In this document: piece by piece, positions 1 through 64,000 of the stretch
Layout: the number at the start of each line of letters is the position of its first letter
Position numbering within the stretch: position 1 is the stretch's first letter
Source of the DNA: Escherichia phage vB_EcoM_RZ
Sequence record: MW598459
Length of the DNA: 64,000 nt
Reading direction: 5' to 3' (one strand)
Translations under genes and position numbers: made by a program
Notes under the pieces: generated by a model
Told to the model about the DNA's origin: nothing
The model's database searches: none
The model's input: the letters and a program-made list of their open reading frames with translations, nothing else

Positions 1-112
1 GAAGCGTTACATACGGCTCGCAGGGCGGAGCCGGGCGCGCGGTATTCGGAAGTTCACCTTCCTGGGGAGCAACGGGCACAATTTACGGCTCATGGTTATA
101 GTACATAAGCGT

Positions 113-120
113 TATAAATA
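113..120 (+). promoter_or_regulatory. T4-type late promoter -10 box (TATAAATA) upstream of the holin gene
   Basis: Exact TATAAATA about 19 nt upstream of ATG 139, followed by SD AAAGGAG; T4 late genes use this box with gp55. Confidence 0.5.
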
Positions 121-138
121 TCTTTAAAGGAGAAAAGT

Positions 139-792
139 ATGGAACCAAAAGTAGGAATATCAATACCCGACCTACTTTTTGGACTTCTTGATAGAATTTT
201 TAAAGATAATGCGACCGGGAAAGTTGTTTTTTCCCGGGTACTAGTTATTGTTCTATTATTTTTAATGGCGGTAATCTGGTATAAAGGTGATGCACTTTTA
301 GATGCGTACAGGGATGCTTCATATGCCTCATACACTGAAATGATAAGGCAAGACCAGGATAACAGATTTAAAATTGCAGCTATCGAGCAAATCCAGATAG
401 TCCACTCGTCAAGTGGGGCAGACTTTACAGCAATATATTCTTTTAGACCAACTAACCTTAACTACTTTGTGGATATGGTGGGATATGAGGGAATATTGCC
501 TGATACAGTCGACGAAAAAAATTTAGGTGGGTTTCCAATAGATAAAACTTCGGCGGAATATTTGGCGGGGGTTAACGGTAATTATTTTGAATCCAGCACG
601 GAATCTGTATTCTTACCAACAAAGAAAAAAAGCAGCTTCTCATATATGTTCAGCTGCCCATTCTTTAATTTGGAAAACGTTTATGCAGGCACAGTCTCGC
701 TGTACTGGTATAAGCAAAAACCTAGCCTTGGTTTTGATAGGCTTTCTGCTATGTGTGGACAAGCAGGTCGTACGCTTGGGCGTACACGTTAG
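139..792 (+). CDS. t: Holin / lysis-inhibition protein T
   Basis: 217 aa; N-terminus ...DLLFGLLDRIFKDNATGKV... and overall pattern match my recollection of T4 gpT (218 aa); strong SD. Confidence 0.88.
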   Translation: MEPKVGISIPDLLFGLLDRIFKDNATGKVVFSRVLVIVLLFLMAVIWYKGDALLDAYRDASYASYTEMIRQDQDNRFKIAAIEQIQIVHSSSGADFTAIYSFRPTNLNYFVDMVGYEGILPDTVDEKNLGGFPIDKTSAEYLAGVNGNYFESSTESVFLPTKKKSSFSYMFSCPFFNLENVYAGTVSLYWYKQKPSLGFDRLSAMCGQAGRTLGRTR

Positions 793-1064
793 AATCCGGA
801 GGTATACATCATAAGATAACGGTGTATATCTTCGAATCCTTCGTTAAATTGTTCAATGATTTGTTCAATTTCATTTTCAGATAAACTTTTAAACAACTTG
901 TTAAACGATACATTGTTTAACTCATTACCATTCTCATTCCTCAATCCCAACTCATTCAAAAACGCGATAAACACATCACGCTTCATCGTAATATCTTCCC
1001 GGTCGGTTTTAATCAAAATTGAAGTTACAGTAACAATTTCAGAAACGATTTCAAATTTAGTCAT
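789..1064 (-). CDS. asiA: Anti-sigma70 factor AsiA
   Basis: 91 aa; ...VTSILIK..REDI.....FIAFLNE...FNEGFE..YRYL.MYT matches recalled T4 AsiA (90 aa); position next to t as in T4. Confidence 0.85.
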   Translation of the reverse strand: MTKFEIVSEIVTVTSILIKTDREDITMKRDVFIAFLNELGLRNENGNELNNVSFNKLFKSLSENEIEQIIEQFNEGFEDIHRYLMMYTSGF

Positions 1065-1122
1065 TTTAATTTACTCAAGTATTCAATAAGACATTCAATT
1101 ATTCAGTAAGGATATTGTACTA

Positions 1123-1287
1123 TTATTCCTCTGGGTTGTACACATGATTTTCCATCTGTACAACATATTCCTGATACATCTGTTCAACTGGTTCCTGGAA
1201 CTTAAAATCAGCTCCAAGGAATTCCTCAAAGCAAGCCTGCTCGCGTGTACGCTGACCAGTGACGGTGTTCTCTAAGTTATGACTCAT
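1123..1287 (-). CDS. Small acidic hypothetical protein (54 aa, not in ORF track)
   Basis: My own translation MSHNLENTVTGQRTREQACFEEFLGADFKFQEPVEQMYQEYVVQMENHVYNPEE; fills gap between flanking genes. Confidence 0.35.
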   Translation of the reverse strand: MSHNLENTVTGQRTREQACFEEFLGADFKFQEPVEQMYQEYVVQMENHVYNPEE

Positions 1288-1376
1288 AGTGATTCCCTTT
1301 GTGCTTCTGCTTACGTTTGGACTGCATTTTGGTTTTCTTCTTGTCCTTATGGACAGACGCCTTATTGAAATCGTGC

Positions 1377-1655
1377 TTAGCTACCAGATTGTTCATGCAA
1401 TTTCCTTAATTGATATTCAAGAGAACTAATAATTTCTTTATTGGTTGCTATATACATATCACGTAGGAAGGGTTTCAGACCTTCTCTAACTCTATACGTG
1501 TTATCACTAATATTCTTTATATATTCATGGTCTAAAGCATCCCAAGCCGGCTGGTTAACATAAGTTCCCCAATTGTCTTCCATCATGGTGTTCAGACGTT
1601 TGATATGATTGATATGGTTTTCGATTGCATCAATCTGGAGTTGTTTAAGGTTCAT
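1377..1655 (-). CDS. Hypothetical protein (92 aa); possibly arn by position only
   Basis: ORF in minus-strand array between asiA and motA; same length as T4 Arn but sequence not recognised. Confidence 0.4.
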   Translation of the reverse strand: MNLKQLQIDAIENHINHIKRLNTMMEDNWGTYVNQPAWDALDHEYIKNISDNTYRVREGLKPFLRDMYIATNKEIISSLEYQLRKLHEQSGS

Positions 1656-2143
1656 TAATAAAGGTCCTCTGAATAAAGTTCTTTTTCACTACCGCCACGT
1701 TCAATACGCACCTGATTTGCATAAGTCGCAATAATCATCGCTTCTTCACGGGTCCAGTAATTGCTGTATTGGTCAATGAACCCTTGGTCGTCACCACAAA
1801 CATGGTCTGACACAAGTTTATCACTTACCTGGTCAAGCACTTCTGCCATATCTTTTGAATAATGTCTGGCACCAGGAATAACCAGAGTCCCACCATCTTT
1901 TAACTTAAAGCGGTTGGCTGCACATACAATCCGTCGCTGATATTTTTCATTATTGTTCCAATGAGCAATCTGCCAACAGATTTCAGGAACTTCTTCTAAA
2001 ACATCCTCTTCCGTATATTCGGTGTAGTCACCATAGGCCTGTAATTTAGCTGCTAGACTTTCGGGCGTCTCACGAGAAAGAGCTTTATCTAATAAAGCCA
2101 TTCGGTCTTTAAAGGATAATTCTTTACCTTTTAATGGATTCAT
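1655..2143 (-). CDS. Hypothetical protein (162 aa)
   Basis: ORF abutting neighbours head-to-tail, stop/start overlap. Confidence 0.45.
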
Positions 2144-2499
2144 TTGACAATTACCTTATAGCCTTTAACTTTAGAAAATGATTGGATTTTGGAACCGGTT
2201 TCTATCAACATATCTTCATTAGAAGAAGATAGCATTATATCCACGATTTGACCTTTACCGTATGGGTTGATAGAAACTTCTTCCTTGGCAATCATAGCTA
2301 AAAATCTATTTAACTGCATACCAAATTCAAGAGTCACTTCATGAATACGAAGGTTAAGCTGGTATACTTTCTTAACACCGTTAACTAAGGAAGCCATTTC
2401 GTCCCATGCATTACGTTGTTCTTCGCGAGGCTCTTCAATCAATTTAAGGGAATGGCCTTCGCCATCCCAATTTAGTTCCATAGGAATCATTTGAACCAT
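2140..2499 (-). CDS. Hypothetical protein (119 aa)
   Basis: ORF with ATGA-type overlap to downstream gene. Confidence 0.45.
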
Positions 2500-2819
2500 C
2501 CTTTAACACGTTGCCACAGACTTTTCTGTTGTGCTTTATTAACACCAATTGAGCGAATAACTGGTTGTGATTCCTGGTATTCTTTGTAGTCAGCTTTATA
2601 TACTTCATATGCTGCTGGAACAAAGGCACCAATCGCTGCCATGAAGTTCTTGCGTGCACCAAATGGAGCTACTGCATCATCCTGACGATGGATAAGATAC
2701 TGACCAGCTTTGACCTTGACAATAGTTCCAAGGTAAGCGCCATGATACCAAACATCCCAACCCTCTTGAGTAGGTTCTACACAAGCGCGCAATTCATTAA
2801 TAATATTCAGCTTATTCAT
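2487..2819 (-). CDS. Hypothetical protein (110 aa)
   Basis: ORF in minus-strand array. Confidence 0.45.
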   Translation of the reverse strand: MNKLNIINELRACVEPTQEGWDVWYHGAYLGTIVKVKAGQYLIHRQDDAVAPFGARKNFMAAIGAFVPAAYEVYKADYKEYQESQPVIRSIGVNKAQQKSLWQRVKGWFK

Positions 2820-2826
2820 AATTTCC

Positions 2827-3435
2827 TCACTTTAAGATGTTAATAACATGTTGAATGTTTTCAGTTGACATAACGTTGTCAATGTAGGTATTCAATCCAC
2901 CCACTTTAACGCTAAATCCCACGTCTGTAAACTGTTTTACTATCTTTTGTTCAGTATTATACGCATGTACGCGAATCTGACCATCACGACGAACATCAAT
3001 CTGTTTTAATGTCTTGACACGCTTGAACTTCACAATCAGATTGCTGCGGTCTTCTGAAATGCTCTTAAAGTCAATACCAATAGACAACAATTGCTCTTTG
3101 ATATATTCTGCAGTCGCTTCCATTTCATCAGTGACACCGCGCTTTGTTCTTGTCTTCTTCACTTCCAGAAGGTCAGGATTATTTTCATTCGCCCAAAGTT
3201 CAGCTGCATCCAGAATAAGGTCAACACCCTTTTCTGTAATCATCAAACCATCACCAGAAGCTTCAACATAGTTGTTATTCAACAAGGTCTGCACACTATC
3301 AATTGATGTGTTCTGCTGGTCTAAAACAACCTCTGGACTCACGAAGTTGTTTTTGTATACAAACACCAGAGCATTGACATCAGTCTCATGCAGCGCGTTC
3401 TGGGAGCATTTAACGATATAATTTAACTTGTTCAC
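2827..3435 (-). CDS. motA: Middle-transcription activator MotA
   Basis: 202 aa; M.K..YI.K.S....SGDGL.IT...ENNP.LL..TR..R...QKFTD.G.S.K pattern matches recalled T4 MotA; adjacent to gene 52 as in T4. Confidence 0.75.
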   Translation of the reverse strand: MNKLNYIVKCSQNALHETDVNALVFVYKNNFVSPEVVLDQQNTSIDSVQTLLNNNYVEASGDGLMITEKGVDLILDAAELWANENNPDLLEVKKTRTKRGVTDEMEATAEYIKEQLLSIGIDFKSISEDRSNLIVKFKRVKTLKQIDVRRDGQIRVHAYNTEQKIVKQFTDVGFSVKVGGLNTYIDNVMSTENIQHVINILK

Positions 3436-3437
3436 AA

Positions 3438-3665
3438 TTATCCCTTAATAGATTTCATATAATTTGATGCATATGATTGTACCACAGTACGTTTCATATG
3501 GGAAGTAGAAACAATCACATCAATCGCTTGTTTACGTTCTTCTTTGGAGTTTGCCAGTTTGAACATATCAAAGTAGTAGTAACAAGCTTCTTTGTTAGAT
3601 TTGAATTTAGCGTTGATGTATTCTTGACCTTCATTCTGTTGTGCAGTAAACATTTTATTCTCCAA
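3438..3665 (-). CDS. Hypothetical protein (75 aa)
   Basis: ORF downstream of an early promoter, SD GGAG. Confidence 0.45.
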   Translation of the reverse strand: MENKMFTAQQNEGQEYINAKFKSNKEACYYYFDMFKLANSKEERKQAIDVIVSTSHMKRTVVQSYASNYMKSIKG

Positions 3666-3695
3666 AGTTTTTGTGATTCATTGTGTAACTCAGTA

Positions 3696-3731
3696 TGGAA
3701 TCATTATGCAGTGGGTCAAGGGGATTGTACA
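3696..3731 (-). promoter_or_regulatory. T4-type early (sigma70) promoter
   Basis: Minus strand TGTACA (3731-3726), 17 nt spacer, CATAAT (3708-3703), then conserved leader GATTCCATACTGAG. Confidence 0.55.
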
Positions 3732-3739
3732 CTACTTTT

Positions 3740-3770
3740 TTAAAATAAAAAAGGACCCCGAAGGGTCCTA
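3740..3770 (-). terminator. Rho-independent terminator downstream of gene 52
   Basis: Hairpin GGACCC-CGAA-GGGTCC followed on the minus strand by a T-run. Confidence 0.6.
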
Positions 3771-3862
3771 GTCTTTATCTATCTTATTACCAATAAACAT
3801 ACCAACAATCACACCTGCGATTGCCGCAAAAATACAAAGCAATGCAAACTCAACTCCAAAAC

Positions 3863-5194
3863 TCATAGAGCCTCCAAATCATTAAGGTATTCAGTTTTAA
3901 CATCAGTTGTCTTCCAGTACTCATGCTCAGCTTTCTTAGCCTTTGCTTCGTCTGCAAGCTTCTTGGCTTCATCAGAGGTCATATGGTAGATGTTCATCGC
4001 CACTAACTTCTCTGCATAATCGCCATATATTTCACTCGCCTGGAGTTCCTCAATCAACTTCTTACGAGGTTTCCCTTGGATAACAACCTTACCGTCAATC
4101 ACTTCTTTAATAAAGAAGACTTTTGCCCGGGCCAGTTTAAACGCTGCTTCAGTTTCTTTAATCTTACTGTCAATTCGCACTTGAACATAAGTCTTACGAA
4201 CATCAACGAAATCGCGAATCAGGTCAAGCGTGTTGGTGTATTCGGCCAGTTTGCCTTTGTGATTAAGCACCGTTAAGTTCTGGGAGAGCTTCTCAATCAG
4301 ACCAAAGTCTTTCATGATTTTCTCATGATTTTCTTGTTCAGTACCATCCAGCTTGTATTCTTTGCGGAATTTAATCTTAAACCCAAAACCATGCTCGCCA
4401 CAGTTATCTTTCCAGGTGATAAAACCTTTCTCTTCCAGCGGGTCCAGGATTTTACTTGTATACTTTTCCAGGTTCCATTGGACCGGAATTTCAGTAATTT
4501 CCATTTGGGTCCTGGAAGTCATTTTGTATGTGCCATGAAGCTCATACTTACCAGGCTCTTCCAGCTCAACCACTTCACCACGGAATTCTGGATATTTTAC
4601 TTTCGGAGCAACCGGCTCACGACCTTCCACGATAGCTTTAACAGCTTCCTTGACGTCCTGGAACGAATGAGGAAGAATATCAGTAGCGAAGCCAACAGCA
4701 ATCCCAGAAGTGGCGTTAAGTAATACAGTAGGAATAACAGGAAGATAAAAAGCAGGAGGCTTATGTTCTTCATCAGGATGGACCGGAGCATATTCTGTAT
4801 CCTTAAACAAGTTATAAAAGTTCTTTGAAACCCTTGCGAATACATAACGAGCTGATGATGCTTCTGGCACCATTCTGGAACCAAAGTTGCCTTGCCCATC
4901 AAACATGGGGTATTCATTTTTATATGTTGCGACCAGACCAGAAGTTGCTTCTTCCGCTGATGCTTCGCCGTGGTGATAACCATAATCAGCTACGCCACCT
5001 GCGATGGATGCAACTTTATGGAATTTATTCTTATCACCACGAGCCAGGTCTAATGCTCTCGCCATAACAAATCTGTGAACTGGTTTAAAACCATCAATCA
5101 TGTTTGGGATGGCACGACCTTCCACAGTGTAGATAGCATATGACAATGCTTCCACGTCAATAATGTCTTTTAAATCACGTTTATTCAGTTGCAT
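3863..5194 (-). CDS. 52: DNA topoisomerase II medium subunit (GyrA-like)
   Basis: 443 aa; matches recalled T4 gp52 (442 aa). Confidence 0.93.
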   Translation of the reverse strand: MQLNKRDLKDIIDVEALSYAIYTVEGRAIPNMIDGFKPVHRFVMARALDLARGDKNKFHKVASIAGGVADYGYHHGEASAEEATSGLVATYKNEYPMFDGQGNFGSRMVPEASSARYVFARVSKNFYNLFKDTEYAPVHPDEEHKPPAFYLPVIPTVLLNATSGIAVGFATDILPHSFQDVKEAVKAIVEGREPVAPKVKYPEFRGEVVELEEPGKYELHGTYKMTSRTQMEITEIPVQWNLEKYTSKILDPLEEKGFITWKDNCGEHGFGFKIKFRKEYKLDGTEQENHEKIMKDFGLIEKLSQNLTVLNHKGKLAEYTNTLDLIRDFVDVRKTYVQVRIDSKIKETEAAFKLARAKVFFIKEVIDGKVVIQGKPRKKLIEELQASEIYGDYAEKLVAMNIYHMTSDEAKKLADEAKAKKAEHEYWKTTDVKTEYLNDLEAL

Positions 5195-5335
5195 ATTTTT
5201 ACCATATCAGTGAATGTACTGCCATTATAGCATCAGAAATAAAAAGCACAACCTGCACTAATGCAAACATAACTCCATAATACAGCGCTACCAATAAGGC
5301 AGCAAGGGCTAATGAATAGCCCAAGATTTTCTTAA

Positions 5336-5500
5336 TCATTTATTAACCGCTGATTCCAGAAATTTGACTAAGGCATCCAGTACAAACCATGTGCAAATAA
5401 ATCCTGCAAAAAGAGTACTTGGGACCCATACACCTGTAGCAAAAAGAGTCACAGCAACGATAACAGCTACGAGCCAGATAAAAGTAAAAACTGTTTGCAT
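5336..5500 (-). CDS. Small membrane protein (possibly ac-like)
   Basis: Hydrophobic 54 aa from internal Met (MQTVFTFIWLVAVIVAV...); position between 52 and stp. Confidence 0.4.
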   Translation of the reverse strand: MQTVFTFIWLVAVIVAVTLFATGVWVPSTLFAGFICTWFVLDALVKFLESAVNK

Positions 5501-5507
5501 ATTTTCC

Positions 5508-5588
5508 TCAAGGGCGTCCAAAGACGCCAGTTAATTTCAGATTATGACGATGCCATTGCATCACATGTTCATTATGGAAATTACTCAT
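5508..5588 (-). CDS. stp: Stp peptide (activator of the host PrrC anticodon nuclease)
   Basis: 26 aa, my own translation [26 protein letters not shown]; near-identical to recalled T4 Stp; too short for the ORF track. Confidence 0.85.
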
Positions 5589-5589
5589 A

Positions 5590-6039
5590 TTAATAGCTCT
5601 GTAGAATGAATTTAAAGTTATCAGCAAGCATGCGATTCATTTCTGAAAGGGTCTGGCAATCAGAACTATGCGAGCGAGTGAACGCCATCGCAATTTGACC
5701 TTTACCATAACCAGTTGTCAGAGGTTTCATTTTAGAAACCGGGACAAACAGGACTTCATAGATAACCCCATTGTTCGCCATTGTGCGAGACAGTTGAGAA
5801 CGCTGTTTGCGGATGTGACTTAATACAGTGTCAAACCCTTGTTGTGAACGTTGGTTACCAACATAAAAACGTGCGGCAACAATACGTGATTCGCCTTCAC
5901 CTTTGACCACGAAATAAAAACCTGGTTGGGTGATAGCTTCTTTAGTTGGACGACCCGCAACATAATTACCATTATGGATGTAAGCAATAGTGGTAGCGCC
6001 AGCATTCAGTACGTCACGACGAGTCATGTAAGTAGTCAT
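5590..6039 (-). CDS. ndd: Nucleoid disruption protein Ndd
   Basis: 149 aa; ...[28 protein letters not shown]...MKPLTTG.GKGQ.A.AFTR.H.....[14 protein letters not shown] matches recalled T4 Ndd. Confidence 0.9.
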
Positions 6040-6075
6040 ATTAATTTCCTCAGTAAGTTAAAGTTTTGTGCTCCA

Positions 6076-6114
6076 GTGGGGTCATTATACTCTGACCCCA
6101 AGAGTTTGTACACT
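6076..6114 (-). promoter_or_regulatory. T4-type early promoter upstream of ndd
   Basis: Minus strand TGTACA, 17 nt, TATAAT; 44 bp identical to 17711-17754. Confidence 0.6.
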
Positions 6115-6457
6115 ATTTTTGTAGCTGTTCTAAAATAAATCCGCTGGTGTAAAGGCTTGCATTATACAGGCGGTCAAGAGACAACGAATCCAATCTATAA
6201 GCTTCACGAATTGCATTAATAACACTTTCATAACTTGTATAATAAACATCACGATAATCGCGGTCCATAGTCATGCGGAACTTAATAAATTTGTAGAAAC
6301 CAGTTTCAGGGTCCTGATAGAATGCAAATTCTGCAGACATCAAATTTTTAAGGTTAACAGCTTTTGTGCCACCTGAATAACTTAAATCAAATGCTTCTGA
6401 TATGCTAATCTGTTTAAAGAACATAATGTTGCGATTACCAAAAAATACTTTAGACAT
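6113..6457 (-). CDS. Hypothetical protein (114 aa)
   Basis: ORF in minus-strand array. Confidence 0.45.
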   Translation of the reverse strand: MSKVFFGNRNIMFFKQISISEAFDLSYSGGTKAVNLKNLMSAEFAFYQDPETGFYKFIKFRMTMDRDYRDVYYTSYESVINAIREAYRLDSLSLDRLYNASLYTSGFILEQLQK

Positions 6458-6467
6458 AATATTTTCC

Positions 6468-6671
6468 TTATTCAGAAATAGCCATCAGTTCATCAAAAGT
6501 AAGACACTGTACACTAGGACCTACGCAAAAACGCTTAGTTGAATCATTGAGGTATGTAGCATTAACAGGTTGTAATTCGGTCCCAACTTGGGAAGGAGAA
6601 ATACGAATAAGTTGTTGGCCATTATGCAATAGAAAGCTCTCACCGACTACTACATCTTTAAAAAGTTTCAT
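6468..6671 (-). CDS. Hypothetical protein (67 aa)
   Basis: ORF in minus-strand array. Confidence 0.4.
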   Translation of the reverse strand: MKLFKDVVVGESFLLHNGQQLIRISPSQVGTELQPVNATYLNDSTKRFCVGPSVQCLTFDELMAISE

Positions 6672-6688
6672 AATATTTTCCTCAGTAA

Positions 6689-6835
6689 TTAAAGAATTTC
6701 TTCAATTTGAATGTATTTGCTATAACCTTCCTCAATGAGGATATCACGAGCACAATCAGCACTGATATAAGCATTAAAGCTAAGGGTTTTAATCACTTTA
6801 CCATGCAGCTTTACTTTATAAATTCGATTACCCAT
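6689..6835 (-). CDS. Hypothetical protein (about 48 aa from internal Met)
   Basis: ORF 6689-6877 trimmed to the Met preceded by SD GAGGA. Confidence 0.35.
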   Translation of the reverse strand: MGNRIYKVKLHGKVIKTLSFNAYISADCARDILIEEGYSKYIQIEEIL

Positions 6836-6845
6836 AATATTTTCC

Positions 6846-6956
6846 TCAGAAGTTAAAGAATACGCGTACATGGTCAATCATAAAAACAATTGGGAAAATG
6901 CTCAGGACAACAAACAGTACAAACATGTTCCAAATGGCTTTAAGTAACTTTTTCAT
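6846..6956 (-). CDS. Small hydrophobic peptide (36 aa, not in track)
   Basis: My own translation MKKLLKAIWNMFVLFVVLSIFPIVFMIDHVRVFFNF; preceded by leader box and GGAG. Confidence 0.3.
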   Translation of the reverse strand: MKKLLKAIWNMFVLFVVLSIFPIVFMIDHVRVFFNF

Positions 6957-7101
6957 AATCATCTCCAGTAGTTGATAGGTTCATTATACTACAACCACTG
7001 GAGATGTACACTCTTTTATGCAAGGTTCAATAATAATAAACTAAAACAAACGCAAATTACTGGGATACACAACATCCAGATAAGGCACCACGTTTTGCTA
7101 C

Positions 7102-7446
7102 TCATAATACTATCTCTTTTATTTCCATAAACCCATCATTCAGTGCATGGCGGAGTTCATAATGAATATCTATACCATCGACATTATCTAATTTACCGTC
7201 GATAAGTTTTTGTAAATCTTTTTTTGATGCTAGCAAAGGACGAAGAAATCTACAATTAGAAAGGGATAATTCCGTAATAACATCATCACCTGATGCATCG
7301 TACATGGCAGCAACAACTTTACCCGTAACTTTGTGTTTAGCGTAATATAATTTGATATCCATTTTGTTTTCCTCATGCATAACGATTGTATGTATTTTTG
7401 CGACATGCGTAAAATTGACGCTCAGTAACTGCAAAACTTTTTCCAC
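7102..7446 (-). CDS. Hypothetical protein (114 aa)
   Basis: ORF in minus-strand array. Confidence 0.45.
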   Translation of the reverse strand: MEKVLQLLSVNFTHVAKIHTIVMHEENKMDIKLYYAKHKVTGKVVAAMYDASGDDVITELSLSNCRFLRPLLASKKDLQKLIDGKLDNVDGIDIHYELRHALNDGFMEIKEIVL

Positions 7447-7559
7447 GCTGTTGCATTAATTTAAAAAATTCAGTAATATCGCCATTAACTTCAAGATATA
7501 AAGTCATTGCATATTGAGCAGGTTTCATTTTATTCTCCAGTCTGTTTGGTAACTCAGTA

Positions 7560-7600
7560 TGGAATCATTATACATAGACTCCATACTGATGTACACTACT
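7560..7600 (-). promoter_or_regulatory. T4-type early promoter
   Basis: Minus strand TGTACA, 16 nt, TATAAT, leader GATTCCATACTGAGTTACC. Confidence 0.5.
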
Positions 7601-7606
7601 TTTTAA

Positions 7607-7972
7607 TTAATTGTGCATTTGTTCTTTAACTTCTTTATATGCGCCAACTGCATTCACGACCCCAGTAAAATCTGCAGTCCCACGATAGAGATAGAATGCA
7701 ATTTCAGTCAGGTGGTATACTTCAAATTCTGAAAGATAAATGATAACGTCATAATATGCAACTTGACCCTGGACTTCGTTGAATACCACATCAAAAATTT
7801 CATGGGTTGGAAAATTAATGTTGTTGTTTTTGAGTGCTTGGATAAGAATTTGTTTGATGTTGTGAGTAGTAACGTGTTCCATGATAATGTCCTCATTTGT
7901 TGGTATGAGGACATTATTACACAGTTGGTTCAGCTTGTAAACCGGTGATAGGGAAATTTTTCTTCTGAACAA
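7607..7972 (-). CDS. Hypothetical protein (121 aa)
   Basis: ORF in minus-strand array. Confidence 0.45.
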   Translation of the reverse strand: MFRRKISLSPVYKLNQLCNNVLIPTNEDIIMEHVTTHNIKQILIQALKNNNINFPTHEIFDVVFNEVQGQVAYYDVIIYLSEFEVYHLTEIAFYLYRGTADFTGVVNAVGAYKEVKEQMHN

Positions 7973-8523
7973 GAACGGAGGTACCAGCCATCCCCTTGTG
8001 ACTTCTGCACAAGACCAGACTCAGGAACGAAAGCACCAGGCCCAGCAAGGAATTTTGGTTTAAATCTATAACCTTTGAGAGTCTCTTTTACATTAAACAT
8101 AATCATAAGGTCAGCAAGTTTGTGCTGCATAAAGGGACCAAGATTAACCCCGTAACCATGTGGATAATCGCCCTGGTGGCCAGTATGTACGGATATCCAT
8201 TTGGAACCAGACTGATGAGTCTTGACTTCGATTCTTACCCCTTCCTTCGAAACTACATCAAATGCAAAGGAATAAGGATTATCGTAATCTTCATCACCGC
8301 CACATAAAAAACCGGAGGTCCATTTAGCAATAGCTTGTTCAGCCATTGTAGCCACCATACATCTTTGCATGACTTGCTCACGGTCCTGACCCGGGTCTTT
8401 ACGCAATGAATACCTGGCTGTATCTACAATCTTTTGTAGGGATTCGGGGGTTAAGTCTTCCTTTGTATAAAGAAAGGAGGGCATCTTTTTCAGATGCTCC
8501 CATGTTTTACTCTTCTGAATCAT
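7930..8523 (-). CDS. Hypothetical protein (about 198 aa); denB-like by position only
   Basis: ORF 7930-8607 trimmed to an internal Met so it no longer overlaps the upstream gene; no motif recognised. Confidence 0.4.
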   Translation of the reverse strand: MIQKSKTWEHLKKMPSFLYTKEDLTPESLQKIVDTARYSLRKDPGQDREQVMQRCMVATMAEQAIAKWTSGFLCGGDEDYDNPYSFAFDVVSKEGVRIEVKTHQSGSKWISVHTGHQGDYPHGYGVNLGPFMQHKLADLMIMFNVKETLKGYRFKPKFLAGPGAFVPESGLVQKSQGDGWYLRSCSEEKFPYHRFTS

Positions 8524-8527
8524 CAGC

Positions 8528-8848
8528 TCATCCTTTAAAATACATATCGGATTTTTCGACAATATCCAAAGAATTTTGCTCAGCTTGCTCTTGATAATCA
8601 CTGCCAATATAAACTTTGTCTACATGAACGACACCATAATAAATTCTGGCACTTTCGGCTAGAGTAGAACGGTCCAGACTACGAAGTTCTTCTTTCGTTG
8701 CAAGAATGATGTCTCTCGCATATAACCGGCCAGTTGACTTTGTGGAAGCATAATGACAATCAACACAATAAACAATATCTGCAACATGATTACCATGCAA
8801 CCGGATTTCGTTAATAGATTCATCGCCAACGTTCATATAGTTAATCAT
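8528..8848 (-). CDS. Hypothetical protein (106 aa)
   Basis: ORF in minus-strand array. Confidence 0.45.
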   Translation of the reverse strand: MINYMNVGDESINEIRLHGNHVADIVYCVDCHYASTKSTGRLYARDIILATKEELRSLDRSTLAESARIYYGVVHVDKVYIGSDYQEQAEQNSLDIVEKSDMYFKG

Positions 8849-8851
8849 AAT

Positions 8852-9049
8852 TTATTCACCAAAATAAGAGATACGAACCGCCAGTACATGAACATAAGCG
8901 CCCATCGCATCTAACTGGGCAATCAAAAGACCTTGTTGACGAGCATCGAGAGTTTCAAAAATACCGCCTTTAATAAATTCTTCAAGAGCATTAATTTTCA
9001 AAACCAACTGGTCATGTTCTTCAATTACACGTGCTTGGAAACCTAACAT
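8852..9049 (-). CDS. Hypothetical protein (65 aa)
   Basis: ORF in minus-strand array. Confidence 0.4.
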   Translation of the reverse strand: MLGFQARVIEEHDQLVLKINALEEFIKGGIFETLDARQQGLLIAQLDAMGAYVHVLAVRISYFGE

Positions 9050-9082
9050 AAAGCCTCATTAGGGGCCGAAGCCCCGATTAAT

Positions 9083-10057
9083 TTAGAATTGTTCAGTTAC
9101 ATCATCAAGGACCAGGTAACCACAGACCCGCATTTTGGAATCGTTATAATCAACCGGGATACTTACAACATCACGCGGGTGAACTTTACAGGATACGATG
9201 CGTCCATCACCATGACCAAACCCACTTCCGATATAGCCTTTAGAGCAAACATGCAGACCAGTTGAACAAGTCTGTTCGTCATTGTCATTCACACGAGAGC
9301 GCGGCATTTTAACATATTGACCAGGGCTGTTGTCGAATGTGTTTGAGTGGCAATCTTTGTAAGTTGCACGAACCATTTTCCATGCGATGAAATGACCGTC
9401 TTCGGTGATTTCGATATCGTTTGCAACCAGGAAGTCAAACAAACGCTGTACAGCTTTCTCACTCGGGTTCTCAAGGAGATTCTCAAGGAACGGCAGATAG
9501 AATTCAAAGTCTTCGCCATTTTGCATTGAATCAATGATACGAGTAACCAGGCCGGAGCGCAGTTCAATTCCCTGATAGAACAAACTACCACCTTCAATAC
9601 GCACATCACCTTTCACATATTTTTGTACTGCAGCTTTGATTGAGATAAACTCGATAGCATCATCAAAACGAGATTCTTTGAGTGCCTGGATAATAGCATC
9701 AAAGTGTTTATGGTCTTTTGTTGCGTTCCAGACCGTACGGCCTTCGGTGATGGAAACGAACTTGCTTGATGCGTTCCATACGATTTCTGGGCGGCTACCG
9801 CCGATTGTACCTTCAGCAACCGGGACTTCAACCGTTACTGTCACCGGGGCATTAATCGCCACACCAGCGGCTGCTTTTAGTGATGCAGAAATGGTTTTAG
9901 CTAATTTTGATTCTTTATCATTTTTCAAAACGCGGCGAATGGTGTCAACGGACACAGCAAAATATTCTGCCAATTCAGGCTGGGTATAATTGCCCGTTGA
10001 ATACATCTGGACCACATCAGCTTGTTCGGCTTTAGACATACATTTGATATTAAACAT
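9083..10057 (-). CDS. rIIB: rIIB protein
   Basis: 324 aa; N-terminus MFNIKCMSKAEQADVVQMYSTGNYTQPELAEYFAVSVDTIRRVLK matches recalled T4 rIIB. Confidence 0.9.
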   Translation of the reverse strand: MFNIKCMSKAEQADVVQMYSTGNYTQPELAEYFAVSVDTIRRVLKNDKESKLAKTISASLKAAAGVAINAPVTVTVEVPVAEGTIGGSRPEIVWNASSKFVSITEGRTVWNATKDHKHFDAIIQALKESRFDDAIEFISIKAAVQKYVKGDVRIEGGSLFYQGIELRSGLVTRIIDSMQNGEDFEFYLPFLENLLENPSEKAVQRLFDFLVANDIEITEDGHFIAWKMVRATYKDCHSNTFDNSPGQYVKMPRSRVNDNDEQTCSTGLHVCSKGYIGSGFGHGDGRIVSCKVHPRDVVSIPVDYNDSKMRVCGYLVLDDVTEQF

Positions 10058-10058
10058 A

Positions 10059-11072
10059 TTATTCCTTATTGGCCGCTTCCACGGCCTTCATGATTTGAGC
10101 AACGTTCTGTACTTGTTCAGTTGACATAGCGTTACGGTTATATAAAAAGTGTGAAACAATCGGGTGATTCTTTTCAAATTCAAAAACCATTTTATCGCTT
10201 GTTACCGAAGCGTTTTTGGTCAGGTCGTCATAAATCTTATTACAAAGGACCAGAGTTTCCTGCATGGTCTTATCAACTGTTCCACTGTTATATGCGTTAT
10301 AAGCAAAGAACTTATTGAACTGCATTAATTCGGCATAGTCAGTATTCACATCTTTCTGAACATCTTTTGCATAAAAATACTTGAACATAAAATTCAGTTC
10401 TGCATATTCAGACAGGATAGGAATATAATAACGCGAACGGCTTGAAGCGGCAATGTACTGGTCCGCATCAACCGCATCAATCAATTCCACATAACGATTG
10501 ACTGCAGCTTCAATCAGACAATCACACTGCGCCAGCTTGGTAATCTTTTTCTGAAGCTGTGGACGAATAACACAGAATTCATTGATTTCCAACAGGTTTG
10601 CCAGTTTACACAATGTCTGGGTCCCGAAGGTCGTGGTGCCATATTCTTGATTCAACGGGGAAATGCTACTGCGGTTAATGAATACAGCATAACCATCGAT
10701 TTCCTCTGCATCAGCTGCACATGTAAATTCTTCAACAGACTGCCAGCGACCATTGGTTTTAGTCCAACGAATCACCGATGGAGTCTTTGACTTAACACGC
10801 TCTTTCGGGTCCGCAACCGGAATCCAGTCTTTTACAAGGGCGGTCAGTTCAGACGTACGATAGATATTAACCGTATCGCCTTTAAATCGTTCCTGGAGTT
10901 GAACCATCAACCGTGTTTGAATTTCGCTGGTTGGGTCAACGAACAATAGACTACTACCTTGTACAGTCGGGACTTTACCAGAGGCTTTGAGCTTTTTGGC
11001 TTTCGCGCTGGTGTCATACAGCATTGAACTGATGCCCCGTCGCAATTCGCCCTTTAGCATCGTCAATAACAA
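10059..11072 (-). CDS. rIIA: rIIA protein, C-terminal part (frame-shifted relative to the N-terminal part)
   Basis: 337 aa ORF directly downstream of the rIIA N-terminal ORF, overlapping it by 59 nt in another frame. Confidence 0.7.
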
Positions 11073-12288
11073 TGTTCAAGGTATCATTCTGAATACCAAA
11101 CATGCTCGTCAGACTTGCAGTATTCGTGTTCGAGCTTGAGTTACGCAGACGTTTCAGACGGGTAGTGCTATAGATATCATAGACAACCCCGGCATTAATA
11201 AGGTCTTTGTCCAGCTCGAACATTTCGTACATCTGGTTAAAAGTCAGTTGTGATTTTGTAAATTTCGTTTCAGCATTACGAGCTTTCAGAAAATTACGAG
11301 CTTCATAATTCAGATTCTGTAATTCGCGATACGTGTGGCGGATACATTCTGATTCCTGCCATTTCTTACAATCATCTTCCATGACCTTCTTATCAAGCGA
11401 TTCAATACGTTCAATGATATTTGCGACCGTACGTTTGTCCAGTGATAATGCTTCGCGAGAAGGTGCAATATCCAACGAACCCATCGGGAACTTAATAAAG
11501 ACAACATCATTTTTGGCGGTCATCCAGGTTTTCTTTGTATAACCGTCACCAATCGGATAAACAATACCGCCGTAAATTGCATAAAGTCCATAACGTTCTG
11601 GGCTGCTATAATCAATACGCGCTGGAGCATAATAATCATCAAATTCTGGGAAGTAATTAATTTCGCCTGCACCTTGCACTTCAGCCAGTCCAGCAAATGG
11701 ACGCATGATATATGCAATCTCGTAGCGGAACTTACCAAAATCATTACTATCAACCGGGACAACAACTTCAATCCCTGTGCGGTCACCAGGTTTCATTGGT
11801 TCGCTAAAGGTTGGCTTAATCTGTGGACCATCGCCGTCCATATAAGCGACATAACCATTAACTTGCCCATCATGATATGAAATCAGGCTAAACGTCTCTG
11901 TATAACTAAACGGAGATTTAGAACCCAGACCAAAGCCACCAATAAAATCGTTGGATTCCGCCTTGGATGATGCAAAGAAACTGTTATACAGACCTGGGGT
12001 ATTTTCATCACCACGAATCTGGAAATCACTCATACCTGGACCAAAGTCACGGCATACAAAACGTGGGTCCAGTTCACCAGGAGCTTGCACAATGAATTTA
12101 TCCTGGCAGCCATTGAGCATATGAGCATCAATCATATTGGTAATCAGCTCACGGACAACCGCGCGCACCTTGTTTGTATAAAGGTCGCTGGTCAGAATCT
12201 TAAACACCTTTGGAGATGCCTGGATTGTGAATGCTGATGCCTTGGCACCATTACCAAGGATTGTTTCCTTTTCAGTTTCTAAAATCAT
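11014..12288 (-). CDS. rIIA: rIIA protein, N-terminal part
   Basis: 424 aa; ...[31 protein letters not shown]....FGPGMSDF...[21 protein letters not shown] matches recalled T4 rIIA N-terminus. Confidence 0.85.
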
Positions 12289-12295
12289 GTTTTTC

Positions 12296-12505
12296 TCACT
12301 TTATGTTACGTTTGATTAATTCTGCAACTTCAAGAAGTTCATCCTTTGTTGCGGTGTCTGAAGCTATTTTAATACGGATTTCTTTGAAGCGTTCTTTAAA
12401 CTCTTCAGCTTCTCTTATATCAAAAAATCGTTGGATAACACGGTATTCTTTATGGATAGCCTTATCAAACAGTTCCATATTAACTTTGAAGTTCGTCATT
12501 TCCAA
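12296..12505 (-). CDS. Hypothetical protein (69 aa; rIIA.1 position)
   Basis: ORF between gene 39 and rIIA. Confidence 0.45.
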
Positions 12506-12764
12506 TCTCCTGCAATATTTTTCTCATACTACGCATGGTAGCTTTATGTTCTTGGCCATGGTATATCAATGCAAGGAGTGCTTCAATTCGCTCCTCAGGG
12601 ACCTTCTGGCCAGTCTTAATGCTCATGGCTGATGCTCTTACAGCCAACAAGTAACTTCGCTTCCTGTCGCTATCTGGGAGCTCCTGCACCTTCCTCAGGC
12701 CTGCTTCCATAATACAACGAGCAACATTCTGTAGATTAACTAAACTTCCGTCAGACATAATCAT
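12480..12764 (-). CDS. Hypothetical protein (94 aa)
   Basis: ORF between gene 39 and rIIA. Confidence 0.45.
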   Translation of the reverse strand: MIMSDGSLVNLQNVARCIMEAGLRKVQELPDSDRKRSYLLAVRASAMSIKTGQKVPEERIEALLALIYHGQEHKATMRSMRKILQEIGNDELQS

Positions 12765-12813
12765 ATTTTCACCTCAAGGACATCTTAACGCAATTTTTAT
12801 GGCTTGTACATAA

Positions 12814-12840
12814 TAAAAAAGGACCCGAAGGTCCTTTTGG
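12814..12840 (-). terminator. Rho-independent terminator (bidirectional shape) downstream of gene 39
   Basis: A-run, GGACC-CGAA-GGTCC hairpin, T-run. Confidence 0.6.
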
Positions 12841-13035
12841 CTACTCAACTTTATAGACTTGCCCATACGCGGTATAGTATTCACCATCCCAGGTCTCGCA
12901 CATAATGGTGACAAAGGATGCAAACAGGGGTTTAGTATCGGCCCACAGATAACCGTATTCGCCATTTGACAACGTAACCCACCACTTTTTCATGGACTTC
13001 TCCTATAAGACGGGAGAATATTCTCCCACATCTAT

Positions 13036-14874
13036 TTATAGCGTCGCATTCATCCAGTCTTTACGCTGCTGGGAATCTTTACCGAATAGCATTTCGAACA
13101 GTTCTTTCCAGTTGTCGGGCAATTGAACAACTTCGAATACCGGTTCGAGCAATACGCGTTTGTACTCGGAATCTTCCAGAGAACCAAGCCCCTTGATATA
13201 TCGGATGGTGTGCTTCGGAAGTTTATCCTTAGCTTCTTCATAGTCAGGAAGAGAATAGAACCATTCTTGTTTATCTTTGAGCTGTGCAATAATAACAGGA
13301 GTTTTCACAAAGCGAATTCGTCCTTCATGGAACAGCTCTGGCCAGTTACTGAAAAACGCCAATAACGATGGATAGATACTACCGACACCATCCACATCCG
13401 CATCTGTCATGATAGCAATGTTTCGGTAATTCATATTCTCGGCCGGTTGTCCAATCGTTAAACCAGTAATCGCACACACATCAAAGGCTTCGGCGTTCTT
13501 CATAACGTCAACAGCTTTCAGACCCCATGTGTTTTTGAACTTACCACGTAACGGATAAGCACCTTGTAATTCACGGTCGCGGACCTTGATAAATGGACCG
13601 GTTGCAGAATCACCTTCGGTCAGGAACAGAGTCGTTTCCAGCTTATCATTGCCCCATTCGTTGGCCTTGATATGCTTTTGCACCTTGGCCTTTGAAGCTT
13701 TCTTATTCGCCTTGGTCTCTGCTGCTTTCTCTGCAGCCAATTTACGAGCTAATGCAGCTTCAATAATGGGCATCAGAATAGCTTCTGTTTTTAACAGCGA
13801 GCTCGCCAACTTTTTACCATCAACCTGGATATGTGATTTAATTTCGCCAGCCGGAGAAGTCAATCGCTCCTTGGTCTGGGAGTCAAATCGCATATTTTTC
13901 ATATTGCGAATAAACATCAACAATGTAATACATTCTTTAACACGCGCTTTGGTTACTTCAATTTTATACTTGCGTTTAATTGCTGGGATTAACACATCAC
14001 ACATTTCATCCATAACACATTCAATATGGTGACCACCATTTTTTGTGTGGATGTTGTTGACGTAAGTCAGATGTCTGAATCCGTCAGGTGACCGACCGAT
14101 TGCAATTGAGCAATTATCTTGTTCCTGGATAATGATTTCATCATCATATTGTTTAGCAAACTTTTTAAACTGACCTTGTACCTTTTTACCATTGAATTTG
14201 AATTCAATATCAGGATAAACAACAGCAAGAGTCTGCAGACGGTCAAGAGTAATATCCAGATAAATTTTATCAAAACTGTTCATTTCAAAATGGCTAAAGT
14301 CTGGAATAAACTCAACCTTGGTGCCATTGGATTTGGTCGGTTTGATTTTCCATGATACATTATCGGCGTTATTTGAACAACTTACACGAAGCTCATTTTT
14401 ACCGTCAGATGTGGTCCCCGTAAAAAGGATTGAAAAAATATTAGTAAGACTTGAACCCACACCATTTTGGCCACCGGTCACACGTTCTTTGTCATCACCG
14501 AAATTCCCACCCGCTTTGGTTTTCGTCCAGGCCGCCACCGGTCCAGGCAATTCTTCCCCTTCTGGGGTTACGACAACAGCTTGTGGAATACCACGGCCAT
14601 TATCTTCAACAGTAACTTTGTTATCAGTCAAAGAAATATCAACGGAAATTTTATTGGCAAATTTGAAATTTGTACGTATAGCTTCATCAACCGAGTTGTC
14701 AATAATCTCATCAACTAGTTTTAATACACCCGCCACATAAGATACTTTAGTATATTCACCAAATAAAAATCTTTCGTATTCTTCATATGAAACACTTCCT
14801 ATGTACATTCCCGGACGTTTCAAACAATGGTCTTTATCTGAAAGCATTTCAATTTTATTTTCAATCATAATCAA
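13036..14874 (-). CDS. 39: DNA topoisomerase II large subunit (GyrB-like), apparently fused gp39+gp60
   Basis: 612 aa single ORF; N-terminus ...KRPGMYIGS... typical of type II topoisomerase ATPase subunits; T4 splits this across genes 39 and 60. Confidence 0.92.
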   Translation of the reverse strand: MIMIENKIEMLSDKDHCLKRPGMYIGSVSYEEYERFLFGEYTKVSYVAGVLKLVDEIIDNSVDEAIRTNFKFANKISVDISLTDNKVTVEDNGRGIPQAVVVTPEGEELPGPVAAWTKTKAGGNFGDDKERVTGGQNGVGSSLTNIFSILFTGTTSDGKNELRVSCSNNADNVSWKIKPTKSNGTKVEFIPDFSHFEMNSFDKIYLDITLDRLQTLAVVYPDIEFKFNGKKVQGQFKKFAKQYDDEIIIQEQDNCSIAIGRSPDGFRHLTYVNNIHTKNGGHHIECVMDEMCDVLIPAIKRKYKIEVTKARVKECITLLMFIRNMKNMRFDSQTKERLTSPAGEIKSHIQVDGKKLASSLLKTEAILMPIIEAALARKLAAEKAAETKANKKASKAKVQKHIKANEWGNDKLETTLFLTEGDSATGPFIKVRDRELQGAYPLRGKFKNTWGLKAVDVMKNAEAFDVCAITGLTIGQPAENMNYRNIAIMTDADVDGVGSIYPSLLAFFSNWPELFHEGRIRFVKTPVIIAQLKDKQEWFYSLPDYEEAKDKLPKHTIRYIKGLGSLEDSEYKRVLLEPVFEVVQLPDNWKELFEMLFGKDSQQRKDWMNATL

Positions 14875-15582
14875 TTATTCCTTGCTTTGTTTCAAGTATT
14901 CTATCGCGGTTTCTAATGAAGCAATATTGTCTTTAAACATGCCCAAGCCTATATTGCATTTTGAGCATAAAATACCCCGGACTTTACCAGTTGAATGACA
15001 GTGGTCTACATTGAACCAAGTGCTTTTTGATAAAGAAGTCGAATTGTTTGTTAGTTTTATTTTACAAATTTCACAATACGGAGTATCCTCAATTAACTTC
15101 AAAACGTCGCGCTTTTTCATCTTTATGGAATGACTATATGGCAAGTCCAGTGATTGAGTATCTCTTGCTTCTTTACCACAGGAATCTGAACAATATTTTT
15201 GAGTCCTATTCGTAGCCGTATACTTAGTATCACACACAGGACAAATACGCTCTTCTTCAAATATCCCACCACCCTGGCATTTAACGGAACAAAATTCATG
15301 GTAACCAGTAGCAAATGTGTGATAGTTAACAGGTTTACCGCACTTACATAAAACTTTTCCTTTTATATCATGTAAAATACGATAACAGACCTCATTATAT
15401 GGGTGTTGGTCTCTTTTACCTCCTTGACAATGCAGTGCTTCTGTTCTAAAGACATTTGCTTCTTCTGGATATTTTTCCCAGAATTTTTTGGCAAATTCTA
15501 AATCATTTTTAAACAAATTACCGTTAAGACGATTCGGGTTCTTAGTTAAAAGATTTTCTTCAATAAATTGTTTTAAGTTCAT
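14875..15582 (-). CDS. Endonuclease VII-like His-Me finger nuclease with Cys-rich N-terminus (putative freestanding homing endonuclease)
   Basis: C-terminal NVDHCHSTGKVRGILCSKCNIGLG parallels DHDHELNGPKAGKVRGLLCNLCN of gp49 in this window; track start is GTG, ATG at 15582 preferred. Confidence 0.65.
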   Translation of the reverse strand: MNLKQFIEENLLTKNPNRLNGNLFKNDLEFAKKFWEKYPEEANVFRTEALHCQGGKRDQHPYNEVCYRILHDIKGKVLCKCGKPVNYHTFATGYHEFCSVKCQGGGIFEEERICPVCDTKYTATNRTQKYCSDSCGKEARDTQSLDLPYSHSIKMKKRDVLKLIEDTPYCEICKIKLTNNSTSLSKSTWFNVDHCHSTGKVRGILCSKCNIGLGMFKDNIASLETAIEYLKQSKE

Positions 15583-15588
15583 GGAGGT

Positions 15589-15613
15589 ATTATAAGTCAC
15601 ATATTTTAAAGCA
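15589..15613 (-). promoter_or_regulatory. Putative T4 middle promoter (MotA box TGCTTTA, 12 nt, TATAAT)
   Basis: Minus strand TTTTGCTTTAAAATATGTGACTTATAAT immediately upstream of the nuclease gene. Confidence 0.45.
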
Positions 15614-15636
15614 AAAAGGCCCGAAGGCCTTTTATT
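15605..15636 (-). terminator. Rho-independent terminator
   Basis: AGGCC-CGAA-GGCCT hairpin followed by T-run on the minus strand, directly after the upstream ORF stop. Confidence 0.55.
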
Positions 15637-16030
15637 TGAATCGAAGCTGCTCTAACATTTTAATAGCTTGTAGACGTCCGGCTTCAGTTTTAACCGTAAT
15701 AATAACATCACCGCCGGTAACAACGATATCCTCTTTTGATTCCTGTTCGGTTATTTCAGAATCACATTCCGGGACTTCTTCAAAATATTTAAATTCATCA
15801 CCAAAAATAAGACCGGTTCCATTACGACTATGGAAAGAAAACCCAGTTCCATCGATAGTACTAAATTCCGTAACAACATTTGCTTCCATCTTAGTGACTG
15901 AAAACTCTTTGGTAGTAACCAAATCAATGATAGAGGTTCCTTGTTGGTTCAAAATGCTACCAGGCATACCAACATGTTTAAGGAAGCCATCTAAATCTTT
16001 AATGTGATAACTCTTTCCAATTTTAAACAT
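15632..16030 (-). CDS. Hypothetical protein (about 133 aa from internal Met)
   Basis: ORF 15632-16207 trimmed to the Met preceded by SD GAGGA; the longer form overlaps the lipoprotein gene. Confidence 0.45.
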   Translation of the reverse strand: MFKIGKSYHIKDLDGFLKHVGMPGSILNQQGTSIIDLVTTKEFSVTKMEANVVTEFSTIDGTGFSFHSRNGTGLIFGDEFKYFEEVPECDSEITEQESKEDIVVTGGDVIITVKTEAGRLQAIKMLEQLRFK

Positions 16031-16037
16031 AATATCC

Positions 16038-16298
16038 TCATTCAAATCGGATGGTTGAATTCTTAAACAGCAATCCAGAACAAACGGTTCCTTCAACTTT
16101 CTTACCAGTTGGGCCCACGGCTGTAAAACCTGTGTGTTGAAAATCATCTTTACCACAAGATAACCAGTTATATCCGGTGATTTGGATTTGCTCATAGCCG
16201 TTTGCATCTAATACACGAATGGCATTATCTGCATCAGTACAACCAGCCAATGAAACCGCCAGTACCAGTGCGGCAATAGAACGATTAATGTATTTCAT
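16038..16298 (-). CDS. Putative lipoprotein (signal peptide with lipobox LAGC)
   Basis: MKYINRSIAALVLAVSLAGCTDAD...; SD GAGGA upstream. Confidence 0.55.
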   Translation of the reverse strand: MKYINRSIAALVLAVSLAGCTDADNAIRVLDANGYEQIQITGYNWLSCGKDDFQHTGFTAVGPTGKKVEGTVCSGLLFKNSTIRFE

Positions 16299-16304
16299 AA
16301 TTCC

Positions 16305-16481
16305 TCACTTAGTCAGCAGGTCGTAAAAACCGCCATTAACATGTTTAGGAGCCGAGACTAACCGAACAGCCAGCCGATGGCAATCAGGGCAAACATCATT
16401 ATCTCTTTCGGAGATTTTCTTGATTTTTTCGTATTCTTTCGCGCAGTCTTCGGATTGACATTTGTAGTCATAAAGTGGCAT
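16305..16481 (-). CDS. FmdB-like zinc-ribbon protein (58 aa, not in track)
   Basis: My own translation MPLYDYKCQSEDCAKEYEKIKKISERDNDVCPDCH...; CxxC..(17)..CxxC arrangement. Confidence 0.45.
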   Translation of the reverse strand: MPLYDYKCQSEDCAKEYEKIKKISERDNDVCPDCHRLAVRLVSAPKHVNGGFYDLLTK

Positions 16482-16482
16482 G

Positions 16483-16857
16483 TTATTCCTTAAAGTGTGC
16501 TTTCAACATCTGGTAAACGGTCCAGGCTTCAGAGTTATTAGAAATTGTGATTTTAGTCAAAGGGAATTCGCTTGGTTCAAATGTTTCATCAGCGTCTTCG
16601 CATTCATCTTCAGTATCGTCATCTTTTTCTTCTTCAAAGAAACGACGTTCATCTTCCTTTATGAATATTCTCTCCATTCCACCGGTCGAAAATTCTATCC
16701 GATATACATCACCACCTTCAATTCCGACTGGTCTAAATCCTTCACCATTGATTATAGCATCAGCTATATTATCATTATCAGAGCATAACAAACGAAATCT
16801 GCTTTCAGCAACATTATCTTTAAAATAATACCATTTATCAGTTTCAAATTTCAACAT
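16483..16857 (-). CDS. Hypothetical acidic protein (about 125 aa from internal Met)
   Basis: ORF trimmed to MLKFETDKWYYF...; acidic stretch EEEKDDDTEDECEDADE. Confidence 0.4.
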   Translation of the reverse strand: MLKFETDKWYYFKDNVAESRFRLLCSDNDNIADAIINGEGFRPVGIEGGDVYRIEFSTGGMERIFIKEDERRFFEEEKDDDTEDECEDADETFEPSEFPLTKITISNNSEAWTVYQMLKAHFKE

Positions 16858-17074
16858 GATAAGTCTCCTTCCAAAAATCTGTACCATCTTCTGATTCTTC
16901 GCGGAACAGCGCATAGCTAGGTAATTCCGCACCTTCATACGCATACACATAAATGATATCAGTGGTGCAAAGAAATTCATTGATGTTTTTCTTAACAATC
17001 ACTTTATCACTTTCAGCGGTTTCCCAGAACTCTTCAGCGGTCAAGGAAGTGGTCACACAATCTTCATTAAACAT
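16844..17074 (-). CDS. Hypothetical protein (76 aa)
   Basis: ORF in minus-strand array. Confidence 0.4.
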   Translation of the reverse strand: MFNEDCVTTSLTAEEFWETAESDKVIVKKNINEFLCTTDIIYVYAYEGAELPSYALFREESEDGTDFWKETYHVEI

Positions 17075-17122
17075 AATATTCTCCTCATTGATAGGGCAAA
17101 ATTACCCTATCATTTTTATAAT

Positions 17123-17683
17123 TTAGGCAAAATGAATATCAGCATACTCAACGATAAAGCTCTCAGGAACAACCTTAAAGGTTCCAAGGAACACAATATT
17201 ATACAGTTTAACCCCTTCTTCAACCCACTGGTCGGTGATGTAACCAGACATGCTAGTGGTTTCATAAGTACCAAAAGGTTCGTCAACATATTCAAACGGT
17301 TTAGGTGAAACAAAAAAGACACCTTTGCCCAATTTCCATTTAAAATCAACCCCAACATGAGACTGGTCAATGGTTTCAACGTCTTGAGCAATTACGCCAC
17401 GGATATCATTGCTTTCGCACACATATCCATCATGGGATTCAACTTCTTCAACCACAGGGAGGTTGGCGGCAGTAATAGCAGTTGATTCCAGGAATTTAGC
17501 ACGAACATAAGCGAATTGAGTTTCAGTCTGACCATTTTTGGGAATGATACGCACCTTTACTTCATTATCAGGATGGTCAACAAAAATATCAGCACGAATA
17601 CTGACAACCTCAACAAAACGTCCAGCGGCTCTTGAACGAGATTTTTTGGATACGCGAACGATTTCGCCAGCTTCAACTTTCAT
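17123..17683 (-). CDS. Hypothetical protein (186 aa), paralog of 17763-18515
   Basis: C-terminus GYITDQWVEEGVKLYNIVFLGTFKVVPESFIVEY resembles GWVTDQWIEESVELLNVVHAGEFTVVPRSMVVEI of the neighbour. Confidence 0.5.
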   Translation of the reverse strand: MKVEAGEIVRVSKKSRSRAAGRFVEVVSIRADIFVDHPDNEVKVRIIPKNGQTETQFAYVRAKFLESTAITAANLPVVEEVESHDGYVCESNDIRGVIAQDVETIDQSHVGVDFKWKLGKGVFFVSPKPFEYVDEPFGTYETTSMSGYITDQWVEEGVKLYNIVFLGTFKVVPESFIVEYADIHFA

Positions 17684-17710
17684 AATTTTCTCTCTTGGTT
17701 AATAAGTTTA

Positions 17711-17754
17711 TTCTCCAGTGGGGTCATTATACTCTGACCCCAAGAGTTTGTACA
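17711..17754 (-). promoter_or_regulatory. T4-type early promoter (44 bp duplicate of 6071-6114)
   Basis: Minus strand TGTACA, 17 nt, TATAAT. Confidence 0.6.
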
Positions 17755-17762
17755 CTTTAAAT

Positions 17763-18515
17763 TTAATTAAAAATTTCAACAACCATGGAACGTGGTACAA
17801 CAGTAAATTCACCAGCATGGACAACGTTCAGGAGTTCAACACTCTCTTCAATCCACTGGTCTGTTACCCAACCACAAATGGAACTGTTAAATGGGCGTTT
17901 GATTTGAACTGGTTTACACAGCAAGTCAATAGGGTCACCCAGTTCGCTAACTTCTTCCAGCAGTACAGATTCACGTGGATAAAGGATAGCTTCAAGATTG
18001 TCACCTGATTCATTGACTGCAGTAAATTCAAAGATGCTTTGGTGATTGTGGTACTTAACTGTTTTAACTGTAAATGGAGCAAATCCAAAAATACCTTTCA
18101 GTACCCGCCAACCGGCATTCAATGCATTAGTATTATCAAAATCACCATATCCAACAAGTTGATAGGTTTTGTCAACTTTGATAGGAGCTTCTTCAACTTC
18201 TTTGAAGAGTTCAATCTCAGCTTCATAAACCATAATTTTTTCTACTTCATTTGTATCAAGGCGACGTGCATGCAGAATATATGCTTTATCAAACCAGTTA
18301 CTTTTTACAAAAGTTTCAACAATAAATTCACCTTCACCTAAAGCATCAGTCAGAGTATTATACCCAGAAACCATAGCTGCATTTTGAATAATAGGTTCAA
18401 TCAGTTGATAAGTTTTGTTAATTTCAATAGTCATATTTTGTTTCTCAAGTTTTAATGGTTTAATTGGGCGAACATACATACTTACAACATCAAAGTCAAT
18501 AAATTCTGGTTTCAT
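17763..18515 (-). CDS. Hypothetical protein (250 aa), paralog of 17123-17683
   Basis: Shared C-terminal motif with neighbour. Confidence 0.5.
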   Translation of the reverse strand: MKPEFIDFDVVSMYVRPIKPLKLEKQNMTIEINKTYQLIEPIIQNAAMVSGYNTLTDALGEGEFIVETFVKSNWFDKAYILHARRLDTNEVEKIMVYEAEIELFKEVEEAPIKVDKTYQLVGYGDFDNTNALNAGWRVLKGIFGFAPFTVKTVKYHNHQSIFEFTAVNESGDNLEAILYPRESVLLEEVSELGDPIDLLCKPVQIKRPFNSSICGWVTDQWIEESVELLNVVHAGEFTVVPRSMVVEIFN

Positions 18516-18772
18516 TATGCAACCTTATTGAACATCGCCAGTTGATTAGGTTGTACAACCATAATTTCACGACGACCTTTTGCATTTGACACGTTCAGGT
18601 AGATGCCTTTGTTCATATCAGTTTCTTTATCATATACCGCAATTTTATTGACAGTAAAGATTTTACCACGAATATTTGCAAATGCACATTCAAACGCTTT
18701 AGTCAGACCTGCTTCAGCAGCTTGAAGAGCGGACATTTCATATTGTTGGCCAATTTCAAAAGAAGTAATCAT
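18515..18772 (-). CDS. Hypothetical protein (about 85 aa)
   Basis: ORF trimmed: the first 16 codons of the track ORF translate the conserved leader box and the promoter -10. Confidence 0.45.
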   Translation of the reverse strand: MITSFEIGQQYEMSALQAAEAGLTKAFECAFANIRGKIFTVNKIAVYDKETDMNKGIYLNVSNAKGRREIMVVQPNQLAMFNKVA

Positions 18773-18796
18773 TTTGTTATCCTCATCAGTAGTTGA

Positions 18797-18834
18797 TGAG
18801 ATGATTATGTCTCTTTCCATTGGCCTTGTACACT
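18797..18834 (-). promoter_or_regulatory. T4-type early promoter
   Basis: Minus strand TGTACA (18832-18827), 17 nt, CATAAT (18809-18804), then leader hairpin CTCATCAACTACTGATGAGG. Confidence 0.55.
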
Positions 18835-18839
18835 ACTTT

Positions 18840-19523
18840 TTATCGTTTTTTCGGTAAAGATAACGGGTCTGCATCTTCTTCGGAAGGAACTTCATCTAAA
18901 CCAAGGGCATAGCGCTGGGCATACTTCAACATCAAAATATCTTTCGCGCAGTCATGTACCGAATCGTGCGCCACAAATCCATCTAAAGTCCCTTTCGGTA
19001 ATGGGGTTTCACACATCTTACGGACGAGTGACAAGGCTTCGATGGCTGTCCTGATATCTCGCTGGTTCCAGAATACAACCGGCTCCAGGTCATAGGTATT
19101 CAATTCACGCTCAGGAATCCCCTCATTGCGCTGTAGGTCGCGGATAAGGTCAACAAACAACGGGAAGTCAAAAGACATCCCACGGCACCACATAAGGCTT
19201 TCGTATTTGTTAATTCCATTGCCATTCAGATAGTCAATCGCCTGTTGGATACCGGTCAGAGTATCAACATCATGCGCAGAAGGAACCAGGTTAACACGAG
19301 CTTCTGGTGATTGTTTTTTCCACCAACCCATGGTTGTTGTGTCGAACAGACGTTTTCCTTTTTGGTATTCGAGACTGAACTTAATACGTTTGCCGCGATT
19401 AACCAGAGTTTCGAATGATTCCACAATAGCAGGGTCAGATTCGAATGTAATCAGGGCCAGGTCAATAACGGCCCCCTTCGAGCCGTTTCCCAGAGTTTCA
19501 AAGTCAATAATAGCATCAATCAT
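18840..19523 (-). CDS. dexA: Exonuclease A (DexA)
   Basis: 227 aa; N-terminus MIDAIIDFETLGNGSKGAVIDLA matches recalled T4 DexA (DEDD exonuclease). Confidence 0.88.
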   Translation of the reverse strand: MIDAIIDFETLGNGSKGAVIDLALITFESDPAIVESFETLVNRGKRIKFSLEYQKGKRLFDTTTMGWWKKQSPEARVNLVPSAHDVDTLTGIQQAIDYLNGNGINKYESLMWCRGMSFDFPLFVDLIRDLQRNEGIPERELNTYDLEPVVFWNQRDIRTAIEALSLVRKMCETPLPKGTLDGFVAHDSVHDCAKDILMLKYAQRYALGLDEVPSEEDADPLSLPKKR

Positions 19524-19791
19524 CGCACATCTCTTTTAATTTCTGAATTTCGCCAGCAACATAATCAGAGATAAAAATCCCTGGCTCTTCATTGTTAAAA
19601 TATTCAATCGCGGCCATACGTTTCCGAATAAGGTCCAGTTCCAGTAAAACGTAATTGCCCTGTTGGACGATAGTCGGATTATCTTCGAAAAATTCAACCG
19701 CGTCCTGAATACCATAGATAAGAGTATCTAAATCTTCTTTATGTACTTTATACATAATATGCGTCGTACCTCGCTCGTGTGATTCCAACAT
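19516..19791 (-). CDS. Hypothetical protein (91 aa)
   Basis: ORF between dexA and dda. Confidence 0.4.
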   Translation of the reverse strand: MLESHERGTTHIMYKVHKEDLDTLIYGIQDAVEFFEDNPTIVQQGNYVLLELDLIRKRMAAIEYFNNEEPGIFISDYVAGEIQKLKEMCDD

Positions 19792-21076
19792 AAGCCAACT
19801 GGCTCGCTAATGAAGCTTCGGCCATATGGATGCATGGAGTATAGATGAATGCTTTGTCCACTGAAACGCCCTGGGCCTTGTGGATTGTACTAACCGGAAG
19901 AGCACGAACTTTCAAGAAGGTCCGGCGAGCTTTCCAGAAGTCTTTCCACTCTGGACGTTTACCAGCGGCTTTCATCTGTTTGTATGTGTCAGCAACTTTA
20001 GCCAGATATGCCTGGAATTTCGGTTGCTGGTCTTCTGGTAAAACTTTGATGCGGTCAACCTGATATTCTTCATCTTCATCAATTGACTCAACTTCCAGGT
20101 CCCAGTAATTAATCACCAACTGGTGCGATTCACCTTTACAACGGAGAATGGTGGAAGTGTATTTGCAATCCTTGATGCGAACCAACTGACCATTATTAAA
20201 AATGGTTTCGCTGAATTTCTTACCTTCAAATTCCAGTTCTTTCATGTGTGGCTCTTGCATAACCAGGACTTCATACGGTAAAAATGCTTTATCCGTTTCA
20301 TAGAGCTTACGGCGAATGATATTGTTCAGTTTTTCAACTGATTTATTCGTGTAAGCATACATCCTGTTTTCCATCAACATATCAGCATCTTTTACAATAC
20401 CGAAATAGTTTATCATGAAATCCTTTAAAGCGGTTTGTGAGGTGAAACCCTGTACACCATGACCATCATACATACAGTCACGGAACCAGCCACCATTACG
20501 AATTTCTGTCGCCACTTCAATGATAGGAGCATTGCTTCGCATGACCTCAGTCAGATGAATCTGTTTGAACTTAGGATGCGTAAAGAATGGACTTATCTTT
20601 TGTTGTGTGCTTCCTGGGTCAACTGGCTGCAGCTGGTGCATATCACCAATCCCAAGAATAGTACACCATTCAGGAACAGAGTTAAGAATAATCTTAAACA
20701 GAGACCCGTCATACATACTTGCTTCATCACAAACCAGAACATTGCATTTTGACATGTCAGGCATTTCGCGCTGTTCAAAAACGTTTTGGTCTTCATATGT
20801 GGTCGGGTTAATCTTCAGAATACTATGGATTGTATTCGCCGTTTGACCAGACAATTTAGATAGAACCTTTTTTGCCTGGTGAGTTGGTGCAGCAAGCACA
20901 ATTCCCATAACTCCATTACGCACTAAATGGTCAATGACAAATTTTGTCAGAGTAGTTTTACCTGTACCAGCTGGACCATTCAGAGTGATACATTCCCCTG
21001 AACGTCGCTGAATAGCTTCAGTGATATAATCAAAAGCTTCTTTTTGTCCTGTGTTCAAGTCTTCAAATTTAATCAT
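19748..21076 (-). CDS. dda: Dda DNA helicase (SF1)
   Basis: 442 aa; Walker A NGPAGTGKTTLTKF; matches recalled T4 Dda. Confidence 0.93.
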   Translation of the reverse strand: MIKFEDLNTGQKEAFDYITEAIQRRSGECITLNGPAGTGKTTLTKFVIDHLVRNGVMGIVLAAPTHQAKKVLSKLSGQTANTIHSILKINPTTYEDQNVFEQREMPDMSKCNVLVCDEASMYDGSLFKIILNSVPEWCTILGIGDMHQLQPVDPGSTQQKISPFFTHPKFKQIHLTEVMRSNAPIIEVATEIRNGGWFRDCMYDGHGVQGFTSQTALKDFMINYFGIVKDADMLMENRMYAYTNKSVEKLNNIIRRKLYETDKAFLPYEVLVMQEPHMKELEFEGKKFSETIFNNGQLVRIKDCKYTSTILRCKGESHQLVINYWDLEVESIDEDEEYQVDRIKVLPEDQQPKFQAYLAKVADTYKQMKAAGKRPEWKDFWKARRTFLKVRALPVSTIHKAQGVSVDKAFIYTPCIHMAEASLASQLAYVGITRARYDAYYV

Positions 21077-21372
21077 GCCAATTTTACTCGCTTAACATAT
21101 AAAGTATATAAAACCTGTTTCAATTCTCGTGCGTGTTCTTCAGTAGGAAAAACAGTTTTTGTTTCCCGCTTATCAAACCACCATTTTCTGGGAATATACC
21201 GTGTTTCAATACGTCCCATGCGTAAATAGCGGTTTGTAGTATATGAATAGTTGGCAAGTTCATACTCTGCGCCCGGTTTTGTGGTGTATAAGGTAACCTT
21301 TCCATCATACTCCAATGGGCGTTCAAAACCATCTTTATCTTTGTGAACCAGCACATATGCGTAGTACATCAC
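21073..21372 (-). CDS. Hypothetical protein (99 aa)
   Basis: ORF with overlap to dda. Confidence 0.45.
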   Translation of the reverse strand: MMYYAYVLVHKDKDGFERPLEYDGKVTLYTTKPGAEYELANYSYTTNRYLRMGRIETRYIPRKWWFDKRETKTVFPTEEHARELKQVLYTLYVKRVKLA

Positions 21373-21373
21373 A

Positions 21374-22120
21374 TTAACCTCTAATCAGTTTAAAAATTGA
21401 CGCGTTCAAAGGTAGACCACGTTTCAGTTTTAATTTACCAATAAAACCAATCTTCTCAAAACGCTCAAGACCTTGAATGATTTTATCATAGCAATCAAAA
21501 AGCGTTTCAGCATCAGTTAATTTCTTGGTAACTTTCCAGTCATTACCTTTGAGCAGGACGTTCAATTTAGTAAGCTCATGACCTTCCGCAACACGGGAAC
21601 CATCAATGCGAGCCTTCAGAGCAACCATTTTTAATTGGTTTTCTTTGGACTGCTCTGATTTACTCATTTGAGCATAATGTTTAACGCGGTTCTCACGTTT
21701 GTGCTGGATGTTCTTTATATGAGTATATGACTTTTTAATCTGTTCCCATTTCTCTGCAGTCAGATTTAACTTTTCAATCTTCTTGACGGACGGACGAGCA
21801 ATTTTTACAGCAACATCATCGCGACGTTGTTTAAGCTCATCCAGGGACCAATCAGAACGCATGGTATTGTATTTCTTTTTAACAGGAATAACATTACCTT
21901 TGATATAACCAATATCATTGTTAAAACGCTCTAATGATAACTTCTCACCTTCAATAGAGTTATTAAATGTCTCACCAGAATAAGCACAAACTTTTTGGTC
22001 AAGAATGTTAACCAGATAATTAAAATCCAGGTTAAAGTCTTTACCGCGACGTTTAGCGGAAGCTTGAGTGTGTTCCAGACGACGTTTAACTTTCAGCGTT
22101 TTGGTTTTTGATAAAGTCAT
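21374..22120 (-). CDS. Hypothetical protein (248 aa); srd-like by position and size only
   Basis: ORF between dda.1 and modA positions. Confidence 0.45.
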   Translation of the reverse strand: MTLSKTKTLKVKRRLEHTQASAKRRGKDFNLDFNYLVNILDQKVCAYSGETFNNSIEGEKLSLERFNNDIGYIKGNVIPVKKKYNTMRSDWSLDELKQRRDDVAVKIARPSVKKIEKLNLTAEKWEQIKKSYTHIKNIQHKRENRVKHYAQMSKSEQSKENQLKMVALKARIDGSRVAEGHELTKLNVLLKGNDWKVTKKLTDAETLFDCYDKIIQGLERFEKIGFIGKLKLKRGLPLNASIFKLIRG

Positions 22121-22159
22121 GATATTTTTCTCATCTTACGGACGATTGAAAACTCAGTA

Positions 22160-22196
22160 TGAAATCATTATACACTATTCATCTTTTATGTACACT
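22160..22196 (-). promoter_or_regulatory. T4-type early promoter
   Basis: Minus strand TGTACA, 15 nt, TATAAT, leader GATTTCATACTGAG. Confidence 0.45.
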
Positions 22197-22276
22197 ACTT
22201 TTTCACCTTTAACGCTTTTATTTTTACTGTGTATAATGGTTCTAAGGTCTTTGGCCTTTTGTTAACCCAGAATACT

Positions 22277-22891
22277 TCAGTAAGAAAGAACGGAAAGATT
22301 CCATAATTTATAGTCTTCCCATCTATAAATGCTCTCAATAGAGTCCACGCGTAGCGTAGTTCCCGCAGGGAACATCATCTCATCTTCATCATTTACTAAT
22401 TGCAAGTTTGAAGAACGAGTTATTTCAGGATATAGTCCGTTGAACTCTTCAGGAGGTGCCGCACAAATCATTTTAAAAATCGCTTCCTGATAATCAAATG
22501 CGAATGGTGCATCATTAATACAGAAAATATTTTTGGTTCCATAGAAGCTAAAGGAAGCAAAGTTACGCGCAACACTGAAATCTTTGGAGAAACTCATTAC
22601 ACGGTCAAACTCAATCGTAGCACCAACACATCCTACGGTTTCAAGATATGCCAAAGTTTTCTTAGAAATCCCGCGATATAACTTACCAGGCACAGCAGAA
22701 GTCAAATTCTTACGAATAATTTTGTTCAAAGTTTCCTGGATAGTGTCTGGCTTATTTTCCATACACTGCCAGAGTGTACTCTGTTCCAACTCAGAGTAAA
22801 TTTCATCAATTTCAATCTGGGTATTTTCACGAAAATATTCACATTTAACTGCATTGATGTACTCTGCTAATTGGTGACTTGCGTACAGCAT
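22277..22891 (-). CDS. modA: ADP-ribosyltransferase, ModA-like
   Basis: R-S-E type motifs: YRGIS, MSFSKDFSVARNF, acidic EDEMMFPAGT; start trimmed past the leader-box translation. Confidence 0.65.
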   Translation of the reverse strand: MLYASHQLAEYINAVKCEYFRENTQIEIDEIYSELEQSTLWQCMENKPDTIQETLNKIIRKNLTSAVPGKLYRGISKKTLAYLETVGCVGATIEFDRVMSFSKDFSVARNFASFSFYGTKNIFCINDAPFAFDYQEAIFKMICAAPPEEFNGLYPEITRSSNLQLVNDEDEMMFPAGTTLRVDSIESIYRWEDYKLWNLSVLSY

Positions 22892-22935
22892 TTTATTATC
22901 CTCATCAGTAGTTGATAGGAACATCTTAACGTGTC

Positions 22936-23496
22936 TTATTGCTCTTGTACACAGTCAAGAACATAATAATCACCAACAAATCCAGCATCAACCACCACGA
23001 ATTTCTGGTCAACTGGAACAAACCATTCAAGCTCAGAATCAATCATGTCCATGTATTCTTCACGTCTTAACGTTGCTGCCTGTTTGGAACCAGAGGCTGT
23101 ATTGAAGAATTCCAGTGGAACATCAAGCGCGATTTTGCGCATCGCATCATGGTAACAAAAAGCTTTTGTATGATTTAATCTTATGATAGTCCTTGACACA
23201 TATTCCATTGCAGCAAAATCCCTGGCAATACCATAGTCTTCTGTAAAGGAGGTTATCCTTCCAAATTCAAAAGGTTGCATTGATTTTTTTGCTTCATCTA
23301 ACAAATCAATCTCTTGTTGGGTAACCCCACGATACAAGACTGTATCAGGTACAGATAACCTTGACTTGATGATTGAGTTAACGTTTGAATGCAAGGTCTT
23401 ATCAACCTTTGATGTGCGGCATTCAAATAATGAAGATATCTCCATTTCACTAAATTTTAACTGGTTGGGTTCGGTATCAGATTTGATGATGTTCAT
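22936..23496 (-). CDS. modB: ADP-ribosyltransferase, ModB-like (tandem paralog)
   Basis: YRGVT, ITSFTEDYGIARDF, SELEWFVP motifs. Confidence 0.65.
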   Translation of the reverse strand: MNIIKSDTEPNQLKFSEMEISSLFECRTSKVDKTLHSNVNSIIKSRLSVPDTVLYRGVTQQEIDLLDEAKKSMQPFEFGRITSFTEDYGIARDFAAMEYVSRTIIRLNHTKAFCYHDAMRKIALDVPLEFFNTASGSKQAATLRREEYMDMIDSELEWFVPVDQKFVVVDAGFVGDYYVLDCVQEQ

Positions 23497-23552
23497 AATG
23501 GCCTCTCTGTTGTAAGAAAGACCATTATGTCATTAGGAGGGGAGTAAGTAAA

Positions 23553-23807
23553 CTACTTAAATACTCCAAGTGGGACGCCAAAGACTGCAATGTCTACGGC
23601 CATGCCAATCGGAGATTGATATGATGAGTAAGAACTTTTCGATTCTGTCGGGCGTTTGACTTTAATTGTCTCGGATTCAGTCTTAATCCTTTGTAAGCGA
23701 TTAATTTTTTGTTGCTCAATTTCCTTATGAGCGTGTTTACGGTCGATATCCAGCGCCGATGTGGGAATATTTGTTAACCAGTTCATCGTTTCACCCATGG
23801 TGCCCAT
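23553..23807 (-). CDS. Hypothetical protein (84 aa)
   Basis: ORF; hydrophobic C-terminus. Confidence 0.4.
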   Translation of the reverse strand: MGTMGETMNWLTNIPTSALDIDRKHAHKEIEQQKINRLQRIKTESETIKVKRPTESKSSYSSYQSPIGMAVDIAVFGVPLGVFK

Positions 23808-23961
23808 GGAGGTGGGTCGTCGTAATATGAGGCCAGGTCGCGTAGAACTTCCATTGGGAGACTAAAACCATGCTTCTGTATAATCGCATCAAGTTCGTCA
23901 ACTAGGTCCACACGGGCTTCCGTAGGAGCTTTAGGCTCTTCAAAAAGTTCAAATAAATCCA

Positions 23962-24444
23962 TTAGTAGCCACCGATAGGACCGTAACCATACATACGAGC
24001 ACGCATTTTAGTATCTTGAATAGCTTCTTCTGTTAAAGTAAAGCGTAGACCAATATCAAAGTGCTTCCAAATCTGACGTTCGACTTCAGCAAGGTCGTCG
24101 GTAGTGGAAATCAGATATGTGCGACCTTGAAGACGTTCAGTGGCCATTTTATCTCTATCTTTATAGAAAATGATATCTTCGCCATAAAGGTCCGGGTGAC
24201 GATACCCTTTGATGTGCAGAGCTTCAGAAACAGTAAACGGACACCCTTCGGCAACATCAACGTTTTTTCTATGAAATACCTTCAGCATAACGTTTTCTGG
24301 CATCGTCAGGTTCATTAATTTTGTTTCCAACGCAGTGACCGAATCCATGCCATTGTAAACCATGATAAGACATGCGGTAGCATCGTAAGGTCGTGTTTGA
24401 CCTGCCGAATCACGGACATAGAATTCTAATTCGTATACTTTCAT
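23962..24444 (-). CDS. Hypothetical protein (160 aa)
   Basis: ORF in minus-strand array. Confidence 0.45.
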
Positions 24445-24586
24445 AATGATTTCCTCTTACCAACTAATGGACCATCAGGAACTTTATTTTCCTTGATGTA
24501 CTTTTCGTTTTCTTCCATCATTTTACTGCCAATTTTCAAAAGCAAATCCAGTGCTTCTTTTGCTCGGCGTTCAGCATCTTCTTGTG

Positions 24587-24781
24587 TCATGATTTATCTC
24601 CGTAGATATCACGCATCAGTTTAAGCGCTGCTCGTTCGGTCTTCTTTTCCTGCATGGCTTTAAGCCCCGTAGCAGCCCATTCTTCAGCTTCGCGCTGCAT
24701 TTCTTCTTCGGCTCTGGCCACCCAGGAATCATCAATTCCTGGGGTAACCAACCAATCTTTAAGCCAACTTGTAATTCTCAT
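24587..24781 (-). CDS. Hypothetical protein (64 aa)
   Basis: ORF in minus-strand array. Confidence 0.4.
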
Positions 24782-25123
24782 TTAATCACACGAGCTGGAA
24801 GACGAATCACAGCTTCCTGAATCATAGGAGGAATAAGACGAATCACCAGTCCACGAACTAACTGCGGCAGCGGTGACCACAATCGAAGCAGTATCGATAC
24901 TGCTTTGCGCTTGAGTTCTTTGTTCTTGCAGTCGAGTTAAACGTTTTTGTAAGTCTTCTTCTGACATTGTAGAATATAGGTCTTTTGATTTCGATTTGAC
25001 CACTTCTTCCATCATGCCATCACCCATGTAAACATATTCTCTTAGCTTGACATCTGGTAGGCTAACAGGAACCACACCTTCGCCCGGTTTGGTCTTGAAC
25101 AAATTCTTGAGCCAACTAATCAT
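24782..25123 (-). CDS. Hypothetical protein with Ser-rich C-terminal tail (113 aa)
   Basis: ORF; tail SSYSSYDSGSCDSSSSSCD. Confidence 0.4.
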   Translation of the reverse strand: MISWLKNLFKTKPGEGVVPVSLPDVKLREYVYMGDGMMEEVVKSKSKDLYSTMSEEDLQKRLTRLQEQRTQAQSSIDTASIVVTAAAVSSWTGDSSYSSYDSGSCDSSSSSCD

Positions 25124-25317
25124 AGGAAACCTCGTTTAAATTCAACTTGACCATCATCATAACGGATTTCAATATTGAATTCTAAAGAGTCATCGTCATG
25201 CATCATGAATGAATGTACGATAACTTCATCAAACACACCCAGACCATACTTAAAATGGACATCATGAGCAATAATTTCATCTAAAGCTTTGTTTGGTTTA
25301 ATCCAACGGTTTAACAT
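25120..25317 (-). CDS. Hypothetical protein (65 aa)
   Basis: ORF in minus-strand array. Confidence 0.4.
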   Translation of the reverse strand: MLNRWIKPNKALDEIIAHDVHFKYGLGVFDEVIVHSFMMHDDDSLEFNIEIRYDDGQVEFKRGFL

Positions 25318-25361
25318 AGTATTCTCCTCTGTAATTGAAATAATTATACCACTTCTATTAA

Positions 25362-25390
25362 AAGCAAAAAGGGAACCCGAAGGTTCCCTA
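25362..25390 (-). terminator. Rho-independent terminator downstream of soc
   Basis: GGGAACCC-GAA-GGTTCCC hairpin followed by T-run on the minus strand. Confidence 0.6.
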
Positions 25391-25393
25391 TAA

Positions 25394-25627
25394 TTAAACT
25401 ACTGGGGTAGGCGTAAACATCGCCGCGTTCTTAGTTCGCCAATCAGCTGCACTAGACGCTACGGTGACATAAGCGGCCTTTTCGGAAGGAAAAGTCTGAT
25501 AGTGTGCATTCGCAATACGATGCTCATTTGAATAGATTTCAAACGGAACAGATACTTCAACACCTTTAACTTCTTTACCTTCACCAGCTGGATGCGTAAA
25601 GGTTTTGATATTAACGAAACCACCCAT
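25394..25627 (-). CDS. soc: Small outer capsid protein Soc
   Basis: 77 aa; VNIKTF...ANAHYQTFPSEKAAY matches recalled T4 Soc. Confidence 0.85.
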   Translation of the reverse strand: MGGFVNIKTFTHPAGEGKEVKGVEVSVPFEIYSNEHRIANAHYQTFPSEKAAYVTVASSAADWRTKNAAMFTPTPVV

Positions 25628-25668
25628 AATTAACTCCTTTGTTGTTTAATTACGGGTGTATTTATAAC

Positions 25669-26205
25669 TTAATAACCCCGGTCCTGACGAGCAAAGTTCT
25701 CGGCATTTTTCAGGTAATACAGTTTAAAGATTTCTTCTGCAGTCAGTCCAAGGCCGTGGAACATGTTCAGAACAAAGTGCAGGATATCAATCATCTCAAA
25801 TTTAATTTCGAGCTGGTCTTCGGGAGACAACTCATCAATACGACGATTACGGAATTCAGCATGTTGGACTTTCCAAGGCTTCCATACACTAGATGCAGCT
25901 TTCTCGCCATTAGACATACCACCGAGAGAAGTCAGAAGTTCACGGAATTCGTCGTCGACATAATCTTTCTGGTTACGAAGCCATGCAACAACATCACCTG
26001 CAGTAGCCAATTCATCTGGATGTGAGTTATATTCTGGTTTTTCAGTAGCCAGACGAACTTGCAATGATTTCTGCATATCAAGCATAATCTGCAGCGGGTC
26101 AGTACCTTTTGTAATCGCATTGTCATAAGCTTCTTCAGCTTTATCAACACCAGCAATCAGTTGGGAACACTCGTTAAAATGAGCCATTATATTTTTCCTT
26201 ATCAA
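25669..26205 (-). CDS. 56: dCTP pyrophosphatase gp56 (MazG-like)
   Basis: 178 aa; position next to soc; similarity to recalled T4 gp56. Confidence 0.8.
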   Translation of the reverse strand: MIRKNIMAHFNECSQLIAGVDKAEEAYDNAITKGTDPLQIMLDMQKSLQVRLATEKPEYNSHPDELATAGDVVAWLRNQKDYVDDEFRELLTSLGGMSNGEKAASSVWKPWKVQHAEFRNRRIDELSPEDQLEIKFEMIDILHFVLNMFHGLGLTAEEIFKLYYLKNAENFARQDRGY

Positions 26206-26271
26206 TTCATATTGTTTGTATGTTAATTATATCGTATTGGTTTGAAGCATAAATACAAGAAAGGAGGATGT

Positions 26272-26469
26272 ATGCTCAAACTATCTAGTCTAATTCAAGC
26301 CATCAAAGGCAGTCGTAAGCGAACGATTCTGGTCCTTTCGATACTCTGTTTTGTTCTACTCTGGAATTTCATTGTTGCCCCTATTGCATTGGCACATGGT
26401 GTTATATTGCCAGTCGTCGCGCTCGAATCAGTTGTAGATGTTTCACTAGCATTAATCGGCCTTATATAG
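26272..26469 (+). CDS. Small membrane protein on the plus strand (65 aa)
   Basis: Strong SD AAAGGAGG 6 nt before ATG 26272; hydrophobic; ORF 26242-26469 trimmed to the SD-linked ATG. Confidence 0.5.
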   Translation: MLKLSSLIQAIKGSRKRTILVLSILCFVLLWNFIVAPIALAHGVILPVVALESVVDVSLALIGLI

Positions 26470-26648
26470 GTGGAACTATGTGAACATTATTCTATCGGAT
26501 TTGGAAATTAACCAGTAAGAAAAGCCCATGATGTTTCTCTGTGGAACTTACTGGTTGTGCCTATCGCTGCAACACAAGGGGTGCACTTACCTCAGGTCAC
26601 AACGGAACATATCCATTCCATCATCGGTTACTTTACCGGAATCCCTTC

Positions 26649-27398
26649 CTAAACTTTTGCGTACTTCCAAAAATGGCCGTTTGACCTATACATTCGGCCT
26701 GTCTTTTTATTTCTTTTACAAGCTGTGTATATATTTTGAGTATTGCCCGCCAATTGTAATAATTCCTTTGCCTCAGCTCCCGAATTATACTTTTCAAGTA
26801 TATTACCAAATTCATCGCATCTACAAACCGGTGTTCCAGTTGCCTTTCGGCATGCTTCTCGGCGCAACTTTTTCGTTTCTTCGGTTTGCGGATTTTCTTT
26901 AAATCGTCTCATTTGTGCATCGCGATTCTTTTGCCGTTGTTCATCAGTAATTGGATTATTTTGATAATACAATTTTAATGAGTTGGCTATTTTGCTTTTG
27001 GTTTTATCAGACACAGGGTGGTCGTTATGTCGCTTGTGTAAAGCAATTAACATTTTGTCTTTAAACTCGGATTGACTCCATAAGTTTGACATATGTTCAC
27101 TAACGGCTTTACTATGTTCTTTTCGCATCCATTCATATTTTGCGCTATCAAATTTGTCACCACACATCCGGTGTATAGCAAACATTAATTTAGAAAGTCG
27201 ATAAATTTTAAAAAGTAACAAATGCGCAATAAAATGTTCTCTTGCTGATAACAATACCAAATTATCTTCGGTGTCAGGCCCACCCAAACACCTTGGTAGT
27301 ATATGATGGGACTCCGTATAAAATGGGATATTCTTTTTGTTTAGGCCCCTTGCGAGGCCTTTGTCTATTAATTTATTATATAATTTTAGATAATTCAT
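26649..27398 (-). mobile_element. HNH homing endonuclease gene (249 aa)
   Basis: N-terminal ESHHILPRCLGGPDTEDNLVLLSAREHFIAH HNH motif; C-terminal helix-turn-helix-like DNA-binding repeats; inserted between 56 and 61. Confidence 0.8.
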
Positions 27399-28423
27399 AT
27401 TTTTGCATATTTGGATAATCGAAGTTTTGCCATTAAACCTTGTGCAATATTATCATTCATATAGGCTTCAATTTGCTCAGGCGTTGCTCCTTCCGATTTA
27501 ATCATTTCATTTATATCTTTCGTATGCCACGGTGCATTGTCCCAGAACATAACAGCTTCTCCTGCATCGACTAATTTCTTCATACGTTTAATCGTATCAG
27601 GATGTCTTGCTTCTGAATCCATCACCCATACTCTGGTTTCTGGATAAGGAACGGCTTCCAATGCTAATGTTCCACCGGTTATCGCAATGCTGTTAGGGAT
27701 AAACAAACTATCAATCGGACCTTCCATTACCCACACGCGCTTGCGCTCGTCAATCTTGTCTACACCATAGACTTTGGAAGCTTCTGGGTGGGCTTTGATT
27801 GTGATATATTTTTGTGGTGCATCTTTGCGAAGAGCTCGTCCTTGGAAAGATTCGATTTCTTTTTTGCCGTTGAAGATAGGAATAACCAAGCGTGGTTCAT
27901 TCGTTTCATTCTTATACGTCCCAGGATTAACGGAGTTAACTAATGCAGGCCATTTGTTTGTAAACCATAACCGGTTCCAAACATTGCTCGGAATACACCG
28001 ACTTTTTACATACTTAACTATCGGATGCGCTTCTGGTAAAGTATCGATTCTTTCGCAAAAAGCAAGCTGCTCAATAACCGGAGTTTTTTCTGGTTCTTTC
28101 GGAGTTTCTGCAACTTCATTACGTTGTCTGCCAAAGGCATTCTCCTTATACTTCTCAACCATATATTCCCGGTGCAAATCCGGCTCAAACTCTTTTATGT
28201 ATTTGCTTATATGCGTGGAGTAGTCACAGTTAAAACATTTCACGTAAACCGCACCATCAGCCGGATTAGTATACGCCCAGAATCGAGCCTTGTGTGAATC
28301 TTTCTGGGAGTCCCCACAAACCTTGCAACGACAGTTTGCTTTAAATGTGCTCCCGGTGACTTCTCTATAACGTGGTTGATACGATAAAGCTCTGACTGCA
28401 AATTCTTTATCAATATATGACAT
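27395..28423 (-). CDS. 61: DNA primase gp61
   Basis: 342 aa; zinc-binding CRCKVCGD...CFNCDYS N-terminus; matches recalled T4 gp61. Confidence 0.9.
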   Translation of the reverse strand: MSYIDKEFAVRALSYQPRYREVTGSTFKANCRCKVCGDSQKDSHKARFWAYTNPADGAVYVKCFNCDYSTHISKYIKEFEPDLHREYMVEKYKENAFGRQRNEVAETPKEPEKTPVIEQLAFCERIDTLPEAHPIVKYVKSRCIPSNVWNRLWFTNKWPALVNSVNPGTYKNETNEPRLVIPIFNGKKEIESFQGRALRKDAPQKYITIKAHPEASKVYGVDKIDERKRVWVMEGPIDSLFIPNSIAITGGTLALEAVPYPETRVWVMDSEARHPDTIKRMKKLVDAGEAVMFWDNAPWHTKDINEMIKSEGATPEQIEAYMNDNIAQGLMAKLRLSKYAKI

Positions 28424-28642
28424 AGTTTCCTCATTTCAATGGCCCCGAAGGACCATTATACTGTAGGTTTATCGTCTTTGTTCTTACGCTTTTTTGATGG
28501 GATTTGTTCAGGGCCTTTATTGACAACTGCCCCGGAAGTGGTACCTGTTGCGATATTAGTTGGGTTTCCACCTGCATCACCGGCAACCATATTTTCGTTG
28601 ATAAAATCTTTGAATGTTTTCATAACACCCCCTTTCCGCTAT

Positions 28643-28834
28643 TTATACAACGAAGATAGCTTTATCACCATTTGCATCAGTCACTTCATAAGTGTCTTCA
28701 TGATACAATGGAATAATCCAGGTAACACCATCATCAGCGATAACATGGATTGCTTCTTGGTCTTGCGACACGATTTCATATTCTTCAAAAATCTGGAAGA
28801 CGGAAATCTTAGAGCCCGTACACATTGCACTCAT
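28643..28834 (-). CDS. Hypothetical protein (63 aa)
   Basis: ORF in minus-strand array. Confidence 0.4.
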   Translation of the reverse strand: MSAMCTGSKISVFQIFEEYEIVSQDQEAIHVIADDGVTWIIPLYHEDTYEVTDANGDKAIFVV

Positions 28835-29030
28835 ATTGTTCCCTTCTTTTAATCAGTTGACGATGTGCCTTTTTAAGTTTACGAATCTGACGTTTAGTCG
28901 GTCGCGCAACATAAGCTTGAGTAGTTACTCGTCCAAAAACTCCATACTTGGGAGACGGCGTATCAATAAAGACTTCCCACTGGCAAGAGTAACTATATAT
29001 TGCTTTAGAGAATTGGGTCAAAACAAACAT
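28809..29030 (-). CDS. Hypothetical protein (73 aa)
   Basis: ORF in minus-strand array. Confidence 0.4.
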   Translation of the reverse strand: MFVLTQFSKAIYSYSCQWEVFIDTPSPKYGVFGRVTTQAYVARPTKRQIRKLKKAHRQLIKRREQYECNVYGL

Positions 29031-29031
29031 A

Positions 29032-29385
29032 TTAACCTCGCTTCATGAAGGCATTAAAAATCTGGTCGTCAACAGACTGTTCTTGAGCTTTGACCCAAGC
29101 TCCTTCCAGAATGTCATTCGCTTCAGTAGATATCATGACCCCAATTTCAGGGTTTCCTGTTATCCATGCTGCACAATCGCGTACATTCTTTTTATCAAAT
29201 GGATAGCCGCGAGTATCTTCATAAGGTCCATTCATTACCATAAATGAGCGAGCCTTTATGATAACATCATCTTTGACGATAATATAGCCAATCGCTTGAT
29301 TAAACCGAGGCTCACGGAATTCATAATGAGCATTACCATCATTATTGCTCACCAGTTCAAAATTCAGAAAATTATAATAACTCAT
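29032..29385 (-). CDS. Hypothetical protein (117 aa) with C-terminal tail shared with upstream neighbour
   Basis: Ends ...SVDDQIFNAFMKRG. Confidence 0.45.
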   Translation of the reverse strand: MSYYNFLNFELVSNNDGNAHYEFREPRFNQAIGYIIVKDDVIIKARSFMVMNGPYEDTRGYPFDKKNVRDCAAWITGNPEIGVMISTEANDILEGAWVKAQEQSVDDQIFNAFMKRG

Positions 29386-29386
29386 A

Positions 29387-29824
29387 CTAATCTCGCTTCA
29401 TGAAGGCATTAAAAATCTGGTCGTCAACTGAATAAACGGGGGTTTCCAGAATTTTCAAAAGACTGTTTTTGATGTACTTACCCGGGATACCCATATTAAC
29501 AATACTGTCATTCAATTCATTGTCAGGGTTGATGTCTTTAAATTCAAACCCATCAAATTCAACCTTGTCAGGAATACCATCGGCGAAAAAATAAACCAAT
29601 TGGTGCATTGTATTGCACGAAAATAATTTGGACTTGACCGCAATAAGTTCTTGCCAATGGTTTAATTCTTTGTTAAGGAGTTTATGGGCAAACGTAATTC
29701 TATTATCACTATCAACAAGAAAATAACCCAGGTATTGAAGGTCGTCGCTCCAAAACGCCCTGTATGCTTGTGCATTTGGATTTTTACAACGAAGTTTTTT
29801 GATAACTAAATTTCTGTTAATCAT
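29387..29824 (-). CDS. Hypothetical protein (about 146 aa) with the same C-terminal tail
   Basis: Ends ...SVDDQIFNAFMKRD; start trimmed to avoid overlap with sp. Confidence 0.45.
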   Translation of the reverse strand: MINRNLVIKKLRCKNPNAQAYRAFWSDDLQYLGYFLVDSDNRITFAHKLLNKELNHWQELIAVKSKLFSCNTMHQLVYFFADGIPDKVEFDGFEFKDINPDNELNDSIVNMGIPGKYIKNSLLKILETPVYSVDDQIFNAFMKRD

Positions 29825-29825
29825 T

Positions 29826-30119
29826 TTATTCACCTGTAACCCATTGAACAATTTTGCTATTGTCAAATGAAGCATCGCAATACAGAACATAGTTATACTG
29901 CATAACGTCACCAGAAGTCAATTGGTCAGATACTTCTTTAACCATATCAGGGCGGTCACGTTTAGTAATATTCATGATATCAGCATAAATCTGATGTTCA
30001 ACATCAGTCTGGTCAGCAGTCATAGACCACTCACAAAGGTCTTTATCAAGTCCAGCAGTAACTGGAGCTGTACCACATGATGCTACGGTAAGAATTGCTG
30101 CGATTAATAACTTTTTCAT
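29826..30119 (-). CDS. sp: Spackle periplasmic protein
   Basis: 97 aa with N-terminal signal peptide MKKLLIAAILTVASCG; size and position as T4 sp. Confidence 0.7.
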   Translation of the reverse strand: MKKLLIAAILTVASCGTAPVTAGLDKDLCEWSMTADQTDVEHQIYADIMNITKRDRPDMVKEVSDQLTSGDVMQYNYVLYCDASFDNSKIVQWVTGE

Positions 30120-30179
30120 TTCAATCTCCTCAGTAGTTGATAGGGATAATATACTGCATTACCCCTTTGATGTAAACTG

Positions 30180-30383
30180 TTATTTTTCGTTAGAACGATA
30201 ATCATATTCAAAAACTTTATTGTCATTAACAAAGGCTTTAACCAGCGCATTATTCACTTCTGCATACTGTACTGTAACCCATTCAATCATATTTTTGTCA
30301 CTGACATCCAGGGCGGTTTCTTTGGTAAACATATTACCATTTTCAAACCAACCAATAAACACTACGTTCTCTAATTTATACAT
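30180..30383 (-). CDS. dmd: Dmd antitoxin (inhibitor of RnlA/LsoA)
   Basis: 67 aa; VVF.GWF.N..MFTKE......QYAEVN.ALVKAF..D.KV matches recalled T4 Dmd. Confidence 0.8.
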   Translation of the reverse strand: MYKLENVVFIGWFENGNMFTKETALDVSDKNMIEWVTVQYAEVNNALVKAFVNDNKVFEYDYRSNEK

Positions 30384-30701
30384 TTAGATTTCCTCACAAA
30401 ACGCCCAGGCGGCGTGATAAACTGTTGCGCCTTTAGTGTCATTTAAACAAACCACGTCAACAGGTGCAATCACACGATAAAGACGGGGTTCTCCTCCATA
30501 TGAGCGAGATGCTCTTCCTGCATAGATACGCGCCAAACCAATATCTTCAGTAAAAAACACACGCCCTAAATTTTTCTTACGCCCAACTTCTGACAGAACA
30601 CCAGTTGCATCAGGAGGGCAAAGCATATTTTGGATTCCAGCATTAGAGCTTGACCCATGATAATAAACTTTGTATTCTGCCTTGCAATCAATGGTTTTCA
30701 T
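30384..30701 (-). CDS. Hypothetical protein (105 aa) with YHGSS motif
   Basis: ORF preceded by leader box. Confidence 0.45.
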   Translation of the reverse strand: MKTIDCKAEYKVYYHGSSSNAGIQNMLCPPDATGVLSEVGRKKNLGRVFFTEDIGLARIYAGRASRSYGGEPRLYRVIAPVDVVCLNDTKGATVYHAAWAFCEEI

Positions 30702-30739
30702 TTTATTCTCCAGTAGTTGATAGAGTCATTATAACATAA

Positions 30740-30766
30740 GAAAAAGGGGCTGTAAGCCCCTTTATT
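30740..30766 (-). terminator. Rho-independent terminator
   Basis: GGGGC-TGTAA-GCCCC hairpin flanked by A and T runs. Confidence 0.55.
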
Positions 30767-30769
30767 CAC

Positions 30770-31072
30770 TTACGCCAACTCATAGTTGTGCATAGTCAGA
30801 CAACGAATTTTCCCAGTAGTTGGGTGCATAACAGTCACACTAATTGTGTAATCATCACACACGTTAACAAAAGGTTCAGCGATAACATATACTGCCCCGC
30901 CTGCAAGCAGATACTCACGAAGAGAGCTGCGAACAGATGAAGGTTGAACATCGCTTTTGAGCTTTATTAATTTACCAGTTTGAATGCCTGATGCGATAAG
31001 AGCAGCACAGTTTTCATCACGGCGAGCGAACTGACCAAAATAGTAACGGTTCATATCGGTTTGATTAAACAT
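30770..31072 (-). CDS. Hypothetical protein (100 aa)
   Basis: ORF downstream of an early promoter. Confidence 0.45.
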   Translation of the reverse strand: MFNQTDMNRYYFGQFARRDENCAALIASGIQTGKLIKLKSDVQPSSVRSSLREYLLAGGAVYVIAEPFVNVCDDYTISVTVMHPTTGKIRCLTMHNYELA

Positions 31073-31114
31073 ATGGTTTTCCTTTTAACAGTTGGTTTAT
31101 TGTGTAACTCAGTA

Positions 31115-31152
31115 TGGAATCATTATGTCCTAAGACAAGGGGCTTGTACACT
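31115..31152 (-). promoter_or_regulatory. T4-type early promoter
   Basis: Minus strand TGTACA, 16 nt, CATAAT, leader GATTCCATACTGAGTTACAC. Confidence 0.5.
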
Positions 31153-31399
31153 ATTTTAATTCATTAATTAAATGAAAATCTTGTGCATTGAAAGTAATGA
31201 AAAAATAATCATTCCCTTCAACTGAAGCATGACAGGCAACACTACACCAACGCCTTGCTCTGTTCAAGGAGCAATCCAAAATTTTAAAAGGCTTCAGACC
31301 AACAATGGCAGCTGTTCTTTTATTATGCTCACAAATATCAGCATACTTTTGGAGAGCTTCTTCAGATTTGAACTGGTAATGCACATTAACTAATAACAT
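31151..31399 (-). CDS. Hypothetical protein (82 aa)
   Basis: ORF preceded by leader hairpin. Confidence 0.45.
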   Translation of the reverse strand: MLLVNVHYQFKSEEALQKYADICEHNKRTAAIVGLKPFKILDCSLNRARRWCSVACHASVEGNDYFFITFNAQDFHLINELK

Positions 31400-31419
31400 T
31401 TTATTATCCTCATCAGTAG

Positions 31420-31462
31420 TTGATGGGATAATAGTACACCCTTTTTATGGTGATGTAAACAC
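31420..31462 (-). promoter_or_regulatory. T4-type early promoter
   Basis: Minus strand GTTTAC (31460-31455), about 17 nt, TACTAT, then CCCATCAACTACTGATGAGGA leader. Confidence 0.5.
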
Positions 31463-31469
31463 CCTAAAT

Positions 31470-31492
31470 GAAAAAGACCCGAAGGTCTTTAG
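31470..31492 (-). terminator. Rho-independent terminator downstream of gene 41
   Basis: GACC-CGAA-GGTC hairpin with flanking A and T runs. Confidence 0.5.
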
Positions 31493-32928
31493 AATTTCAT
31501 TTGAGCAGCAAGGTCGTCCAGGTCGCTCCTGTTGACCCTGGTTTGTCTATTCATTTCAGCCTGGCGATTCATCTCACCAGTGGCTTCTTTAACCGTAGGG
31601 CCTTGCTTAGGAGCTGAATCATCATCAACCTCATACCAGCGTTGATTACCTTTCTTAACACCCATCTTGAATTTATTATAGTAGTTCTTATCGCCATAAC
31701 GAGACTTAAGCTGTTTGATTAACTGCAGTCCCATTTGAGCGAATTCTTCGGTCTCAACAACACCCAACATAAAGTCGGCCGTGTGAGCAATACCAAAGGA
31801 TTCTGCGATGTCAGCCATATCAATCTCAGCTGCAACGTTCGCACCCCTGGTTGTCTGTGCTGCAGTCCACAGGACTACATTTTTCTCAACCGCCAGACCA
31901 CGAAGTTCTTCTGCAACCATCTTAATCAGGCCGTAACTGTTTTCGGTAAACGTTTTCAGTCTTGAGCTTGCACAGATTGCCAGGTAGTCAACAATAATCA
32001 CATCCGGCACAAACCCTTGCTTCAGTTTGTATTCATTCAATAATGCACGGAAGGTATCCGCATGAGCGCCACCGGTTGGATATTGTTTTATCTTCAGAGT
32101 CCCAAGAGTCCCGGAAGCACGCCATTTTTCCATCTTAGCTTTATATTCCGCCCATGATATATGACCTTCATCAATATCATCCAGAGACACATCCAACAAG
32201 TTGGCATCAATACGTTTGGCACATACTTCTTCAGCCATTTCCATGCTTATATAAAGCACGTTATGACCAGTCTGAAGATAGTCAGCGGCTAATGAACAAA
32301 GTCCAAGGGATTTGCCGACGTTTGTCCCAGCCAGTAAAACGTTCTCTGTACCGTACTCAACCCCACCCTTTGTGATTTTATTCAGGATGTTAATACGGAA
32401 CGGAACCTTCTTCGATTTGTTCAGATAAGTCTGGAATCGAGCTTCGTAATCGTTTAACCAGTCATGGCCCAGAGCGGAGTCAAAACAGATAGACAATGCA
32501 TCGCGCATGATGTCGGGGATAGCACCAATATCCGGGATTCGTTTATCACGTTTATCTTTCGGAAGTTCGGCATTACTCTGGATTTCGATAATCCTGGATG
32601 TGGCATTGAACATCGCAGACTTCTGTACATACTTCTCGGTTTCTTTAACCAACCATTCCTGGTCTTCTGGAGTATCGGCCAGGACTCCTAAGAGTTTCTT
32701 TGTGCCTTCATATTCGACTTCAGAAAGGTCAGAACTATCGAGCGCGATATCAAGTGCAGTCTTAGTTGGTACCGCTTGATATTCTTTTACGTGTTCGTTA
32801 ATCGTATTAAAAAGGGTCTTTGCAGGACCCTTTTCAAAATATGTGTTATTCAGATATGGCCAGACTTTAACAAAATATTCCTTGTTAAAGAGTAGCTGGG
32901 ATAAAATAGTTTCTACCACTTCCACCAC
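31489..32928 (-). CDS. 41: Replicative DNA helicase gp41 (DnaB-like)
   Basis: 479 aa; Walker A GTNVGKSLG; matches recalled T4 gp41. Confidence 0.93.
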   Translation of the reverse strand: MVEVVETILSQLLFNKEYFVKVWPYLNNTYFEKGPAKTLFNTINEHVKEYQAVPTKTALDIALDSSDLSEVEYEGTKKLLGVLADTPEDQEWLVKETEKYVQKSAMFNATSRIIEIQSNAELPKDKRDKRIPDIGAIPDIMRDALSICFDSALGHDWLNDYEARFQTYLNKSKKVPFRINILNKITKGGVEYGTENVLLAGTNVGKSLGLCSLAADYLQTGHNVLYISMEMAEEVCAKRIDANLLDVSLDDIDEGHISWAEYKAKMEKWRASGTLGTLKIKQYPTGGAHADTFRALLNEYKLKQGFVPDVIIVDYLAICASSRLKTFTENSYGLIKMVAEELRGLAVEKNVVLWTAAQTTRGANVAAEIDMADIAESFGIAHTADFMLGVVETEEFAQMGLQLIKQLKSRYGDKNYYNKFKMGVKKGNQRWYEVDDDSAPKQGPTVKEATGEMNRQAEMNRQTRVNRSDLDDLAAQMKF

Positions 32929-33257
32929 CTCTTTTTCATTTTAATCTTATCAATTTCATCTTGTATTTGCATTGTAACACACTTTTCTACATGCACTGCA
33001 AGCTCCGCTTTGCGGTCTTCGGAAGGGGTGCCGAAATCAACTGAAACTTTTCCAGATGGTTCAATTTTAATTCCGGTTACGTACACAATGTGACTGGACC
33101 CATCAGGGAGTGATAACAGAATTTCCTGTCGCACGGTTCCCATGGATTGCCGGATAATCTCCAAACTTTTTTCGTAGTAAGGTACAGAAGGAGCCTTAGC
33201 TCCCTCCGCATCTTTCTCGAAATTATCTAAATCAGATAAATCGATATCATTCATCAA
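32913..33257 (-). CDS. Hypothetical protein (114 aa); gene 40 position
   Basis: Lies between uvsX and 41 as gene 40 does in T4; sequence not independently recognised. Confidence 0.5.
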   Translation of the reverse strand: MMNDIDLSDLDNFEKDAEGAKAPSVPYYEKSLEIIRQSMGTVRQEILLSLPDGSSHIVYVTGIKIEPSGKVSVDFGTPSEDRKAELAVHVEKCVTMQIQDEIDKIKMKKRWWKW

Positions 33258-34425
33258 GGTCTTCCATCATATCTAAATCGTTTTCAATATCTGCAGCAGA
33301 CGGTTTTGTCTTACCTTCCGGAGCAGTGTATTTTTCAACCTTGGAGGCAATAAGCGCGTCAACTTCGGCATCAACAACAGCATTGCTATCGATTGCACCC
33401 AGTTGGTAATGGCGTTTGATTGCATCACGGAAAGGTTCGTGTTTGAACAGTGGGCCCCAGAATTCGGTGCAGTTAGTATCTTTTGCGCGCCATGATTTTT
33501 CTTCGCGGACCATTTCACCGGTCTCAACATCAAGATATTCACGGTTATACCAACCAACTTTTGGTTTCACCACAAATCCGATTTCCATTGCCATATCAAG
33601 CAGGCCAGAATACGGGTCAATACCGCCATCGAATTTTACATCAATGAAGAATTTACTTTTCTCTTTGACCATACGAGATTTTTCGGCGTTCAGAACAAAT
33701 TGGAAGCCTTCAAGTTCTTTACCAGTTTCTTTAATCTGGCGTTTGCCGATAATGAATACGGTGTCCGCGGAATACATAACACCTGTACCGCCGGTCATAA
33801 CGGTTTTACTGTACATCTCAATCGTCTCGATTGTATGGTTAACCGCGACACAAGGAATATCCTTGATGCTAAAATATGGAGTAACAATACGGAACAGAGA
33901 TTTCAGGGATTTAGCACGAGTCATATCGCCAACAACTTTTTCGTTCATCGCATCTTCTGTTTCTTTTTTCGACGCCATGTTACCGATTGAGTCAATAAAG
34001 ATAATGACTTTTTCACCACGCTCAATTGCTTCAAGCTGGTTAACCATATCAACTTTCAATTGTTCAACCGACTGGATTGGTGTATGGATAACACGCTCCG
34101 GGTCAACTTTCATTGCACGAAGATAGGCTTCTGTGATACCAAATTCTGAATCATAGAACAAACAGATTGCATCGGGGTATTTGTTCATATATGCAGAGAC
34201 CATCGTTAAACCCATATTGGATTTAAAGTGTTTTGACGGACCAGCAAAAATAGTCAAACCTGACTGCATACCACCATCTAGTGCACCGCTGATTGCAATG
34301 TTCAGCATTGGGATTTTTGTACGAACTACATCTTTATCATTAAAGAACTTGGACTTGGTAAGAGTCGCAGTCATTTTGGATGTAGAAGCTTTAATCAAAC
34401 GGGATTTCAAATCTGCAATAGACAT
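33247..34425 (-). CDS. uvsX: UvsX recombinase (RecA-like)
   Basis: 392 aa; Walker A region AGPSKHFKS; matches recalled T4 UvsX. Confidence 0.93.
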   Translation of the reverse strand: MSIADLKSRLIKASTSKMTATLTKSKFFNDKDVVRTKIPMLNIAISGALDGGMQSGLTIFAGPSKHFKSNMGLTMVSAYMNKYPDAICLFYDSEFGITEAYLRAMKVDPERVIHTPIQSVEQLKVDMVNQLEAIERGEKVIIFIDSIGNMASKKETEDAMNEKVVGDMTRAKSLKSLFRIVTPYFSIKDIPCVAVNHTIETIEMYSKTVMTGGTGVMYSADTVFIIGKRQIKETGKELEGFQFVLNAEKSRMVKEKSKFFIDVKFDGGIDPYSGLLDMAMEIGFVVKPKVGWYNREYLDVETGEMVREEKSWRAKDTNCTEFWGPLFKHEPFRDAIKRHYQLGAIDSNAVVDAEVDALIASKVEKYTAPEGKTKPSAADIENDLDMMEDLDE

Positions 34426-34767
34426 TCATTTTTTCCATAGGCACCATTATATTTTTCTCACAGGTTTAAGATAGGATAATTATATCACTGTATTTTTAGA
34501 GCAATTAACGATTGAAACCACGATTAATTGCACGTTCAACAATCTTCCGGGTCTGACGTTTGTCCCACCAGTACATAAAACCAATACCAAATGCAGACAA
34601 CATCCACAGACTAATCAATAGCACACCAATCATAATATTTTTCCCGCAGTTCAGAGTAATTTAGTAAACGTTTCCACGTTTCCAGTTTTCTTCAGCCAAA
34701 TGCTTATTACGCTTTTCTAATAGCAGCAAACCAATTACTGTTCCAACAATCAGAAGTAATAATAACA

Positions 34768-35271
34768 TCAGTTAATACCTTGGCGTGCTTTCTCTTTAGC
34801 TACACATTTATTAATATAGCTCAGACGGTTTTGAGCAGAACGCTGATACATATCGCGGTACTCATTAGCTTTTGGAGAACCCGTCTCTGCTGCCTGATAA
34901 GCTTCCGCGCGCATAATGTTTATCTGCATATTGATGTATGACATGCAGACCTGTGAAATCTGGTTAACAGTGTCAAGGTCATTTTGTCGCTTGGTTTCTG
35001 CTTCCAGTTTGGCAATGATTTCGTCATGCTTCGCAGCTTGTTCGCGTTTGTACTCAATTTCACGTTGAGCATATTTCGCGCAGTTGTTTCCACATTGATT
35101 GTTGTCGCGTTTGTAGATAAGTCCAGTACCACCTTTGAAATCAAAGGAACCATTATGCACCTGACGGTCTGCAGCAATTCGCGCTTTACCAATCTCATTG
35201 GCATTAACAACATCACCCTGGTAAGCACAACCAGATAGCAGCATAACAGCTGCGATAGCTAACTTTTTCAT
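34768..35271 (-). CDS. Putative lipoprotein (about 167 aa)
   Basis: MKKLAIAAVMLLSGCAYQ signal peptide with lipobox; start trimmed to this Met. Confidence 0.55.
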   Translation of the reverse strand: MKKLAIAAVMLLSGCAYQGDVVNANEIGKARIAADRQVHNGSFDFKGGTGLIYKRDNNQCGNNCAKYAQREIEYKREQAAKHDEIIAKLEAETKRQNDLDTVNQISQVCMSYINMQINIMRAEAYQAAETGSPKANEYRDMYQRSAQNRLSYINKCVAKEKARQGIN

Positions 35272-35421
35272 TGTATTTTCCTCAATTAAAACATTCATAG
35301 CGGGCTTGGAGTCCCAAAAATACCCAACCCAAAATTAAAGTTGGAATCATATGCGGAGTCATTATTGCCCAATAGATTGACATACTAAAAAATGCAATCA
35401 GTACAATAATTGTAATTATCT

Positions 35422-35664
35422 TCATTTGGTTTCCTTGATGATAATTACTTGTGCGTTTGATTTACGCTCAGCAACGAGTGCCCAGATAAATGCAATAAAC
35501 CATCCGACCATTGTCCAACCTAACAGGAGGTTAACAAAGAAGATTCCGCAATTACTTTTGGTTCCTCGCAGTAGCGCGATAATCCATGGCAGAAAATATG
35601 CCAGTGCAGCCAGGAAGAAAGAACCAGCACCAAGAACAACAGTACCTGCAATTAATGTTTCCAT
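35422..35664 (-). CDS. Pmp3/YqaE-family proteolipid-like membrane protein (80 aa)
   Basis: FLPWIIALLRGTKSNCGIFFVNLLLGWTMVGWFIAFIWAL resembles the YqaE pattern as I recall it; two TM helices. Confidence 0.45.
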   Translation of the reverse strand: METLIAGTVVLGAGSFFLAALAYFLPWIIALLRGTKSNCGIFFVNLLLGWTMVGWFIAFIWALVAERKSNAQVIIIKETK

Positions 35665-35736
35665 TTTAATATCCTTAATTTAATCATCAGTAGTTGATGG
35701 AGTAATCATACGGCAATCCTTTGCCGTTGTAAACAC

Positions 35737-38451
35737 TTAAAAATCAAACATATCAAAAAGAGATGCTTTTTTCTCGTAATCAACCTTAGCTGCTTCAGAG
35801 AACCCTGTTAATGGTTTGACAAAAGTCTTCTGGAACAGTGTGTTGTAGTCCATCCACTGCAAGACTTGGTCACGAATTTCAATCGGGAGTTCAATCCCTG
35901 ATGGCCATGCAATCACGGTTTCGCCAAACGGGTTACCAACTTTAAGAGGAAGCACATACACCTTTTCCCCTTCCATGATTTGTGGAACAGTCTTCAGACC
36001 TTTAGTTGCACGCATATATGCAAGCACACCTTTGATATGAGCCGGGCACTTAAATCCAGGGAAACCGCCTTCATTATATTTCTGGATGTTGTTAACCGAT
36101 GATACACCTGCGATGGTCATGTAGTTAAGCTCATTAAATTCCTTATTGAATTCCTTGAAGTATGTCTGCAGAGATTCTTCACCTTCTTGCAACATGCGGC
36201 GGATACATTCTTTCAGAGCTTTCTGACATGCCTTTGGAGTGCTCGACTTTTGAGTTTCCAGACCCATGATTTTCAGTTTCGGAACAGCATATCGTGTGCC
36301 TTCCATATCGTACACGTTCAACGCATAACGCTTCTTCGCCGTCCAGAACCCACCAACACCTTTAGAACCCAGCGGAGGACATGCAATCGCTTCACGGTCC
36401 ATAAACATAAGGTGCTGTTTGTTGTTCATGTATTCAGCCAGCTCACGGAAAGCTTTATCGATTGCCGGTTCCAGACGGTCTTTCGCGAACTTGTCCATGA
36501 AGTCAACCAGGTGGTTTGTATCACGGAATTTAGATTCACCACCAACCTTTTTAATCAGGTTATCGCACTGGATATAAATGGAGTCAGTGTCACCATAGAA
36601 TACGTAGGTTTCGCCGTTTGTCCCACAGACACTATCGAAGTATTCGTTAACTTTACGCTCAATCCACTGCAATGCAAGTTGTCCGAAAGATGTAATCGCG
36701 GTTGCATTTCGCAGGTCAAAGTAACGGAACCAGATATTACCCAGAGCGCCATAACAACTGTTGATAAGCAGTTTACGGTTAATCTGTGCGGTCATGCCTG
36801 CAACTTCTTCCATTTGTGCTTTGTACAACATACCATTCAGAACTGTTTGATTCAGTCCATGCAAGGTTGTTTTCATATTGTCATCAAAGTCATGACGATA
36901 ATCAACTTCAGGCTCGGTTGTACCAGTTCCTGGATTACGCAGAGCTTCCTTAATCAGTTCACCATTACGTTGAGCCGCAAGCATATAGCCTTTGTGTTCT
37001 TTACGCTGATTAAACACCTTGGTGACTTCTGTTGGAATAATACCTGCAACATCTTTAAAATACATCATACCATTTGGGGCACAACTAAATGTATCAGATG
37101 GACGGTCAGCAGTTCCTGCGATGTATTCATACATCTGGGCTGGAGCAAATGAACCGGCAATCGTTTCGGGACTGATGTTAATCTGTCGGATGATGCTCGG
37201 ATACAGAGATGTTAAGTCACAGCTCATTACATATTTGTATGCGTTCGGAATAGGTTCCTTAACAAATGCACCGGGGAACGATTGACGAACATGCGATTTG
37301 GTTTCCGGAATGACTTTGTTTTGAGTCTTCAGGCTGTTAAAGATAATCGCATCCCAAGTTTTGATTGGGCTGAATACAGACTGAATCTGCATCTTTGCAT
37401 AATAACCCATTGACTGACTCAGGTTAATAAACTGCCGCTTACGGTCAATCTGCACAACACGATAAACGTCGATGATGTTATAAGAAATATACCGTTGGTG
37501 ATTTGATTCACGCAGTTTAGAAATTGGGCCATCATATGGGAGTTTACCAACACCCAGTTCAGATTCCGCAACATAATCCAACGAATAAGACGGTTGATTT
37601 GTGAAGCTGAACTTTTTATACAGGTCCAGATAATCCAGAACAGAGATACCCAGAATCTGAATGATTTCTTGTTCTTCACCGAAACCGTTGTTAATGACCT
37701 TAACTTTTGTACGACGATGCGGACTCAGACGTTTTGCCGTAGCTTCACCAAATACATTTTTAAGACGGTTGTAGATATATGGAATATCAAACTTCTCGAT
37801 GTTCCAACCAGTTAACATAACCGGAGTTTTCTCGTTCCAGAATACCAAATACTGCTGGAGCATTTCTTCTTCTGAATCGAAAGCCATATAAACAATTTTT
37901 TCCAGGATTTCTTCAGGGACTTCATCGCCGCCATCTTCTTGCAGCTTAGCAGCAATATCAATAGACCATTGCTCCACAGTGGCGTATGGTGAGCTCAAAA
38001 GGTCAAAGACATAGAATTTATCGTCTACCGAATCATAGTGCGTCAGGGCATCAATAGGGTGACGTGCTTCAGACGGCTCAGGGAACCCATCGGGAGATGT
38101 CACCTCGATATCGAAGTTAGCAACACGGATTTTACTTGAATCATATTTGATTTCGTGTGGGTAACGGTCGGACAAGTATGCAAGTTTAAAGTCATCCATA
38201 CCCATAGCTTCGAGACCCATGTCATTCATTCGCTTCATCCACTGGGATGCATCACGCATGGAATCGAATTCTTTTTTCACACAACCTTTATTATAGATGT
38301 CTGTATACTTTGCAGCCTGGTCTTCACGGGCGTGCATAAACAAGCATGGAGCATAAGGGATTTCACGAACACGTTCATGACCGTTCTTGTCAATGTATCG
38401 TTCGAGCAGATTGTCACCGATTTGTTCGATAGTTAAATAAAATTCTTGCAT
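35737..38451 (-). CDS. 43: DNA polymerase gp43 (family B)
   Basis: 904 aa; motifs YGDTDS, KILINSxYGALG and exonuclease FDIE present; matches recalled T4 gp43. Confidence 0.96.
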   Translation of the reverse strand: MQEFYLTIEQIGDNLLERYIDKNGHERVREIPYAPCLFMHAREDQAAKYTDIYNKGCVKKEFDSMRDASQWMKRMNDMGLEAMGMDDFKLAYLSDRYPHEIKYDSSKIRVANFDIEVTSPDGFPEPSEARHPIDALTHYDSVDDKFYVFDLLSSPYATVEQWSIDIAAKLQEDGGDEVPEEILEKIVYMAFDSEEEMLQQYLVFWNEKTPVMLTGWNIEKFDIPYIYNRLKNVFGEATAKRLSPHRRTKVKVINNGFGEEQEIIQILGISVLDYLDLYKKFSFTNQPSYSLDYVAESELGVGKLPYDGPISKLRESNHQRYISYNIIDVYRVVQIDRKRQFINLSQSMGYYAKMQIQSVFSPIKTWDAIIFNSLKTQNKVIPETKSHVRQSFPGAFVKEPIPNAYKYVMSCDLTSLYPSIIRQINISPETIAGSFAPAQMYEYIAGTADRPSDTFSCAPNGMMYFKDVAGIIPTEVTKVFNQRKEHKGYMLAAQRNGELIKEALRNPGTGTTEPEVDYRHDFDDNMKTTLHGLNQTVLNGMLYKAQMEEVAGMTAQINRKLLINSCYGALGNIWFRYFDLRNATAITSFGQLALQWIERKVNEYFDSVCGTNGETYVFYGDTDSIYIQCDNLIKKVGGESKFRDTNHLVDFMDKFAKDRLEPAIDKAFRELAEYMNNKQHLMFMDREAIACPPLGSKGVGGFWTAKKRYALNVYDMEGTRYAVPKLKIMGLETQKSSTPKACQKALKECIRRMLQEGEESLQTYFKEFNKEFNELNYMTIAGVSSVNNIQKYNEGGFPGFKCPAHIKGVLAYMRATKGLKTVPQIMEGEKVYVLPLKVGNPFGETVIAWPSGIELPIEIRDQVLQWMDYNTLFQKTFVKPLTGFSEAAKVDYEKKASLFDMFDF

Positions 38452-38511
38452 TTGGTTTCCTTTATAGTCGAGTGATTGACTTTTGTTTTATGACTTGACG
38501 CTATTATACTA

Positions 38512-38535
38512 CAAAAGGGACCGAAGTCCCTTTGC
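38512..38535 (-). terminator. Hairpin terminator upstream of gene 43
   Basis: GGGAC-CGAA-GTCCC hairpin followed by T-run on the minus strand. Confidence 0.45.
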
Positions 38536-38536
38536 T

Positions 38537-38764
38537 TTAAATTTCTATTGTACGACGTTCGATAGTCGGATTACCATTTTCATCTTTAGTTCTAACCATA
38601 GCCTGGAAGACTCTCTGCCCAGGATGTAATAATTTATTGAGTTCCTTTTGAAATTCTATTTGAAGTTCTTTGGAAAGGTCAAAAATAGTTTGAGTTGGGG
38701 AAAGTCCATATATTTCTTTAAGGCGTTCACATGTTTCAATTTCATGCTTCATATCAATTACCAA
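38537..38764 (-). CDS. Hypothetical protein (75 aa)
   Basis: ORF between regA and 43. Confidence 0.4.
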   Translation of the reverse strand: MVIDMKHEIETCERLKEIYGLSPTQTIFDLSKELQIEFQKELNKLLHPGQRVFQAMVRTKDENGNPTIERRTIEI

Positions 38765-39122
38765 TTGTGTATTTGGCTACAAGCTTCCAGTCGTCTTTTT
38801 GTTTGAAGGAGATAACACGGAAGTTGTTTGTTACTGCGAACAATTCATTATGCTCTTCTTCTTTGATAGCGATTAAGCCCCAGTCTTCAAGCAGTTGGGC
38901 AATGGAATCACGGCGCTGATAGTCTTCGCCGTCAATATCCACCTGACGACCATCCATGCGCAGCATTTCTTTGAAGTGAACAATATAATAACGACCTTGC
39001 TTCTGGAGGATGTGACAGCTCTGGTACAGCACACGGTCTTTATTATTTGCGATGCCCATACGGGTCAGAGTTTCTTTAACTTTCAGGAAGTCTTCAGGTT
39101 GCTTTAATGTAATTTCAATCAT
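38754..39122 (-). CDS. regA: Translational repressor RegA
   Basis: 122 aa; matches recalled T4 RegA length and position after gene 62. Confidence 0.85.
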   Translation of the reverse strand: MIEITLKQPEDFLKVKETLTRMGIANNKDRVLYQSCHILQKQGRYYIVHFKEMLRMDGRQVDIDGEDYQRRDSIAQLLEDWGLIAIKEEEHNELFAVTNNFRVISFKQKDDWKLVAKYTIGN

Positions 39123-39123
39123 T

Positions 39124-39702
39124 TTACCATTCCAATATTTGTTTTTTAATTTCTTTTTGTTCTTTCACATTACTGGTAACGGTCTTTAAGAATTCATCCG
39201 TTACCAGACCTTTTGTCTTTTTCAAAACATCTTTAAGACTACCTTTGACTTTCAATGTTTCCATATACATCAAAGCATCATCTGCATTAATTGTATAATA
39301 TTTCATTAAAAGCTTTAACACAAGCTGGACGTTGACCGCATCCGGCTCAGCCTTTGCCCATTTGCCATAACGCTTGCCTTGTGGAACTGCATGCAGCAAA
39401 TAATTATAATGCTGTTGGTCTGTTAACCCGGAACCGATTAAGTTCATCACATTCACCTGCATAATGCAATCGACATGTTGGCTCAATGCGTTTTCCAACC
39501 AGAATTTATTGTAGTTTTCTGATTGAATCAGGTTCCGTGGTTTTTTGCTAACGGTTATGTCGTTAAGAATCGCGAACAATTCATTTTCTGCTTTCTCTTT
39601 GTATGAATCGGACAATTCCTGAATTTTGTTAAAGTCGCGTGATTTCCACGCAACCTCATGTTCGTTTAATTGAACGTCATCATCAAAGAGACTTACAGCC
39701 AT
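39124..39702 (-). CDS. 62: Clamp loader small subunit gp62
   Basis: 192 aa; position between gp44 and regA. Confidence 0.8.
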   Translation of the reverse strand: MAVSLFDDDVQLNEHEVAWKSRDFNKIQELSDSYKEKAENELFAILNDITVSKKPRNLIQSENYNKFWLENALSQHVDCIMQVNVMNLIGSGLTDQQHYNYLLHAVPQGKRYGKWAKAEPDAVNVQLVLKLLMKYYTINADDALMYMETLKVKGSLKDVLKKTKGLVTDEFLKTVTSNVKEQKEIKKQILEW

Positions 39703-40652
39703 TTCATTTCCCCAGCCAGTTGAGCAAACAGATAAGTCAAGTGAACTTCAGTATTGGCTGCAATGCCATGGTACTGATTATTCTCACCCACAATCTCATA
39801 CATACGGATGATGCTTGCACCAGTCAGTTTGCCATACATTTCATCAGCCAGCTTTGCAATGAAGCTTGAATAATCATTTGCATGCTTAGGAGCCAGCCCA
39901 CGGAGAACTTTAAAGTTACGGTCCTTAAGGGCATCAATCACATCATCAATTGGTGTGCGATTGTTTGTCACGATGCTCAGAATACCGGAATCGATAACAC
40001 CTTTTGCAGAGTAACGGTCAAGCTCATTAATTGTCTTACGCAGGTCCGGGAAGTTATGCTTAACCAGAGCAGCAACAACTTTCAGGTCTTCGATTTCAAC
40101 GCCTTCGTTTTTACATATCGCGACTGCACGATGAATCATCTCTTTCATCATAGTAGTCTGGTCAGCTGGAGTTGCTTCACCAAACTTAATTACGCGGCAA
40201 CGAGACTGCAACGGAGTGATGATACCATCGATATTGTTCGCGGTCATAATGATTGAACAGTTGCTCGAATAAGCTTCCATAAAGCTACGAAGGTGTCGTT
40301 GTGATTCAGCCAGACCCGCACGGTCAAACTCATCGATAACGATTACCTTACGGCGTCCTTCGATTGATTTAGATGATGCAAAGCGAGTCAATTCATTACG
40401 CACAAAGTCAATTCGACAATCGGAGCCGTTAACAAACAGCATATCAGAATTCGTATCCGCACACATAGCTTTTGCAACTGTTGTCTTACCAGTACCAGGG
40501 GAAGAACTGACCAGAATCAAGTTAGGAATCAAACCTTTTTTAACAATCGCCTCTAATGTTTCTTTATCATGAGCCGGAAGAATACACTCTGATAATGTAC
40601 CTGGACGGTATTTTTGTTCCCACATGAATTCTTTGTCATTAACCGTTAACAT
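39693..40652 (-). CDS. 44: Clamp loader large subunit gp44 (AAA+)
   Basis: 319 aa; Walker A SSSPGTGKTTVAKA. Confidence 0.93.
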   Translation of the reverse strand: MLTVNDKEFMWEQKYRPGTLSECILPAHDKETLEAIVKKGLIPNLILVSSSPGTGKTTVAKAMCADTNSDMLFVNGSDCRIDFVRNELTRFASSKSIEGRRKVIVIDEFDRAGLAESQRHLRSFMEAYSSNCSIIMTANNIDGIITPLQSRCRVIKFGEATPADQTTMMKEMIHRAVAICKNEGVEIEDLKVVAALVKHNFPDLRKTINELDRYSAKGVIDSGILSIVTNNRTPIDDVIDALKDRNFKVLRGLAPKHANDYSSFIAKLADEMYGKLTGASIIRMYEIVGENNQYHGIAANTEVHLTYLFAQLAGEMKWL

Positions 40653-40708
40653 ATATTTTCCTCATATTAGTTTCTACTTTGTACTCCATGGGGCCGAAGC
40701 CCCATTTA

Positions 40709-41404
40709 TTAATCTTGGAATTCGTGGCTAGAGCCTTGTTCCATTGCAATCACATAGCTTGCTTGTGTGCCTTCAAACTTCGTAGCAAATTTATCATCTT
40801 TTGCCCAAAGCATAACACGATAATCAGCCGGAATCATTTTCATGTTCAGTTTGTTAATGATAAATTTAAACGCTGCATCACCTTCGTAATCGCCACACAC
40901 CAGGGAATACAATGGACGCGCTAACTCTTTATCTTCGAGCTGATTATAACCATGGATAACAATCTTACCGTCTTTGTTGGTGATTGCAAAAGTATCCAGA
41001 GACAAACCACCAGCCACACGCAGAAGCTGTTGCAGGTCACTACCTTTCAGGTCGAAAATAACCTTAGCTACCGGGAAAGGAATCTTCTTAGCAGGGAACA
41101 CGATAGTGCTCGGGTCTGCAGCAGGCCAGTGAATCGTTGAACGTTGGTCTTTGATAATGATGTTTGATGCATCTTCAGCCAGAGATACTTCAGCTTGGTC
41201 AGTTACCAGGCCCAGGATACTTAAGAAGCCGTTTAGGTCATAAATTGCAGCTTCAAAGTCGATTGTATCATTGATTTCGGCTTCGCCATATGACGCTCCA
41301 GTTACGGAACGAGTCAGGATGGTATTACCTGGCTTAAGCATAATGCCAGAGTAAATGGAAGTGAAGTTTTTCAGAACTGCGATAGTGTCTTTAGAGAATT
41401 TCAT
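40709..41404 (-). CDS. 45: Sliding clamp gp45
   Basis: 231 aa; MKFSKDT.A.LKNF..I.SGIMLK matches recalled T4 gp45. Confidence 0.9.
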   Translation of the reverse strand: MKFSKDTIAVLKNFTSIYSGIMLKPGNTILTRSVTGASYGEAEINDTIDFEAAIYDLNGFLSILGLVTDQAEVSLAEDASNIIIKDQRSTIHWPAADPSTIVFPAKKIPFPVAKVIFDLKGSDLQQLLRVAGGLSLDTFAITNKDGKIVIHGYNQLEDKELARPLYSLVCGDYEGDAAFKFIINKLNMKMIPADYRVMLWAKDDKFATKFEGTQASYVIAMEQGSSHEFQD

Positions 41405-41431
41405 TTAATTACCTTTTATTCAAATCAAAAA

Positions 41432-41863
41432 TTAAGCAACAACTGCCATTTGTTTGCGGATAGCTTCCGGAAGAGATTCAATATACTCTGGAAGTTGTGC
41501 AGCAATAATAGAACCAGCTTGCACCAGATGGTCATCAGAGTTAACACAATAATCATCTTCAAGACGTTCGGAACCGTCACGGTCGATAACCAGTTTAGCA
41601 CCAGCAGCCAGTGAATCGTTGTAGTGATTACGCATCAGTTCAATCCACTTATCAGATACATCAGTATCAATCACACCGTATAGCATGAATTTAATTTCTT
41701 GCGGCAGAGACTGCAGACGGGTAGCAGATGCTTCATCGCATGCCAGGACCCAGGATTTACGAACACGGTTTTGGTTATGCGGGTTAGCGTCAGTGCGGAT
41801 GGTTTTAACTTGGATATCTTTAGCAGTTACGTTGTTCATAATATTCTCTCTATTCATTATCAA
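41432..41863 (-). CDS. rpbA: RNA polymerase-binding protein RpbA (by position)
   Basis: 143 aa ORF between 45 and 46 as in T4. Confidence 0.55.
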   Translation of the reverse strand: MIMNRENIMNNVTAKDIQVKTIRTDANPHNQNRVRKSWVLACDEASATRLQSLPQEIKFMLYGVIDTDVSDKWIELMRNHYNDSLAAGAKLVIDRDGSERLEDDYCVNSDDHLVQAGSIIAAQLPEYIESLPEAIRKQMAVVA

Positions 41864-42055
41864 TTAATCAAAGTATTCATATGCGAACCAGGCATTGTGT
41901 CTGTTCGCGATTATTTTAACATATTCTTCACCGAAAGCGTTTTGCAAGTCACGTTCAGTGACAAGGTGTTCATCTTTCGAAAAGGTATTAACTAACACAT
42001 ACCGTTTAATTTCAGGGACAGCCAATAAATGCTGCCCGGTTAAGAAGTCAGCCAT
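41864..42055 (-). CDS. Hypothetical protein (63 aa)
   Basis: ORF in minus-strand array. Confidence 0.4.
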   Translation of the reverse strand: MADFLTGQHLLAVPEIKRYVLVNTFSKDEHLVTERDLQNAFGEEYVKIIANRHNAWFAYEYFD

Positions 42056-42090
42056 AATAGCCTCTATTATAACATCCTTGTTTTAAAACA

Positions 42091-43773
42091 TTATTCCATA
42101 ACAGTGAATCGACCAACTTTTTTCATCTGGAGATGTTGTCCGTATGCTTCCGGGTCATGGTCTCGGTGACTGATGATAAAGATGTTGGTGTCTTCCAATT
42201 TGTTCAGGATGGTAGCAATTGCTTTAACACCCTCTACGTCAGTGGCCGAGTCAAAAACTTCATCCAGAATCAATGTGTTAATATTAACACCAGATACTTT
42301 CGCAGCAATATCGCGCCATGTAAACAGCAATGCAATATCTATACGAGCTTTTTCGCCCTGGCTAAATGATGCATAACTAAAGTCTTCACGACCACGAGAT
42401 TTAATCGTTTCGTTGAACTCTTCATCTAACGTAAAGCTATAATCAGCTTCCATAACTTTAAGATAAGCGTTTATCTGCTTATTAAAGATAGGAATATATT
42501 TCTTAATAATCGCGCCCTTAATACCAGAATCTTTCAACATATCCGTTAAGATACCACGTTGATATTTTTCCATCACAAGGTCGGATTTTTGTTTGACTAT
42601 TTTATCAAGCTGGTCTTGAAGCATTTTAATGTCTGCTGCATGGTCAATAAATTCCGACTTAGCTTGCTCGATTAATGCTTTAACCTTTTTAGCTTTTTCG
42701 ACAGTCTGGACTAAGGTTTGTTTCTTAGTTTGAATGTCTTGAGCTATTGTACGCTGGTTTTGTCTTGCCTTGGTATACGCATCAAATTGCTCTTGAACAG
42801 CATTCTGGCGAGCTTTATGCTTATCAGCTGATGCATTACATTCTTCAATCTTTGACTCAATCCTGGCGACAATAGGGTCTCCTGGATGCAACTGACTGGC
42901 ACAAGTCTGACAACAACCGCCCTTCTCGTACAGACCAACAACCTTTCGGTAATCGTCAATCTTCGATTTAATCAGGAATGATTCCTGCTTTAACTTTGTG
43001 AGTTCGTGCTCGGGGTCTTCTCCCAAAATTATCTCGGTCAGTCTTGTTGTTGCTTCTTCGATAGTTGTCTTGATTCCACGTGCTTCTGTAGCAAGTTCAT
43101 CATACATCGTTTGCAGCCGCAACAGATTATCACCTGACAATTTTCTTTGACGGTCTTCGTTGTCCTGATAGATTTTAATCTGTTGAACGATACCGTCATG
43201 CTGTACATCCATAACCTGGATTTGGCTATTGACTTCGCGGATAAGAGATTTGTTCAGCTTATCCATATCGGCCAGTACAGAAACCTCTAAAAGGTCTTCG
43301 ACAAGCTTTCTTCTGGCAGGAGTGGATAGGCCCATAAAAGGGGTATATCCAGCTGTGCCGAGTACGACAATTTGTTTGAAACTGGCGTATGACATTCCGA
43401 TAAGCTGTTCAAATTCCGCTTGGAAGTCTTTACTGCTGGCAGATTCATCAAGACGTTTACCGCCACAAGAGATTTCAAAAACATTGGGTTTTTGCCCGCG
43501 TTTGATATAGTATTCTTTTCCATCATATTCCATCCACAATTCAACGAGCATATCTTTTTTGTTGCTCGAGTTAATCAACTGGCCTTTCTTTACATCACGG
43601 AAAGGCTTACCGAACATAGCAAAGGTAACCGCTTCAAGGAACGTAGATTTACCCGCGCCATTCTTGCCGGTGACCAGAGTTTTCTGGACTTTATCCAGTT
43701 CAACAGTAATCGGTTGAGCACCAACCGACATAATATTTTTATAGATAACTTTCTTAAGCTTAAAAGTCTTCAC
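42091..43773 (-). CDS. 46: Recombination endonuclease subunit gp46 (Rad50/SbcC-like)
   Basis: 560 aa; Walker A GKNGAGKST, coiled-coil middle, zinc hook CCQTC. Confidence 0.93.
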   Translation of the reverse strand: MKTFKLKKVIYKNIMSVGAQPITVELDKVQKTLVTGKNGAGKSTFLEAVTFAMFGKPFRDVKKGQLINSSNKKDMLVELWMEYDGKEYYIKRGQKPNVFEISCGGKRLDESASSKDFQAEFEQLIGMSYASFKQIVVLGTAGYTPFMGLSTPARRKLVEDLLEVSVLADMDKLNKSLIREVNSQIQVMDVQHDGIVQQIKIYQDNEDRQRKLSGDNLLRLQTMYDELATEARGIKTTIEEATTRLTEIILGEDPEHELTKLKQESFLIKSKIDDYRKVVGLYEKGGCCQTCASQLHPGDPIVARIESKIEECNASADKHKARQNAVQEQFDAYTKARQNQRTIAQDIQTKKQTLVQTVEKAKKVKALIEQAKSEFIDHAADIKMLQDQLDKIVKQKSDLVMEKYQRGILTDMLKDSGIKGAIIKKYIPIFNKQINAYLKVMEADYSFTLDEEFNETIKSRGREDFSYASFSQGEKARIDIALLFTWRDIAAKVSGVNINTLILDEVFDSATDVEGVKAIATILNKLEDTNIFIISHRDHDPEAYGQHLQMKKVGRFTVME

Positions 43774-43988
43774 AAAAGATTCCTTTTAATGTATCTTTTA
43801 GACCATTCTATCATATCATCATAATCTAAAAAGCATTCATCAAATTCAGCCATGCAAACCACTCCCTGCGCCGTTTTTGATGTGATATAAATTATTCCGA
43901 CATATCTAGAATTTTCTTCGGTATAATCAATATTTGCTACAAATTCATCATCAAGATTAAATTCAAAAGTCTTCATCATAATAAGCAT
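43770..43988 (-). CDS. Hypothetical protein (72 aa)
   Basis: ORF in minus-strand array. Confidence 0.4.
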   Translation of the reverse strand: MLIMMKTFEFNLDDEFVANIDYTEENSRYVGIIYITSKTAQGVVCMAEFDECFLDYDDMIEWSKRYIKRNLL

Positions 43989-44226
43989 CCTTGATGCATG
44001 ATTCAGCCATATGAATTAATGTCTCTGGAGTATCATCTTCCATTACATTAAAGCTAAATTCTACGGCCCAATCGGTGACTACATAGACTTTGATAAGTTG
44101 ACCGGTTTCCCGGTCGGTGATAGCTTCAAACCAATACTTAATAGTATTCGGTTGATTATCGTCGTCAACCACATCACATTCGCGGATATGCTCAAGCCCC
44201 GCTTCATTAAAATCGTAAAGTCTCAC
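43963..44226 (-). CDS. Hypothetical protein (87 aa)
   Basis: ORF in minus-strand array. Confidence 0.4.
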   Translation of the reverse strand: MRLYDFNEAGLEHIRECDVVDDDNQPNTIKYWFEAITDRETGQLIKVYVVTDWAVEFSFNVMEDDTPETLIHMAESCIKDAYYDEDF

Positions 44227-45242
44227 GGTTGCACCTCAAGATATAATTTGTTGGCCAATGCTTTGAGAGCTTTTGATTCTTTCTCATTGGCATCAGGTAA
44301 TGCATCGATATATTCTGCCATCATATCAGTTAAGCGTTTTATGTCTAACTCTTCTTCGGAGTCAGTCGTATCAACACTATTGTCAACCTTATTGACCACA
44401 CGCAAATCATGCACGCGCTTTTCTAATTCAGATTCAAACTTGGTCAGGTCTTTATCGACTTTTTCTACAATAACACGGACTGATAAGTCTTTAAAGTCGT
44501 CGTAGTTAATAGTTTCGTTTGGATAGAAAATCTTCCGATGCCAGGTGGTTTCATTCGGAATAAATTTCATCTCTTCGGTTTCGGTGTCAAATTCCCAAAA
44601 CCCACGAGGGTCATTCTCATCACCTGCTGTTAATGTCCATGGTGTCCCTATGTACTTAACGTTTGCAGCTTCTGAAATGGTATGGAAGTGTCCAGACCAA
44701 ACTTGCTTGTACTTCTTAAGGAAATCAGGCTCAAGCCCGTGGGATTTCAATCCTTTATAGAAATAAAACCCGGACAATTCCCAGTGACCAATGCAATATT
44801 CAGCACCAGAAGTTTTGATGTGTTGATGAATGTCAGTCGCGTTCTCGTCACACATCCATGGAATCATATCAATCTGACAGCCGTCAAAATCAACAGTCGT
44901 TGGCTTGTCGTAGATTTTAACATGGTCATACTTATTCAGGAGTTCGGTGATAGCATTAGGATGAATCTTATTCTTCAGATTCATGTCATGGTTCCCGACT
45001 ATCGTGTGCATAGTAATTCCTGCTTCACGAAGGAGTTCCATAATCTCGCGACTGAATTCCATCGTCTTATGCGTTACGGCCTTACGGACGTCAAAGATAT
45101 CACCATATTGAATCCAGACTTTAATTCCATTCGCCTTAGAATATGCAATCGCCTGTAAAATACCATCACGTTGAATGTTTTGAGCCCATGGGTCGTCAGC
45201 TTTGACACCTAAGTGCCAATCACCTAAATTTAAAATTTTCAT
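44223..45242 (-). CDS. 47: Recombination nuclease gp47 (Mre11/SbcD-like)
   Basis: Start trimmed to MKILNLGDWHLG (339 aa); calcineurin-like phosphoesterase motifs GDWH, GNHD. Confidence 0.92.
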   Translation of the reverse strand: MKILNLGDWHLGVKADDPWAQNIQRDGILQAIAYSKANGIKVWIQYGDIFDVRKAVTHKTMEFSREIMELLREAGITMHTIVGNHDMNLKNKIHPNAITELLNKYDHVKIYDKPTTVDFDGCQIDMIPWMCDENATDIHQHIKTSGAEYCIGHWELSGFYFYKGLKSHGLEPDFLKKYKQVWSGHFHTISEAANVKYIGTPWTLTAGDENDPRGFWEFDTETEEMKFIPNETTWHRKIFYPNETINYDDFKDLSVRVIVEKVDKDLTKFESELEKRVHDLRVVNKVDNSVDTTDSEEELDIKRLTDMMAEYIDALPDANEKESKALKALANKLYLEVQP

Positions 45243-45382
45243 AAGCCAAGCGCCATTATCGCAATGCAAAATAAAATTATTGAAATGAACCCGTCAGGAG
45301 TAGAAAAGAATCCTATCCAACAAGCTCGTGTGAATGTGTAGAATGCCATGAATAACACGACATATCCTAAAAATAATTCCAT
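45239..45382 (-). CDS. Small membrane peptide (47 aa, not in track)
   Basis: My own translation MELFLGYVVLFMAFYTFTRACWIGFFSTPDGFISIILFCIAIMALGL; SD GAGGAG; stop overlaps gp47 start. Confidence 0.4.
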   Translation of the reverse strand: MELFLGYVVLFMAFYTFTRACWIGFFSTPDGFISIILFCIAIMALGL

Positions 45383-45425
45383 ATACTCTCCTCAGTTGGT
45401 TCATTTTATCATCCCGAATATAAAG

Positions 45426-45452
45426 CAAAAAAGGAAGCACTAGGCTTCCTTT
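45426..45452 (-). terminator. Rho-independent terminator
   Basis: GGAAGC-ACTA-GCTTCC hairpin followed by T-run on the minus strand. Confidence 0.5.
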
Positions 45453-45694
45453 CCAATTAATACACCATACAGAGGTTCGCGATTAGACTTGAACTTGATT
45501 TTCTTATGGGTAATAGTACCTTCATTTTCTGCTTTAATACGAGCGGCTTCAAATTGAAGTATCATCTCATTTTTGTCAGATTTAATCTTATCAAAATCCG
45601 TCGAATTCGTCATTCATATAGCCTCTTAAACTTTTTCGTATTCGTCATTCATAAGTTTAAAAATCCGGGTGTTCGTCTTCAAAGCAACCGATAT

Positions 45695-45895
45695 TCATCG
45701 CTGCCACCACTTCTTAAGTTGATGTGAATCCACCCAAACCTTGGCCACGGGCTCAATCTGAAAAATACCATCAGAATACTGCCCAACCATTTTATATTCG
45801 GTTTCGGTCTGCTTGATACAGATATTACCGTATGAGCGAAGTCTGAAAGCGGCTCCAACAAGAAGCCGTTTAAAAGGTTTATTTACTAATGCCAT
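45695..45895 (-). CDS. Hypothetical protein (66 aa)
   Basis: ORF in minus-strand array. Confidence 0.35.
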   Translation of the reverse strand: MALVNKPFKRLLVGAAFRLRSYGNICIKQTETEYKMVGQYSDGIFQIEPVAKVWVDSHQLKKWWQR

Positions 45896-46190
45896 TTACG
45901 ATTTCCCAAATTTGTTTGCGAGTAGTTTCCCACATCAACTTAATCAGGTCTTCCGTAACTGGTTGGCGGTAAATTCCACGCAGTTTAACTAAAGCATATT
46001 TGTATGCTTCAAAATTGTTTTCCAGCACCGCCCCTTGAGCATGCTTATTCAGTCGTGCAATTTCACGAGCATTCTTTTTCAGAATCTTTGCTGCTTGACT
46101 CTGTGCTTCGAGTGCGTTCGCTTCTTCGAGACGTTCCTGTGCTTCTTCAATCTGCTTATCGGTCAGTTGAGAAATATCTGGAGCTTGCAT
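45879..46190 (-). CDS. Hypothetical protein (103 aa)
   Basis: ORF in minus-strand array. Confidence 0.45.
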   Translation of the reverse strand: MQAPDISQLTDKQIEEAQERLEEANALEAQSQAAKILKKNAREIARLNKHAQGAVLENNFEAYKYALVKLRGIYRQPVTEDLIKLMWETTRKQIWEIVNGISK

Positions 46191-46191
46191 A

Positions 46192-46443
46192 TTAATCCTT
46201 GGGAGTTAACTCAATTGTAAAATATAGATTAGCATTATCCACATGATAACGGTAATCAACGTTATTATCCGGCGAAGTAAATTCCAAATTCCGGACGTTT
46301 AAAGGGTCGATATCAATTGGAAGACCTTTTATGTCTCGCAGATAAAGTTTAATGAAATATGGGAGCGCAGTAAAGTCTTCCTCGATTTTATCTAAAAAAT
46401 CGGTAATATCAAATTGATGTTCCATATAAAAAATCCAAATCAC
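46192..46443 (-). CDS. Hypothetical protein (83 aa)
   Basis: ORF in minus-strand array. Confidence 0.4.
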
Positions 46444-46966
46444 CTTCTTTATCTTTGGCGCTCTTATCAGACCCTGGCGCTTTAACTAAAGAGGATTCGT
46501 ACTGTGTCATTTTGTCATAGATGTCCTGGATAAATGTTTCATCAGCCAGAGCCACCATATCGTCGTCACGTGAATCATACACGTTATGAACGAAGTAGCT
46601 ATATTTCTTTGCCATTTCTTTACGTTCTTTTTTGATACGCTGAACGAAAGCATTGAAGCAAGCCATTGTTATGTAAGCATGTGGATTATCGTATTTTGTT
46701 TCGTCGAAGTTATGAAGACCTTTTATTGCGGCCTCAATTCCATCCGCTATCATTTCTTGCTTCCAGGATTGGGTATATCCGGAGAAGTTGAAACGTTTGC
46801 TAAGACCTTCGGCTATAAGCATAATTGCCAGGCCAATAACATCGTTCTGGCGAATAATTTTGTTCGGGTCGGTGTTCGCATTCAGCTTCTGTTTCCACTC
46901 CGAAATAGCTTTCAAAAGCTCTTTATTATTTACATAGTTATTCTTGGTTAATTTAATTTCGTTCAT
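46409..46966 (-). CDS. 55: Late-transcription sigma factor gp55
   Basis: 185 aa; matches recalled T4 gp55 length and N-terminus. Confidence 0.9.
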
Positions 46967-47014
46967 ATCGCCTCACTTAGTATATGAATATTATATCATC
47001 CTTTATACAAAGCA

Positions 47015-47281
47015 TTAGCGAAGTAAACAGTAAGCCTGGAAGACCTTCTCCATAATTGCCTTAAATTCATGGATGTCAATATAAGGGATAACCTCGGCAT
47101 CACTAATGAATTCCATCAAACGGTCATGCTCGTTGTGGTATTGTCCTTCATTCAGCATACTGATATGGGACTCCCAAGAGCCGTACCCTTCTGCGTGCGG
47201 GAAGAATGTTATTTTCATAAATTCATCCACCCAAAACGTTCCCAGGTCCTGGACGGATATCATTGTATGATTGATGTGCAT
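47015..47281 (-). CDS. Hypothetical protein (88 aa)
   Basis: ORF in minus-strand array. Confidence 0.4.
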   Translation of the reverse strand: MHINHTMISVQDLGTFWVDEFMKITFFPHAEGYGSWESHISMLNEGQYHNEHDRLMEFISDAEVIPYIDIHEFKAIMEKVFQAYCLLR

Positions 47282-47547
47282 CAGTACACCATCTGAGCAG
47301 CTTCTAAAACATCGTCAAGCTTATCAAACTGGTCAACATAATCAATCCCACCTACTTCATCTTTGGCATACAACCAATACTGATGGAATTCATATTCAAT
47401 AATAAAGTGGTCACCTTCAATCTGGAGAACACCAACATCATTAAATTGAACTGCATAACCCGCCAGACGTACATCATTCAGGAGTTCTTCTTTCATAGTA
47501 ATCATTTCCAGGTTTTTATCGTAATTAGAGAGTTTTATTTTAATCAT
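47281..47547 (-). CDS. Hypothetical protein (88 aa)
   Basis: ORF in minus-strand array. Confidence 0.4.
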   Translation of the reverse strand: MIKIKLSNYDKNLEMITMKEELLNDVRLAGYAVQFNDVGVLQIEGDHFIIEYEFHQYWLYAKDEVGGIDYVDQFDKLDDVLEAAQMVY

Positions 47548-47788
47548 TTAAGTAGTCCAGGAATTCGTCTAATGTCATGCCTTCCGCCCAAGCTATTTTA
47601 GGGTCAGGCATTTTCATATAAGTGGTCTTAGAGCTTATAGGAAGTATCCTGAAATCATAATGACTTCCACGTAGCCTCTTAGCCTCTTTTATAATAGTTT
47701 CACTATTAACCATCATAGATGTACGTTGGAAACCAGATAAAGCTTTAAGGACGATTATGGCTGATACACCTTCTGGTAAATTATTCAT
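47540..47788 (-). CDS. Hypothetical protein (82 aa)
   Basis: ORF in minus-strand array. Confidence 0.4.
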   Translation of the reverse strand: MNNLPEGVSAIIVLKALSGFQRTSMMVNSETIIKEAKRLRGSHYDFRILPISSKTTYMKMPDPKIAWAEGMTLDEFLDYLND

Positions 47789-48111
47789 TTCGCACCCTTA
47801 ACAATTTTCAGGTCAACAAAACCTTTCTTGCGCTGGGACTTCATACGCTTGATAGCTTTATCAGAAACTTCTTTGTTTTCGCGCAGAAGCGGCAGACCAA
47901 ACGCTACTACATCAAATTCGTTCAGGATATACTGGACAAGGCTTTCACGAATACGCGCTTTACCCATTGTCTGACCTTCTGCAATAATCAACTTCTGTAC
48001 ATCGCCTTCCCACTGGTCCAGAATCTCAGGGGTAACGAAACCAGATTTCATCAGAGTGTTAACTTTAGCAAATGCGAAATTAGCGATGGTGTTAGTGATA
48101 GATGCAGTCAT
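47785..48111 (-). CDS. Hypothetical protein (108 aa)
   Basis: ORF in minus-strand array. Confidence 0.45.
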   Translation of the reverse strand: MTASITNTIANFAFAKVNTLMKSGFVTPEILDQWEGDVQKLIIAEGQTMGKARIRESLVQYILNEFDVVAFGLPLLRENKEVSDKAIKRMKSQRKKGFVDLKIVKGAK

Positions 48112-48183
48112 GATATATTCCTCAGTCTCATTAAATTAAAATTTTATTATCCTAGGGTCATTATACCATGACCCCGTTGGTTT

Positions 48184-48381
48184 TTACTGCGCTTTAGCGC
48201 CTTTCCAACCTTCATACATCATTGCGGCGGAAATTAATATTGCTCCTGCACATTTTGAATAATAGAGATTCCAAAACCAGTTTAGAAAAACTTCATCATC
48301 AATACCTTGAGCTATCATATTTTCAAAGAACTGACGACGAGATTCAGCAATTCGCTGTGATAATTTAGATTCAGGATTCAT
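48184..48381 (-). CDS. Hypothetical protein (65 aa)
   Basis: ORF in minus-strand array. Confidence 0.4.
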   Translation of the reverse strand: MNPESKLSQRIAESRRQFFENMIAQGIDDEVFLNWFWNLYYSKCAGAILISAAMMYEGWKGAKAQ

Positions 48382-48606
48382 TTAAATTTTCCAGTTACCG
48401 TTTTCATCAATAAATTTAATCCAGTCATTTACTGACCACTTAGTTGTATCGCCTTTTGGAGCAGAATTTAAAGCGTATAATCCTTGTTTAAAAAGCATTC
48501 GTTTGATATTCATGTTTTCCTCAGCTGTAACGATAGCACTCGTTTGATTTACGTTTTGCAACAAGATGAGAAGTATTATAATCCAAATCATCCTCAACGT
48601 ATACAT
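48382..48606 (-). CDS. Hypothetical secreted protein (74 aa)
   Basis: N-terminal signal-peptide-like segment; overlaps the upstream ORF. Confidence 0.35.
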   Translation of the reverse strand: MYTLRMIWIIILLILLQNVNQTSAIVTAEENMNIKRMLFKQGLYALNSAPKGDTTKWSVNDWIKFIDENGNWKI

Positions 48607-48814
48607 CTTTTTTCAACTGACGAACTTCTTTACGAAGCTGGCGATTCATTTCATTCTTAACTTCAGAATCAACACCACGCATACGCTTCCATTTGTCTGA
48701 ACGGAAGATATTTTCTTCAACTTGTTCCTGACTTACACCATCAGGTGCCTGACGGCGTCCTGAATAATAAAAATCTTTTACAGACAATTCTTTGCGACGA
48801 ATAGTTTTACCCAT
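48521..48814 (-). CDS. Hypothetical basic protein (97 aa)
   Basis: ORF in minus-strand array. Confidence 0.4.
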   Translation of the reverse strand: MGKTIRRKELSVKDFYYSGRRQAPDGVSQEQVEENIFRSDKWKRMRGVDSEVKNEMNRQLRKEVRQLKKDVYVEDDLDYNTSHLVAKRKSNECYRYS

Positions 48815-48816
48815 AG

Positions 48817-49071
48817 TTACCTCAGCAGTTTGTATCCAATAAGATTTTTAATGTACTGGATATCTTTGACATCCAAATCCAACTTAAGGTCTTTCAGACG
48901 GTCACCCAGGGTCAAAAAGGTTACATGTTTCCAATTCTTCACTGGGCAACAATAAGTCTTAGGACCATTTGCAATTTCAATATTCTTATCAGTGACGGTG
49001 ATAAAAATCAGGCGCTCATCATCAAGATTAAGGGTGGCGACATTTTTCATTGAATGTAATTTCAGGCTCAT
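48817..49071 (-). CDS. Hypothetical protein (84 aa)
   Basis: ORF in minus-strand array. Confidence 0.4.
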   Translation of the reverse strand: MSLKLHSMKNVATLNLDDERLIFITVTDKNIEIANGPKTYCCPVKNWKHVTFLTLGDRLKDLKLDLDVKDIQYIKNLIGYKLLR

Positions 49072-49244
49072 AATTTAATTTCCTTAGCTACTGAACAAAA
49101 TACACCACGGTCACAAATCATTTTAATATTAAGGTCAATTATGGTATACCACACATCCAGACTAGATATTTCAGTTACTAGAACAGCTTTGCCGTTGATT
49201 GAATAATACTGGTTGACTTTAATTTCTTTATCTTGGATAGTCAT
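49068..49244 (-). CDS. Hypothetical protein (58 aa, not in track)
   Basis: My own translation MTIQDKEIKVNQYYSINGKAVLVTEISSLDVWYTIIDL...; preceded by leader hairpin and early promoter. Confidence 0.4.
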   Translation of the reverse strand: MTIQDKEIKVNQYYSINGKAVLVTEISSLDVWYTIIDLNIKMICDRGVFCSVAKEIKL

Positions 49245-49276
49245 TATGTTTTCCTCATCATTAGTTGATGGGATAA

Positions 49277-49304
49277 TGATACACCGTTCAAAGGGGCTTG
49301 TACA
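49277..49304 (-). promoter_or_regulatory. T4-type early promoter
   Basis: Minus strand TGTACA (49304-49299), 16 nt, TATCAT, then leader hairpin. Confidence 0.5.
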
Positions 49305-49310
49305 CCCCTT

Positions 49311-49628
49311 TTAATCTTCAATTAAGTCCTGGTCATATCCCAGGGATATCAGTTTTGTTTTAAAGGCAGGAATATTTGTCATTTTTTCATCATTGACAAA
49401 AATCACTGGGTAACGAATGTTAAGGGTAGGATATCCAGCACGCTTAGCCAAAGACACGATTAATGGCCTGTCATAAGCGATTTCAGAGCCTTGTTTGTTA
49501 AGGACTGAATAGAATGTATAAGGAAGGTTTAAGGAGCCCAGAAGGCTCCTGACGTGCATACAACCAGGGCATCGACCGACTTCTTCGGGGATACCATAGA
49601 TTTCAATCTTAGTCGAGTTTTGGCCCAC
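49311..49628 (-). CDS. nrdH: Glutaredoxin-like protein NrdH
   Basis: 105 aa; CPGC redox motif; position beside nrdG as in T4. Confidence 0.65.
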   Translation of the reverse strand: MGQNSTKIEIYGIPEEVGRCPGCMHVRSLLGSLNLPYTFYSVLNKQGSEIAYDRPLIVSLAKRAGYPTLNIRYPVIFVNDEKMTNIPAFKTKLISLGYDQDLIED

Positions 49629-49908
49629 AGGAAATCACTCCTTGGTAGTTCCAGGTTTTAATAACTTCTTCATCGCTGGTGGTTGCATACGGGACATAAA
49701 CCTGAATAAGGAAACCTGTGTCATCGAAAGAGAAATAAACCGTCGGTTTGATTCCATGAATCTCAGATAGAGCATAGATATCTTTAAGGTCTTCTTCTTT
49801 ATCAGCAAAGAATTTCGGGTCCAGGTCACAGTCGTGGAAGTACCATTCATCACCGAACTTGTCCCACGCGGTCCAATTAGTAGCTACATATTCTTCAAAA
49901 CGTTTCAT
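49609..49908 (-). CDS. Hypothetical protein (99 aa)
   Basis: ORF in minus-strand array. Confidence 0.4.
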   Translation of the reverse strand: MKRFEEYVATNWTAWDKFGDEWYFHDCDLDPKFFADKEEDLKDIYALSEIHGIKPTVYFSFDDTGFLIQVYVPYATTSDEEVIKTWNYQGVISCGPKLD

Positions 49909-50144
49909 TCTTTCACCTTCATCATTTTAGCAATAACACTATGCACAGCCTGGATTCGTTTGTCGAACTCAGACCCTTCGAGGCCCTTTTCAGTACTCAG
50001 GGCGCCAATCATCACAAACAGCAATCCAAATGGGATAACCAGGATTAAAAGGCACACAATAAACAGGACAAATGTAATATTGGCCAGGATATCAGAAACA
50101 GCATTACGAAATTTATTCATATTTACCCTTAATTGATTAACCAA
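49905..50144 (-). CDS. Hypothetical membrane protein (79 aa)
   Basis: Hydrophobic segment ITFVLFIVCLLILVIPFGLLFVMIGAL. Confidence 0.4.
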   Translation of the reverse strand: MVNQLRVNMNKFRNAVSDILANITFVLFIVCLLILVIPFGLLFVMIGALSTEKGLEGSEFDKRIQAVHSVIAKMMKVKE

Positions 50145-50234
50145 GCATTGATAAGCACTAAACTATACTGCGAATAAAATTCTGGACCAAAATGAAAAAT
50201 CATATCATTTATAGTATCCATAATATAATTAAAT

Positions 50235-50705
50235 TTAATCATGTTTCCACACCCCATCGGTATTTGACCAAAGTCGCTGATTATCTGACCCTCGCCACAG
50301 TTTTTTGGTCGGAAGATTTTTCTCATACTTCCCATCAATAATAATATCAACATATTTAAGCATTTCTAGTTGTTTAATATCTTCAAACTTATATCCTGTC
50401 CACATCCAAATGCTTTTATTTGGATAAAGATTTTTAACAGTTTGAACCACAGAGTGAATAACATCTCGGTTATCAGGATAGAGAGGGTCTCCTCCGGTTA
50501 TAGTTAATCCTTCTATATAATCATTATTCAAACATTCAATTAATTGTTCTAGTGTTTCACCAGTGAATGGAATGCCATTTCTAGCATTCCATGTTGATTT
50601 ATTATAACACCCTTCACATTTATGCAAACAACCTGTGACGAAAAGAACGACCCTGCATCCAGGGCCATTCACAAAATCGCAAGGATAAAATCTATCATAA
50701 TTCAT
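50235..50705 (-). CDS. nrdG: Anaerobic ribonucleotide reductase activating protein NrdG (radical SAM)
   Basis: 156 aa; CLHKCEGC (CxxxCxxC) cluster motif. Confidence 0.9.
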   Translation of the reverse strand: MNYDRFYPCDFVNGPGCRVVLFVTGCLHKCEGCYNKSTWNARNGIPFTGETLEQLIECLNNDYIEGLTITGGDPLYPDNRDVIHSVVQTVKNLYPNKSIWMWTGYKFEDIKQLEMLKYVDIIIDGKYEKNLPTKKLWRGSDNQRLWSNTDGVWKHD

Positions 50706-52519
50706 TGGTGTTTAACCCTATGCATGATTTCTTTATTTTTGCCGAGATTAAATCCGCGTTCGTTCGGATTTCCCAAATAACCACAAGTTCTTCTTATTGT
50801 GTTCATCTTTTTAGGGTCAGTTTCTCCACAAATAGAACAAACAAATCCGTTTTCAGTAGGAGTCATTTCATGAGTACTTCCACACGTAAAACATTTATCT
50901 ACTGGCATATTAACACCAAAATAATCTAAATGTTGTGCGGCATAATCCCATACAGCCTCAAGACCTTTTAAGTTATTTTTCATATCAGGAAGTTCAACAT
51001 AAGAAATGTGACCACCTGTCGCAATGAAATGATATGGGGCTTCGCGAGAAATCTTTTCAAACGGAGTGATATTTTCTTCTACTGAAACGTGGAAACTGTT
51101 AGTGTACCAGCCTTTATCAGTAACATCCTTTACACTTCCATATTTTTCAGTATCAAGTTTACAAAAGCGATAACAAAGGTTTTCAGCAGGTGTAGAATAC
51201 AAACTAAAAGCAAAACCGGTTCTTTCAGTCCACTGCTTAAGACGAGCATTCATTTTAGTTAAAATTTCTTGCCCAATATCACGACCGGCAAGAATATTCA
51301 ATTCGTGAATACCAATGTATCCCAAAGACACTGAACTTCTACCGTTTTTAAATAACTCAATTATGTCGTCATCAGGTTTAAGACGAACCCCGAATGCACC
51401 TTCTTGGTAAAGAATAGGAGCAACAGTCGCTTTAACTCCTTTTAAAGAACTAATTCTACACATCAATGCTTCAAAGCATAAATCCATTCGCTCATTGAAC
51501 AATTCGATAAATTTCTGTTCATTGAACTGTGTTCCAATATAAGAATCTAACGCAATGCGAGGAAGATTCAGTGTTACAACACCAAGATTATTACGCCCAT
51601 CAAGAATTTCATTACCAGTCGAATCTTTCCATACGCTCAAGAAACTACGACAACCCATTGGAGAAACAGGAATAGATGAACCGGTGATAGCTTTGTTATT
51701 CTTAACTGAAATAATATCAGGATACATCCTTTTGCTTGCACACTCTAGAGCAAGCTGCTTAATATCATAGTTCGGGTCGTCTTTATAAAGATTAACACCT
51801 TCTTCAACGAACATAACAAGTTTAGGGAAAATAGGAGTTATCCCATCGCGACCAAGACCTTTGATACGATTTTTCAGAATTGCTTTCTGAATCATTCGTT
51901 CAGTCCAGTCAGTTCCCGTGCCAAACGTAATTGTCACAAAAGGCGTTTGCCCATTTGAACTAAAGAGCGTATTTACTTCATATTCATAAGCTTGGAATGC
52001 ATCATATACGTCTTTTTCTGTTTTAGATTGAGCATAATTCAATGCATCAGTGATTTGCCATTTTTCTGCATCTTCAATATGTTTTGCGTATGTACGTTTA
52101 ACATAAGGAGAAAATACTTTGTCTACATTAGCAAAAGTCGTTCCACCATATTGGTGAGAAGCAACCTGTGCAGTAATTTGTGCCATAATTGCAGTAGCAA
52201 CACCAATTGATTTAGGAGTTTCAATCTGCGCATTACCGAGCTTAAACCCGTTCTCAAGCATTCCTTTTAAATCTACTAAACAGCAATTAGTAAATGGAAG
52301 AGCGGGGGAATAATCAATATCATGGAAATGAATAATTCCACTTTCATGTGCTTTCATAATAAAAGACGCGACCATATTTTTGGCAATGTGTTTAGATACA
52401 ATACCAGCCATAAGGTCCCGTTGAGTTGGAAAAACACGAGAATCTTTATTAGCATTCTCGTTTAAAAGGTCTTTATTAGTTTTATGAATCAATCCTTCAA
52501 TTTCGTTTTCAATTGTCAT
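50702..52519 (-). CDS. nrdD: Anaerobic ribonucleoside-triphosphate reductase NrdD
   Basis: 605 aa; C-terminal glycyl-radical motif RTCGYLG and zinc ribbon CFTCG...CSICG. Confidence 0.95.
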   Translation of the reverse strand: MTIENEIEGLIHKTNKDLLNENANKDSRVFPTQRDLMAGIVSKHIAKNMVASFIMKAHESGIIHFHDIDYSPALPFTNCCLVDLKGMLENGFKLGNAQIETPKSIGVATAIMAQITAQVASHQYGGTTFANVDKVFSPYVKRTYAKHIEDAEKWQITDALNYAQSKTEKDVYDAFQAYEYEVNTLFSSNGQTPFVTITFGTGTDWTERMIQKAILKNRIKGLGRDGITPIFPKLVMFVEEGVNLYKDDPNYDIKQLALECASKRMYPDIISVKNNKAITGSSIPVSPMGCRSFLSVWKDSTGNEILDGRNNLGVVTLNLPRIALDSYIGTQFNEQKFIELFNERMDLCFEALMCRISSLKGVKATVAPILYQEGAFGVRLKPDDDIIELFKNGRSSVSLGYIGIHELNILAGRDIGQEILTKMNARLKQWTERTGFAFSLYSTPAENLCYRFCKLDTEKYGSVKDVTDKGWYTNSFHVSVEENITPFEKISREAPYHFIATGGHISYVELPDMKNNLKGLEAVWDYAAQHLDYFGVNMPVDKCFTCGSTHEMTPTENGFVCSICGETDPKKMNTIRRTCGYLGNPNERGFNLGKNKEIMHRVKHQ

Positions 52520-52989
52520 TTTAAACTCTTTCTAAGCTGCTTCTTAAATGAAGCCATTAATTGTGTTTTGGTGTCAGATTCATTATAAGTCATACCATTC
52601 AAAAGCATTTCCCGAATCATTTCTTCTTTCCCCAGACGACCGAACTCTTTGGCTTTGTCTGCCACAAAATTAGGGTGAATATTGTTTTCGGTATAATCAG
52701 ATTTCAGATAGACAAGCAAACTCTCTAACCATTCCAGGTAGTCAACATCGCGACTTTTCAGACCCGAACGGCTGAACTTATGCTTCATTTGTCCTTCTGT
52801 CCCATTGCACAGATTGCATAGTAACCCGCGAACCTTACCAGCTTTTGGCCCGTTCAATTCGTGGTCATGGTCAAGATGGTTGGCCTGAACATCAGAGTCC
52901 AAATCACGGTGGCAAATTGGACACTTACCAGCTTGTGCATCATAAAGTTTTTGTTTTTCTTCTTTGTATAATTTGCCAGTCAACAACAT
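52516..52989 (-). CDS. 49: Recombination endonuclease VII gp49
   Basis: 157 aa; LDHDHELNGPKAGKVRGLLCNLCN and overall near-identity to recalled T4 endo VII. Confidence 0.95.
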   Translation of the reverse strand: MLLTGKLYKEEKQKLYDAQAGKCPICHRDLDSDVQANHLDHDHELNGPKAGKVRGLLCNLCNGTEGQMKHKFSRSGLKSRDVDYLEWLESLLVYLKSDYTENNIHPNFVADKAKEFGRLGKEEMIREMLLNGMTYNESDTKTQLMASFKKQLRKSLK

Positions 52990-53490
52990 AATAAACCCTT
53001 ACCATTATTAGATAAGGGTATTTATTAAATATTATAGAACGAACGGTGCAACCGTTTAAATTGACGAATCATCTTTTTGGTAGGACGAGTATACAATCCT
53101 ACACAGGTGGCCATAAACTGGTCAGTAGGACTTCCTTTGATAAGAAGTTTCCAGACCTTGCCACCATTTAACTTTTCGGTATAGACTAATTTAGTTTTCA
53201 TCAGAATGCCTTATCAGCAAAACGAAGTTGAGCTTCGAGCCAATGTATATAATCAGCCGCAGCTTTAATCAAGTCAGATTCTTCATCGGGTAACTTACGA
53301 GAATCTGACAATTCGTAAAGCGAATGTTCAATCAGACGGCCTTTGTGACGGCCAACTTCAATTTTGGTACTCATATCCAAACTCCATATCGATTAAATCA
53401 TTGTTTGAAGGTTCATTATAATCTATTTCGGAATCGTTGTAAACAGGTTCCTCTGGCTCGACAGTTTCCCATCGAGCGGTATACCATGGC

Positions 53491-53799
53491 TTAACGGTCA
53501 CACCAATAACAACTTACTTCAAAATCAGGCTCGCCGTCGTCCCAGTACCAAGGACCAACCGGATGCCAATCGCCATGCTTATCTTCTTCATATTCTATAG
53601 ATTCAAGCCCAACGTATTGCCATTGGACTTCATAAGCAGTGCCACCAATTACAACAGTGTTCTCACCATACGGGTTAGCCACAGCAAAGTCAATACCTTC
53701 TTCCTTTGCCAGGGCGACCATGTATTCGTAGAGTTTATATTCCAGGTCGTCTTCGTTGCCATCGCCCAGATAAATTGTTTGTCCGTCTAATTCACTCAT
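53491..53799 (-). CDS. Hypothetical acidic, Trp-rich protein (102 aa)
   Basis: ORF; strongly acidic composition. Confidence 0.45.
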   Translation of the reverse strand: MSELDGQTIYLGDGNEDDLEYKLYEYMVALAKEEGIDFAVANPYGENTVVIGGTAYEVQWQYVGLESIEYEEDKHGDWHPVGPWYWDDGEPDFEVSCYWCDR

Positions 53800-53985
53800 A
53801 ATTCCACCATAAATTTGTCAATCATTTAAAGTTCCAGAATGAAGCACCAACCAGAAATAAAGGCCAACAAATCATAGACGTCAGCCACCAACAAAAGTCA
53901 CCTGCACCGAAATCATCTAATTTAGCTAGGGTCTTAGCATAACCAATACCGATGATAAGATACAAAATACCCAACAATAATTCAA

Positions 53986-54249
53986 TCATTTAAAATATTC
54001 TCGCAGTTCAGTGAATCCGCCAATATGACTTCCGTCAGGAGCAAATACTTGCGGCATGGTCAAACCAATTTGAGATTCGCGACCAAGTGCAGCCAGGAGT
54101 TGGGCAATCTTCTCATCATCAAACACACCTTTTTCTGGCATAACGTTGATGAACTCGTAAGGTTGTTTTTTAACATCCAAAAAACGTTTTGCATTATCGC
54201 AGAATACACAGCGATGAATAGATGAATCATAACCATATACTTTAAACAT
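53986..54249 (-). CDS. nrdC: Glutaredoxin/thioredoxin NrdC
   Basis: 87 aa; MFKVYGYDS.IH.CV.CDNAKR...PQVFAPDGSHIGGF..LREYFK matches recalled T4 NrdC. Confidence 0.9.
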   Translation of the reverse strand: MFKVYGYDSSIHRCVFCDNAKRFLDVKKQPYEFINVMPEKGVFDDEKIAQLLAALGRESQIGLTMPQVFAPDGSHIGGFTELREYFK

Positions 54250-54250
54250 A

Positions 54251-54508
54251 TTATTCCTTAATTCCTAATACTTGTTTGAAGGTCTCAGTATAATCGGGGT
54301 ATTGACCGGTTTGTTCTTTATGTTTGACCATAATACCATAAACTTCTGAACGCATATTATTATATGAACGAGTTAAAGCAGATTTCAATACTGAATAACT
54401 ATCCGGAAGTTTACCGTGTTCTTTATAATAGGCCAGAGTTAATTCACGGACCGCCTTATCAGCAGTCTCAAGATATTCTTTACGCTTTGCCATTTTCGTC
54501 TCGCTCAA
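54251..54508 (-). CDS. Hypothetical protein (85 aa)
   Basis: ORF in minus-strand array. Confidence 0.4.
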
Positions 54509-54812
54509 ATTTGTGTTTACAATGTCTGCATTTGTAACGAAGAGTACTAGTCTGCCAATGGACTAACTGGACCTGTTCAGTTCCGCATTCTGGACAGTTT
54601 GGAACACGCTTAGAAGCACGTTCCCGACGGCGAACCATAGTCATTACCATATCCCAATCAGTAACCTGACTATAATCGCCACAGCCATGAATCTTTCCCA
54701 ACTGCACAAGGTCAGCATCAATAAATTTTAAAAGACCTTTATTAACCCCCGCAGCGGGGGTCCATTCTGGAAATGCAGTTTCTGCAATATCTTCAGCTAA
54801 ACGTTGTTTCAT
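54480..54812 (-). CDS. Hypothetical zinc-ribbon protein (110 aa)
   Basis: CPECG...CRHC pairs of cysteines. Confidence 0.4.
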
Positions 54813-55840
54813 TTCAGCAGCTCCAGAGCCTGTTCCAGTTTATCCAGACGATTAGTTGATTCTTCCCAAAGTCGCTTGGCTTTGGTATAGTCTTCAGTTG
54901 CCTTTTTATTAATAGCAAGAGCTTCATTATACGCTGTTTCCAGGGCAACAATTTCAGGCGCTTTTTGTTTCACTGGCTCATTATTCAGATTATCAATCAG
55001 GTCTTCAAGGGTGGTAACTTCATGCGGAGCATTCATAATTTCCTCACTTTTCTTTTTATAAATTTCTGCATCAGTTGGTTGTTTTGCGCATTTAACTTCA
55101 CGCAATGTCACCACAATTTTCCAACCTTTCCAACCATGAGTACTGGTGATAGGGTCTACTTTAATTTTTTCAACAGTACGCATATAATTAAGGGCACACT
55201 GCATCTGTGAAGTAAGCGTGCTCGCGACATCAAGATACTTTTTGACATTTTCTGGAGTAGCTACCGGCGTAAAGAATTCATACTTAACTGTAATAATTAC
55301 CTGGTTTTCACCAGACTCTTTAACATTTATCATGTGCTCAGCCAAATGGGAAATAGTGCGATAATCGCTACCCATCAATTTTGTCGCTGATTTGATGATA
55401 GACATTTTGTTATCTCTGAATTCACGAGCCCAGCAATTTGCGAATTCAGAAACAGTATAGCCTTGTTTATCAAGGTAGTATTTTTCAACATCACCAAACC
55501 AATGATATCCAATTGTACCTTTACCATGTCTGGATTCAACGCCAAACTTATTAAGAAGGTCTTTATTAACCAGGTATGCCAGGACTCGGGAACCTTTAAA
55601 AGTTTTCTTGATATCATCTTTACCTGCACGACTCGCAATAGTCGCGATGTCTTTTTCAAAGCGACCAGATGCAACAATAGTCGAATCAATCTGATTTAAC
55701 CAGGAATTGATAATCGAAAGGATAGCCGATTCACCTGTTAATGGTTTTACTTTTGCATCGATAGTGGTGTTAAAGGCCCGGATATATTCGTTACGTGTCA
55801 TAGTGTTCTCCTCATAAAGTAGGAATTCATTATACTCCAT
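54809..55840 (-). CDS. Hypothetical protein with C-terminal coiled coil (343 aa)
   Basis: ORF; heptad-like C-terminus. Confidence 0.5.
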   Translation of the reverse strand: MEYNEFLLYEENTMTRNEYIRAFNTTIDAKVKPLTGESAILSIINSWLNQIDSTIVASGRFEKDIATIASRAGKDDIKKTFKGSRVLAYLVNKDLLNKFGVESRHGKGTIGYHWFGDVEKYYLDKQGYTVSEFANCWAREFRDNKMSIIKSATKLMGSDYRTISHLAEHMINVKESGENQVIITVKYEFFTPVATPENVKKYLDVASTLTSQMQCALNYMRTVEKIKVDPITSTHGWKGWKIVVTLREVKCAKQPTDAEIYKKKSEEIMNAPHEVTTLEDLIDNLNNEPVKQKAPEIVALETAYNEALAINKKATEDYTKAKRLWEESTNRLDKLEQALELLK

Positions 55841-55859
55841 CCATCCCTGGAAGTAAACA

Positions 55860-56795
55860 TTATTTTAATGCTTTGATTGCCGCTTGCAATTTATTGCGTT
55901 GTTTTTCCATATTCTTGATGCGATTCAGAACATCCTGGATACCCTTTTTCTCATCTTCAATCAGACCATTTAAGCGGTTAACTGATTCCCGGATAGCATC
56001 AGCATGATAGCTCTCAATAGGCTTCATTGGTGGGTTAAAGATTTCAAGAGAGCTGTTTGGCTGGATTTTCCATTGATACATATTTTTAACTTCCAGTGGT
56101 GAAATTTTAGTCTGGTCGTAAGATTTAAACTGACCTGCAAATGCTGGGCCATATGATGCGGTAGGGATACGTTCCATTTCTGGTTCCTTTTTATCTTCTG
56201 GTTCATTTTTCTCTTGATAAGGAGCATAAGATAAAAGATATTCTTTAGTCAATTTAATATCAATGGCTATAGTTTTGAGGAATTTTTCCGTTTGGTGGAT
56301 ATAATTTGTATCTTCATCAAACGTGTACGATTCAACAGCATGGCGCATATAAAACAGCGCAATACCCATAACCTCTTTAAAGTTATGACAAAGAGCAACA
56401 TCGCCCTTGGTAGTTGGTTTGAACTTAATCTGTACACCATCATTCTTAATATTGATAATCAAGTTGTCAGAGTTAAAATTATAGTTCTTGATGTTAACCG
56501 GAGCTTTGCGAATACGAAATCCGCCGGCCAGAATTTCCTTGATACTCTTACGAACCGTGGCACCAAACAAAAACGCTGGGCGACGGCAGTAATCATTCAG
56601 AGAGTTAATTCTTACAATACGTTGACCATACCCCTGGGTAGCAGAACCTGATTTGATTTTGCCAAAGTTAACCAAAGAATTCATTGCGATAAGACGAGTC
56701 ACACGACCGTCATGTGGTTCATAACTACTAGCGTATTCTTTACGTGTTTTAATTTTCATATCATAGTCCAAATAATTTTTCATAGAATTTAGCAA
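55860..56795 (-). CDS. Hypothetical protein with C-terminal coiled coil (311 aa)
   Basis: ORF; C-terminus LNRIKNMEKQRNKLQAAIKALK. Confidence 0.5.
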   Translation of the reverse strand: MLNSMKNYLDYDMKIKTRKEYASSYEPHDGRVTRLIAMNSLVNFGKIKSGSATQGYGQRIVRINSLNDYCRRPAFLFGATVRKSIKEILAGGFRIRKAPVNIKNYNFNSDNLIINIKNDGVQIKFKPTTKGDVALCHNFKEVMGIALFYMRHAVESYTFDEDTNYIHQTEKFLKTIAIDIKLTKEYLLSYAPYQEKNEPEDKKEPEMERIPTASYGPAFAGQFKSYDQTKISPLEVKNMYQWKIQPNSSLEIFNPPMKPIESYHADAIRESVNRLNGLIEDEKKGIQDVLNRIKNMEKQRNKLQAAIKALK

Positions 56796-56976
56796 TAGGC
56801 CAACACACCATCATAATTGCCAAAACAAACCAAAGCAGAGGCCATACTAGTGTAATGAATACTGCATCATAGCTTGATTCAATTTCGATTGGATTCCAAT
56901 CACCCGATTTATGAATGATAATGGTCGTCATGAATCCTAGCACAAAGTAAAGGAGAATAAAACCTACAATTTCCAT
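56761..56976 (-). CDS. Hypothetical membrane protein (71 aa)
   Basis: Two hydrophobic helices. Confidence 0.4.
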   Translation of the reverse strand: MEIVGFILLYFVLGFMTTIIIHKSGDWNPIEIESSYDAVFITLVWPLLWFVLAIMMVCWPIAKFYEKLFGL

Positions 56977-57060
56977 ATTAACCTACAATATTTGAGAATA
57001 TCAGCCACAGAATACCTGTGGCAACGATTGCATAACCAAGAACAGCAAGCCATTCCATAA

Positions 57061-57909
57061 TTAATCCTTAAGCAATTCAATAACGTTCATCAGTTTCTGA
57101 CGTTCGGCTTTCGCTGCGCTATTCAGTCCTGACAGACGGAAAATTTCATCATCTTGCTGCTGGATGGTGATGTTAAGCTCTTCAATCTGTTTAGTGAAAA
57201 GCTCAATTTGCTCTGAATATTTTTCATTGCTTCGCACTGGAACAGGTTCCATTTTAGGAGCTTGTTCAATGGGGCTCTCGACTTCAACTTGGTCTTTAAT
57301 TTGACATAGTTTAATACGCTGGACGCCTCCAGTTTTAACATCATAAAAGGTAAGAATGCCGTGACATTCCAGTACAGACAATGCCAAACGAAGATGGAAT
57401 TTCCAATTATCATATTGACATCCACTAAAAGAAGAAATACTGTATTCACCTTCTTTTTGACCTTTAATAACATTAAATAGTTTATAATCTAAAGAATTAT
57501 TGGTTTTAAAGGTCATTTGTTTATCTTGACCGCTTGCTAAACGAGCGCCTAATGCCAATAAACGGCGCTGGTTTTTCCAAAGGTCTTTAACCACTTCATC
57601 AAACGTCATGGTGCTAATCGCACGACCATAAAGGTCATAGCCTTTATTATAATTTTTAAGTAGAATTTTGGCATTAGCACGAGACAACATACCTGAACGA
57701 TGAAGAGATTTCATGACTCGGTCTTCTAATGTAAGAAGACCAGTGGTCTTTTCAAAGATTTTAGTGAATTCAGCGGAATTAGTACAAACATTGAACTTAT
57801 TCCACATCATATATAAAACATTTAAAACCACATCTTTAGTGCTTGGAATACTGTTAAATTTAACAACTTTTTTAACTTCAGAACGAATTTCATTAATTGC
57901 TTGTGACAT
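57061..57909 (-). CDS. Hypothetical protein with C-terminal coiled coil (282 aa)
   Basis: ORF; C-terminus AKAERQKLMNVIELLKD. Confidence 0.5.
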   Translation of the reverse strand: MSQAINEIRSEVKKVVKFNSIPSTKDVVLNVLYMMWNKFNVCTNSAEFTKIFEKTTGLLTLEDRVMKSLHRSGMLSRANAKILLKNYNKGYDLYGRAISTMTFDEVVKDLWKNQRRLLALGARLASGQDKQMTFKTNNSLDYKLFNVIKGQKEGEYSISSFSGCQYDNWKFHLRLALSVLECHGILTFYDVKTGGVQRIKLCQIKDQVEVESPIEQAPKMEPVPVRSNEKYSEQIELFTKQIEELNITIQQQDDEIFRLSGLNSAAKAERQKLMNVIELLKD

Positions 57910-57972
57910 AATAATTTCCTCAATAGATTAATCAAAGGTCAGAACCATTATACCATCCTTGGTATAAAGCGT

Positions 57973-58497
57973 TTATGCGAGAACCGTCTTTAAACGCTCT
58001 TCAAACTTCTGAAGGAGTACCTGGCGCTCTGCTCTTTGTTTGGTATAGGTTTCAATACGCTCTGAAGTGAGATTGTATTGTTCATTAACTGATTCCCGCA
58101 TGAATTCAGGAATCTCTTTACATGCTTTGATTTCATTGAACTTATCAAGCACCGCTTGTTGTTCAGCAATCAGACCATCATAATATTGGATATCTGATTT
58201 GATGTTTTGTACATCAGATTCAGTAGGCATATTTTTCTTTGCTCTTGTCGCCTGATACTCAGCATTAGTCTCTCTTGACCAGAACAAGGAGCGGTTTTTA
58301 TTGGTGTTTTTATACACATCAACAATACCAACTGAATCAACAGTCACAATCCAGTTCCAGGTGTTTTTATAAGTTTGACCACCTGATACTGTAATCTCAC
58401 CAGCACAAGCAACATCATTAAAGAACTTGCTTTGTGCTTCTGATTTAAAATTACCATTATTGTAATTAATCAGATTAAAGATTGATTTGGCTTCCAT
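57973..58497 (-). CDS. Hypothetical protein (174 aa)
   Basis: ORF downstream of early promoter. Confidence 0.45.
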   Translation of the reverse strand: MEAKSIFNLINYNNGNFKSEAQSKFFNDVACAGEITVSGGQTYKNTWNWIVTVDSVGIVDVYKNTNKNRSLFWSRETNAEYQATRAKKNMPTESDVQNIKSDIQYYDGLIAEQQAVLDKFNEIKACKEIPEFMRESVNEQYNLTSERIETYTKQRAERQVLLQKFEERLKTVLA

Positions 58498-58527
58498 TTT
58501 ATTCTCCAGTATTTGGTAACTCAGTAT

Positions 58528-58565
58528 GGGAACATTATACGTCTATCCCCATACCATGTACACAT
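58528..58565 (-). promoter_or_regulatory. T4-type early promoter
   Basis: Minus strand TGTACA, 18 nt, TATAAT, leader CCCATACTGAGTTACC. Confidence 0.45.
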
Positions 58566-58868
58566 TTAATTAAAAGTTCTTTCAGTATTTTCACCACTGA
58601 ACCAGACGCTCTTAACGGCTTGCTGGGCGCGATGGAGCTGCTCTGCCATATAAACACCAAGGGCCTCAGCTTTACGTGCCCTGTGAGCTTCTGCGGCGAC
58701 TATTTGCAACTTATCCATCATGATAAGAGCTTTACATTTCTCCTTCAGAGCATATCGCTTCTTCTCTTCTGGGGTTTTGACCATTCCTCTTAACTTGTGC
58801 ATTTTCAACTTAAAATGGTCAGCAGATTTCAGACATGCCTCAATCATGTCAAGTTCATACTTTTTCAT
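58566..58868 (-). CDS. Hypothetical protein (100 aa)
   Basis: ORF in minus-strand array. Confidence 0.4.
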   Translation of the reverse strand: MKKYELDMIEACLKSADHFKLKMHKLRGMVKTPEEKKRYALKEKCKALIMMDKLQIVAAEAHRARKAEALGVYMAEQLHRAQQAVKSVWFSGENTERTFN

Positions 58869-58874
58869 AATTCC

Positions 58875-59081
58875 TCACTTGCGACGACGTTTTGGTAATG
58901 GTTTAGGGAAGAACATTGCTTTACCTGCAGGGGTCAAAGTCACACGCAAAGCATTACCAATACCAAGGGATGCTTTAACCAGACCTTTGGCTTTTAACTC
59001 ACCAAATGCTTGACGTTGTTCAGGGTCACGAGTGTTAACCATCAGACCTTTTTCACCAGCAGCTTTGATTAATTCTAACAT
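58875..59081 (-). CDS. Hypothetical basic protein (68 aa)
   Basis: ORF downstream of early promoter; C-terminal KPLPKRRRK. Confidence 0.4.
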   Translation of the reverse strand: MLELIKAAGEKGLMVNTRDPEQRQAFGELKAKGLVKASLGIGNALRVTLTPAGKAMFFPKPLPKRRRK

Positions 59082-59114
59082 TTTATTCTCCGTTTGTTTA
59101 TTTGGTAACTCAGT

Positions 59115-59152
59115 ATGGAATCATTATGCATCATGACCATCTGGTTGTACAC
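59115..59152 (-). promoter_or_regulatory. T4-type early promoter
   Basis: Minus strand TGTACA (59151-59146), 17 nt, CATAAT (59128-59123), leader GATTCCATACTGAGTTACC. Confidence 0.55.
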
Positions 59153-59198
59153 ATATACTAAATAAAAATACTTAATAAAACCATAAAGGAGAAAGTTT

Positions 59199-59945
59199 AT
59201 GATTTTATCCGGAAGAACTGTTGATGAACTCAATGAAAAAGTCCAGGCTGCCTTGGCTGATAATTGGTATTTGTTTGGTTCTACTATGGTGTTGCCGAAT
59301 ACCCCTACAGATAGCAAAGAGCGTTTTTTCCAAACTATGTCCAGCTCGGAAACTCAGATACCGGGTCCGCTTGGTCCCAAAGGAGAACCGGGTGTACCCG
59401 GACCAAAAGGAGACCCAGGTGGGGATGGAAAATCTTCTTATCAGATATGGCTTGACTTGGGAAATACAGGAACTGTTGATGATTTTTTAACTGATACAGC
59501 AGGAAAGAGGGAAAAATCCGAGGTGTTTTGGAGTGGTATAAACGTTCTATTAACTAATGGTACGACTTCAAACATAATTAGTGTTTTAAAGGGGATTCCA
59601 CCGACTGCAGGGACTCTATCTCCGTTTTTTAGAACCACTGATGATAAGTTGTGGCCATATAACCAAGACAGAAGCCTAATGTTTAAACTCAACCTTATTG
59701 GTAATTTTGCAGGAGCCTCGCAAGCTCGAAGTATAACATTAAATTTCGTTGGAACCAACGGAAACACTTATATACAGAATCGTCCGGAAAATGCTACAGA
59801 TATTTTGTCTTTTACAACGTTCTTTAGCATTGATAAAGATGGGGCAATGGCAACCAATGGTACAGCTATAACTGTTATGCCAAATGGCGGCAACTTTACA
59901 ATAACCTCCGCATTGTTAGTAGCCGAACAAACAGTGACTTCATAA
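59199..59945 (+). CDS. Collagen-like repeat protein on the plus strand (248 aa)
   Basis: SD AAAGGAGA before ATG 59199; Gly-X-Y run GPLGPKGEPGVPGPKGDPGGDG; Asn/Thr-rich C-terminal domain. Confidence 0.55.
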   Translation: MILSGRTVDELNEKVQAALADNWYLFGSTMVLPNTPTDSKERFFQTMSSSETQIPGPLGPKGEPGVPGPKGDPGGDGKSSYQIWLDLGNTGTVDDFLTDTAGKREKSEVFWSGINVLLTNGTTSNIISVLKGIPPTAGTLSPFFRTTDDKLWPYNQDRSLMFKLNLIGNFAGASQARSITLNFVGTNGNTYIQNRPENATDILSFTTFFSIDKDGAMATNGTAITVMPNGGNFTITSALLVAEQTVTS

Positions 59946-59968
59946 ACAAAAAAGGGCCATCCGGCCCT
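59946..59968 (-). terminator. Hairpin terminator between convergent genes
   Basis: A-run, GGGCC-ATCC-GGCCC hairpin; T-run on the minus strand. Confidence 0.5.
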
Positions 59969-60210
59969 TAGATTGCACTCCAAAAATTATGGAATCTTAT
60001 AGTATTGATAGCCCAGTTAACAAACCTGCGAGTTTGTTTGGGAGTTGGTTTACATATGTACTTATTGTTGATTCGTCTGCCAGTTTCCCGACAGACTGCT
60101 TCGAGATACCAGCGCCGACCTTTATTAGGTCTTCCGTATGATAAGAAGACCTTCATTTCTTCATTAACGATAATAGGAATTGTGGTTGTCAAGGTATACC
60201 TCTTCAACAA
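59968..60210 (-). CDS. Hypothetical basic protein (62 to 80 aa)
   Basis: ORF; track start overlaps the upstream gene, internal Met likely. Confidence 0.35.
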   Translation of the reverse strand: MLKRYTLTTTIPIIVNEEMKVFLSYGRPNKGRRWYLEAVCRETGRRINNKYICKPTPKQTRRFVNWAINTIRFHNFWSAI

Positions 60211-61174
60211 ACTTGTCCCAGAACTTCATGTCTACCTTATCAGGCATACCATTCTTAGCAGCCTGGATGGCCAGAACTTCAACTAAATCGACAGTATCTT
60301 CAAGAAGTTCTTGAACTTCTTTAAATGGTAATTCACCAGCTTTAATCAGCTTAATGATAGAGGCTTCACGCAATGGGAATACCAAGTCACCTGTTTGGTA
60401 GATTTCCATCAATTGATACCCTGCACGATAAGCATGGCTCAGTGCTTTCCAATCAATACCTTCGTTAGCTTCTGCTTTACGAGCACGTTCACCATATTCG
60501 GCGTCGAGTTTATTCAGAGATTGCTTGAGCTCGATTAATGACAGAGTAGTTTGGTACTTACGTCCGAGAACAGTATAGAACGTTTGTGGACCTGTTTTCT
60601 CATGGTTATGGAATACCCATTCACAGAACTCGTTTTCAGGGAGTCTGTGTTTGATATCTTCTACCTTAGTACGACGAAGTCTATCAGGGATTCCTTCTTG
60701 ATAATCGACCCACTGTTCAGGAATCTGGTTAACAATTGCCAGTACACCACGCAGTGCAGCCAATCGAGAACCTTTAACACCATATTTGGAAGCTTGCTTA
60801 CGGACGTACCCCAAATAGGCTTTCATGTTAGTTGTATAGAACCGCGAACGGTTGTCTTGAATAAACTTCCATACATCTGGTAAATCGGATTTGACAACCA
60901 GGTTAGCCGGGGTGTGAATCATGTCCAGAGCAACGGTTTCGCCTTCGGCTGCCAGTTTAAAGAAATATTTCAGGCTATAAAGTTCATGGTCAATATCGTC
61001 TTTTGTATTTTTGGTAGCCGTGTTATTCGTGTTCAGGTTTGTATGGTTCATCGCGGTTCCGAGCAGGATATCTCGCGGATGAGGAACAAAGATTTCTTTA
61101 AAATCAACATCAGATTCCGGAGTGCTTGTTCCATAAAGATGGCTACCGAAGTAGCCTTTCATAACTGTTCTCAT
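60164..61174 (-). CDS. Pol-beta superfamily nucleotidyltransferase-like protein (about 336 aa)
   Basis: N-terminal GSHLYGTSTPESDVDF fits the GS-x(9-13)-DxD NTase motif, with a downstream ALDMIH candidate third acidic residue; start trimmed to MRTVMKGYFGS. Confidence 0.5.
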   Translation of the reverse strand: MRTVMKGYFGSHLYGTSTPESDVDFKEIFVPHPRDILLGTAMNHTNLNTNNTATKNTKDDIDHELYSLKYFFKLAAEGETVALDMIHTPANLVVKSDLPDVWKFIQDNRSRFYTTNMKAYLGYVRKQASKYGVKGSRLAALRGVLAIVNQIPEQWVDYQEGIPDRLRRTKVEDIKHRLPENEFCEWVFHNHEKTGPQTFYTVLGRKYQTTLSLIELKQSLNKLDAEYGERARKAEANEGIDWKALSHAYRAGYQLMEIYQTGDLVFPLREASIIKLIKAGELPFKEVQELLEDTVDLVEVLAIQAAKNGMPDKVDMKFWDKFVEEVYLDNHNSYYR

Positions 61175-61623
61175 TTTTTGTCCTCGAAGTGGATTACAGG
61201 ACACATCTTAGATTTACGAGCTTTAATGTATTGAATAACGATGTTTTCTTTAGTTTCCTTTCCTTCACGTTTGGCTAGAATACGTTGCCATTCCTTTTCT
61301 TCTTTACGTAAATCATACCATGCGTGCAAATTCATCGCACCTAATGCCAAACCAATGGATAGCGCAATAATAAGAGCTATTGCAATCAACCCTAAAACAA
61401 ACCCTAGACTCAACAGAACAGGAGTACTTAATACAAAGAAATGCTCTAATACACCAGCTCCTGCAACAGTTAATCCAAAAAGCGTACTACCTGCAACAAC
61501 AGCACAAGCAAAACAAGCCCAAACCATTTTCCAGAAGTAAGCACACAAAGAGTGTGGTCGAGAATGACGGTCATAAAAACGGTCGTGTAATTTAACGTGC
61601 CAAGAGTTTGCATTGATAATCAT
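61171..61623 (-). CDS. Hypothetical membrane protein (150 aa)
   Basis: Two or three hydrophobic helices, basic C-terminus. Confidence 0.45.
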   Translation of the reverse strand: MIINANSWHVKLHDRFYDRHSRPHSLCAYFWKMVWACFACAVVAGSTLFGLTVAGAGVLEHFFVLSTPVLLSLGFVLGLIAIALIIALSIGLALGAMNLHAWYDLRKEEKEWQRILAKREGKETKENIVIQYIKARKSKMCPVIHFEDKK

Positions 61624-61633
61624 AATATTTTCC

Positions 61634-62194
61634 TTAAGAGTTCATAGTTGGGATAACAGAGTTCAGATAAGAGACTAAAACTTTTAGCTCGTCCTTAGTA
61701 AATACCACTTCATTAAAACCATCGTGTACTTGGGTAATACATAGTTGGTCACGACCATCATGCTGAACAACAGTCAGTTCAGTATTATAATTCAATTCCT
61801 CTTCGTCACCGTCAAAGGTTTCACTAGAGCGAATCACTGCATCTTGACCTGGGACTTTCCATTCAACTTCTGGCTTACATTCTTCCTGGAACAGTTTGAA
61901 AATACAATCAAAGAATTTATCAGAATCGCTAATGCTCAGACATTTTTCATCTGTTTCAATATTAAACCCACCATCGTGCTTATAAATGCGAGCACATACA
62001 TCATCGTTAATATCAAATACACCACTAAAACTACCACTAAGATATTCGTCTTTATCCAAAACCTTTAAATCATAAAGTGGTTTAATATCTTGGATAGTCA
62101 GTACGATTTTATCGTCTTCTTGACAAAGCTCAATTGCATTATTAACTACTTCAGCGGTCAGTTCGCCAAACAATTCAGTTGTTTCAATAATCAT
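61634..62194 (-). CDS. Hypothetical protein (186 aa)
   Basis: ORF in minus-strand array. Confidence 0.45.
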   Translation of the reverse strand: MIIETTELFGELTAEVVNNAIELCQEDDKIVLTIQDIKPLYDLKVLDKDEYLSGSFSGVFDINDDVCARIYKHDGGFNIETDEKCLSISDSDKFFDCIFKLFQEECKPEVEWKVPGQDAVIRSSETFDGDEEELNYNTELTVVQHDGRDQLCITQVHDGFNEVVFTKDELKVLVSYLNSVIPTMNS

Positions 62195-62204
62195 TTTCTG
62201 TTCC

Positions 62205-62489
62205 TCAACGGTTATGTTTTAAAATACTATAAAGTGCTTCTACTTGGCTTGCATCCAGGTAAATAACATCATCATCTTGCTCAATGGAAATCCCACCGGT
62301 ATTACCTTTAACAAAATTACATTCGCATACTTCAACTGGGCGGTATACGTCACCAACTGGATGCTCAGGCTCCAGAACAATCACACCATTTTCAGAATTG
62401 CCGCTTGGGTCATATAACATTACATTTTCCTCACTAACCACGAAAAGAATAAACCGATTAAAATAGGACCTATAATCATTGTTGACCAA
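62205..62489 (-). CDS. Hypothetical protein (94 aa)
   Basis: ORF in minus-strand array. Confidence 0.4.
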   Translation of the reverse strand: MVNNDYRSYFNRFILFVVSEENVMLYDPSGNSENGVIVLEPEHPVGDVYRPVEVCECNFVKGNTGGISIEQDDDVIYLDASQVEALYSILKHNR

Positions 62490-62511
62490 GCCCAGGGTTC
62501 TAAGTAATAAA

Positions 62512-62769
62512 TCATCTCATGCTCCTGTGCCAACAATTTCTTGGTTCACGTTTAAAAATTTCATCATGCATTGATTGACAACCAACACAATATATCACAC
62601 CTTTAATCGCTTGTCTCCGCGCTTCAGGAATTTTTTCGTCGCAGTCAAAACAGAATTCAGCAGACTCCCTTTCAACTGCAACCTGTGCTCTCGCATGGGT
62701 GATAGCGGCCTGTACAACCGCTTCCATCTCTAACTGTTCAGCACCATCTTTTGCAAATCCAACAGCCAT
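62512..62769 (-). CDS. TraR/DksA-family C4 zinc-finger protein (85 aa)
   Basis: CFDCDEKIPEARRQAIKGVIYCVGCQ fits the TraR/DksA C4 finger pattern. Confidence 0.6.
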   Translation of the reverse strand: MAVGFAKDGAEQLEMEAVVQAAITHARAQVAVERESAEFCFDCDEKIPEARRQAIKGVIYCVGCQSMHDEIFKREPRNCWHRSMR

Positions 62770-62951
62770 TATTCTTTCAACCCATTCAGATAAGCAATTA
62801 ATTCTTCTTTAGAACTATTCAAATCACGCTTACACTGTTCTATTCCAGAATATGAATAACCTTCACAATATTCAACAGCCAGGTCATTGGATGCATTTTC
62901 AATGTGCCAAGCGAGTTTGATAATTTTCTCAATCTGTTCAGTAGTTAACAT
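62769..62951 (-). CDS. Hypothetical protein (60 aa)
   Basis: ORF in minus-strand array. Confidence 0.35.
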   Translation of the reverse strand: MLTTEQIEKIIKLAWHIENASNDLAVEYCEGYSYSGIEQCKRDLNSSKEELIAYLNGLKE

Positions 62952-63208
62952 TATGCAGTCCTGTAATCAATAATTTCGTCAAGGAACATATCCAATGCTT
63001 CCAGAGCATTGCCAACTTTTGCTTCTAATTCTTTACCGCCAGATACAGATGGGGCTGCCCAAGCATAAGCTGCCATTTCATCATCTGCTTCACGAATTGC
63101 TGCAACTAATGCAGAGATTCTCTTTGCTTGTTCTAAAGTAATCATTATTCCACCACATATGATAATGAGAAAATTGCTGATGAAAGATGAGTAGCATCTT
63201 CTTCGCAC
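62951..63208 (-). CDS. Hypothetical protein (85 aa)
   Basis: ORF in minus-strand array. Confidence 0.4.
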   Translation of the reverse strand: MRRRCYSSFISNFLIIICGGIMITLEQAKRISALVAAIREADDEMAAYAWAAPSVSGGKELEAKVGNALEALDMFLDEIIDYRTA

Positions 63209-63348
63209 AGTTCAAATGGAGCTTTCTGCAAGAGTTCAACCACTTCTTCATCAGTGGCACTGTCCATAAAGATTGCATAATCATTAAGATAGATAACAAC
63301 CTCATCACCAGTATTAACTGCATCAATCTTGATATTTTTAATTCTCAT
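63145..63348 (-). CDS. Hypothetical protein (67 aa)
   Basis: ORF preceded by leader box and early promoter. Confidence 0.4.
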   Translation of the reverse strand: MRIKNIKIDAVNTGDEVVIYLNDYAIFMDSATDEEVVELLQKAPFELCEEDATHLSSAIFSLSYVVE

Positions 63349-63369
63349 TGTATTCTCCTCAGTAGTTGA

Positions 63370-63410
63370 TGGGATAATAGTACACCCTTTTTATAAGGAT
63401 GTAAACCCCC
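63370..63410 (-). promoter_or_regulatory. T4-type early promoter
   Basis: Minus strand GTTTAC, about 17 nt, TACTAT, then CCCATCAACTACTGAGGAG leader. Confidence 0.5.
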
Positions 63411-63414
63411 TAAA

Positions 63415-63450
63415 TGAAAAAAGGTCCACCCGAAGGCAGACCTTTTGAAT
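63415..63450 (-). terminator. Rho-independent terminator
   Basis: A-run, AAGGTC...GACCTT hairpin, T-run. Confidence 0.5.
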
Positions 63451-63833
63451 TACTCTAGTGTTAACAGATACTTAGTCTGAAAGAAAACTCCAACGATATC
63501 GTCCAGAGTCGATTGAATAGCCTTAGGTACAACTTTATAGACTCTTTCCGAGCTTTTAATCATTTCATCTAAAAACAAAATTGTATCTTTCGGCAAGTCC
63601 GAGGCGGACGGTAATGCAGCTTTGTATTGTTTCCCGCTGTAACCTAACCATTGCTCACTGAACTGGTCGAGTGGACCTTGGATTTCTGTGAAGTAGAAAT
63701 CATAAGCTTTATGGCGGGCGTAACTTTTGGTTTCAAGATGGGCGGATTTAAAATAAGCCAAAGAGACTAACAACCACCCAATATATGAATCCACCTCAGA
63801 CCCACGACCCGTTACGAAATCATCAAATTTCAT
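63450..63833 (-). CDS. Hypothetical protein (127 aa)
   Basis: ORF in minus-strand array. Confidence 0.45.
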   Translation of the reverse strand: MKFDDFVTGRGSEVDSYIGWLLVSLAYFKSAHLETKSYARHKAYDFYFTEIQGPLDQFSEQWLGYSGKQYKAALPSASDLPKDTILFLDEMIKSSERVYKVVPKAIQSTLDDIVGVFFQTKYLLTLE

Positions 63834-64000
63834 CTTCCAATTTTACCTTCATTAATTTAGCGTATTCGACTGCAGCAGCACGGCCATCAATTTGACATGT
63901 GATTTCATTTACACATTGACTCTTATTGTTCCATTCAGTTTTAATAAAAGCCCAAAATTGTTCGGACTGCTCGACGCTGGGTTCTTTGAATTGCGAATAG

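Follow-up and report, generated by a model that had tools for sequence, protein, structure and literature searches.

A five-nucleotide deletion beside a G run probably disrupts rIIA in the reference genome of Escherichia phage vB_EcoM_RZ

Layout of the rIIA region

The window analyzed here is a stretch of 64,000 nucleotides from Escherichia phage vB_EcoM_RZ (hereafter RZ; record MW598459), whose genome comprises 170,318 bp and is NC_070780.1 according to PMC13602300. By Megablast, the window belongs to Gaprivervirus, a T4-like genus (VR7, VR20, SP18, DK-13 and the TH series). On its minus strand, two open reading frames (ORFs) overlap by 59 nt in different frames, one at 11014..12288 (424 aa) and the other at 10059..11072 (337 aa when begun at TTG), just as the preliminary description of this DNA had placed them. 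Along the gene strand the overlap reads GCGACGGGGCATC, and a second excerpt through it reads ...GCTAAAGGGCGAATTGCGACGGGGCATCAGTTCAATGCTGTATGAC...; GGGG at 11038-11035 corresponds to CCCC on the plus strand. The features of the locus are as follows.

11014..12288, minus strand: ORF of the rIIA 5' fragment, 416 native residues followed by 8 out-of-frame residues (TGHQFNAV)
11016-11014, minus strand: TGA stop of the rIIA 5' fragment
10059..11039, minus strand: 3' portion of rIIA, read in the original downstream frame; homology extends from codon R419 (CGG, 11039-11037) to the stop
10059-11024, minus strand: rIIA 3' coding sequence (CDS) in GenBank, 321 aa beginning MLYD, 100% identical to UGL59843.1
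10059-11060, minus strand: rIIA 3' gene call on Logan contigs, 333 aa
11039..11040: deletion junction, with TGATT (gene strand) or AATCA (plus strand) absent, codons M417-I418 removed and the frame shifted
11035..11038: C4 (plus strand) or G4 (minus strand) run, of the same length as in intact relatives; not the lesion
9083..10057, minus strand: rIIB, intact, 324 aa, PF26926 Phage_T4_rIIB, UGL59842.1
12296..12499, minus strand: rIIA.1, a small gene directly upstream of rIIA that serves as a synteny marker, PF24210 T4_RIIA1

The neighborhood gp39 - rIIA.1 - rIIA - rIIB is present in the window, and VR20, SP18, VR7 and DK-13 share this gene order. The gp39 neighbor is a HATPase_c/DNA_gyraseB/TOPRIM_C gene. 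rIIA.1 is also annotated in VR20, SP18 and VR7, and its PF24210 match lies at 2790-2993 of a Logan contig (L007), which corresponds to 12499-12296 of the window. Ribosome-binding sites are present for both rIIA (GAGAAAAACATG) and rIIB (AAGGAATAATATG); rIIB, which starts one base after the rIIA stop, has its own AAGGA site within the final rIIA codons (aataAGGAataatATG). The holin gene t is intact in the window.

Both ORFs match the same profile of 725 positions, PHROG 612 ('RIIA lysis inhibitor'): positions 1-414 fall to the upstream ORF (E 9e-169) and 429-724 to the downstream one (E 3e-56). Since together they match one RIIA profile from end to end, their pairing is not a matter of chance. 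The rIIA protein of DK-13 is likewise covered by the two ORFs, at residues 1-416 and 419-744, each approximately 98.8% identical. At E <= 0.001, Pfam assigned neither the rIIA halves nor rIIB to a family, whereas the PHROGs did match the rIIA halves. Instead of the single uninterrupted frame of about 725-746 codons, RZ rIIA is broken at codon 417. Judged by homology, the two ORFs adjoin as parts of one rIIA, and this allele of the PHROG 612 gene is disrupted; the earlier proposal of one rIIA gene interrupted by a frameshift is upheld by the profile and DK-13 matches alike. Both pieces already carry the name 'RIIA lysis inhibitor' in GenBank and RefSeq, the 424-aa product as UGL59844.1/YP_010650865.1 and the 321-aa product from MLYD as UGL59843.1/YP_010650864.1.

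The junction compared with intact relatives

Intact Gaprivervirus relatives share 93-97.5% nucleotide identity with the window over rIIA (best 97.5%, Megablast), and their full-length matches span 2235 nt (2241 in VR7) versus 2230 nt in the window. These genes (VR7, VR20, SP18, DK-13, TH44 and others) have the same neighbors as the RZ gene and approximately 98.8% protein identity with each of its halves, but each is a single ORF of 744-746 codons, whereas RZ is without TGATT and split. The frame was open for 744-746 codons in all 19 relatives extracted. At the junction the relatives read GCG ATG ATT CGK GGY ATC (…A M I R G I…), and the window reads GCG A|CG GGG CAT C. The surrounding stretch measures 306 nt in 32 of 32 matching Gaprivervirus records versus 301 nt in the window, and blastn against DK-13 reports a 5-base deletion in the window, AATCA, at 11040.

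The preliminary description had located the frameshift at the C4 homopolymer, and this location did not survive the comparison. Four relatives (TH44, EAWsc9, M719 and MN01) read CGGGGC with the same four G's, all within an intact 744-codon frame, and the remaining relatives read CGTGGT or CGTGGC, which are synonymous for Arg-Gly. The G4 is therefore an ordinary synonymous Arg-Gly variant of unchanged length. Against those four relatives the sole difference of the window at the junction is the missing TGATT, between 11040 and 11039. No run-length change of +/-1 separates RZ from the intact alleles, and TGATT lies outside the run; a homopolymer-length error is ruled out by the identical run in the four intact relatives. 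These alignments show the lesion to be a 5-nt deletion adjoining the G4 run, immediately 5' of it. Removal of one base from the run had been said to join the two ORFs. Dropping one G does restore the frame arithmetically, fusing ...GRIATG to ISSMLYD... in a 742-aa product (2229 nt), but the result reads ...IATGISS... where the ancestral protein reads ...IAMIRGISS....

The break falls inside the block NIVIDDxKxR[VI]xx[VI]RG[LI], which is conserved from Gaprivervirus to T4. Its structural setting was read from a modeled rIIA homologue of Dhakavirus, which shares 55% full-length identity with the Gaprivervirus protein (mean pLDDT of the model 64.9). This model was built on a shallow alignment, the homologue search having given mostly near-identical T4-type proteins, and only its segment 361-490 was used for the break. 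Residues 361-490 form an alpha/beta unit and are the best-predicted part of the model (pLDDT 80-91); the break lies in its middle, in helix 413-425, after strand 402-407. According to the model, the cut would lie inside a folded unit and not in a linker.

A fold search of the PDB with the homologue model returned GHKL proteins alone (Hsp90/TRAP1/HtpG, GyrB/ParE, Topo VI-B and MutL), with a best E of 6e-8 and probability 1.0 and with TM-scores of 0.24 or less. RIIA thus resembles the GHKL ATPases by predicted fold, but differs from them in its negligible sequence similarity, the low TM-scores and the low confidence of the model's N-terminus: the first 170 residues, where the putative GHKL fold lies, are poorly modeled (pLDDT <50), and a sequence search of solved structures gave a marginal HSP90 match alone (E 0.28). 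We know of no chaperone or topoisomerase activity of RIIA. The N-terminal GHKL assignment comes mainly from published work describing RIIA as a GHKL ATPase (N-terminal domain) with a variable C-terminal region (PMC7824862), with which the fold matches are consistent.

Reality of the allele and its predicted translation

A break seen in a single deposited genome and in none of its 32 relatives, and adjoining a short G run, could be indicative of a sequencing or assembly artefact, homopolymer-type or other, in which the real phage has an intact rIIA and five bases were lost in silico. Several observations argue against this. Four intact relatives have a G run just as long, and the missing TGATT is not homopolymeric. 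The exact 424-aa product, including its out-of-frame tail, is also called on three Logan contigs (public read sets, separately assembled), which may share one laboratory stock and so show sequence reproducibility, not independent natural occurrence. Read sets were identified for two of the three contigs, and the window is 100% identical to L007 (SRR22742172) over 7275 nt and to L008 (SRR22742164) over 4311 nt. GenBank thus shares this junction with the three Logan contigs, which derive from at least two runs. A literature search found no papers citing SRR22742172 or SRR22742164. The preliminary description had proposed resequencing the region in search of a continuous reading frame; the separately assembled public read sets in effect provide that check, and they reproduce the broken frame exactly.

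Nor does the assembly appear generally indel-prone. DK-13 and the window differ by 71 indels window-wide, and those whose length is not a multiple of three, other than the rIIA lesion, are compensated within a few bases (a divergent patch), at gene ends, or intergenic. In that comparison, the rest of the 64 kb showed no conserved gene whose frame was broken by an indel without compensation. Counterparts in the window were matched for 96 DK-13 ORFs (90 aa or longer), and rIIA is the sole annotated gene split in this set. As rIIA alone is split among the compared ORFs, a sequencing error behind the break is unlikely, and a non-repetitive 5-nt deletion repeated in separate clean assemblies does not follow the pattern of homopolymer or random error. 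We consider an artefact of any kind very improbable. Of the two causes that the preliminary description had offered, a homopolymer error is unsupported, while a genuine rII frameshift allele is the one that the evidence favors.

The allele also appears to be young. Besides the deletion, RZ carries six private substitutions in the 2230 nt of rIIA, five of them at third codon positions; close relatives have 0-8 private substitutions in rIIA, a range that includes RZ. Both RZ halves are equally conserved (98.8% versus DK-13). The small number of private substitutions, together with the equal conservation of the halves, suggests that the lesion is recent relative to the divergence of the Gaprivervirus relatives. 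An exact scan of IMG/VR for the deletion junction gave no matches, and a degenerate pattern covering both alleles found three intact copies in IMG/VR, one intact copy in JGI metagenomes and no deleted ones.

If an ancestral rIIA of 744 codons genuinely and recently lost TGATT (gene strand) at codons 417-418, the following consequences are expected. Translation from the normal start would yield a 424-aa product with the GHKL-type ATPase region, part of the middle region and eight wrong residues, and would stop at a TGA located 957 nt before rIIB. The last 326 rIIA codons would still be open in another frame but devoid of a ribosome-binding site. The C-terminal fragment would at most be made in traces, either if ribosomes resumed at the ATG that lies eight bases short of the stop or if they occasionally slipped by +1 (GGG-C). 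In the sequence as read, no purine-rich ribosome-binding site precedes the downstream-frame ATGs at 11060 and 11024. A promoter and terminator scan of 9900-12600 was no richer than shuffles and gave no evidence of an internal promoter for the C-terminal fragment. Because the break lies in a conserved block and a modeled helix, and because the downstream ATGs are without ribosome-binding sites, loss of rIIA function in RZ is likely.

The same arrangement could instead represent a functional split gene, in which the 424-aa N-terminal fragment and a C-terminal fragment of about 321 aa, begun at ATG 11024 by termination-reinitiation, form an active two-piece RIIA. The ATG of the C-terminal frame (11024-11022) does lie within 10 nt of the TGA (11016-11014), neither half has decayed, and GenBank annotates both pieces as CDSs. 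Restart near nonsense codons is, moreover, known from the T4 rIIB literature. Undecayed halves are, however, equally expected of a very recent null allele, and the split occurs in none of the 32 relatives and is thus no maintained architecture. The cut also takes two residues of the conserved block, within a predicted helix of a compact and confidently modeled unit, and the C-terminal fragment is without a ribosome-binding site. A working two-piece RIIA is accordingly regarded as quite unlikely.

Programmed recoding would likewise rescue the gene if a +1 shift in the 59-nt overlap, for example at ACG-GGG-C, gave a full-length 742-aa RIIA. The shift needed is indeed +1, and the overlap contains GGG followed by C, where tRNA-Gly could re-pair at two of three positions. 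The break is, however, a derived, private deletion conserved in none of the 32 relatives. Reading through the 59-nt overlap revealed no +1 motif such as CUU-UGA-C; the GGG has neither an A-site stop or rare codon nor an upstream Shine-Dalgarno-like stimulator, and the product would still be without the conserved M-I-R residues. Local folding at the junction was no better than that of shuffles (DNA parameters, ancestral and derived sequences). Recoding of this kind is exceedingly improbable. A genuine and recent rIIA frameshift allele, most likely rIIA-null with rIIB expressed, is the reading that we hold to be probable.

Expected phenotype, origin and meaning

T4 rIIA frameshift and deletion mutants are the classical material of Benzer's rII system, and the frameshift logic of Crick and Brenner was reportedly worked out in rIIB, the neighbor of rIIA. 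The RZ allele resembles the classical T4 rIIA mutants in several respects: its gene is orthologous (PHROG 612 over the full length, with the gp39 - rIIA.1 - rIIA - rIIB synteny), the lesion is a small out-of-frame indel, the A product is truncated and the B cistron is intact. It differs from them in that Gaprivervirus rIIA is approximately 51% identical to the T4-type protein over the full length and 63% over the N-terminal part. A further difference is that the allele comes from the deposited genome of a 'wild-type' isolate, not from a selected mutant, with its phenotype assigned by analogy. To our knowledge, rIIA function has been tested in T-even phages only, and not in Gaprivervirus. In T4 and T6, rIIA and rIIB are needed for growth on lambda lysogens carrying RexAB, and their loss leads to rapid lysis on B strains (PMC9391042; bioRxiv 10.1101/2025.10.21.683753; PMC6832632). 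By analogy, RZ would be expected to be excluded by RexAB-type (lambda lysogen) defence and to lyse B-type hosts rapidly. The searchable literature holds no phenotype data for vB_EcoM_RZ, which appears there in a single paper, as a reference genome.

Phage contingency loci have been described as homopolymers six or more bases long, for example the A6 in T4 rIIA with its +/-1 changes (bioRxiv 10.1101/2025.10.21.683753). As at these loci, the RZ frameshift would inactivate rIIA and a homopolymer is nearby. The RZ run, however, has four bases, short of the six, and its length is unchanged, the lesion being a 5-nt non-repetitive deletion. As the RZ deletion falls outside the definition of a contingency locus, high-rate reversion of the slippage type is not expected. 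Ordinary suppressors should exist: as with the classical ones, the rIIA frame would be recovered through a -1 or +2 change close by.

Two mutational routes to the deletion were considered and rejected. Slipped-strand deletion between direct repeats does not fit a uniquely placed deletion with no flanking microhomology (A|TGATT|C). An origin at a hairpin or quasi-palindrome would involve the ancestral CGAAT-N7-ATTCG stem, whose folding is on a par with that of shuffles (z about 0).

Spontaneous r mutants form larger plaques, and phages can do without rII on hosts that are not lysogenic. The allele may have its origin in larger-plaque spontaneous r mutants that were chosen or came to predominate as the phage was isolated and propagated, or in loss under natural selection. 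The larger plaques of r mutants and the dispensability of rII on non-lysogens would favor a laboratory origin.

Natural selection would imply that an rIIA-null phage was favored in the wild by a host defence that senses rII, and that it circulates in nature. Loss of rIIB is selectable in this way, since rIIB frameshift and nonsense mutations let T6 escape a gasdermin/CARD defence triggered by RIIB (bioRxiv 10.1101/2023.05.28.542683). The contigs identical to RZ, moreover, come from read sets with contig numbers of up to about one million, which would suggest complex samples and not a pure phage preparation. The published trigger, however, is RIIB and not RIIA, and rIIB is intact in RZ; the deleted allele is absent from the IMG/VR and JGI metagenome scans, and the Logan samples could simply hold laboratory phage. 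Adaptive loss in nature is, on balance, highly improbable. Taken more broadly, there is a slim chance that the broken rIIA either circulates naturally and pays off against rII-sensing defence or still works as a two-piece RIIA by restart. If either were true, RZ would be a natural handle on the separate roles of the N-terminal ATPase and the C-terminal parts of the protein.

In RZ a well-known gene, rIIA, is disrupted in the textbook rII manner, and both the genome and the two annotated pieces are already public. The finding opens no new question, and offers a further example of how readily phages grown on permissive hosts lose rII function. It is of value mainly because it corrects a record and calls for caution. 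In the annotation, a single pseudogene or disrupted gene should replace the two 'RIIA lysis inhibitor' CDSs. Gaprivervirus phages put forward for therapy are also compared with NC_070780.1 as their reference (PMC13602300), and this RefSeq reference genome carries a disrupted counter-defence gene. Given the disrupted rIIA, the host range of RZ on lysogens and RexAB-type hosts, as well as its lysis timing, may not represent the genus.

The rII junction and contigs matching RZ

The boundary between rIIA and rIIB is tightly packed in the window (10057-10061), with the rIIA stop codon TAA at 10061-10059 and the rIIB ATG (10057) following one base later. The ribosome-binding site of rIIB, AAGGA, falls within the final rIIA codons, yet translation of rIIB seems to start without depending on that of rIIA.

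Two Logan contigs assembled from public read sets, SRR22742172_961686 (L007) and SRR22742164_1173077 (L008), are both 100% identical to phage RZ. Contig numbers in their source read sets reach about one million, which suggests that the samples were complex and did not consist of purified phage.

Topoisomerase genes and a neighboring Endonuclease_7 ORF

The window as a whole was compared with DK-13, a related Gaprivervirus phage.

Features of the topoisomerase genes and the adjoining ORF
5183-5199, minus strand: indel cluster relative to DK-13 at the 5′ end of gp52 (topoisomerase medium subunit)
13036-14874, minus strand: topoisomerase II large subunit, a single ORF of 612 aa with HATPase_c, DNA_gyraseB and TOPRIM_C domains
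14875-15600, minus strand: ORF of 241 aa with a C-terminal Endonuclease_7 domain (PF02945, E 5e-18)

Since the large subunit is encoded by one 612-aa ORF, T4 genes 39 and 60 are fused in the window, and this single frame dispenses with a translational bypass of the gene 60 type. The Endonuclease_7 ORF lies directly upstream of the large-subunit gene. When the window was compared with DK-13, positions 14873-15580 had no counterpart there, and the ORF fills these approximately 700 nt missing from DK-13; a free-standing homing endonuclease has probably inserted here.

The gp52 indel cluster amounts to a net change of -19 nt relative to DK-13, within the first codons or the start region. The open frame of gp52 in the window ends at 5206, and its N-terminus or start site is therefore unlike that annotated in DK-13. 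This discrepancy likely represents a start-site or annotation difference.

Gene content relative to DK-13

Another segment of the window, located immediately downstream of a gp41-like helicase gene, is without a collinear DK-13 counterpart.

Features of the segment without a collinear counterpart
30764-31487, minus strand: about 725 nt with two small ORFs
30770-31072, minus strand: small ORF of 100 aa, within the segment
31151-31399, minus strand: small ORF of 82 aa, within the segment

A small hypothetical gene (46516-46716 in the DK-13 sequence, L009) has a 14-nt insertion relative to DK-13 at 45680 in the window. The insertion is some 8 nt away from the 3′ end of the gene and would alter the C-terminus of the encoded protein. 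A DK-13 “putative homing endonuclease” (L009 42309-42929) is missing from the window at 42046-42093, and a DK-13 stretch of roughly 1 kb that contains two hypothetical genes (L009 25329-26380) is missing at 25666. These absences indicate presence/absence mosaicism of mobile genes among close relatives.

What the first reader, a model, noticed from the sequence alone, without database searches (positions are those of the whole stretch)
17123..18515. Tandem paralogous genes with a conserved C-terminal module
The 186 aa and 250 aa neighbours share a C-terminal block (G[YW][IV]TDQW[VI]EE.V.L.N[IV]V..G.F.VVP.S..VE) while their N-termini differ. This points to local duplication and divergence, possibly two specificities built on a common interaction domain, in the hyperplastic region between gene 39 and dexA.
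Basis: seen in the sequence. Interest (0 to 1): 0.4.

Follow-up and report, generated by a model that had tools for sequence, protein, structure and literature searches.

The report
T4-like phage motB and motB.1 genes
The two neighbouring genes are the known T4-type early genes motB and motB.1, whose shared C-terminal module and likely origin by duplication were published in 2021, so the finding is real but ordinary.

Summary
Two minus-strand ORFs, 17123-17683 (186 aa) and 17763-18515 (250 aa), share a C-terminal block: BLASTP 24/52 identical, E 4e-12; Smith-Waterman z = 16.5 against shuffles; not low complexity. Their N-termini are unrelated. The window is a T4-like phage of the SP18/VR26 group (Gaprivervirus). 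The 186-aa protein is MotB (Pfam PF17613, 194 bits). The 250-aa protein is the MotB.1 orthologue (phrog_2333, 7e-77; 93.6% identical to SP18 motB.1).

The shared C-terminal domain (CTD), the differing N-terminal domains and the duplication idea were published for T4 and relatives (Viruses 2021;13:84), and the SP18 pair is in that paper's tables. The MotB.1 N-terminal LSm-like fold was published in 2025.

- This clade's MotB.1 carries two tandem LSm-like modules.
- The shared block models as an acidic, SH3/Tudor-like five-strand barrel, not an OB-fold.
- It is under strong purifying selection, with no recent gene conversion between the two copies.
- Distant genera have one gene with a KOW domain, a linker motif and this block, probably the ancestral form.
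- The T4 reference motB.1 (119 aa) is cut short by one extra G that 13 other T4-type records lack.

The module's function is untested. My inference is that it binds protein or self-associates.

The parts
17123..17683 (-). motB gene (186 aa plus stop), the MotB 'modifier of transcription' / DNA-binding nucleoid-associated protein homologue
   Evidence: Pfam PF17613 motB 1.5e-57, 194 bits. phrog_1671 1.9e-69 over its full length. 50.5% identical to T4 MotB and 71% to SP18 MotB. Lies between cef and motB.1, as in T4 and SP18.
17483..17683 (-). MotB N-terminal KOW/SH3-like barrel (residues 1-67), basic
   Evidence: The AF2 model has five strands, E8-11, 23-30, 41-46, 56-61 and 65-67. Family mean net charge +5.2, pI 9.9. 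KOW assignment published in PMC7827196.
17363..17482 (-). MotB acidic disordered linker (residues 68-107). It includes a 23-residue stretch, VESHDGYVCESNDIRGVIAQD (about 17375-17443), that is absent from SP18 and T4 MotB but present in JS98-type MotB
   Evidence: pLDDT below 50 for residues 69-107. Alignment A2. Linker net charge -7.1.
17141..17332 (-). MotB copy of the shared C-terminal block (residues 118-181): a five-strand small beta-barrel with a long first hairpin
   Evidence: hhalign against the MotB.1 CTD 99.4%, E 4.7e-22. AF2 strands E121-134, 138-155, 158-165, 168-173, short helix, 177-180, pLDDT 85-94.
17726..17754 (-). Promoter-like site for motB (TGTACA-17-TATAAT) in the motB.1-motB intergenic region, inside a 7-bp inverted repeat
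   Evidence: 10/12 match. Sequence read. Counterpart TTTACA-17-TATAAT upstream of T4 motB. Consensus match only; function not shown.
17763..18515 (-). motB.1 gene (250 aa plus stop). Its ATG shares one base with the stop codon of the upstream 101-aa gene (TAATG)
   Evidence: phrog_2333 7.2e-77. 93.6% identical to the SP18 gene annotated motB.1. T4 MotB.1 aligns to residues 112-222, E 1.3e-17. Pfam motB 30.6 bits, on residues 210-246 only.
18435..18515 (-). MotB.1 'leader' (residues 1-27): a disordered relic of the ancestral linker motif (IDFDVVSMYVRPIKPL)
   Evidence: pLDDT below 50. Conserved across the family (A1). dN/dS 0.27 at dS 0.93, so it is translated. A leader HMM finds the same motif just upstream of DPTDLLC in KOW-type relatives, with 0 hits in the shuffled control.
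18192..18434 (-). MotB.1 module A (residues 28-108): LSm/SH3-like alpha/beta module, the one found in most Tequatrovirus MotB.1 proteins
   Evidence: A1. AF2 elements E35-38, H46-59, E63-71, E78-85, E91-97, H98-103, E104-107. Weak hits to GoF-like phrog_622/3710.
17940..18191 (-). MotB.1 module B (residues 109-192): a second LSm/SH3-like module, the type found alone in T4 MotB.1
   Evidence: Module A against B: hhalign 98.9%, E 1.7e-17 over 78 columns; Smith-Waterman z 6.3, 0/2000 shuffles. Same order of secondary-structure elements as A. T4 MotB.1 aligns here.
17766..17939 (-). MotB.1 copy of the shared C-terminal block (residues 193-250): DPIDLLC cap plus a five-strand small beta-barrel, almost invariant in the MotB.1 lineage
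   Evidence: A1 invariant columns C214-G235. AF2 strands E202-205, 213-223, 226-233, 236-241, short helix, 245-247. pI about 4.4. dN/dS 0.16-0.27 in the core.
17205..17252 (.). DNA trace of the shared block: a 48-nt direct repeat, 75% identical to 17833-17880
   Evidence: the repeat finder family D2.
18152..18184 (.). DNA trace of the internal A/B module duplication: a 33-nt direct repeat, 79% identical to 18398-18430, spaced 246 nt (82 codons)
   Evidence: the repeat finder family D5.

Best explanation
The two genes are motB and motB.1, early genes of T4-like phages.

Origin. They are ancient paralogues through their C-terminal part only. The ancestral gene, still present as a single copy in Pectobacterium PM2, Klebsiella PWKp16 and Enterobacter ZX14 phages, encoded a basic KOW-like barrel, a linker motif (VDTDVxSMYxTPxLP) and a C-terminal small beta-barrel (DPTDLLC...GWVTDQWIEDGVELLNVVH...VVPRS). 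After duplication, motB kept the KOW domain and lengthened the first hairpin of the C-terminal barrel. motB.1 lost the KOW domain and kept the linker relic as a disordered leader. It also acquired GoF-like LSm/SH3-like module(s) between that leader and the barrel: two in tandem (A and B) in this phage clade.

Mechanism (inference, not shown). In MotB the basic KOW-like N-terminal domain contacts DNA. The shared acidic SH3/Tudor-like C-terminal barrel is a protein-protein module, either for self-association (the cooperativity that lets MotB spread on and compact DNA) or for a common partner. MotB.1 is acidic throughout, so it would use the same barrel to reach the same partner or assembly while presenting different LSm-like binding modules.
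For: Identity and paralogy (shown):
- Pfam and PHROG hits, synteny with T4 and SP18, BLASTP and hhalign.
- The literature reports the same shared CTD and proposes duplication (PMC7827196). The SP18 orthologues are in its tables.

Architecture (shown):
- Alignment A1, module A/B homology, DNA repeat D5, AF2 model.

Ancestral form (inferred from shown data):
- The single-copy genes combine a MotB-type KOW domain (hhalign 95%) with a MotB.1-type CTD (99.3-99.9%).
- Alignment A4 shows intermediate forms.
- The leader HMM hits the linker motif in KOW-type members, with none in the shuffled control.

Old duplication, protein-level constraint (shown):
- Third-position identity is 43% between the two copies. 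CTD core dN/dS is 0.16-0.27 at dS 0.6-0.8.

Mechanism (inferred):
- The CTD core is acidic (pI 4.2-4.7) and the MotB NTD is basic (pI 9.9). Whole MotB.1 has pI 4.7.
- Both CTD models have the order beta1-4, short helix, beta5, which is the SH3-like arrangement.
- MotB footprints suggest spreading 'perhaps through protein-protein cooperativity' (PMC6070864).
Against: - No experiment separates the domains, so the CTD's role is unknown.
- Small beta-barrels, including SH3-like ones, often bind nucleic acids. The published HHpred analysis assigned the MotB CTD to a DNA-binding OB-fold.
- The models are of medium confidence overall (mean pLDDT 72-75).
- No multimer prediction could be run.
- T4 motB.1 deletion has no phenotype in the laboratory, so a joint function with MotB is unproven.
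- The direction of evolution (KOW lost, or KOW gained) is inferred from distribution, not from a rooted tree.
Confidence: 0.55

Rival explanations
1. The shared C-terminal block is itself the nucleic-acid-binding domain (the published 'OB-fold/cold-shock-like' assignment). MotB and MotB.1 would then both be DNA- or RNA-binding proteins through this block, with the N-terminal domains modulating them.
Confidence: 0.25
2. The similarity reflects recent recombination or gene conversion between neighbouring genes in a mosaic, hyperplastic region, not an old duplication kept by selection.
For: A 48-nt direct DNA repeat, 75% identical, links the two genes (D2). The region is mosaic: the window's motB is closer to JS98-type genes (82-85%) than to SP18 (71%), while its motB.1 is 93.6% identical to SP18. 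Deletion products that join motB.2 to the CTD exist (P0269).
Against: Over the 35-codon core, nucleotide identity is only 60%, with 43% at third positions. Both lineages are separately conserved in more than 700 phage genomes. Lineage-specific residues are fixed (VKLYN...VFLG in MotB, VELLN...VHAG in MotB.1).
Confidence: 0.03
3. The shared barrel docks on a specific host machine, for example RNA polymerase beta (as the Tudor-like domains of UvrD/PcrA, CarD and Mfd do) or H-NS/StpA. MotB and MotB.1 would then be two adaptors delivering different N-terminal activities to the same host target.
Confidence: 0.15

Closest known systems
Bacteriophage T4 MotB (Pfam PF17613; phrog_1671), a DNA-binding, nucleoid-compacting early protein
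   Same: The 186-aa protein is its orthologue. It matches the full model (194 bits) and is 50.5% identical. It has the same KOW-like NTD with the VSxxSRSKAAG motif, the same CTD and the same position downstream of motB.1 and upstream of cef, and a conserved promoter-like site lies upstream.
   Different: 24 residues longer, because of an acidic linker insertion shared with JS98-type MotB. No functional data exist for this phage.
Bacteriophage T4 MotB.1 (UniProt P39415; phrog_2333), an uncharacterised early protein with an LSm-like NTD and a MotB-like CTD
   Same: The 250-aa protein is its positional and sequence homologue. Module B plus the CTD align to T4 MotB.1 (E 1.3e-17), and the CTD profile match is 100% (E 8e-40). 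Same gene order.
   Different: It has an extra N-terminal leader and a second LSm-like module (A), which T4 lacks. About 32 of 737 phage records have this two-module form at 80% identity or more. T4's reference protein is truncated to 119 aa by a frameshift, whereas the real T4 protein is 143 aa.
GoF / Frd.2 / MotB.1 LSm-like fold family of Tevenvirinae (Kim et al. 2025, PMC12152347)
   Same: Modules A and B have the bent beta-sheet-plus-helix pattern described for the MotB.1 NTD. There are weak PHROG hits to the GoF-like families phrog_622 and phrog_3710, and a Foldseek hit to the 225-aa GoF-like protein of phage PM2 (E 1.2e-5).
   Different: Sequence relation to GoF is not significant by hhalign with single sequences. 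GoF and Frd.2 lack the MotB-type C-terminal block.
SH3-like small beta-barrels: KOW (NusG/Spt5, EF-P domain I), Tudor/chromo/PWWP, UvrD/PcrA C-terminal domain, CarD
   Different: No sequence similarity: the CTD profile finds nothing in PDB sequences at E <= 10. No aromatic cage or KOW glycine-lysine motif is evident in the CTD. This is fold-level resemblance only.

Membership tests
Pfam PF17613 (motB, modifier of transcription) | Score above the curated gathering threshold (25 bits) | tested here: met
   186-aa protein: 194.4 bits across the model. 250-aa protein: 30.6 bits, covering only model positions 118-154 of 162. It is therefore a member through the C-terminal block only.
MotB proper (T4 MotB orthologues; 'Category 1' of PMC7827196) | N-terminal KOW-like domain (VSxxSRSKAAG...VKVR) joined to the long-hairpin CTD | tested here: met
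   Met by the 186-aa protein (A2 invariant columns; AF2). The 250-aa protein does not meet it: hhalign of modules A and B against the MotB NTD gives probability below 1%.
MotB proper | Non-specific DNA binding, nucleoid compaction, interplay with H-NS/StpA | not testable with these tools
   Known for T4 MotB only (PMC6070864, PMC7827196).
MotB.1 family (phrog_2333; 'Categories 2 and 4' of PMC7827196) | MotB.1-type short CTD (DPTDLLC...CGWVTDQWIEDGVELLNVVHAG) preceded by a non-KOW N-terminal module; gene immediately upstream of motB | tested here: met
   phrog_2333 7.2e-77 over residues 2-250. A1 invariant columns. Synteny. The SP18 orthologue is listed in the paper's supplementary table.
Tevenvirinae LSm-like fold family (GoF, MotB.1, Frd.2) | N-terminal bent five-stranded antiparallel beta-sheet module of about 80-90 residues | tested here: met
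   AF2 gives two such modules, each with helices. Module B aligns with the T4 MotB.1 NTD. The GoF-like protein of PM2 aligns by Foldseek. The sequence link to GoF itself is only weak.
OB-fold / cold-shock-like DNA-binding domain (the published assignment for the MotB CTD) | Five-stranded Greek-key barrel with the helix between beta3 and beta4; structural neighbours are OB-fold proteins | tested here: not met
KOW / Tudor (SH3-like) superfamily, for the shared CTD | SH3-like topology plus family sequence signatures (KOW G-K motif; Tudor aromatic cage) | tested here: inconclusive

The most novel reading that the evidence does not exclude
The shared acidic SH3-like barrel is a hetero- and homo-association module. 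Through it MotB.1 would co-assemble with MotB on DNA, or dock on the same host target such as H-NS/StpA or RNA polymerase, and so bring LSm-like (possibly RNA-binding) modules to MotB-coated nucleoid. In that reading motB and motB.1 form a two-component system. Published negative results for T4 MotB.1 may then be misleading if the construct followed the frameshift-truncated 119-aa reference sequence, which lacks three of the barrel's five strands.
Probability: 0.12. Interest if true: 0.5.

Novelty: already known. Interest (0 to 1): 0.15.

Why it matters
For the scan, this is an ordinary, correctly spotted feature: a conserved early-gene pair of T4-like phages whose shared module and duplication origin are already in the literature.

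The by-products could help people who work on these proteins:
- The T4 reference sequence (NC_000866/AF158101, UniProt P39415) truncates MotB.1 inside the shared barrel, whereas 13 other T4-type records encode 143 aa. Constructs built from the reference may lack a folded C-terminal domain.
- The shared module looks like an acidic SH3/Tudor-like barrel rather than a DNA-binding OB-fold. That moves the likely DNA-binding role in MotB to the basic KOW domain and predicts a protein-interaction role for the shared block.
- The family's probable ancestral architecture (KOW domain, linker motif, barrel) and the insertion of one or two LSm-like modules give a clear example of domain shuffling in the 39-dexA plastic region.

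Tried and rejected
- Chance or low complexity: rejected (z 16.5; entropy about 3.8-3.9 bits).
- Recent gene conversion between the two blocks: rejected (43% identity at third codon positions).
- More copies of the block or of the modules in the 64-kb window: none. Only weak hits at E about 0.01 at 792-1070 and 41867-42082, not pursued.
- The upstream 101-aa ORF, Cef, the GoF-like ORFs, T4 MotB.2 and the extra N-terminal module of P0008 as further copies of modules A/B or of the CTD: hhalign probabilities of 14% or less, so no support.
- A sequence relation of the CTD to the MotB KOW domain or to modules A/B (an internal duplication): none.
- A solved structure for either protein or for the CTD profile: none.
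- Rfam families on either strand of 16000-19600: only a sub-threshold plant snoRNA hit.
- Wider distribution of the block: an exhaustive HMM search of 1.84 billion representatives gave 42 hits. About 28 are small T4-like phage proteins. The long multi-stretch hits are CarboxypepD_reg or CARDB repeat proteins and phage tail-fibre repeat proteins (motif SGYATEQWVEDKHY), judged spurious or convergent.
- Similarity of the window MotB linker insertion (HDGYVCESNDIRGV) to the ancestral linker motif: suggestive by eye, but not detected by the leader HMM, so not claimed.
- The NAR 2021 MotB paper (PMC8450097) is not held in the library, so its content is cited only through other papers.

Full report
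OBSERVATION. The window carries two adjacent minus-strand ORFs exactly as described: 17123..17683 (186 aa) and 17763..18515 (250 aa). BLASTP gives a single significant alignment between them, residues 128-179 against 201-247, with 24/52 identities and E 4e-12. The Smith-Waterman score is 119. For 2000 shuffles it is 33 +/- 5 (z 16.5), and none reaches the observed value. The N-terminal parts are unrelated (z 1.5). Profile-profile comparison extends the homology over the whole C-terminal unit, MotB 118-181 against MotB.1 199-249 (99.4%, E 4.7e-22), with MotB carrying a longer first hairpin. A 48-nt direct repeat, 75% identical, is the DNA trace of the block. The window contains exactly two copies.

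IDENTITY. The region is 95% identical in DNA to phages TH40, MN01, DK-13 and SP18, of which SP18 and VR26 are annotated as genus Gaprivervirus. On the minus strand the gene order is dda, a DexA.2-like ORF, dexA, a 101-aa ORF, the 250-aa ORF, the 186-aa ORF, cef, a goF-like gene, and onwards towards gene 39. This is the T4 and SP18 order. The 186-aa protein is MotB: Pfam PF17613 at 194 bits, phrog_1671 at 2e-69, and 50.5% identity to T4 MotB. The 250-aa protein is the MotB.1 homologue: phrog_2333 at 7e-77 and 93.6% identity to the SP18 gene annotated motB.1. T4 MotB.1 aligns to its residues 112-222 at E 1.3e-17. Pfam's motB model reaches it at 30.6 bits, on residues 210-246 only. Some GenBank records already call it a 'Transcription regulator MotB domain-containing protein'.

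WHAT IS ALREADY PUBLISHED.
[quoted passage not shown] It suggests that one gene arose by duplication of the other, sorts 102 phage homologues into categories by NTD, and notes that 40 other genomes carry both genes.
- Its supplementary table lists the SP18 pair, YP_003934636 and YP_003934637, the orthologues of the two window genes.
- Kim et al. (PMC12152347) showed that the MotB.1 NTD is an LSm/SH3-like beta-barrel related to GoF and Frd.2, and that T4 motB.1 deletion has no laboratory phenotype.
- MotB itself binds DNA tightly and without sequence specificity, co-purifies with H-NS and StpA, alters H-NS footprints and doubles burst size.

ARCHITECTURE IN THIS PHAGE. An alignment of 38 homologues (A1) and the AF2 model (mean pLDDT 75) divide the 250-aa protein into four parts:
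- a disordered leader (residues 1-27);
- module A (28-108);
- module B (109-192);
- the C-terminal block (193-250).
Modules A and B are homologous: hhalign 98.9%, E 1.7e-17 over 78 columns; Smith-Waterman z 6.3; a 33-nt DNA repeat spaced 82 codons apart. They show the same order of strands and helices. Most Tequatrovirus MotB.1 proteins (about 180 aa) are leader + A + CTD. T4-type proteins are B + CTD. P0111 is leader + B + CTD. A 247-250-aa class has a further, unrelated N-terminal module. The leader + A + B + CTD form is confined to the window's clade: seven 90%-identity clusters, and about 32 of 737 phage records at 80% identity or more. The window's MotB has a basic five-strand N-terminal barrel (residues 1-67), an acidic disordered linker (69-107, with a 23-residue stretch absent from SP18 and T4), and a confident C-terminal barrel (121-180, pLDDT 85-94).

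THE SHARED MODULE.
- Fold pattern. Both models give five strands with a short helix between strands 4 and 5, and the last four strands are in register with the sequence alignment. That is the SH3-like arrangement; an OB-fold has its helix between strands 3 and 4.
- Model consistency. Foldseek aligns the MotB.1 CTD to a CTD-only MotB fragment at 1.7 A over 57 columns.
- No solved relative. No PDB sequence matches the CTD profile.
- Charge. The block is acidic in both lineages (core pI 4.2-4.7). The MotB NTD is basic (pI 9.9), and MotB.1 as a whole has pI 4.7.
- Selection. The core is under strong purifying selection: dN/dS 0.16-0.27 at dS 0.6-0.8 between this phage and Tequatroviruses. The two in-window copies share only 43% of third codon positions, so the duplication is old and no recent gene conversion has occurred.
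- Distribution. An exhaustive HMM search of 1.84 billion representative proteins finds the block in only about 28 clusters of small T4-like phage proteins. The other hits are unrelated repeat proteins.

EVOLUTION. Pectobacterium phage PM2, Klebsiella phage PWKp16 and Enterobacter phage ZX14 have a single gene with this block between dexA/motB.2 and cef. The PM2 and PWKp16 proteins combine a MotB-type KOW domain (hhalign 95%) with a MotB.1-type short CTD (99.3-99.9%). Just upstream of DPTDLLC, PWKp16 carries the motif VDTDVxSMYxTPxLP. An HMM of the MotB.1 leader recognises this motif in PWKp16 and, weakly, in PM2 (P0259, 4.4 bits), and also in several metagenomic KOW-type members. It finds none in the shuffled control. 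Alignment A4 shows intermediate forms with the DPTDLLC cap and a long hairpin. The simplest reading is an ancestral gene with a KOW domain, the linker motif and the barrel. After duplication, motB kept the KOW domain. motB.1 lost it, kept the linker relic as its leader (translated, dN/dS 0.27) and acquired LSm-like module(s) between leader and barrel. In P0243 the module sits before the motif, so insertion or recombination happened more than once. Copy number ranges from one (PM2, PWKp16, ZX14) through two (T4, SP18, this window) to three (PP01). About 200 genomes hold two MotB-type copies, since there are 941 places in 734 records.

MECHANISM (inference). No published experiment separates the domains. 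Because the basic charge of MotB lies in the KOW-like NTD and the shared barrel is acidic, I consider it most likely that the NTD contacts DNA. The shared barrel would then mediate protein-protein contacts. One possibility is self-association, which would explain the spreading 'perhaps through protein-protein cooperativity' seen in footprints (PMC6070864). The other is binding of a common partner. MotB.1 would use the same barrel with different, LSm-like, binding modules. I put this at roughly 0.45-0.5, against 0.25 for the published DNA-binding OB-fold idea and 0.15 for a specific host-target adaptor role. Homology and identity are near certain.

EXPRESSION SIGNALS. The 79-nt gap upstream of motB holds a promoter-like site (TGTACA-17-TATAAT, 10/12) that matches the T4 sequence upstream of motB. 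The motB.1 ATG overlaps the stop codon of the upstream 101-aa gene (TAATG). No Rfam family is present.

SIDE FINDING. The T4 reference (NC_000866.4 = AF158101.6) reads ...CAATGGATTGGAAGATGGCGTTGA, so MotB.1 ends at residue 119 (...GWVTDQWIGRWR*). Another T4 assembly reads ...ATTGAAGATGGC..., which gives a 143-aa protein with the complete barrel. tblastn shows 13 T4, T4T, RB55 and RB59 records with the intact frame; only the two reference accessions need two pieces. UniProt P39415 and the '13.8 kDa' MotB.1 of the 2025 study correspond to the truncated form, and that study took its recombination-plasmid coordinates from NC_000866.4. If the expression construct followed the reference, it lacked three of the five strands of the shared module.

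VERDICT. The feature is real and was read correctly, and it is already known: motB and motB.1. Interest is low.

Noticed in passing
L001 (T4 NC_000866.4) 2292-2320, minus strand; compare L003 (OZ035787.1) around position 630-660: The T4 reference motB.1 has one extra G (ATTGGAAGATGG where other records read ATTGAAGATGG). This truncates the protein to 119 aa inside the shared barrel. Thirteen other T4, T4T, RB55 and RB59 records encode an intact 143-aa MotB.1. UniProt P39415 and the published '13.8 kDa' MotB.1 follow the truncated form.
   Followed up: yes
window 17726-17750 (minus strand), motB.1-motB intergenic region: The -10 hexamer of the motB promoter-like site lies inside a 7-bp inverted repeat: GGGGTCA...TGACCCC here, GGGACCA...TGGTCCC in T4. 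Two positions differ, with compensating changes on both arms, which suggests a conserved hairpin (the 3' end of the motB.1 mRNA, or a promoter-overlapping structure).
   Followed up: no
window 17375-17443 (MotB residues 81-103): The window's MotB carries a 23-residue acidic linker stretch (VESHDGYVCESNDIRGVIAQD) that is absent from SP18 and T4 MotB but present in JS98-type MotB. motB here is about 82-85% identical to JS98-type proteins and 71% to SP18, while the adjacent motB.1 is 93.6% identical to SP18. The locus is therefore a recombination mosaic.
   Followed up: partly
window 14875-15600 (minus strand): A 241-aa ORF with a C-terminal Endonuclease VII / HNH-type domain (PF02945, 5e-18), apparently a Mob-like homing endonuclease. 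No ORF of this kind is annotated in the gene 39-goF stretch of SP18 examined here.
   Followed up: partly
window 15632-16207 and 16483-16857 (minus strand): Two more neighbouring ORFs both match the GoF-like family phrog_622 (E 4e-17 and 8e-29). They form a second set of paralogous LSm-like-module genes in the same plastic region. The 191-aa ORF overlaps the 39.1-like ORF, so its true start is probably the internal Met (MFKIGKSYH...).
   Followed up: partly
L006 (PP01 NC_054930.1) 1459-2001 and 2564-2983: PP01's motB.1 is annotated from an internal Met (141 aa), but the frame is open upstream and encodes the conserved leader (MKFNYNPEY...), so the start is probably mis-set. PP01 also has a third gene with the block, a second 'MotB-like' protein of 139 aa.
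   Followed up: partly
protein P0269 (43 aa, from the representative search): MKIYRVESSFSILDYEDGVELLNVVHAGDFSVVPRSAVVAILN joins the MotB.2 N-terminus to the last 27 residues of the MotB.1 block. It is a deletion remnant, like the 29-aa RB69 peptide mentioned in PMC7827196.
   Followed up: no
proteins P0257 (601 aa) and P0275 (454 aa): Phage tail-fibre-like proteins with the repeated motif SGYATEQWVEDKHYITG score above the Pfam motB gathering threshold (P0257: 29.3 bits against 25). This is probably a false-positive or convergent short motif in PF17613.
   Followed up: no
window 18515-18820 (minus strand): The 101-aa ORF upstream of motB.1 (phrog_17795, 6e-59) occupies the position of T4 motB.2 but shows no similarity to T4 MotB.2 (166 aa). 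This looks like gene replacement at that slot.
   Followed up: partly

Follow-up and report, generated by a model that had tools for sequence, protein, structure and literature searches.

The longest exact repeat of a T-even phage genome segment is most likely a conserved PeSL-type early promoter cassette with a hairpin around its -10 element

The longest exact repeat in the window analysed here (the whole stretch of phage DNA, 64 kb) is a 44-mer with promoter elements, present at two distant places, which raises the question of whether it is a rearrangement scar, an assembly error or a functional regulatory element. The window comes from a T-even phage ~94% identical to Gaprivervirus-like isolates (TH55, DK-13, Yersinia phage P8, VR20/25/26, SP18), and all genes of the region are on the minus strand. 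The 44-mer, CTCCAGTGGGGTCATTATACTCTGACCCCAAGAGTTTGTACACT (on the minus strand, AGTGTACAAACTCTTGGGGTCAGAGTATAATGACCCCACTGGAG), occurs exactly twice in the window, on the same (+) strand, at 6071-6114 and 17713-17756. The original prediction of an exact 44-nt identity at two sites was therefore right, as were its coordinates for the first copy; those given for the second (17711-17754) were 2 nt too low. None of 100 dinucleotide-preserving shuffles of the window contained a match to the 44-mer, and the identical sequence is present at both loci in more than 30 independently sequenced relatives. A chance origin is rejected on both grounds, and the agreement of both loci in the relatives also disposes of the assembly artefact that had been considered as an alternative. 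The next longest exact repeats of the window measure 37, 36, 29, 28 and 27 nt; apart from the first, they are promoter/leader cassettes. The 37-nt exception, a direct repeat (29037-29073 / 29392-29428), encodes the C-terminus SVDDQIFNAFMKR common to two adjacent minus-strand ORFs (29032..29385 and 29387..29911), which are probably tandem paralogs or products of an exchange of a C-terminal module.

Copy 1 (6071..6114, minus strand; referred to as Pndd) is located between the stop codon of a 114-aa ORF and ndd (5590..6039, minus strand, 149 aa; Pfam Phage_T4_Ndd, E = 9e-69). It makes up most of the 73-nt intergenic gap and overlaps the stop codon of the upstream ORF (6113-6115). Copy 2 (17713..17756, minus strand; PmotB), an ortholog of the T4 motB early promoter, takes up the greater part of a 79-nt gap between a motB.1-like ORF, whose stop codon (17763-17765) is 7 nt off the repeat, and motB (17123..17683, minus strand, 186 aa; Pfam motB, E = 1.5e-57). 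Allowing 2 mismatches extends the similarity of the copies to 50 nt (6065-6114 / 17707-17756, 96%). The flanks, which had been suggested as a place to look for extended homology, revealed none past these 50 nt.

The coding strand of the cassette is laid out as AG TGTACA AACTCT-TGGGGTCA-GAG TATAAT GACCCCA CT GGAG. The -35 hexamers TGTACA (6107..6112 in Pndd and 17749..17754 in PmotB) and the -10 hexamers TATAAT (6084..6089 and 17726..17731), all on the minus strand, are separated by 17 nt in both copies and match the consensus at 10 of 12 positions each, exactly the arrangement that had been read from the two sites. The -35 is of the T4 type GT(G/T)TACA, and its GTGTAC is one change away from GTTTAC, the T4 early -35 consensus (PMC1524935). 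In T4-type early promoters a GTTTAC-like -35 occupies -36 to -31, and the -40s region is A-rich. The 25 nt on the 5' side of the -35 hexamers are 80% and 92% A+T, and the genes downstream are ndd and motB. The cassettes thus have the -35, the -10, the A-rich upstream tract and the early genes on the 3' side that characterize the sequence of T4-type early promoters, which bears out their earlier interpretation as promoters of minus-strand early genes and specifies them as sigma-70-type. Transcription is predicted, from sequence, to start ~7 nt past the -10, at the A of CCCCA (~6077 in copy 1). Both cassettes would act as strong sigma-70 early promoters that fire right after infection and direct the expression of the host-takeover genes ndd and motB; immediate-early firing is suggested by the sequence and by orthology to the mapped T4 motB promoter. 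The inter-copy identity does, as noticed before, continue past the -35 and -10 hexamers. It ends at GGAG, where the leaders diverge (AATAAAC... for motB, CACAAAA... for ndd) over the 25-35 nt that lead to the Shine-Dalgarno sequence of each gene.

Part of the identity outside the hexamers is an 8-bp inverted repeat (TGGGGTCA/TGACCCCA) that brackets the -10, with the 3' arm running from the last T of TATAAT to the expected start. In copy 1 the hairpin spans 6077..6100 on the minus strand (arms 6093-6100 and 6077-6084), and its 8-nt loop contains most of the -10; the equivalent in copy 2 spans 17719..17742, also on the minus strand (arms 17735-17742 and 17719-17726). As RNA, it folds with -14.6 kcal/mol (z = -5.1 vs shuffles). 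Since the 5' arm is upstream of the start, the hairpin can be present only in sense RNA reading through from upstream promoters, candidate sources being, for example, those at 6983-7010 and 18804-18832. The only terminator-like site between upstream promoters and the cassettes is a weak intragenic one at 6250-6262 (5 pairs, of chance-level frequency). A third, diverged member of the family is found at 48142..48175 on the minus strand (similarity region 48141-48190), upstream of a DUF7570 gene (47785..48111). Its hairpin, GGGGTCA-TGGTATAA-TGACCCT, surrounds an extended -10 (TGnTATAAT) and is followed by A and GGATAATAAAA.

To follow the hairpin across phages, we searched IMG/VR with the flanks fixed and 14 stem positions free, kept the matches with the TAC of a -35 on the 5' side, and supplemented this family, found upstream of several genes, with members from other fetched loci. 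The PmotB loci were taken from this DNA-pattern search, as tblastn with the motB protein matched the motB.1-like paralog and therefore did not return the promoters. The family comprises ten distinct arm combinations (GGGGTCA/TGACCCC, GGGGCCA/TGGTCCC, GGGGCCG/TGGCCCC, GGGACCA/TGGTCC(C/T), GGGATCA/TGGTCCT, GGGAGCA/TGCTCC(C/T), GGGAGCA/TGTTCCC and GAGAGCA/TGCTCTC), with 70 of 70 cells paired. In a 17-row alignment, into which two rows, the JS98-like Pndd and the third copy of the window, were taken once they had been seen to pair, 99.3% of the cells pair, and changes on both sides are observed in 6 of 8 pairs. The observed covariation, which samples few lineages and perhaps 6-8 independent substitution events, was equalled by none of 500 shuffles, and sliding the partner by 1-3 columns reduced pairing to 29-47%. 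In the JS98-like Pndd, the stem is an unrelated one (GAGAATCA/TGGTTCTC) that occupies the identical register. All of the wobble cells (16 of 16) are G.U or U.G in the sense orientation and none is A.C, which implies a single-stranded sense molecule rather than a duplex operator or a two-strand cruciform. This comparative analysis points to a hairpin selected as a sense-strand RNA structure in read-through RNA. A known RNA family was rejected, as a search of the whole window against Rfam gave no match at the gathering score and only a chance-level one (E = 0.38) around copy 2.

A hairpin around the -10 is a property of only ~6 of the 21 early promoters of the window, so the idea that all early promoters here have one was rejected. 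The permutation p value of 0.007 for this association is inflated by sequence families, and promoters of this kind are accordingly regarded as a subclass and not as the rule. Several other early promoters and leaders of the window have structures of their own. The minus-strand early promoter at 6955-7010 (TGTACA-16-TATAAT) has a spacer, CTCCAGTGGTTG, that pairs with the leader CAACTACTGGAG (12 bp, one G.U), leaving the -10 in the loop and sequestering the Shine-Dalgarno GGAG of the next ORF in read-through RNA only, a design that follows the logic of T4 gene e and soc on an early promoter. The same Shine-Dalgarno-sequestering design is seen in RB69 motB.2 (-27.8 kcal/mol). In the minus-strand early promoters at 7538-7602 and 58510-58562, 13-bp helices bracket the -10 (the spacer pairing with a leader, GATTCCATACTGA / GTTCCCATACTG), their register being close to that of the ndd/motB hairpin. 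Promoter-proximal leader modules of two further families, GATTCCATACTGAGTTACC and ATCCCATCAACTACTGA(T)GAGGA, are repeated many times, with -10s at 3703, 7567, 22167, 31122, 58534 and 59123, and at 18804, 30148, 30728, 31431, 35705, 49276 and 63377; a leader-only copy that goes with the latter group is at ~22901. The ATCCCATCAACTACTGA(T)GAGGA module has a CAUCA/UGAUG hairpin immediately 5' of GGAUAAUAAAA-UG, and one pair of leader modules (31405-31475 / 63351-63421) is 92% identical over 71 nt.

The combination of an early promoter with a stem-loop has a precedent in the PeSLs ('promoter-early stem-loops') defined by Arbiol et al. 2010 (PMC2839356) and Comeau et al. 2014 (PMC4122927). These elements recur between genes, and each joins an A/T-rich tract to a sigma-70-like early promoter and to a stem-loop of the G-tract/C-tract kind. 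Of the five positional subclasses distinguished, the commonest place the stem-loop in the -35/-10 spacer or across the -10 box (PMC2839356), and PeSLs are described as bordering indels and recombining into mini-circles (PMC2839356; PMC4122927). At the sequence level, all PeSL characteristics were found in the window: promoter, A/T-rich tract, stem-loop around the -10, intergenic site, repetition and plasticity. As in the PeSLs described, the cassette includes the Shine-Dalgarno sequence and ATG of the next gene and is present several times per genome in plastic early regions, and as in phi1 and RB49 the stem-loop overlaps the -10 and copies border gene replacements between relatives. On the other hand, the PeSL accounts deal with RB49/phi1, PST/T4 and nt-1/KVP40, not with this genus; the PST/T4 stems are placed just upstream of the promoter, whereas the stem in the window is around the -10; and covariation with G.U in the sense strand only, as well as a GGA(G/U) within 1-4 nt, are points made here that do not appear in the available text of the PeSL papers. 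We consider it highly probable that both 44-mers represent a conserved PeSL-type early promoter cassette, orthologous/paralogous to T4 PmotB, with a selected sense-strand hairpin. The feature fits a further case of the known PeSL class, of the subclass with a stem-loop overlapping the -10. In our literature search, which covered papers other than older subscription ones, dyads around the -10 of T4 early promoters were described only in the PeSL papers.

The window has three family copies and its relatives have three to four; roughly 700 T-even genomes have matches. In P8, DK-13 and VR26 a fourth copy precedes the 114-aa gene, at the place where the window has a replaced segment (6469-6832). 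The corresponding segments of P8 and DK-13 (L001 3969-4472 / L002 3968-4471) have other small ORFs, and the fourth family promoter of these two phages has the stem GGGAGCA/TGTTCCC. A repeated ribosome-binding module, CTGAGGAAAATATTATG (6669-6690, 6833-6854), is found at the breakpoints of the replacement. In JS98-like phages the same cassette is located before three different genes.

In T4, the cassette matches a single place, directly upstream of motB (TAGTTTACAAACTCTTGGGACCAGAGTATAATGGTCCCGTGGAGTATAAAATC; promoter GTTTACAAACTCTTGGGACCAGAGTATAATGGTCCCGTGGAG), and the legend of Fig. 5 in PMC1702504 reports 5' ends from the T4 motB promoter mapped by primer extension. PmotB of the window shares with it the orthologous position, 83% identity over 58 nt, the -35/spacer/-10 layout, the register of the hairpin and a GGAG plus A-rich site, distinct from the Shine-Dalgarno sequence, 2-3 nt past the stem. 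The differences are two compensated pairs in the stem (GGGACCA/TGGTCCC in T4 vs GGGGTCA/TGACCCC in the window), the -35 (GTTTACA vs GTGTACA) and the A-rich part (UAUAAAA vs AAUAAAC). Unlike the window, T4 has one cassette copy only, and its ndd gene is preceded by a promoter-less hairpin with GGAG. The RB69 PmotB was rejected as a member, as it lacks a -10-bracketing hairpin and has instead a spacer hairpin and a single GGAGTATAAA; the family thus does not extend to Mosigvirus. The RB69 motB promoter (L077 8319-8360 vs T4 L003 7149-7206) resembles that of T4 minus 18 nt between two GAGTATAA repeats, and its GGAGTATAAA appears to double as a -10 (TATAAA) and a RegB-like site.

Two other types of element invite comparison. 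In T4 gene e and other lysis genes (PMC3014915), a promoter also lies within a hairpin, and the internally started RNA is devoid of the 5' arm that long read-through RNA contains together with the rest of the hairpin. In the gene e type, however, the internal promoter is late (or middle) and the hairpin sequesters the ribosome-binding site, while in the window cassette the promoter is early, the 8-bp stem ends before the start and the Shine-Dalgarno sequence is untouched. The T4 promoters of soc, 49 and I-TevI are embedded in hairpins as well. Like an intrinsic terminator, the cassette places a G+C-rich stem-loop at a cistron's end in the sense RNA, but it lacks the U-tract.

Both hairpins are closely followed by a RegB-like sequence. 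The ndd leader contains GGAG + CACAAAA (6064..6074, minus strand), distinct from the Shine-Dalgarno sequence, and the motB leader contains GGAGAATAAAC (17706..17716, minus strand), the ortholog of the T4 motB RegB site GGAGUAUAAAA. In T4, the GGAG of the motB leader is efficiently cut by RegB in vivo and in vitro (Durand et al. 2006, PMC1702504); this cleavage needs no base 5' of GG and depends on the 7 following A-rich nucleotides (PMC1702504). The RegB/S1 consensus is GGAGAAUAAAA, that is, an unstructured GGAG (rarely GGAU) with A at positions 6, 8 and 11 and C excluded (PMC1702504; review PMC3014915). The motB site of the window (GGAGAAUAAAC) matches this consensus at 10 of 11 positions. 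In the ndd-leader site (GGAGCACAAAA), positions 5 and 7 are C, a base that the cleaved T4 sites do not show there (PMC1702504), so that cleavage of this site by RegB is doubtful. Fold prediction leaves both GGAG sites unpaired in promoter-proximal RNA. A regB gene was not found within the window; the close relative P479 has a RegB homolog (60% amino-acid identity).

In every family member GGA(G/T) begins 1-4 nt past the stem, the third window copy having A and GGAUAAUAAAA after it. The ndd loci of Tequatrovirus (L069-L074) have no ndd promoter and nonetheless contain a hairpin, GGCCGC/GCGGCC, followed by UU/AU and the RegB-consensus-like GGAGUAGAAAA. This hairpin is located ~40-70 nt upstream of ndd, with variable loops and sense-strand U.G variants. 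The generalization that RegB-like sites are preceded by hairpins was rejected, upstream hairpins being not significantly enriched next to the 13 RegB-like sites of the window (p = 0.27). A further hairpin with GGAG is present at ~40677-40705 (minus strand), where a GGGGC-UUCG-GCCCC tetraloop hairpin is followed by AU and GGAGUACAAAG. The RegB consensus, GGAGAAUAAA, also resembles an extended -10, GAGTATAAT.

The invariable placement of GGA(G/T) 1-4 nt past the stem, together with the promoter-less hairpin-GGAG of T4, leads us to read the hairpin and GGAG as one RNA module, and we tentatively propose that it serves in RNA insulation and processing. The transcript from the cassette would start 3 nt before GGAG and the A-rich RegB-type site. 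In read-through RNA, RegB would cut GG^AG just past the hairpin, which would leave the upstream message with a 3' hairpin and a tail of 3-6 nt, presumably a poor substrate for 3' exonucleases and hence a protected end, while the motB or ndd message on the 3' side would begin with a 5'-OH and be inactivated early. More speculatively, and in our estimate rather unlikely, hairpin + GGA(G/U) might be a dedicated 'punctuation' module of T-even early operons, whose site is hidden in read-through RNA (CUCU:GGAG) and exposed in promoter-proximal RNA. If so, a RegB cut would cap the 3' end of the upstream cistron so that it resists exonucleases and would commit the downstream cistron to decay. The fate of a gene's transcript would then depend on the promoter from which it came, and what precedes ndd in T4, a promoter-less hairpin + GGAG, would be this module lacking the promoter.

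The function favored by the PeSL authors is that of a terminator or attenuator shielding the downstream promoter from upstream early transcription. This we regard as unlikely for the present hairpin, albeit worth serious consideration: the stem-loop is intergenic and directly past the upstream stop codon, selection acts on the sense strand, the stem is of the G-tract/C-tract kind known from RB49/phi1 PeSLs, and one RB49 stem-loop cut lacZ expression as much as rrnB T1 (PMC2839356). However, the RB49 stem-loop in that reporter was a different one, and its effect could also be explained by RNA processing. Moreover, none of the family members has a U-run after the stem (ACUGGAG, GUGGAG, ACGGAUUAUAAAA), and a terminator scan flagged neither copy, observations on which an intrinsic terminator was rejected.

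Alternatively, the hairpin could gate RegB. An extension of the read-through helix, formed by CUCU of the spacer with GGAG (with a 1-2-nt bulge), would hide the site, and only RNA from the cassette promoter would be cut. The minimum-free-energy folds of both copies include the extension, the same pairing is possible in T4 PmotB, and secondary structure is known to inhibit RegB (PMC3014915; PMC1702504). Nevertheless, we judge gating improbable. The CTCTT was fixed in the search pattern and hence is outside the covariation test, in GGAU members only three of the four pairs are left, the pairing is absent altogether from the JS98-like Pndd and the third copy of the window, and cleavage in vivo may act on nascent RNA before structures form (PMC1702504).

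A different explanation concerns not the hairpin but the repeat as such, namely that a recent duplication or transposition of the promoter left two copies whose identity reflects youth rather than function, as the original prediction had suggested. It would account for the 44-mer being the longest exact repeat of the window, and full identity is indeed lineage-specific, the PmotB stems of VR25, VR26 and DK-13 being different. The phylogenetic distribution largely refutes it. Every Gaprivervirus genome examined has the cassette at both loci. T4 PmotB is the ortholog of the motB copy, with the 83% identity over 58 nt reported above; and the ndd copy, besides occurring in these genomes, is found in Enterobacter/Kosakonia phages and in another lineage, whose Ndd is 58-60% identical (L005/L022). 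The homology between the copies ends within 50 nt, no terminal repeats, target duplications or mobile-element genes were found at either of them, and 'identical' and 'non-identical' PmotB alleles are only 3 bases apart. A recent duplication is, overall, very improbable. Least credible of all is that the inverted repeat functions as DNA, either as an operator at which a dimeric protein would turn off the promoter or as a cruciform exposing the -10, for even though the -10 lies at the centre of a perfect 7-8-bp dyad and early promoter shut-off in T4 is not fully explained (PMC2988021), at least 10 arm combinations with always mutually compensating changes occur in closely related phages, the sense-only G.T intermediates (never A.C) form an asymmetry unexpected for a duplex operator or a cruciform, and an 8-bp stem with an 8-nt loop is poor in cruciform extrusion.

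The perfect identity of the copies is thus attributed mainly to purifying selection on every element of the cassette, the identity beyond the hexamers following from strong constraint on the covarying hairpin and GGAG. Among six members of the genus Pndd is constant, and PmotB, from the -35 to the ATG, varies at stem bases only, with the states GGGGTCA/TGACCCC (window, P8, VR20), GGGGCCA/TGGTCCC (VR25, VR26) and GGGGCCG/TGGCCCC (DK-13). The motB alleles behind this almost invariant promoter and leader are 60-75% identical. All four combinations of the stem state with the 'AG' before the -35 occur among the six members, a four-gamete pattern that implies either recurrent mutation or an exchange within ~30 bp, by recombination or gene conversion. 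Short-patch recombination or gene conversion within the cassette is plausible from these alignments. The stem bases of the two copies may have come to the same state by short-patch conversion (e.g. from Pndd) or by compensatory transitions, two routes that are indistinguishable here because C-G -> U.G -> U-A is the sole transition path.

The prediction that the repeat is a potential substrate for deletions and inversions was half right. The copies, 11,642 bp apart, are in direct orientation, so recombination between them could yield an 11.6-kb deletion or a circle but not an inversion. A query with the chimeric deletion junction found it in one piece in none of 50,697 phage records, and a natural deletion between the copies was rejected on this basis. 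For phage engineering, the repeats, which flank 11.6 kb from motB to the ndd.1-like gene (including rIIA/B and gene 39), constitute a foreseeable, rare deletion substrate.

Overall, the longest exact repeat of the window is to be seen as a functional, conserved regulatory cassette and not as a rearrangement scar or an assembly error, and several near-identical promoter cassettes are to be expected when T-even early regions are annotated. The covariation and the sense-strand G.U pairs provide evidence that PeSL stem-loops are selected as RNA, which had been proposed earlier but not shown in this way. The hairpin is also linked to the well-studied RegB site of motB, suggesting a role in mRNA processing. 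The evidence from covariation and the linkage of hairpin and GGAG add modestly to a known class of phage elements.

Follow-up and report, generated by a model that had tools for sequence, protein, structure and literature searches.

Results

Genomic setting and features of the locus

The locus lies in a 64,000-nt stretch of the Escherichia phage vB_EcoM_RZ genome (record MW598459), called here the window. This 64-kb window has a G+C content of ~39% and carries nearly all of its genes on the minus strand. A 4-kb probe with dda, dexA and motB matched Escherichia phage MN01, Shigella phage SP18 and their relatives at 95-96% identity; SP18 belongs to Gaprivervirus (Tevenvirinae), and the window phage is T4-like with SP18 as the nearest phage. 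Going by gene order in SP18 and T4, the window extends from upstream of rIIA across the early and replication genes; modA, sp, imm and the counterpart of the ORF at the motB.2 position all belong to the early genes of T4.

Nine cassettes were recognized on the minus strand, each of them containing a predicted early promoter, a copy of a repeated box and a start codon. The copies are named after the position of the A in the ATCAAC of the box (minus strand), which is also the predicted +1.

Cassette 1, 63346..63406 (minus): -35 GTTTAC 63406-63401, -10 TACTAT 63382-63377, predicted +1 63370; box then AGGAGAATACAATG; ATG 63348-63346 of a 67-aa ORF; terminator at 63446-63419 (strong hairpin, UUCG loop and T run) directly upstream of the promoter.
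Cassette 2, 49242..49305 (minus): -35 GTGTAC 49305-49300, -10 TATCAT 49281-49276, predicted +1 49269; variant box ATCAACTAATG, then GAGGAAAACATAATG; ATG 49244-49242 of a 58-aa ORF; stem-loop at 49311-49290 with the -35 inside.
Cassette 3, 35662..35734 (minus): -35 GTTTAC 35734-35729, -10 TATGAT 35710-35705, predicted +1 35698; 34-nt leader with the box and AGGATATTAAAATG; ATG 35664-35662, predicted to drive imm; stem-loop at 35727-35710, from the spacer through the first -10 base.
Cassette 4, 31397..31460 (minus): -35 GTTTAC 31460-31455, -10 TACTAT 31436-31431, predicted +1 31424; box then ATGAGGATAATAAAATG; ATG 31399-31397 of an 82-aa ORF (31151-31399); terminator-like hairpin at 31490-31473 directly upstream of the promoter.
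Cassette 5, 30699..30757 (minus): -35 GCTTAC 30757-30752, -10 TATAAT 30733-30728, predicted +1 30721; box then GAGAATAAAATG; SD/RegB 11-mer GGAGAATAAAA at 30711-30701, including the last box base; ATG 30701-30699 of a 105-aa ORF, followed by dmd; terminator-like hairpin at 30763-30743 with the -35 in its loop.
Cassette 6, 30117..30177 (minus): -35 GTTTAC 30177-30172, -10 TATATT 30153-30148, predicted +1 30141; box then AGGAGATTGAAATG; ATG 30119-30117, predicted to drive sp (spackle, 29826-30119).
Cassette 7, 22889..22952 (minus): -35 GTGTAC 22952-22947, -10 TAAGAT 22928-22923, predicted +1 22916; box 22916-22906, then GAGGATAATAAAATG; ATG 22891-22889, predicted to drive modA (22277-22891).
Cassette 8, the reference copy, 18770..18833 (minus): -35 GTGTAC 18833-18828, -10 CATAAT 18809-18804, predicted +1 18797; box 18797-18787; SD and RegB-like site GAGGATAACAAAA from 18784; ATG 18772-18770 of an 85-aa ORF (18515-18772) between dexA and motB.1, the motB.2 position in T4.
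Cassette 9, 6954..7011 (minus): -35 GTGTAC 7011-7006, -10 TATAAT 6988-6983, predicted +1 6976; spacer ATCTCCAGTGGTTGTAG, an inverted copy of the box; box then GAGATGATTATG; SD GGAG including the last box base; ATG 6956-6954 of a 36-aa hydrophobic ORF.

The box and its copies

The original prediction, made from the sequence of the window, described a box of the form ATCAACTACTG(A/G)(T/G)GAGG at nine minus-strand sites just 5' of start codons, within the 5' leaders of early genes and with the SD of each included. All nine were found where chance would give none, the placement in early-gene leaders and the inclusion of the SD are supported, and the coordinate ranges had been correct to ~10 nt. 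Every copy stands 14-34 nt upstream of an ATG, and these ATGs open sensible ORFs (modA, sp, imm, the ORF at the motB.2 position and five small ORFs). When the 21-mer CTCATCAACTACTGATGAGGA was searched in the window with up to 3 mismatches, five matches were obtained, all on the minus strand, against 0.00 expected. A 17-nt core at the same tolerance gave nine matches against 0.18 expected, namely eight box copies and one chance plus-strand match; copy 30721 was recovered only on relaxing the core to 4 mismatches, which completes the total of nine copies. No box was found in the window without a promoter, the remaining weak matches being chance occurrences in coding sequence. The box is real and strongly non-random. 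At the gathering score no Rfam family matched anywhere in the window, and a full-text literature search with the box sequence returned unrelated primers only.

Early promoters and predicted transcript starts

In all nine copies the box starts 6 nt past the -10 hexamer. The -35 element is GT(T/G)TAC (once GCTTAC) with a gap of 17-18 nt to the -10, which reads TAnnnT in all cases except one CATAAT, and six mostly pyrimidine bases then lead to ATCAACTACTG. Judged by its -35, spacing and -10, each copy is a predicted T4-type early promoter (Pe).

The -10 of early promoters is numbered -12 to -7, and C is favoured at -3 to -1 in RB69, RB49 and 44RR (Nolan 2006). The T4 records hold no annotated promoter features but a single RefSeq note, which names 'Pe133295'; position 133295 is an A, 7 nt past the -10. 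Because of this numbering convention (Nolan 2006, Pe133295) the A of ATCAAC is the predicted +1, and the start geometry, a purine ~7 nt past the -10 that is preceded by pyrimidines at -3 to -1, fits all nine copies; the starts are thus predicted by geometry and convention.

The claim that ORF calling had produced a spurious N-terminal extension was borne out, since IISSTTDEDNKM is the translation of ORF 18515-18820 from an ATG upstream of the box. The longest ORFs 18515-18820 and 22277-22924, together with the SP18 RefSeq entries SP18_gp013 and SP18 modA (NC_014595), begin inside the promoter, their starts (18820 and 22924 in the window) being upstream of the predicted transcript start. The true starts are likely 18772 and 22891, by which the proteins become shorter by 16 and 11 residues, respectively, and the start codons of both ORFs and of the matching SP18 RefSeq entries can be corrected.

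A putative RegB/S1 site in the 3' half of the box

RegB and S1 act on single-stranded GGAGRAYARAA, of which GGAGAAUAAAA is the best version in T4; in that phage GGAU is cut solely at motB.2 and 55.2, where a strict A-rich sequence is needed, and secondary structure shields the RNA from RegB (Uzan and Miller 2010; Durand et al. 2006). It had been remarked in the original prediction that RegB cleaves GGAG in T4 early leaders, and the 3' half of the box does fit the published target GGA(G/U)RAYARAA as a putative site. Copies 31424 and 22916 carry GGAUAAUAAAA, copy 18797 carries GGAUAACAAAA, copy 30721 the T4 optimum GGAGAAUAAAA and copy 63370 GGAGAAUACAA; six of the nine copies match 6 or all 7 of the A-rich positions. 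In T4, GGAUAAUAAAA is the sole GGAU upstream of motB.2, and it stands upstream of 55.2 as well, plus a second GGAU. The deviating copies are 49269 with GGAA, a very poor substrate of T4 RegB, and 30141 and 6976 with poor A-rich tails.

In transcripts modelled from +1, the predicted mean unpaired probability from the SD to the AUG is 0.45-0.75 in eight of the nine copies and 0.32 at 30141, i.e. the putative RegB/S1 site is predicted to be single-stranded. T4 RegB as a tblastn query gave no regB match in the window; the gene is annotated in SP18, which is ~95% identical to the window. The RegB remark is therefore the part of the earlier interpretation that is well supported at the level of sequence; it applies to the box's 3' half and does not depend on a hairpin.

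Additionally, GGA(G/T)AAYAAAATG or a close variant was observed at ten minus-strand start codons, some of them without the box (GGA at 59091, 58507, 30711, 7538, 3663, 31409, 22901, 18782, 63358 and 35674). This string is the T4 RegB/S1 optimum joined to the start codon at a fixed distance.

PeSL-type character of the cassettes

A PeSL combines a stem-loop and an early promoter with an SD and ATG; crossovers have been mapped to the interval from the -10 to the ATG, and T-even analogues use T4 early promoters (Arbiol 2010; Comeau 2014). Elements of the T-even internal-protein locus, cited there after Repoila 1994, are analogous to PeSLs. In the window, stem-loops or terminators stand beside or in the promoter of at least five copies (cassettes 1-5 in the list above), weaker ones belong to copies 30141 and 6976, and no evident stem-loop was found at copies 22916 and 18797 (two of nine). 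The cassettes also finish with an SD and ATG on their 3' side and occur as many conserved copies before small ORFs, which are likewise PeSL traits.

Two of the units (63406-63346 and 31460-31397) are ~90% identical while being 32 kb apart. Furthermore, a unit of ~330 bp with promoter, box and 82-aa ORF (31465-31133) is present in the window phage and in SP18 and absent from the IMG/VR contigs L159, L198 and L216, where the junction falls within the repeated GTGTAC promoter sequence (AAAAAGGGTGTAC / AAATAGTGTAC); L159 has an additional 360 bp beside the sp promoter. The sequences, with one locus compared among relatives, fit cassettes that would have been spread and homogenised by recombination.

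The AAAGGGG...CCCCTTT stem-loops (30763-30743 and 49311-49290, minus strand) hold the -35 of the next promoter in the loop, a 21-nt stretch doubling as terminator-like hairpin and promoter element.

Conservation of the predicted transcript start in T4 and other phages

A 45-nt probe was matched in 603 phage records (from Escherichia, Klebsiella, Shigella, Salmonella, Yersinia and other hosts). In T4, assembled from four pieces, the identical 11-mer or a form with 1-2 changes was seen after about ten early promoters:

T4 (minus strand): box copies at 167050, 166771, 163637 (motA), 73536 (trna.4) and 70660 (e.8).
T4 (minus strand), continued: 65378 (denV), 53907 (nrdC.8), 27044 (imm.1), 20073 (sp) and 6594.

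Among the matches listed by a scan of IMG/VR with a 12-mer plus ATG, most were due to chance and lay in unrelated contigs. A promoter-anchored pattern was used instead; together with local filtering it left 43 distinct promoter-plus-box sequences from T4 and related phages. The sp promoter, the positional orthologue between the window phage and T4, was compared part by part (identical positions):

sp promoter elements: -35 6/6; spacer 6/18; -10 3/6; -6 to -1 2/6.
sp leader and gene: box 10/11; SD 8/8; box plus SD 18/19; first 90 nt of the gene 57/90.

Judging from the sequence of this one orthologous promoter, the leader is the best-conserved non-coding part of the sp unit.

The constancy of +1 to +11 across genera is not accounted for by SD or RegB function. 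These bases hardly vary after early promoters of several T4-like genera, even where spacer, -10 and coding sequence have diverged, as at sp. The 11-nt 5' end might be a functional signal in itself instead of a passenger of promoter and ribosome-binding site, either as a start region tuned to initiation or escape by the Alt/ModA-modified RNA polymerase, or as a 5' tag for S1, RegB, 5'-end-dependent RNases or NAD-cap/ModB RNAylation. All of these act on early transcripts with A at +1. Other early promoters of the window have different conserved leaders, thus the box sequence is not required for early expression. We consider such a signal unlikely.

One of the other leaders forms a second family, gattcc followed by ATACTGAGTTAC(C/A)(A/C)AA..., which was seen after six early promoters (predicted +1 on the minus strand at 59116, 58527, 31115, 22160, 7560 and 3696) and often ends with GGAGAATAAAATG; no promoter-linked copy of this family was found in T4. 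Two further early promoters, near-identical over ~45 nt, lie on the minus strand at 17754-17700 and 6112-6058. Their leader begins with ACTGGAG, and a GGGGTC/GACCCC inverted repeat stands on either side of the -10; the one at 17754-17700 is the motB promoter, and the motB promoter of T4 is similar.

Predicted folding of read-through transcripts

Structure could also matter in RNA entering from upstream. Only such transcripts would contain a 5' arm provided by the -10/discriminator or the spacer, which could mask the box, the SD or the AUG; transcripts of the own promoter lack this arm and would be translated, whereas read-through transcripts would be translationally silenced. The mechanism is established in T4 (e, soc, 49, I-TevI). 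In read-through RNA the unpaired probability from the SD to the AUG falls from 0.75 to 0.40 at copy 49269, from 0.70 to 0.34 at 31424 and from 0.69 to 0.47 at 30721, where the promoter's own -10 and discriminator are predicted to pair with the SD and spacer (TATTATCCC with GAGGATAATA at copy 31424). At 6976 the promoter spacer is the inverted box (-25.5 kcal/mol, z ~-5), and T4 position 6594 shows the same layout. However, this concerns 3-4 of the nine copies and the remainder shows little or no change, at least four cassettes (63370, 31424, 30721 and 49269) have terminator-like hairpins ahead of or overlapping them that would limit read-through, and complementarity between an A/T-rich -10 and an A/T-rich SD spacer can arise by chance. 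As an explanation of the box, read-through discrimination is quite improbable; according to the folding models it may silence those 3-4 copies and is not general.

Owing to the inverted box in the spacer, the -10 is enclosed by an inverted repeat of 13-17 bp at 7011-6960 of the window (minus strand) and at ~6626-6582 of T4 (NC_000866), i.e. the arrangement was seen at two non-orthologous loci in two genera.

The proposed leader hairpin

The central claim of the original prediction was that all these mRNAs share a leader hairpin (CTCATCA / ACTAC / TGATGAG) which half-buries the SD and works as a translational or RNase-processing switch. The exact CTCATCA/TGATGAG complement is real but occurs at 18782-18800 only; in the other copies the 5' side reads CCC, CCT, TCC or TCT and the 3' side a GAGGAG or GGAG variant. 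Similarly, the 3' arm was said to run into the GAGGA ribosome-binding site; overlap with the GAGG of the SD was seen in copy 18797, and in copies 31424, 49269 and 22916 in a bulged alternative fold, but not elsewhere.

The position of the transcript start bears directly on this structure. With +1 predicted at the A, the outer 5' arm (CTC, CCC or CCT at -3 to -1) falls outside the transcript of the adjacent promoter; the 5' arm as a whole spans -3 to +4, hence with the predicted starts the two arms of a hairpin sequestering the ribosome-binding site are not both in the transcript. From +1 the folding check left just a 4-bp AUCA/UGAU stem of ~+0.1 kcal/mol or worse. When -3 to -1 were included, reference copy 18797 formed its 7-bp stem at -7.0 kcal/mol (z -5.6), and the four GATGA-type copies formed a 5-bp stem of -1.9 to -4.0 kcal/mol that stops short of the SD and leaves it outside. 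The four GAGGAG/GGAG copies folded no better than shuffles even with -3 to -1. The perfect 7-bp stem is therefore present in one of nine copies and four of nine are unfolded.

Covariation was not found either. Among the 43 distinct copies 72% of the cells pair, versus 69.5% in shuffles, and two-sided changes were not above controls. Three of the seven pairs are broken in 42-74% of the copies: +1:+13 in 26, -2:+15 in 32 and -3:+16 in 18. A pair between -1 and +14 is possible in 42 of 43 copies (C-G 16, U-G 19, U-A 7); nevertheless this compatibility needs no helix, because it follows from a pyrimidine occupying -1 and G occupying +14. It should be emphasized that RegB is inhibited by structure, which means that the hairpin and the RegB halves of the original prediction oppose each other. 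A shared regulatory hairpin is thus very unlikely. We conclude that it is a by-product: the SD-proximal UGAUG of one sub-family happens to come after the fixed AUCA.

It is extremely improbable that the palindrome serves on the DNA as an operator, bound by a dimeric regulator of early promoters from phage or host. In the reference copy a perfect 7+7 inverted repeat overlaps +1, and inverted boxes flank the -10 at window 6976 and T4 6594, but the palindrome is not conserved, the conserved ATCAACTACTG is asymmetric, the 3' arm follows the SD type, and the reviews consulted describe no such regulator for T4 early promoters. An extended anti-SD enhancer complementary to 16S RNA was also considered; by eye no convincing complementarity was seen, and the conserved part is asymmetric.

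Discussion

In this study we mapped a repeated leader box of a T4-like phage and examined which of its features are common to the copies. The box most probably represents the first 11 nt of early-promoter RNA (AUCAACUACUG), leading into an SD with a putative RegB/S1 site, and the cassettes form a PeSL-like family. The 5' part of the full unit comprises an optional terminator-like stem-loop, an A-rich stretch, GT(T/G)TAC, a 17-18-nt spacer and TAnnnT. Its 3' part consists of a pyrimidine-rich -6 to -1, A(+1)TCAACTACTG, (GAT)GAGG or GGAG, an A-rich spacer and the ATG.

In this model the sigma70 RNA polymerase of the host would initiate at the A directly on infection, and the 14-34-nt leader, being mostly unstructured, would keep the SD open for strong early translation. 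Minutes later RegB (whose gene would lie in another part of the genome, as it does in SP18) and ribosomal protein S1 would cut inside GGAG or GGAU and inactivate the message. The likeness of the copies would have two likely causes: selection on the promoter, the start region and the ribosome-binding site, and cassette spread with homogenisation by recombination, as for PeSL cassettes. A recombining cassette might also be a breakpoint for the gain and loss of small early genes.

The nine boxes are a new set of a known kind of element, in a Gaprivervirus-like genome. The conceptual gain is little, as the early promoters of T4, its RegB sites and the PeSL cassettes were all established before; nevertheless the cassettes supply a map of nine predicted immediate-early transcription units in the window phage, flag probable RegB-controlled genes and mark probable recombination breakpoints for gene shuffling.

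Several known systems can be compared with the cassettes. In T4 e, soc, 49 and I-TevI the 5' arm contains or precedes the promoter and the read-through RNA alone folds, which a minority of the box copies resemble. The T4 cases have long, stable, gene-specific helices and late or middle internal promoters, in contrast to the box copies, whose helix is short, not conserved and missing from most of them.

PeSLs are composites of stem-loop, early promoter, SD and ATG, as the box cassettes are, and both occur in many near-identical copies before small early ORFs and show indels between close relatives. The PeSLs of RB49 and phi1 have near-consensus sigma70 hexamers and G/C stems, whereas the box cassettes have a T4-type promoter and lack an evident stem-loop in two of nine copies. 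Mini-circles are known for PeSLs, in which they arise by recombination between cassettes.

In the RegB/S1 targets of T4 (Durand 2006), as in the box, GGA(G/U) is followed by RAYARAA within early-gene SDs. T4 and the window phage have the 11-mers GGAGAAUAAAA and GGAUAAUAAAA in common, in the latter as putative sites.

The early promoters of T4 (motA, trna.4, sp, imm.1, e.8 and denV) share with the cassettes GTTTAC, the spacing and TAnnnT, likewise a predicted A start 7 nt past the -10 and an identical predicted transcript start, ATCAACTACTG. In most T4 copies caACT precedes the box, ATAC follows it and the leader runs 35-45 nt to GGAGAAUAAAAUG. In the window phage CCC or CCT precedes the box, the SD comes directly after it and the leaders are 14-34 nt long; it is this running of the box straight into the SD that gives rise to the accidental CATCA/TGATG complementarity.
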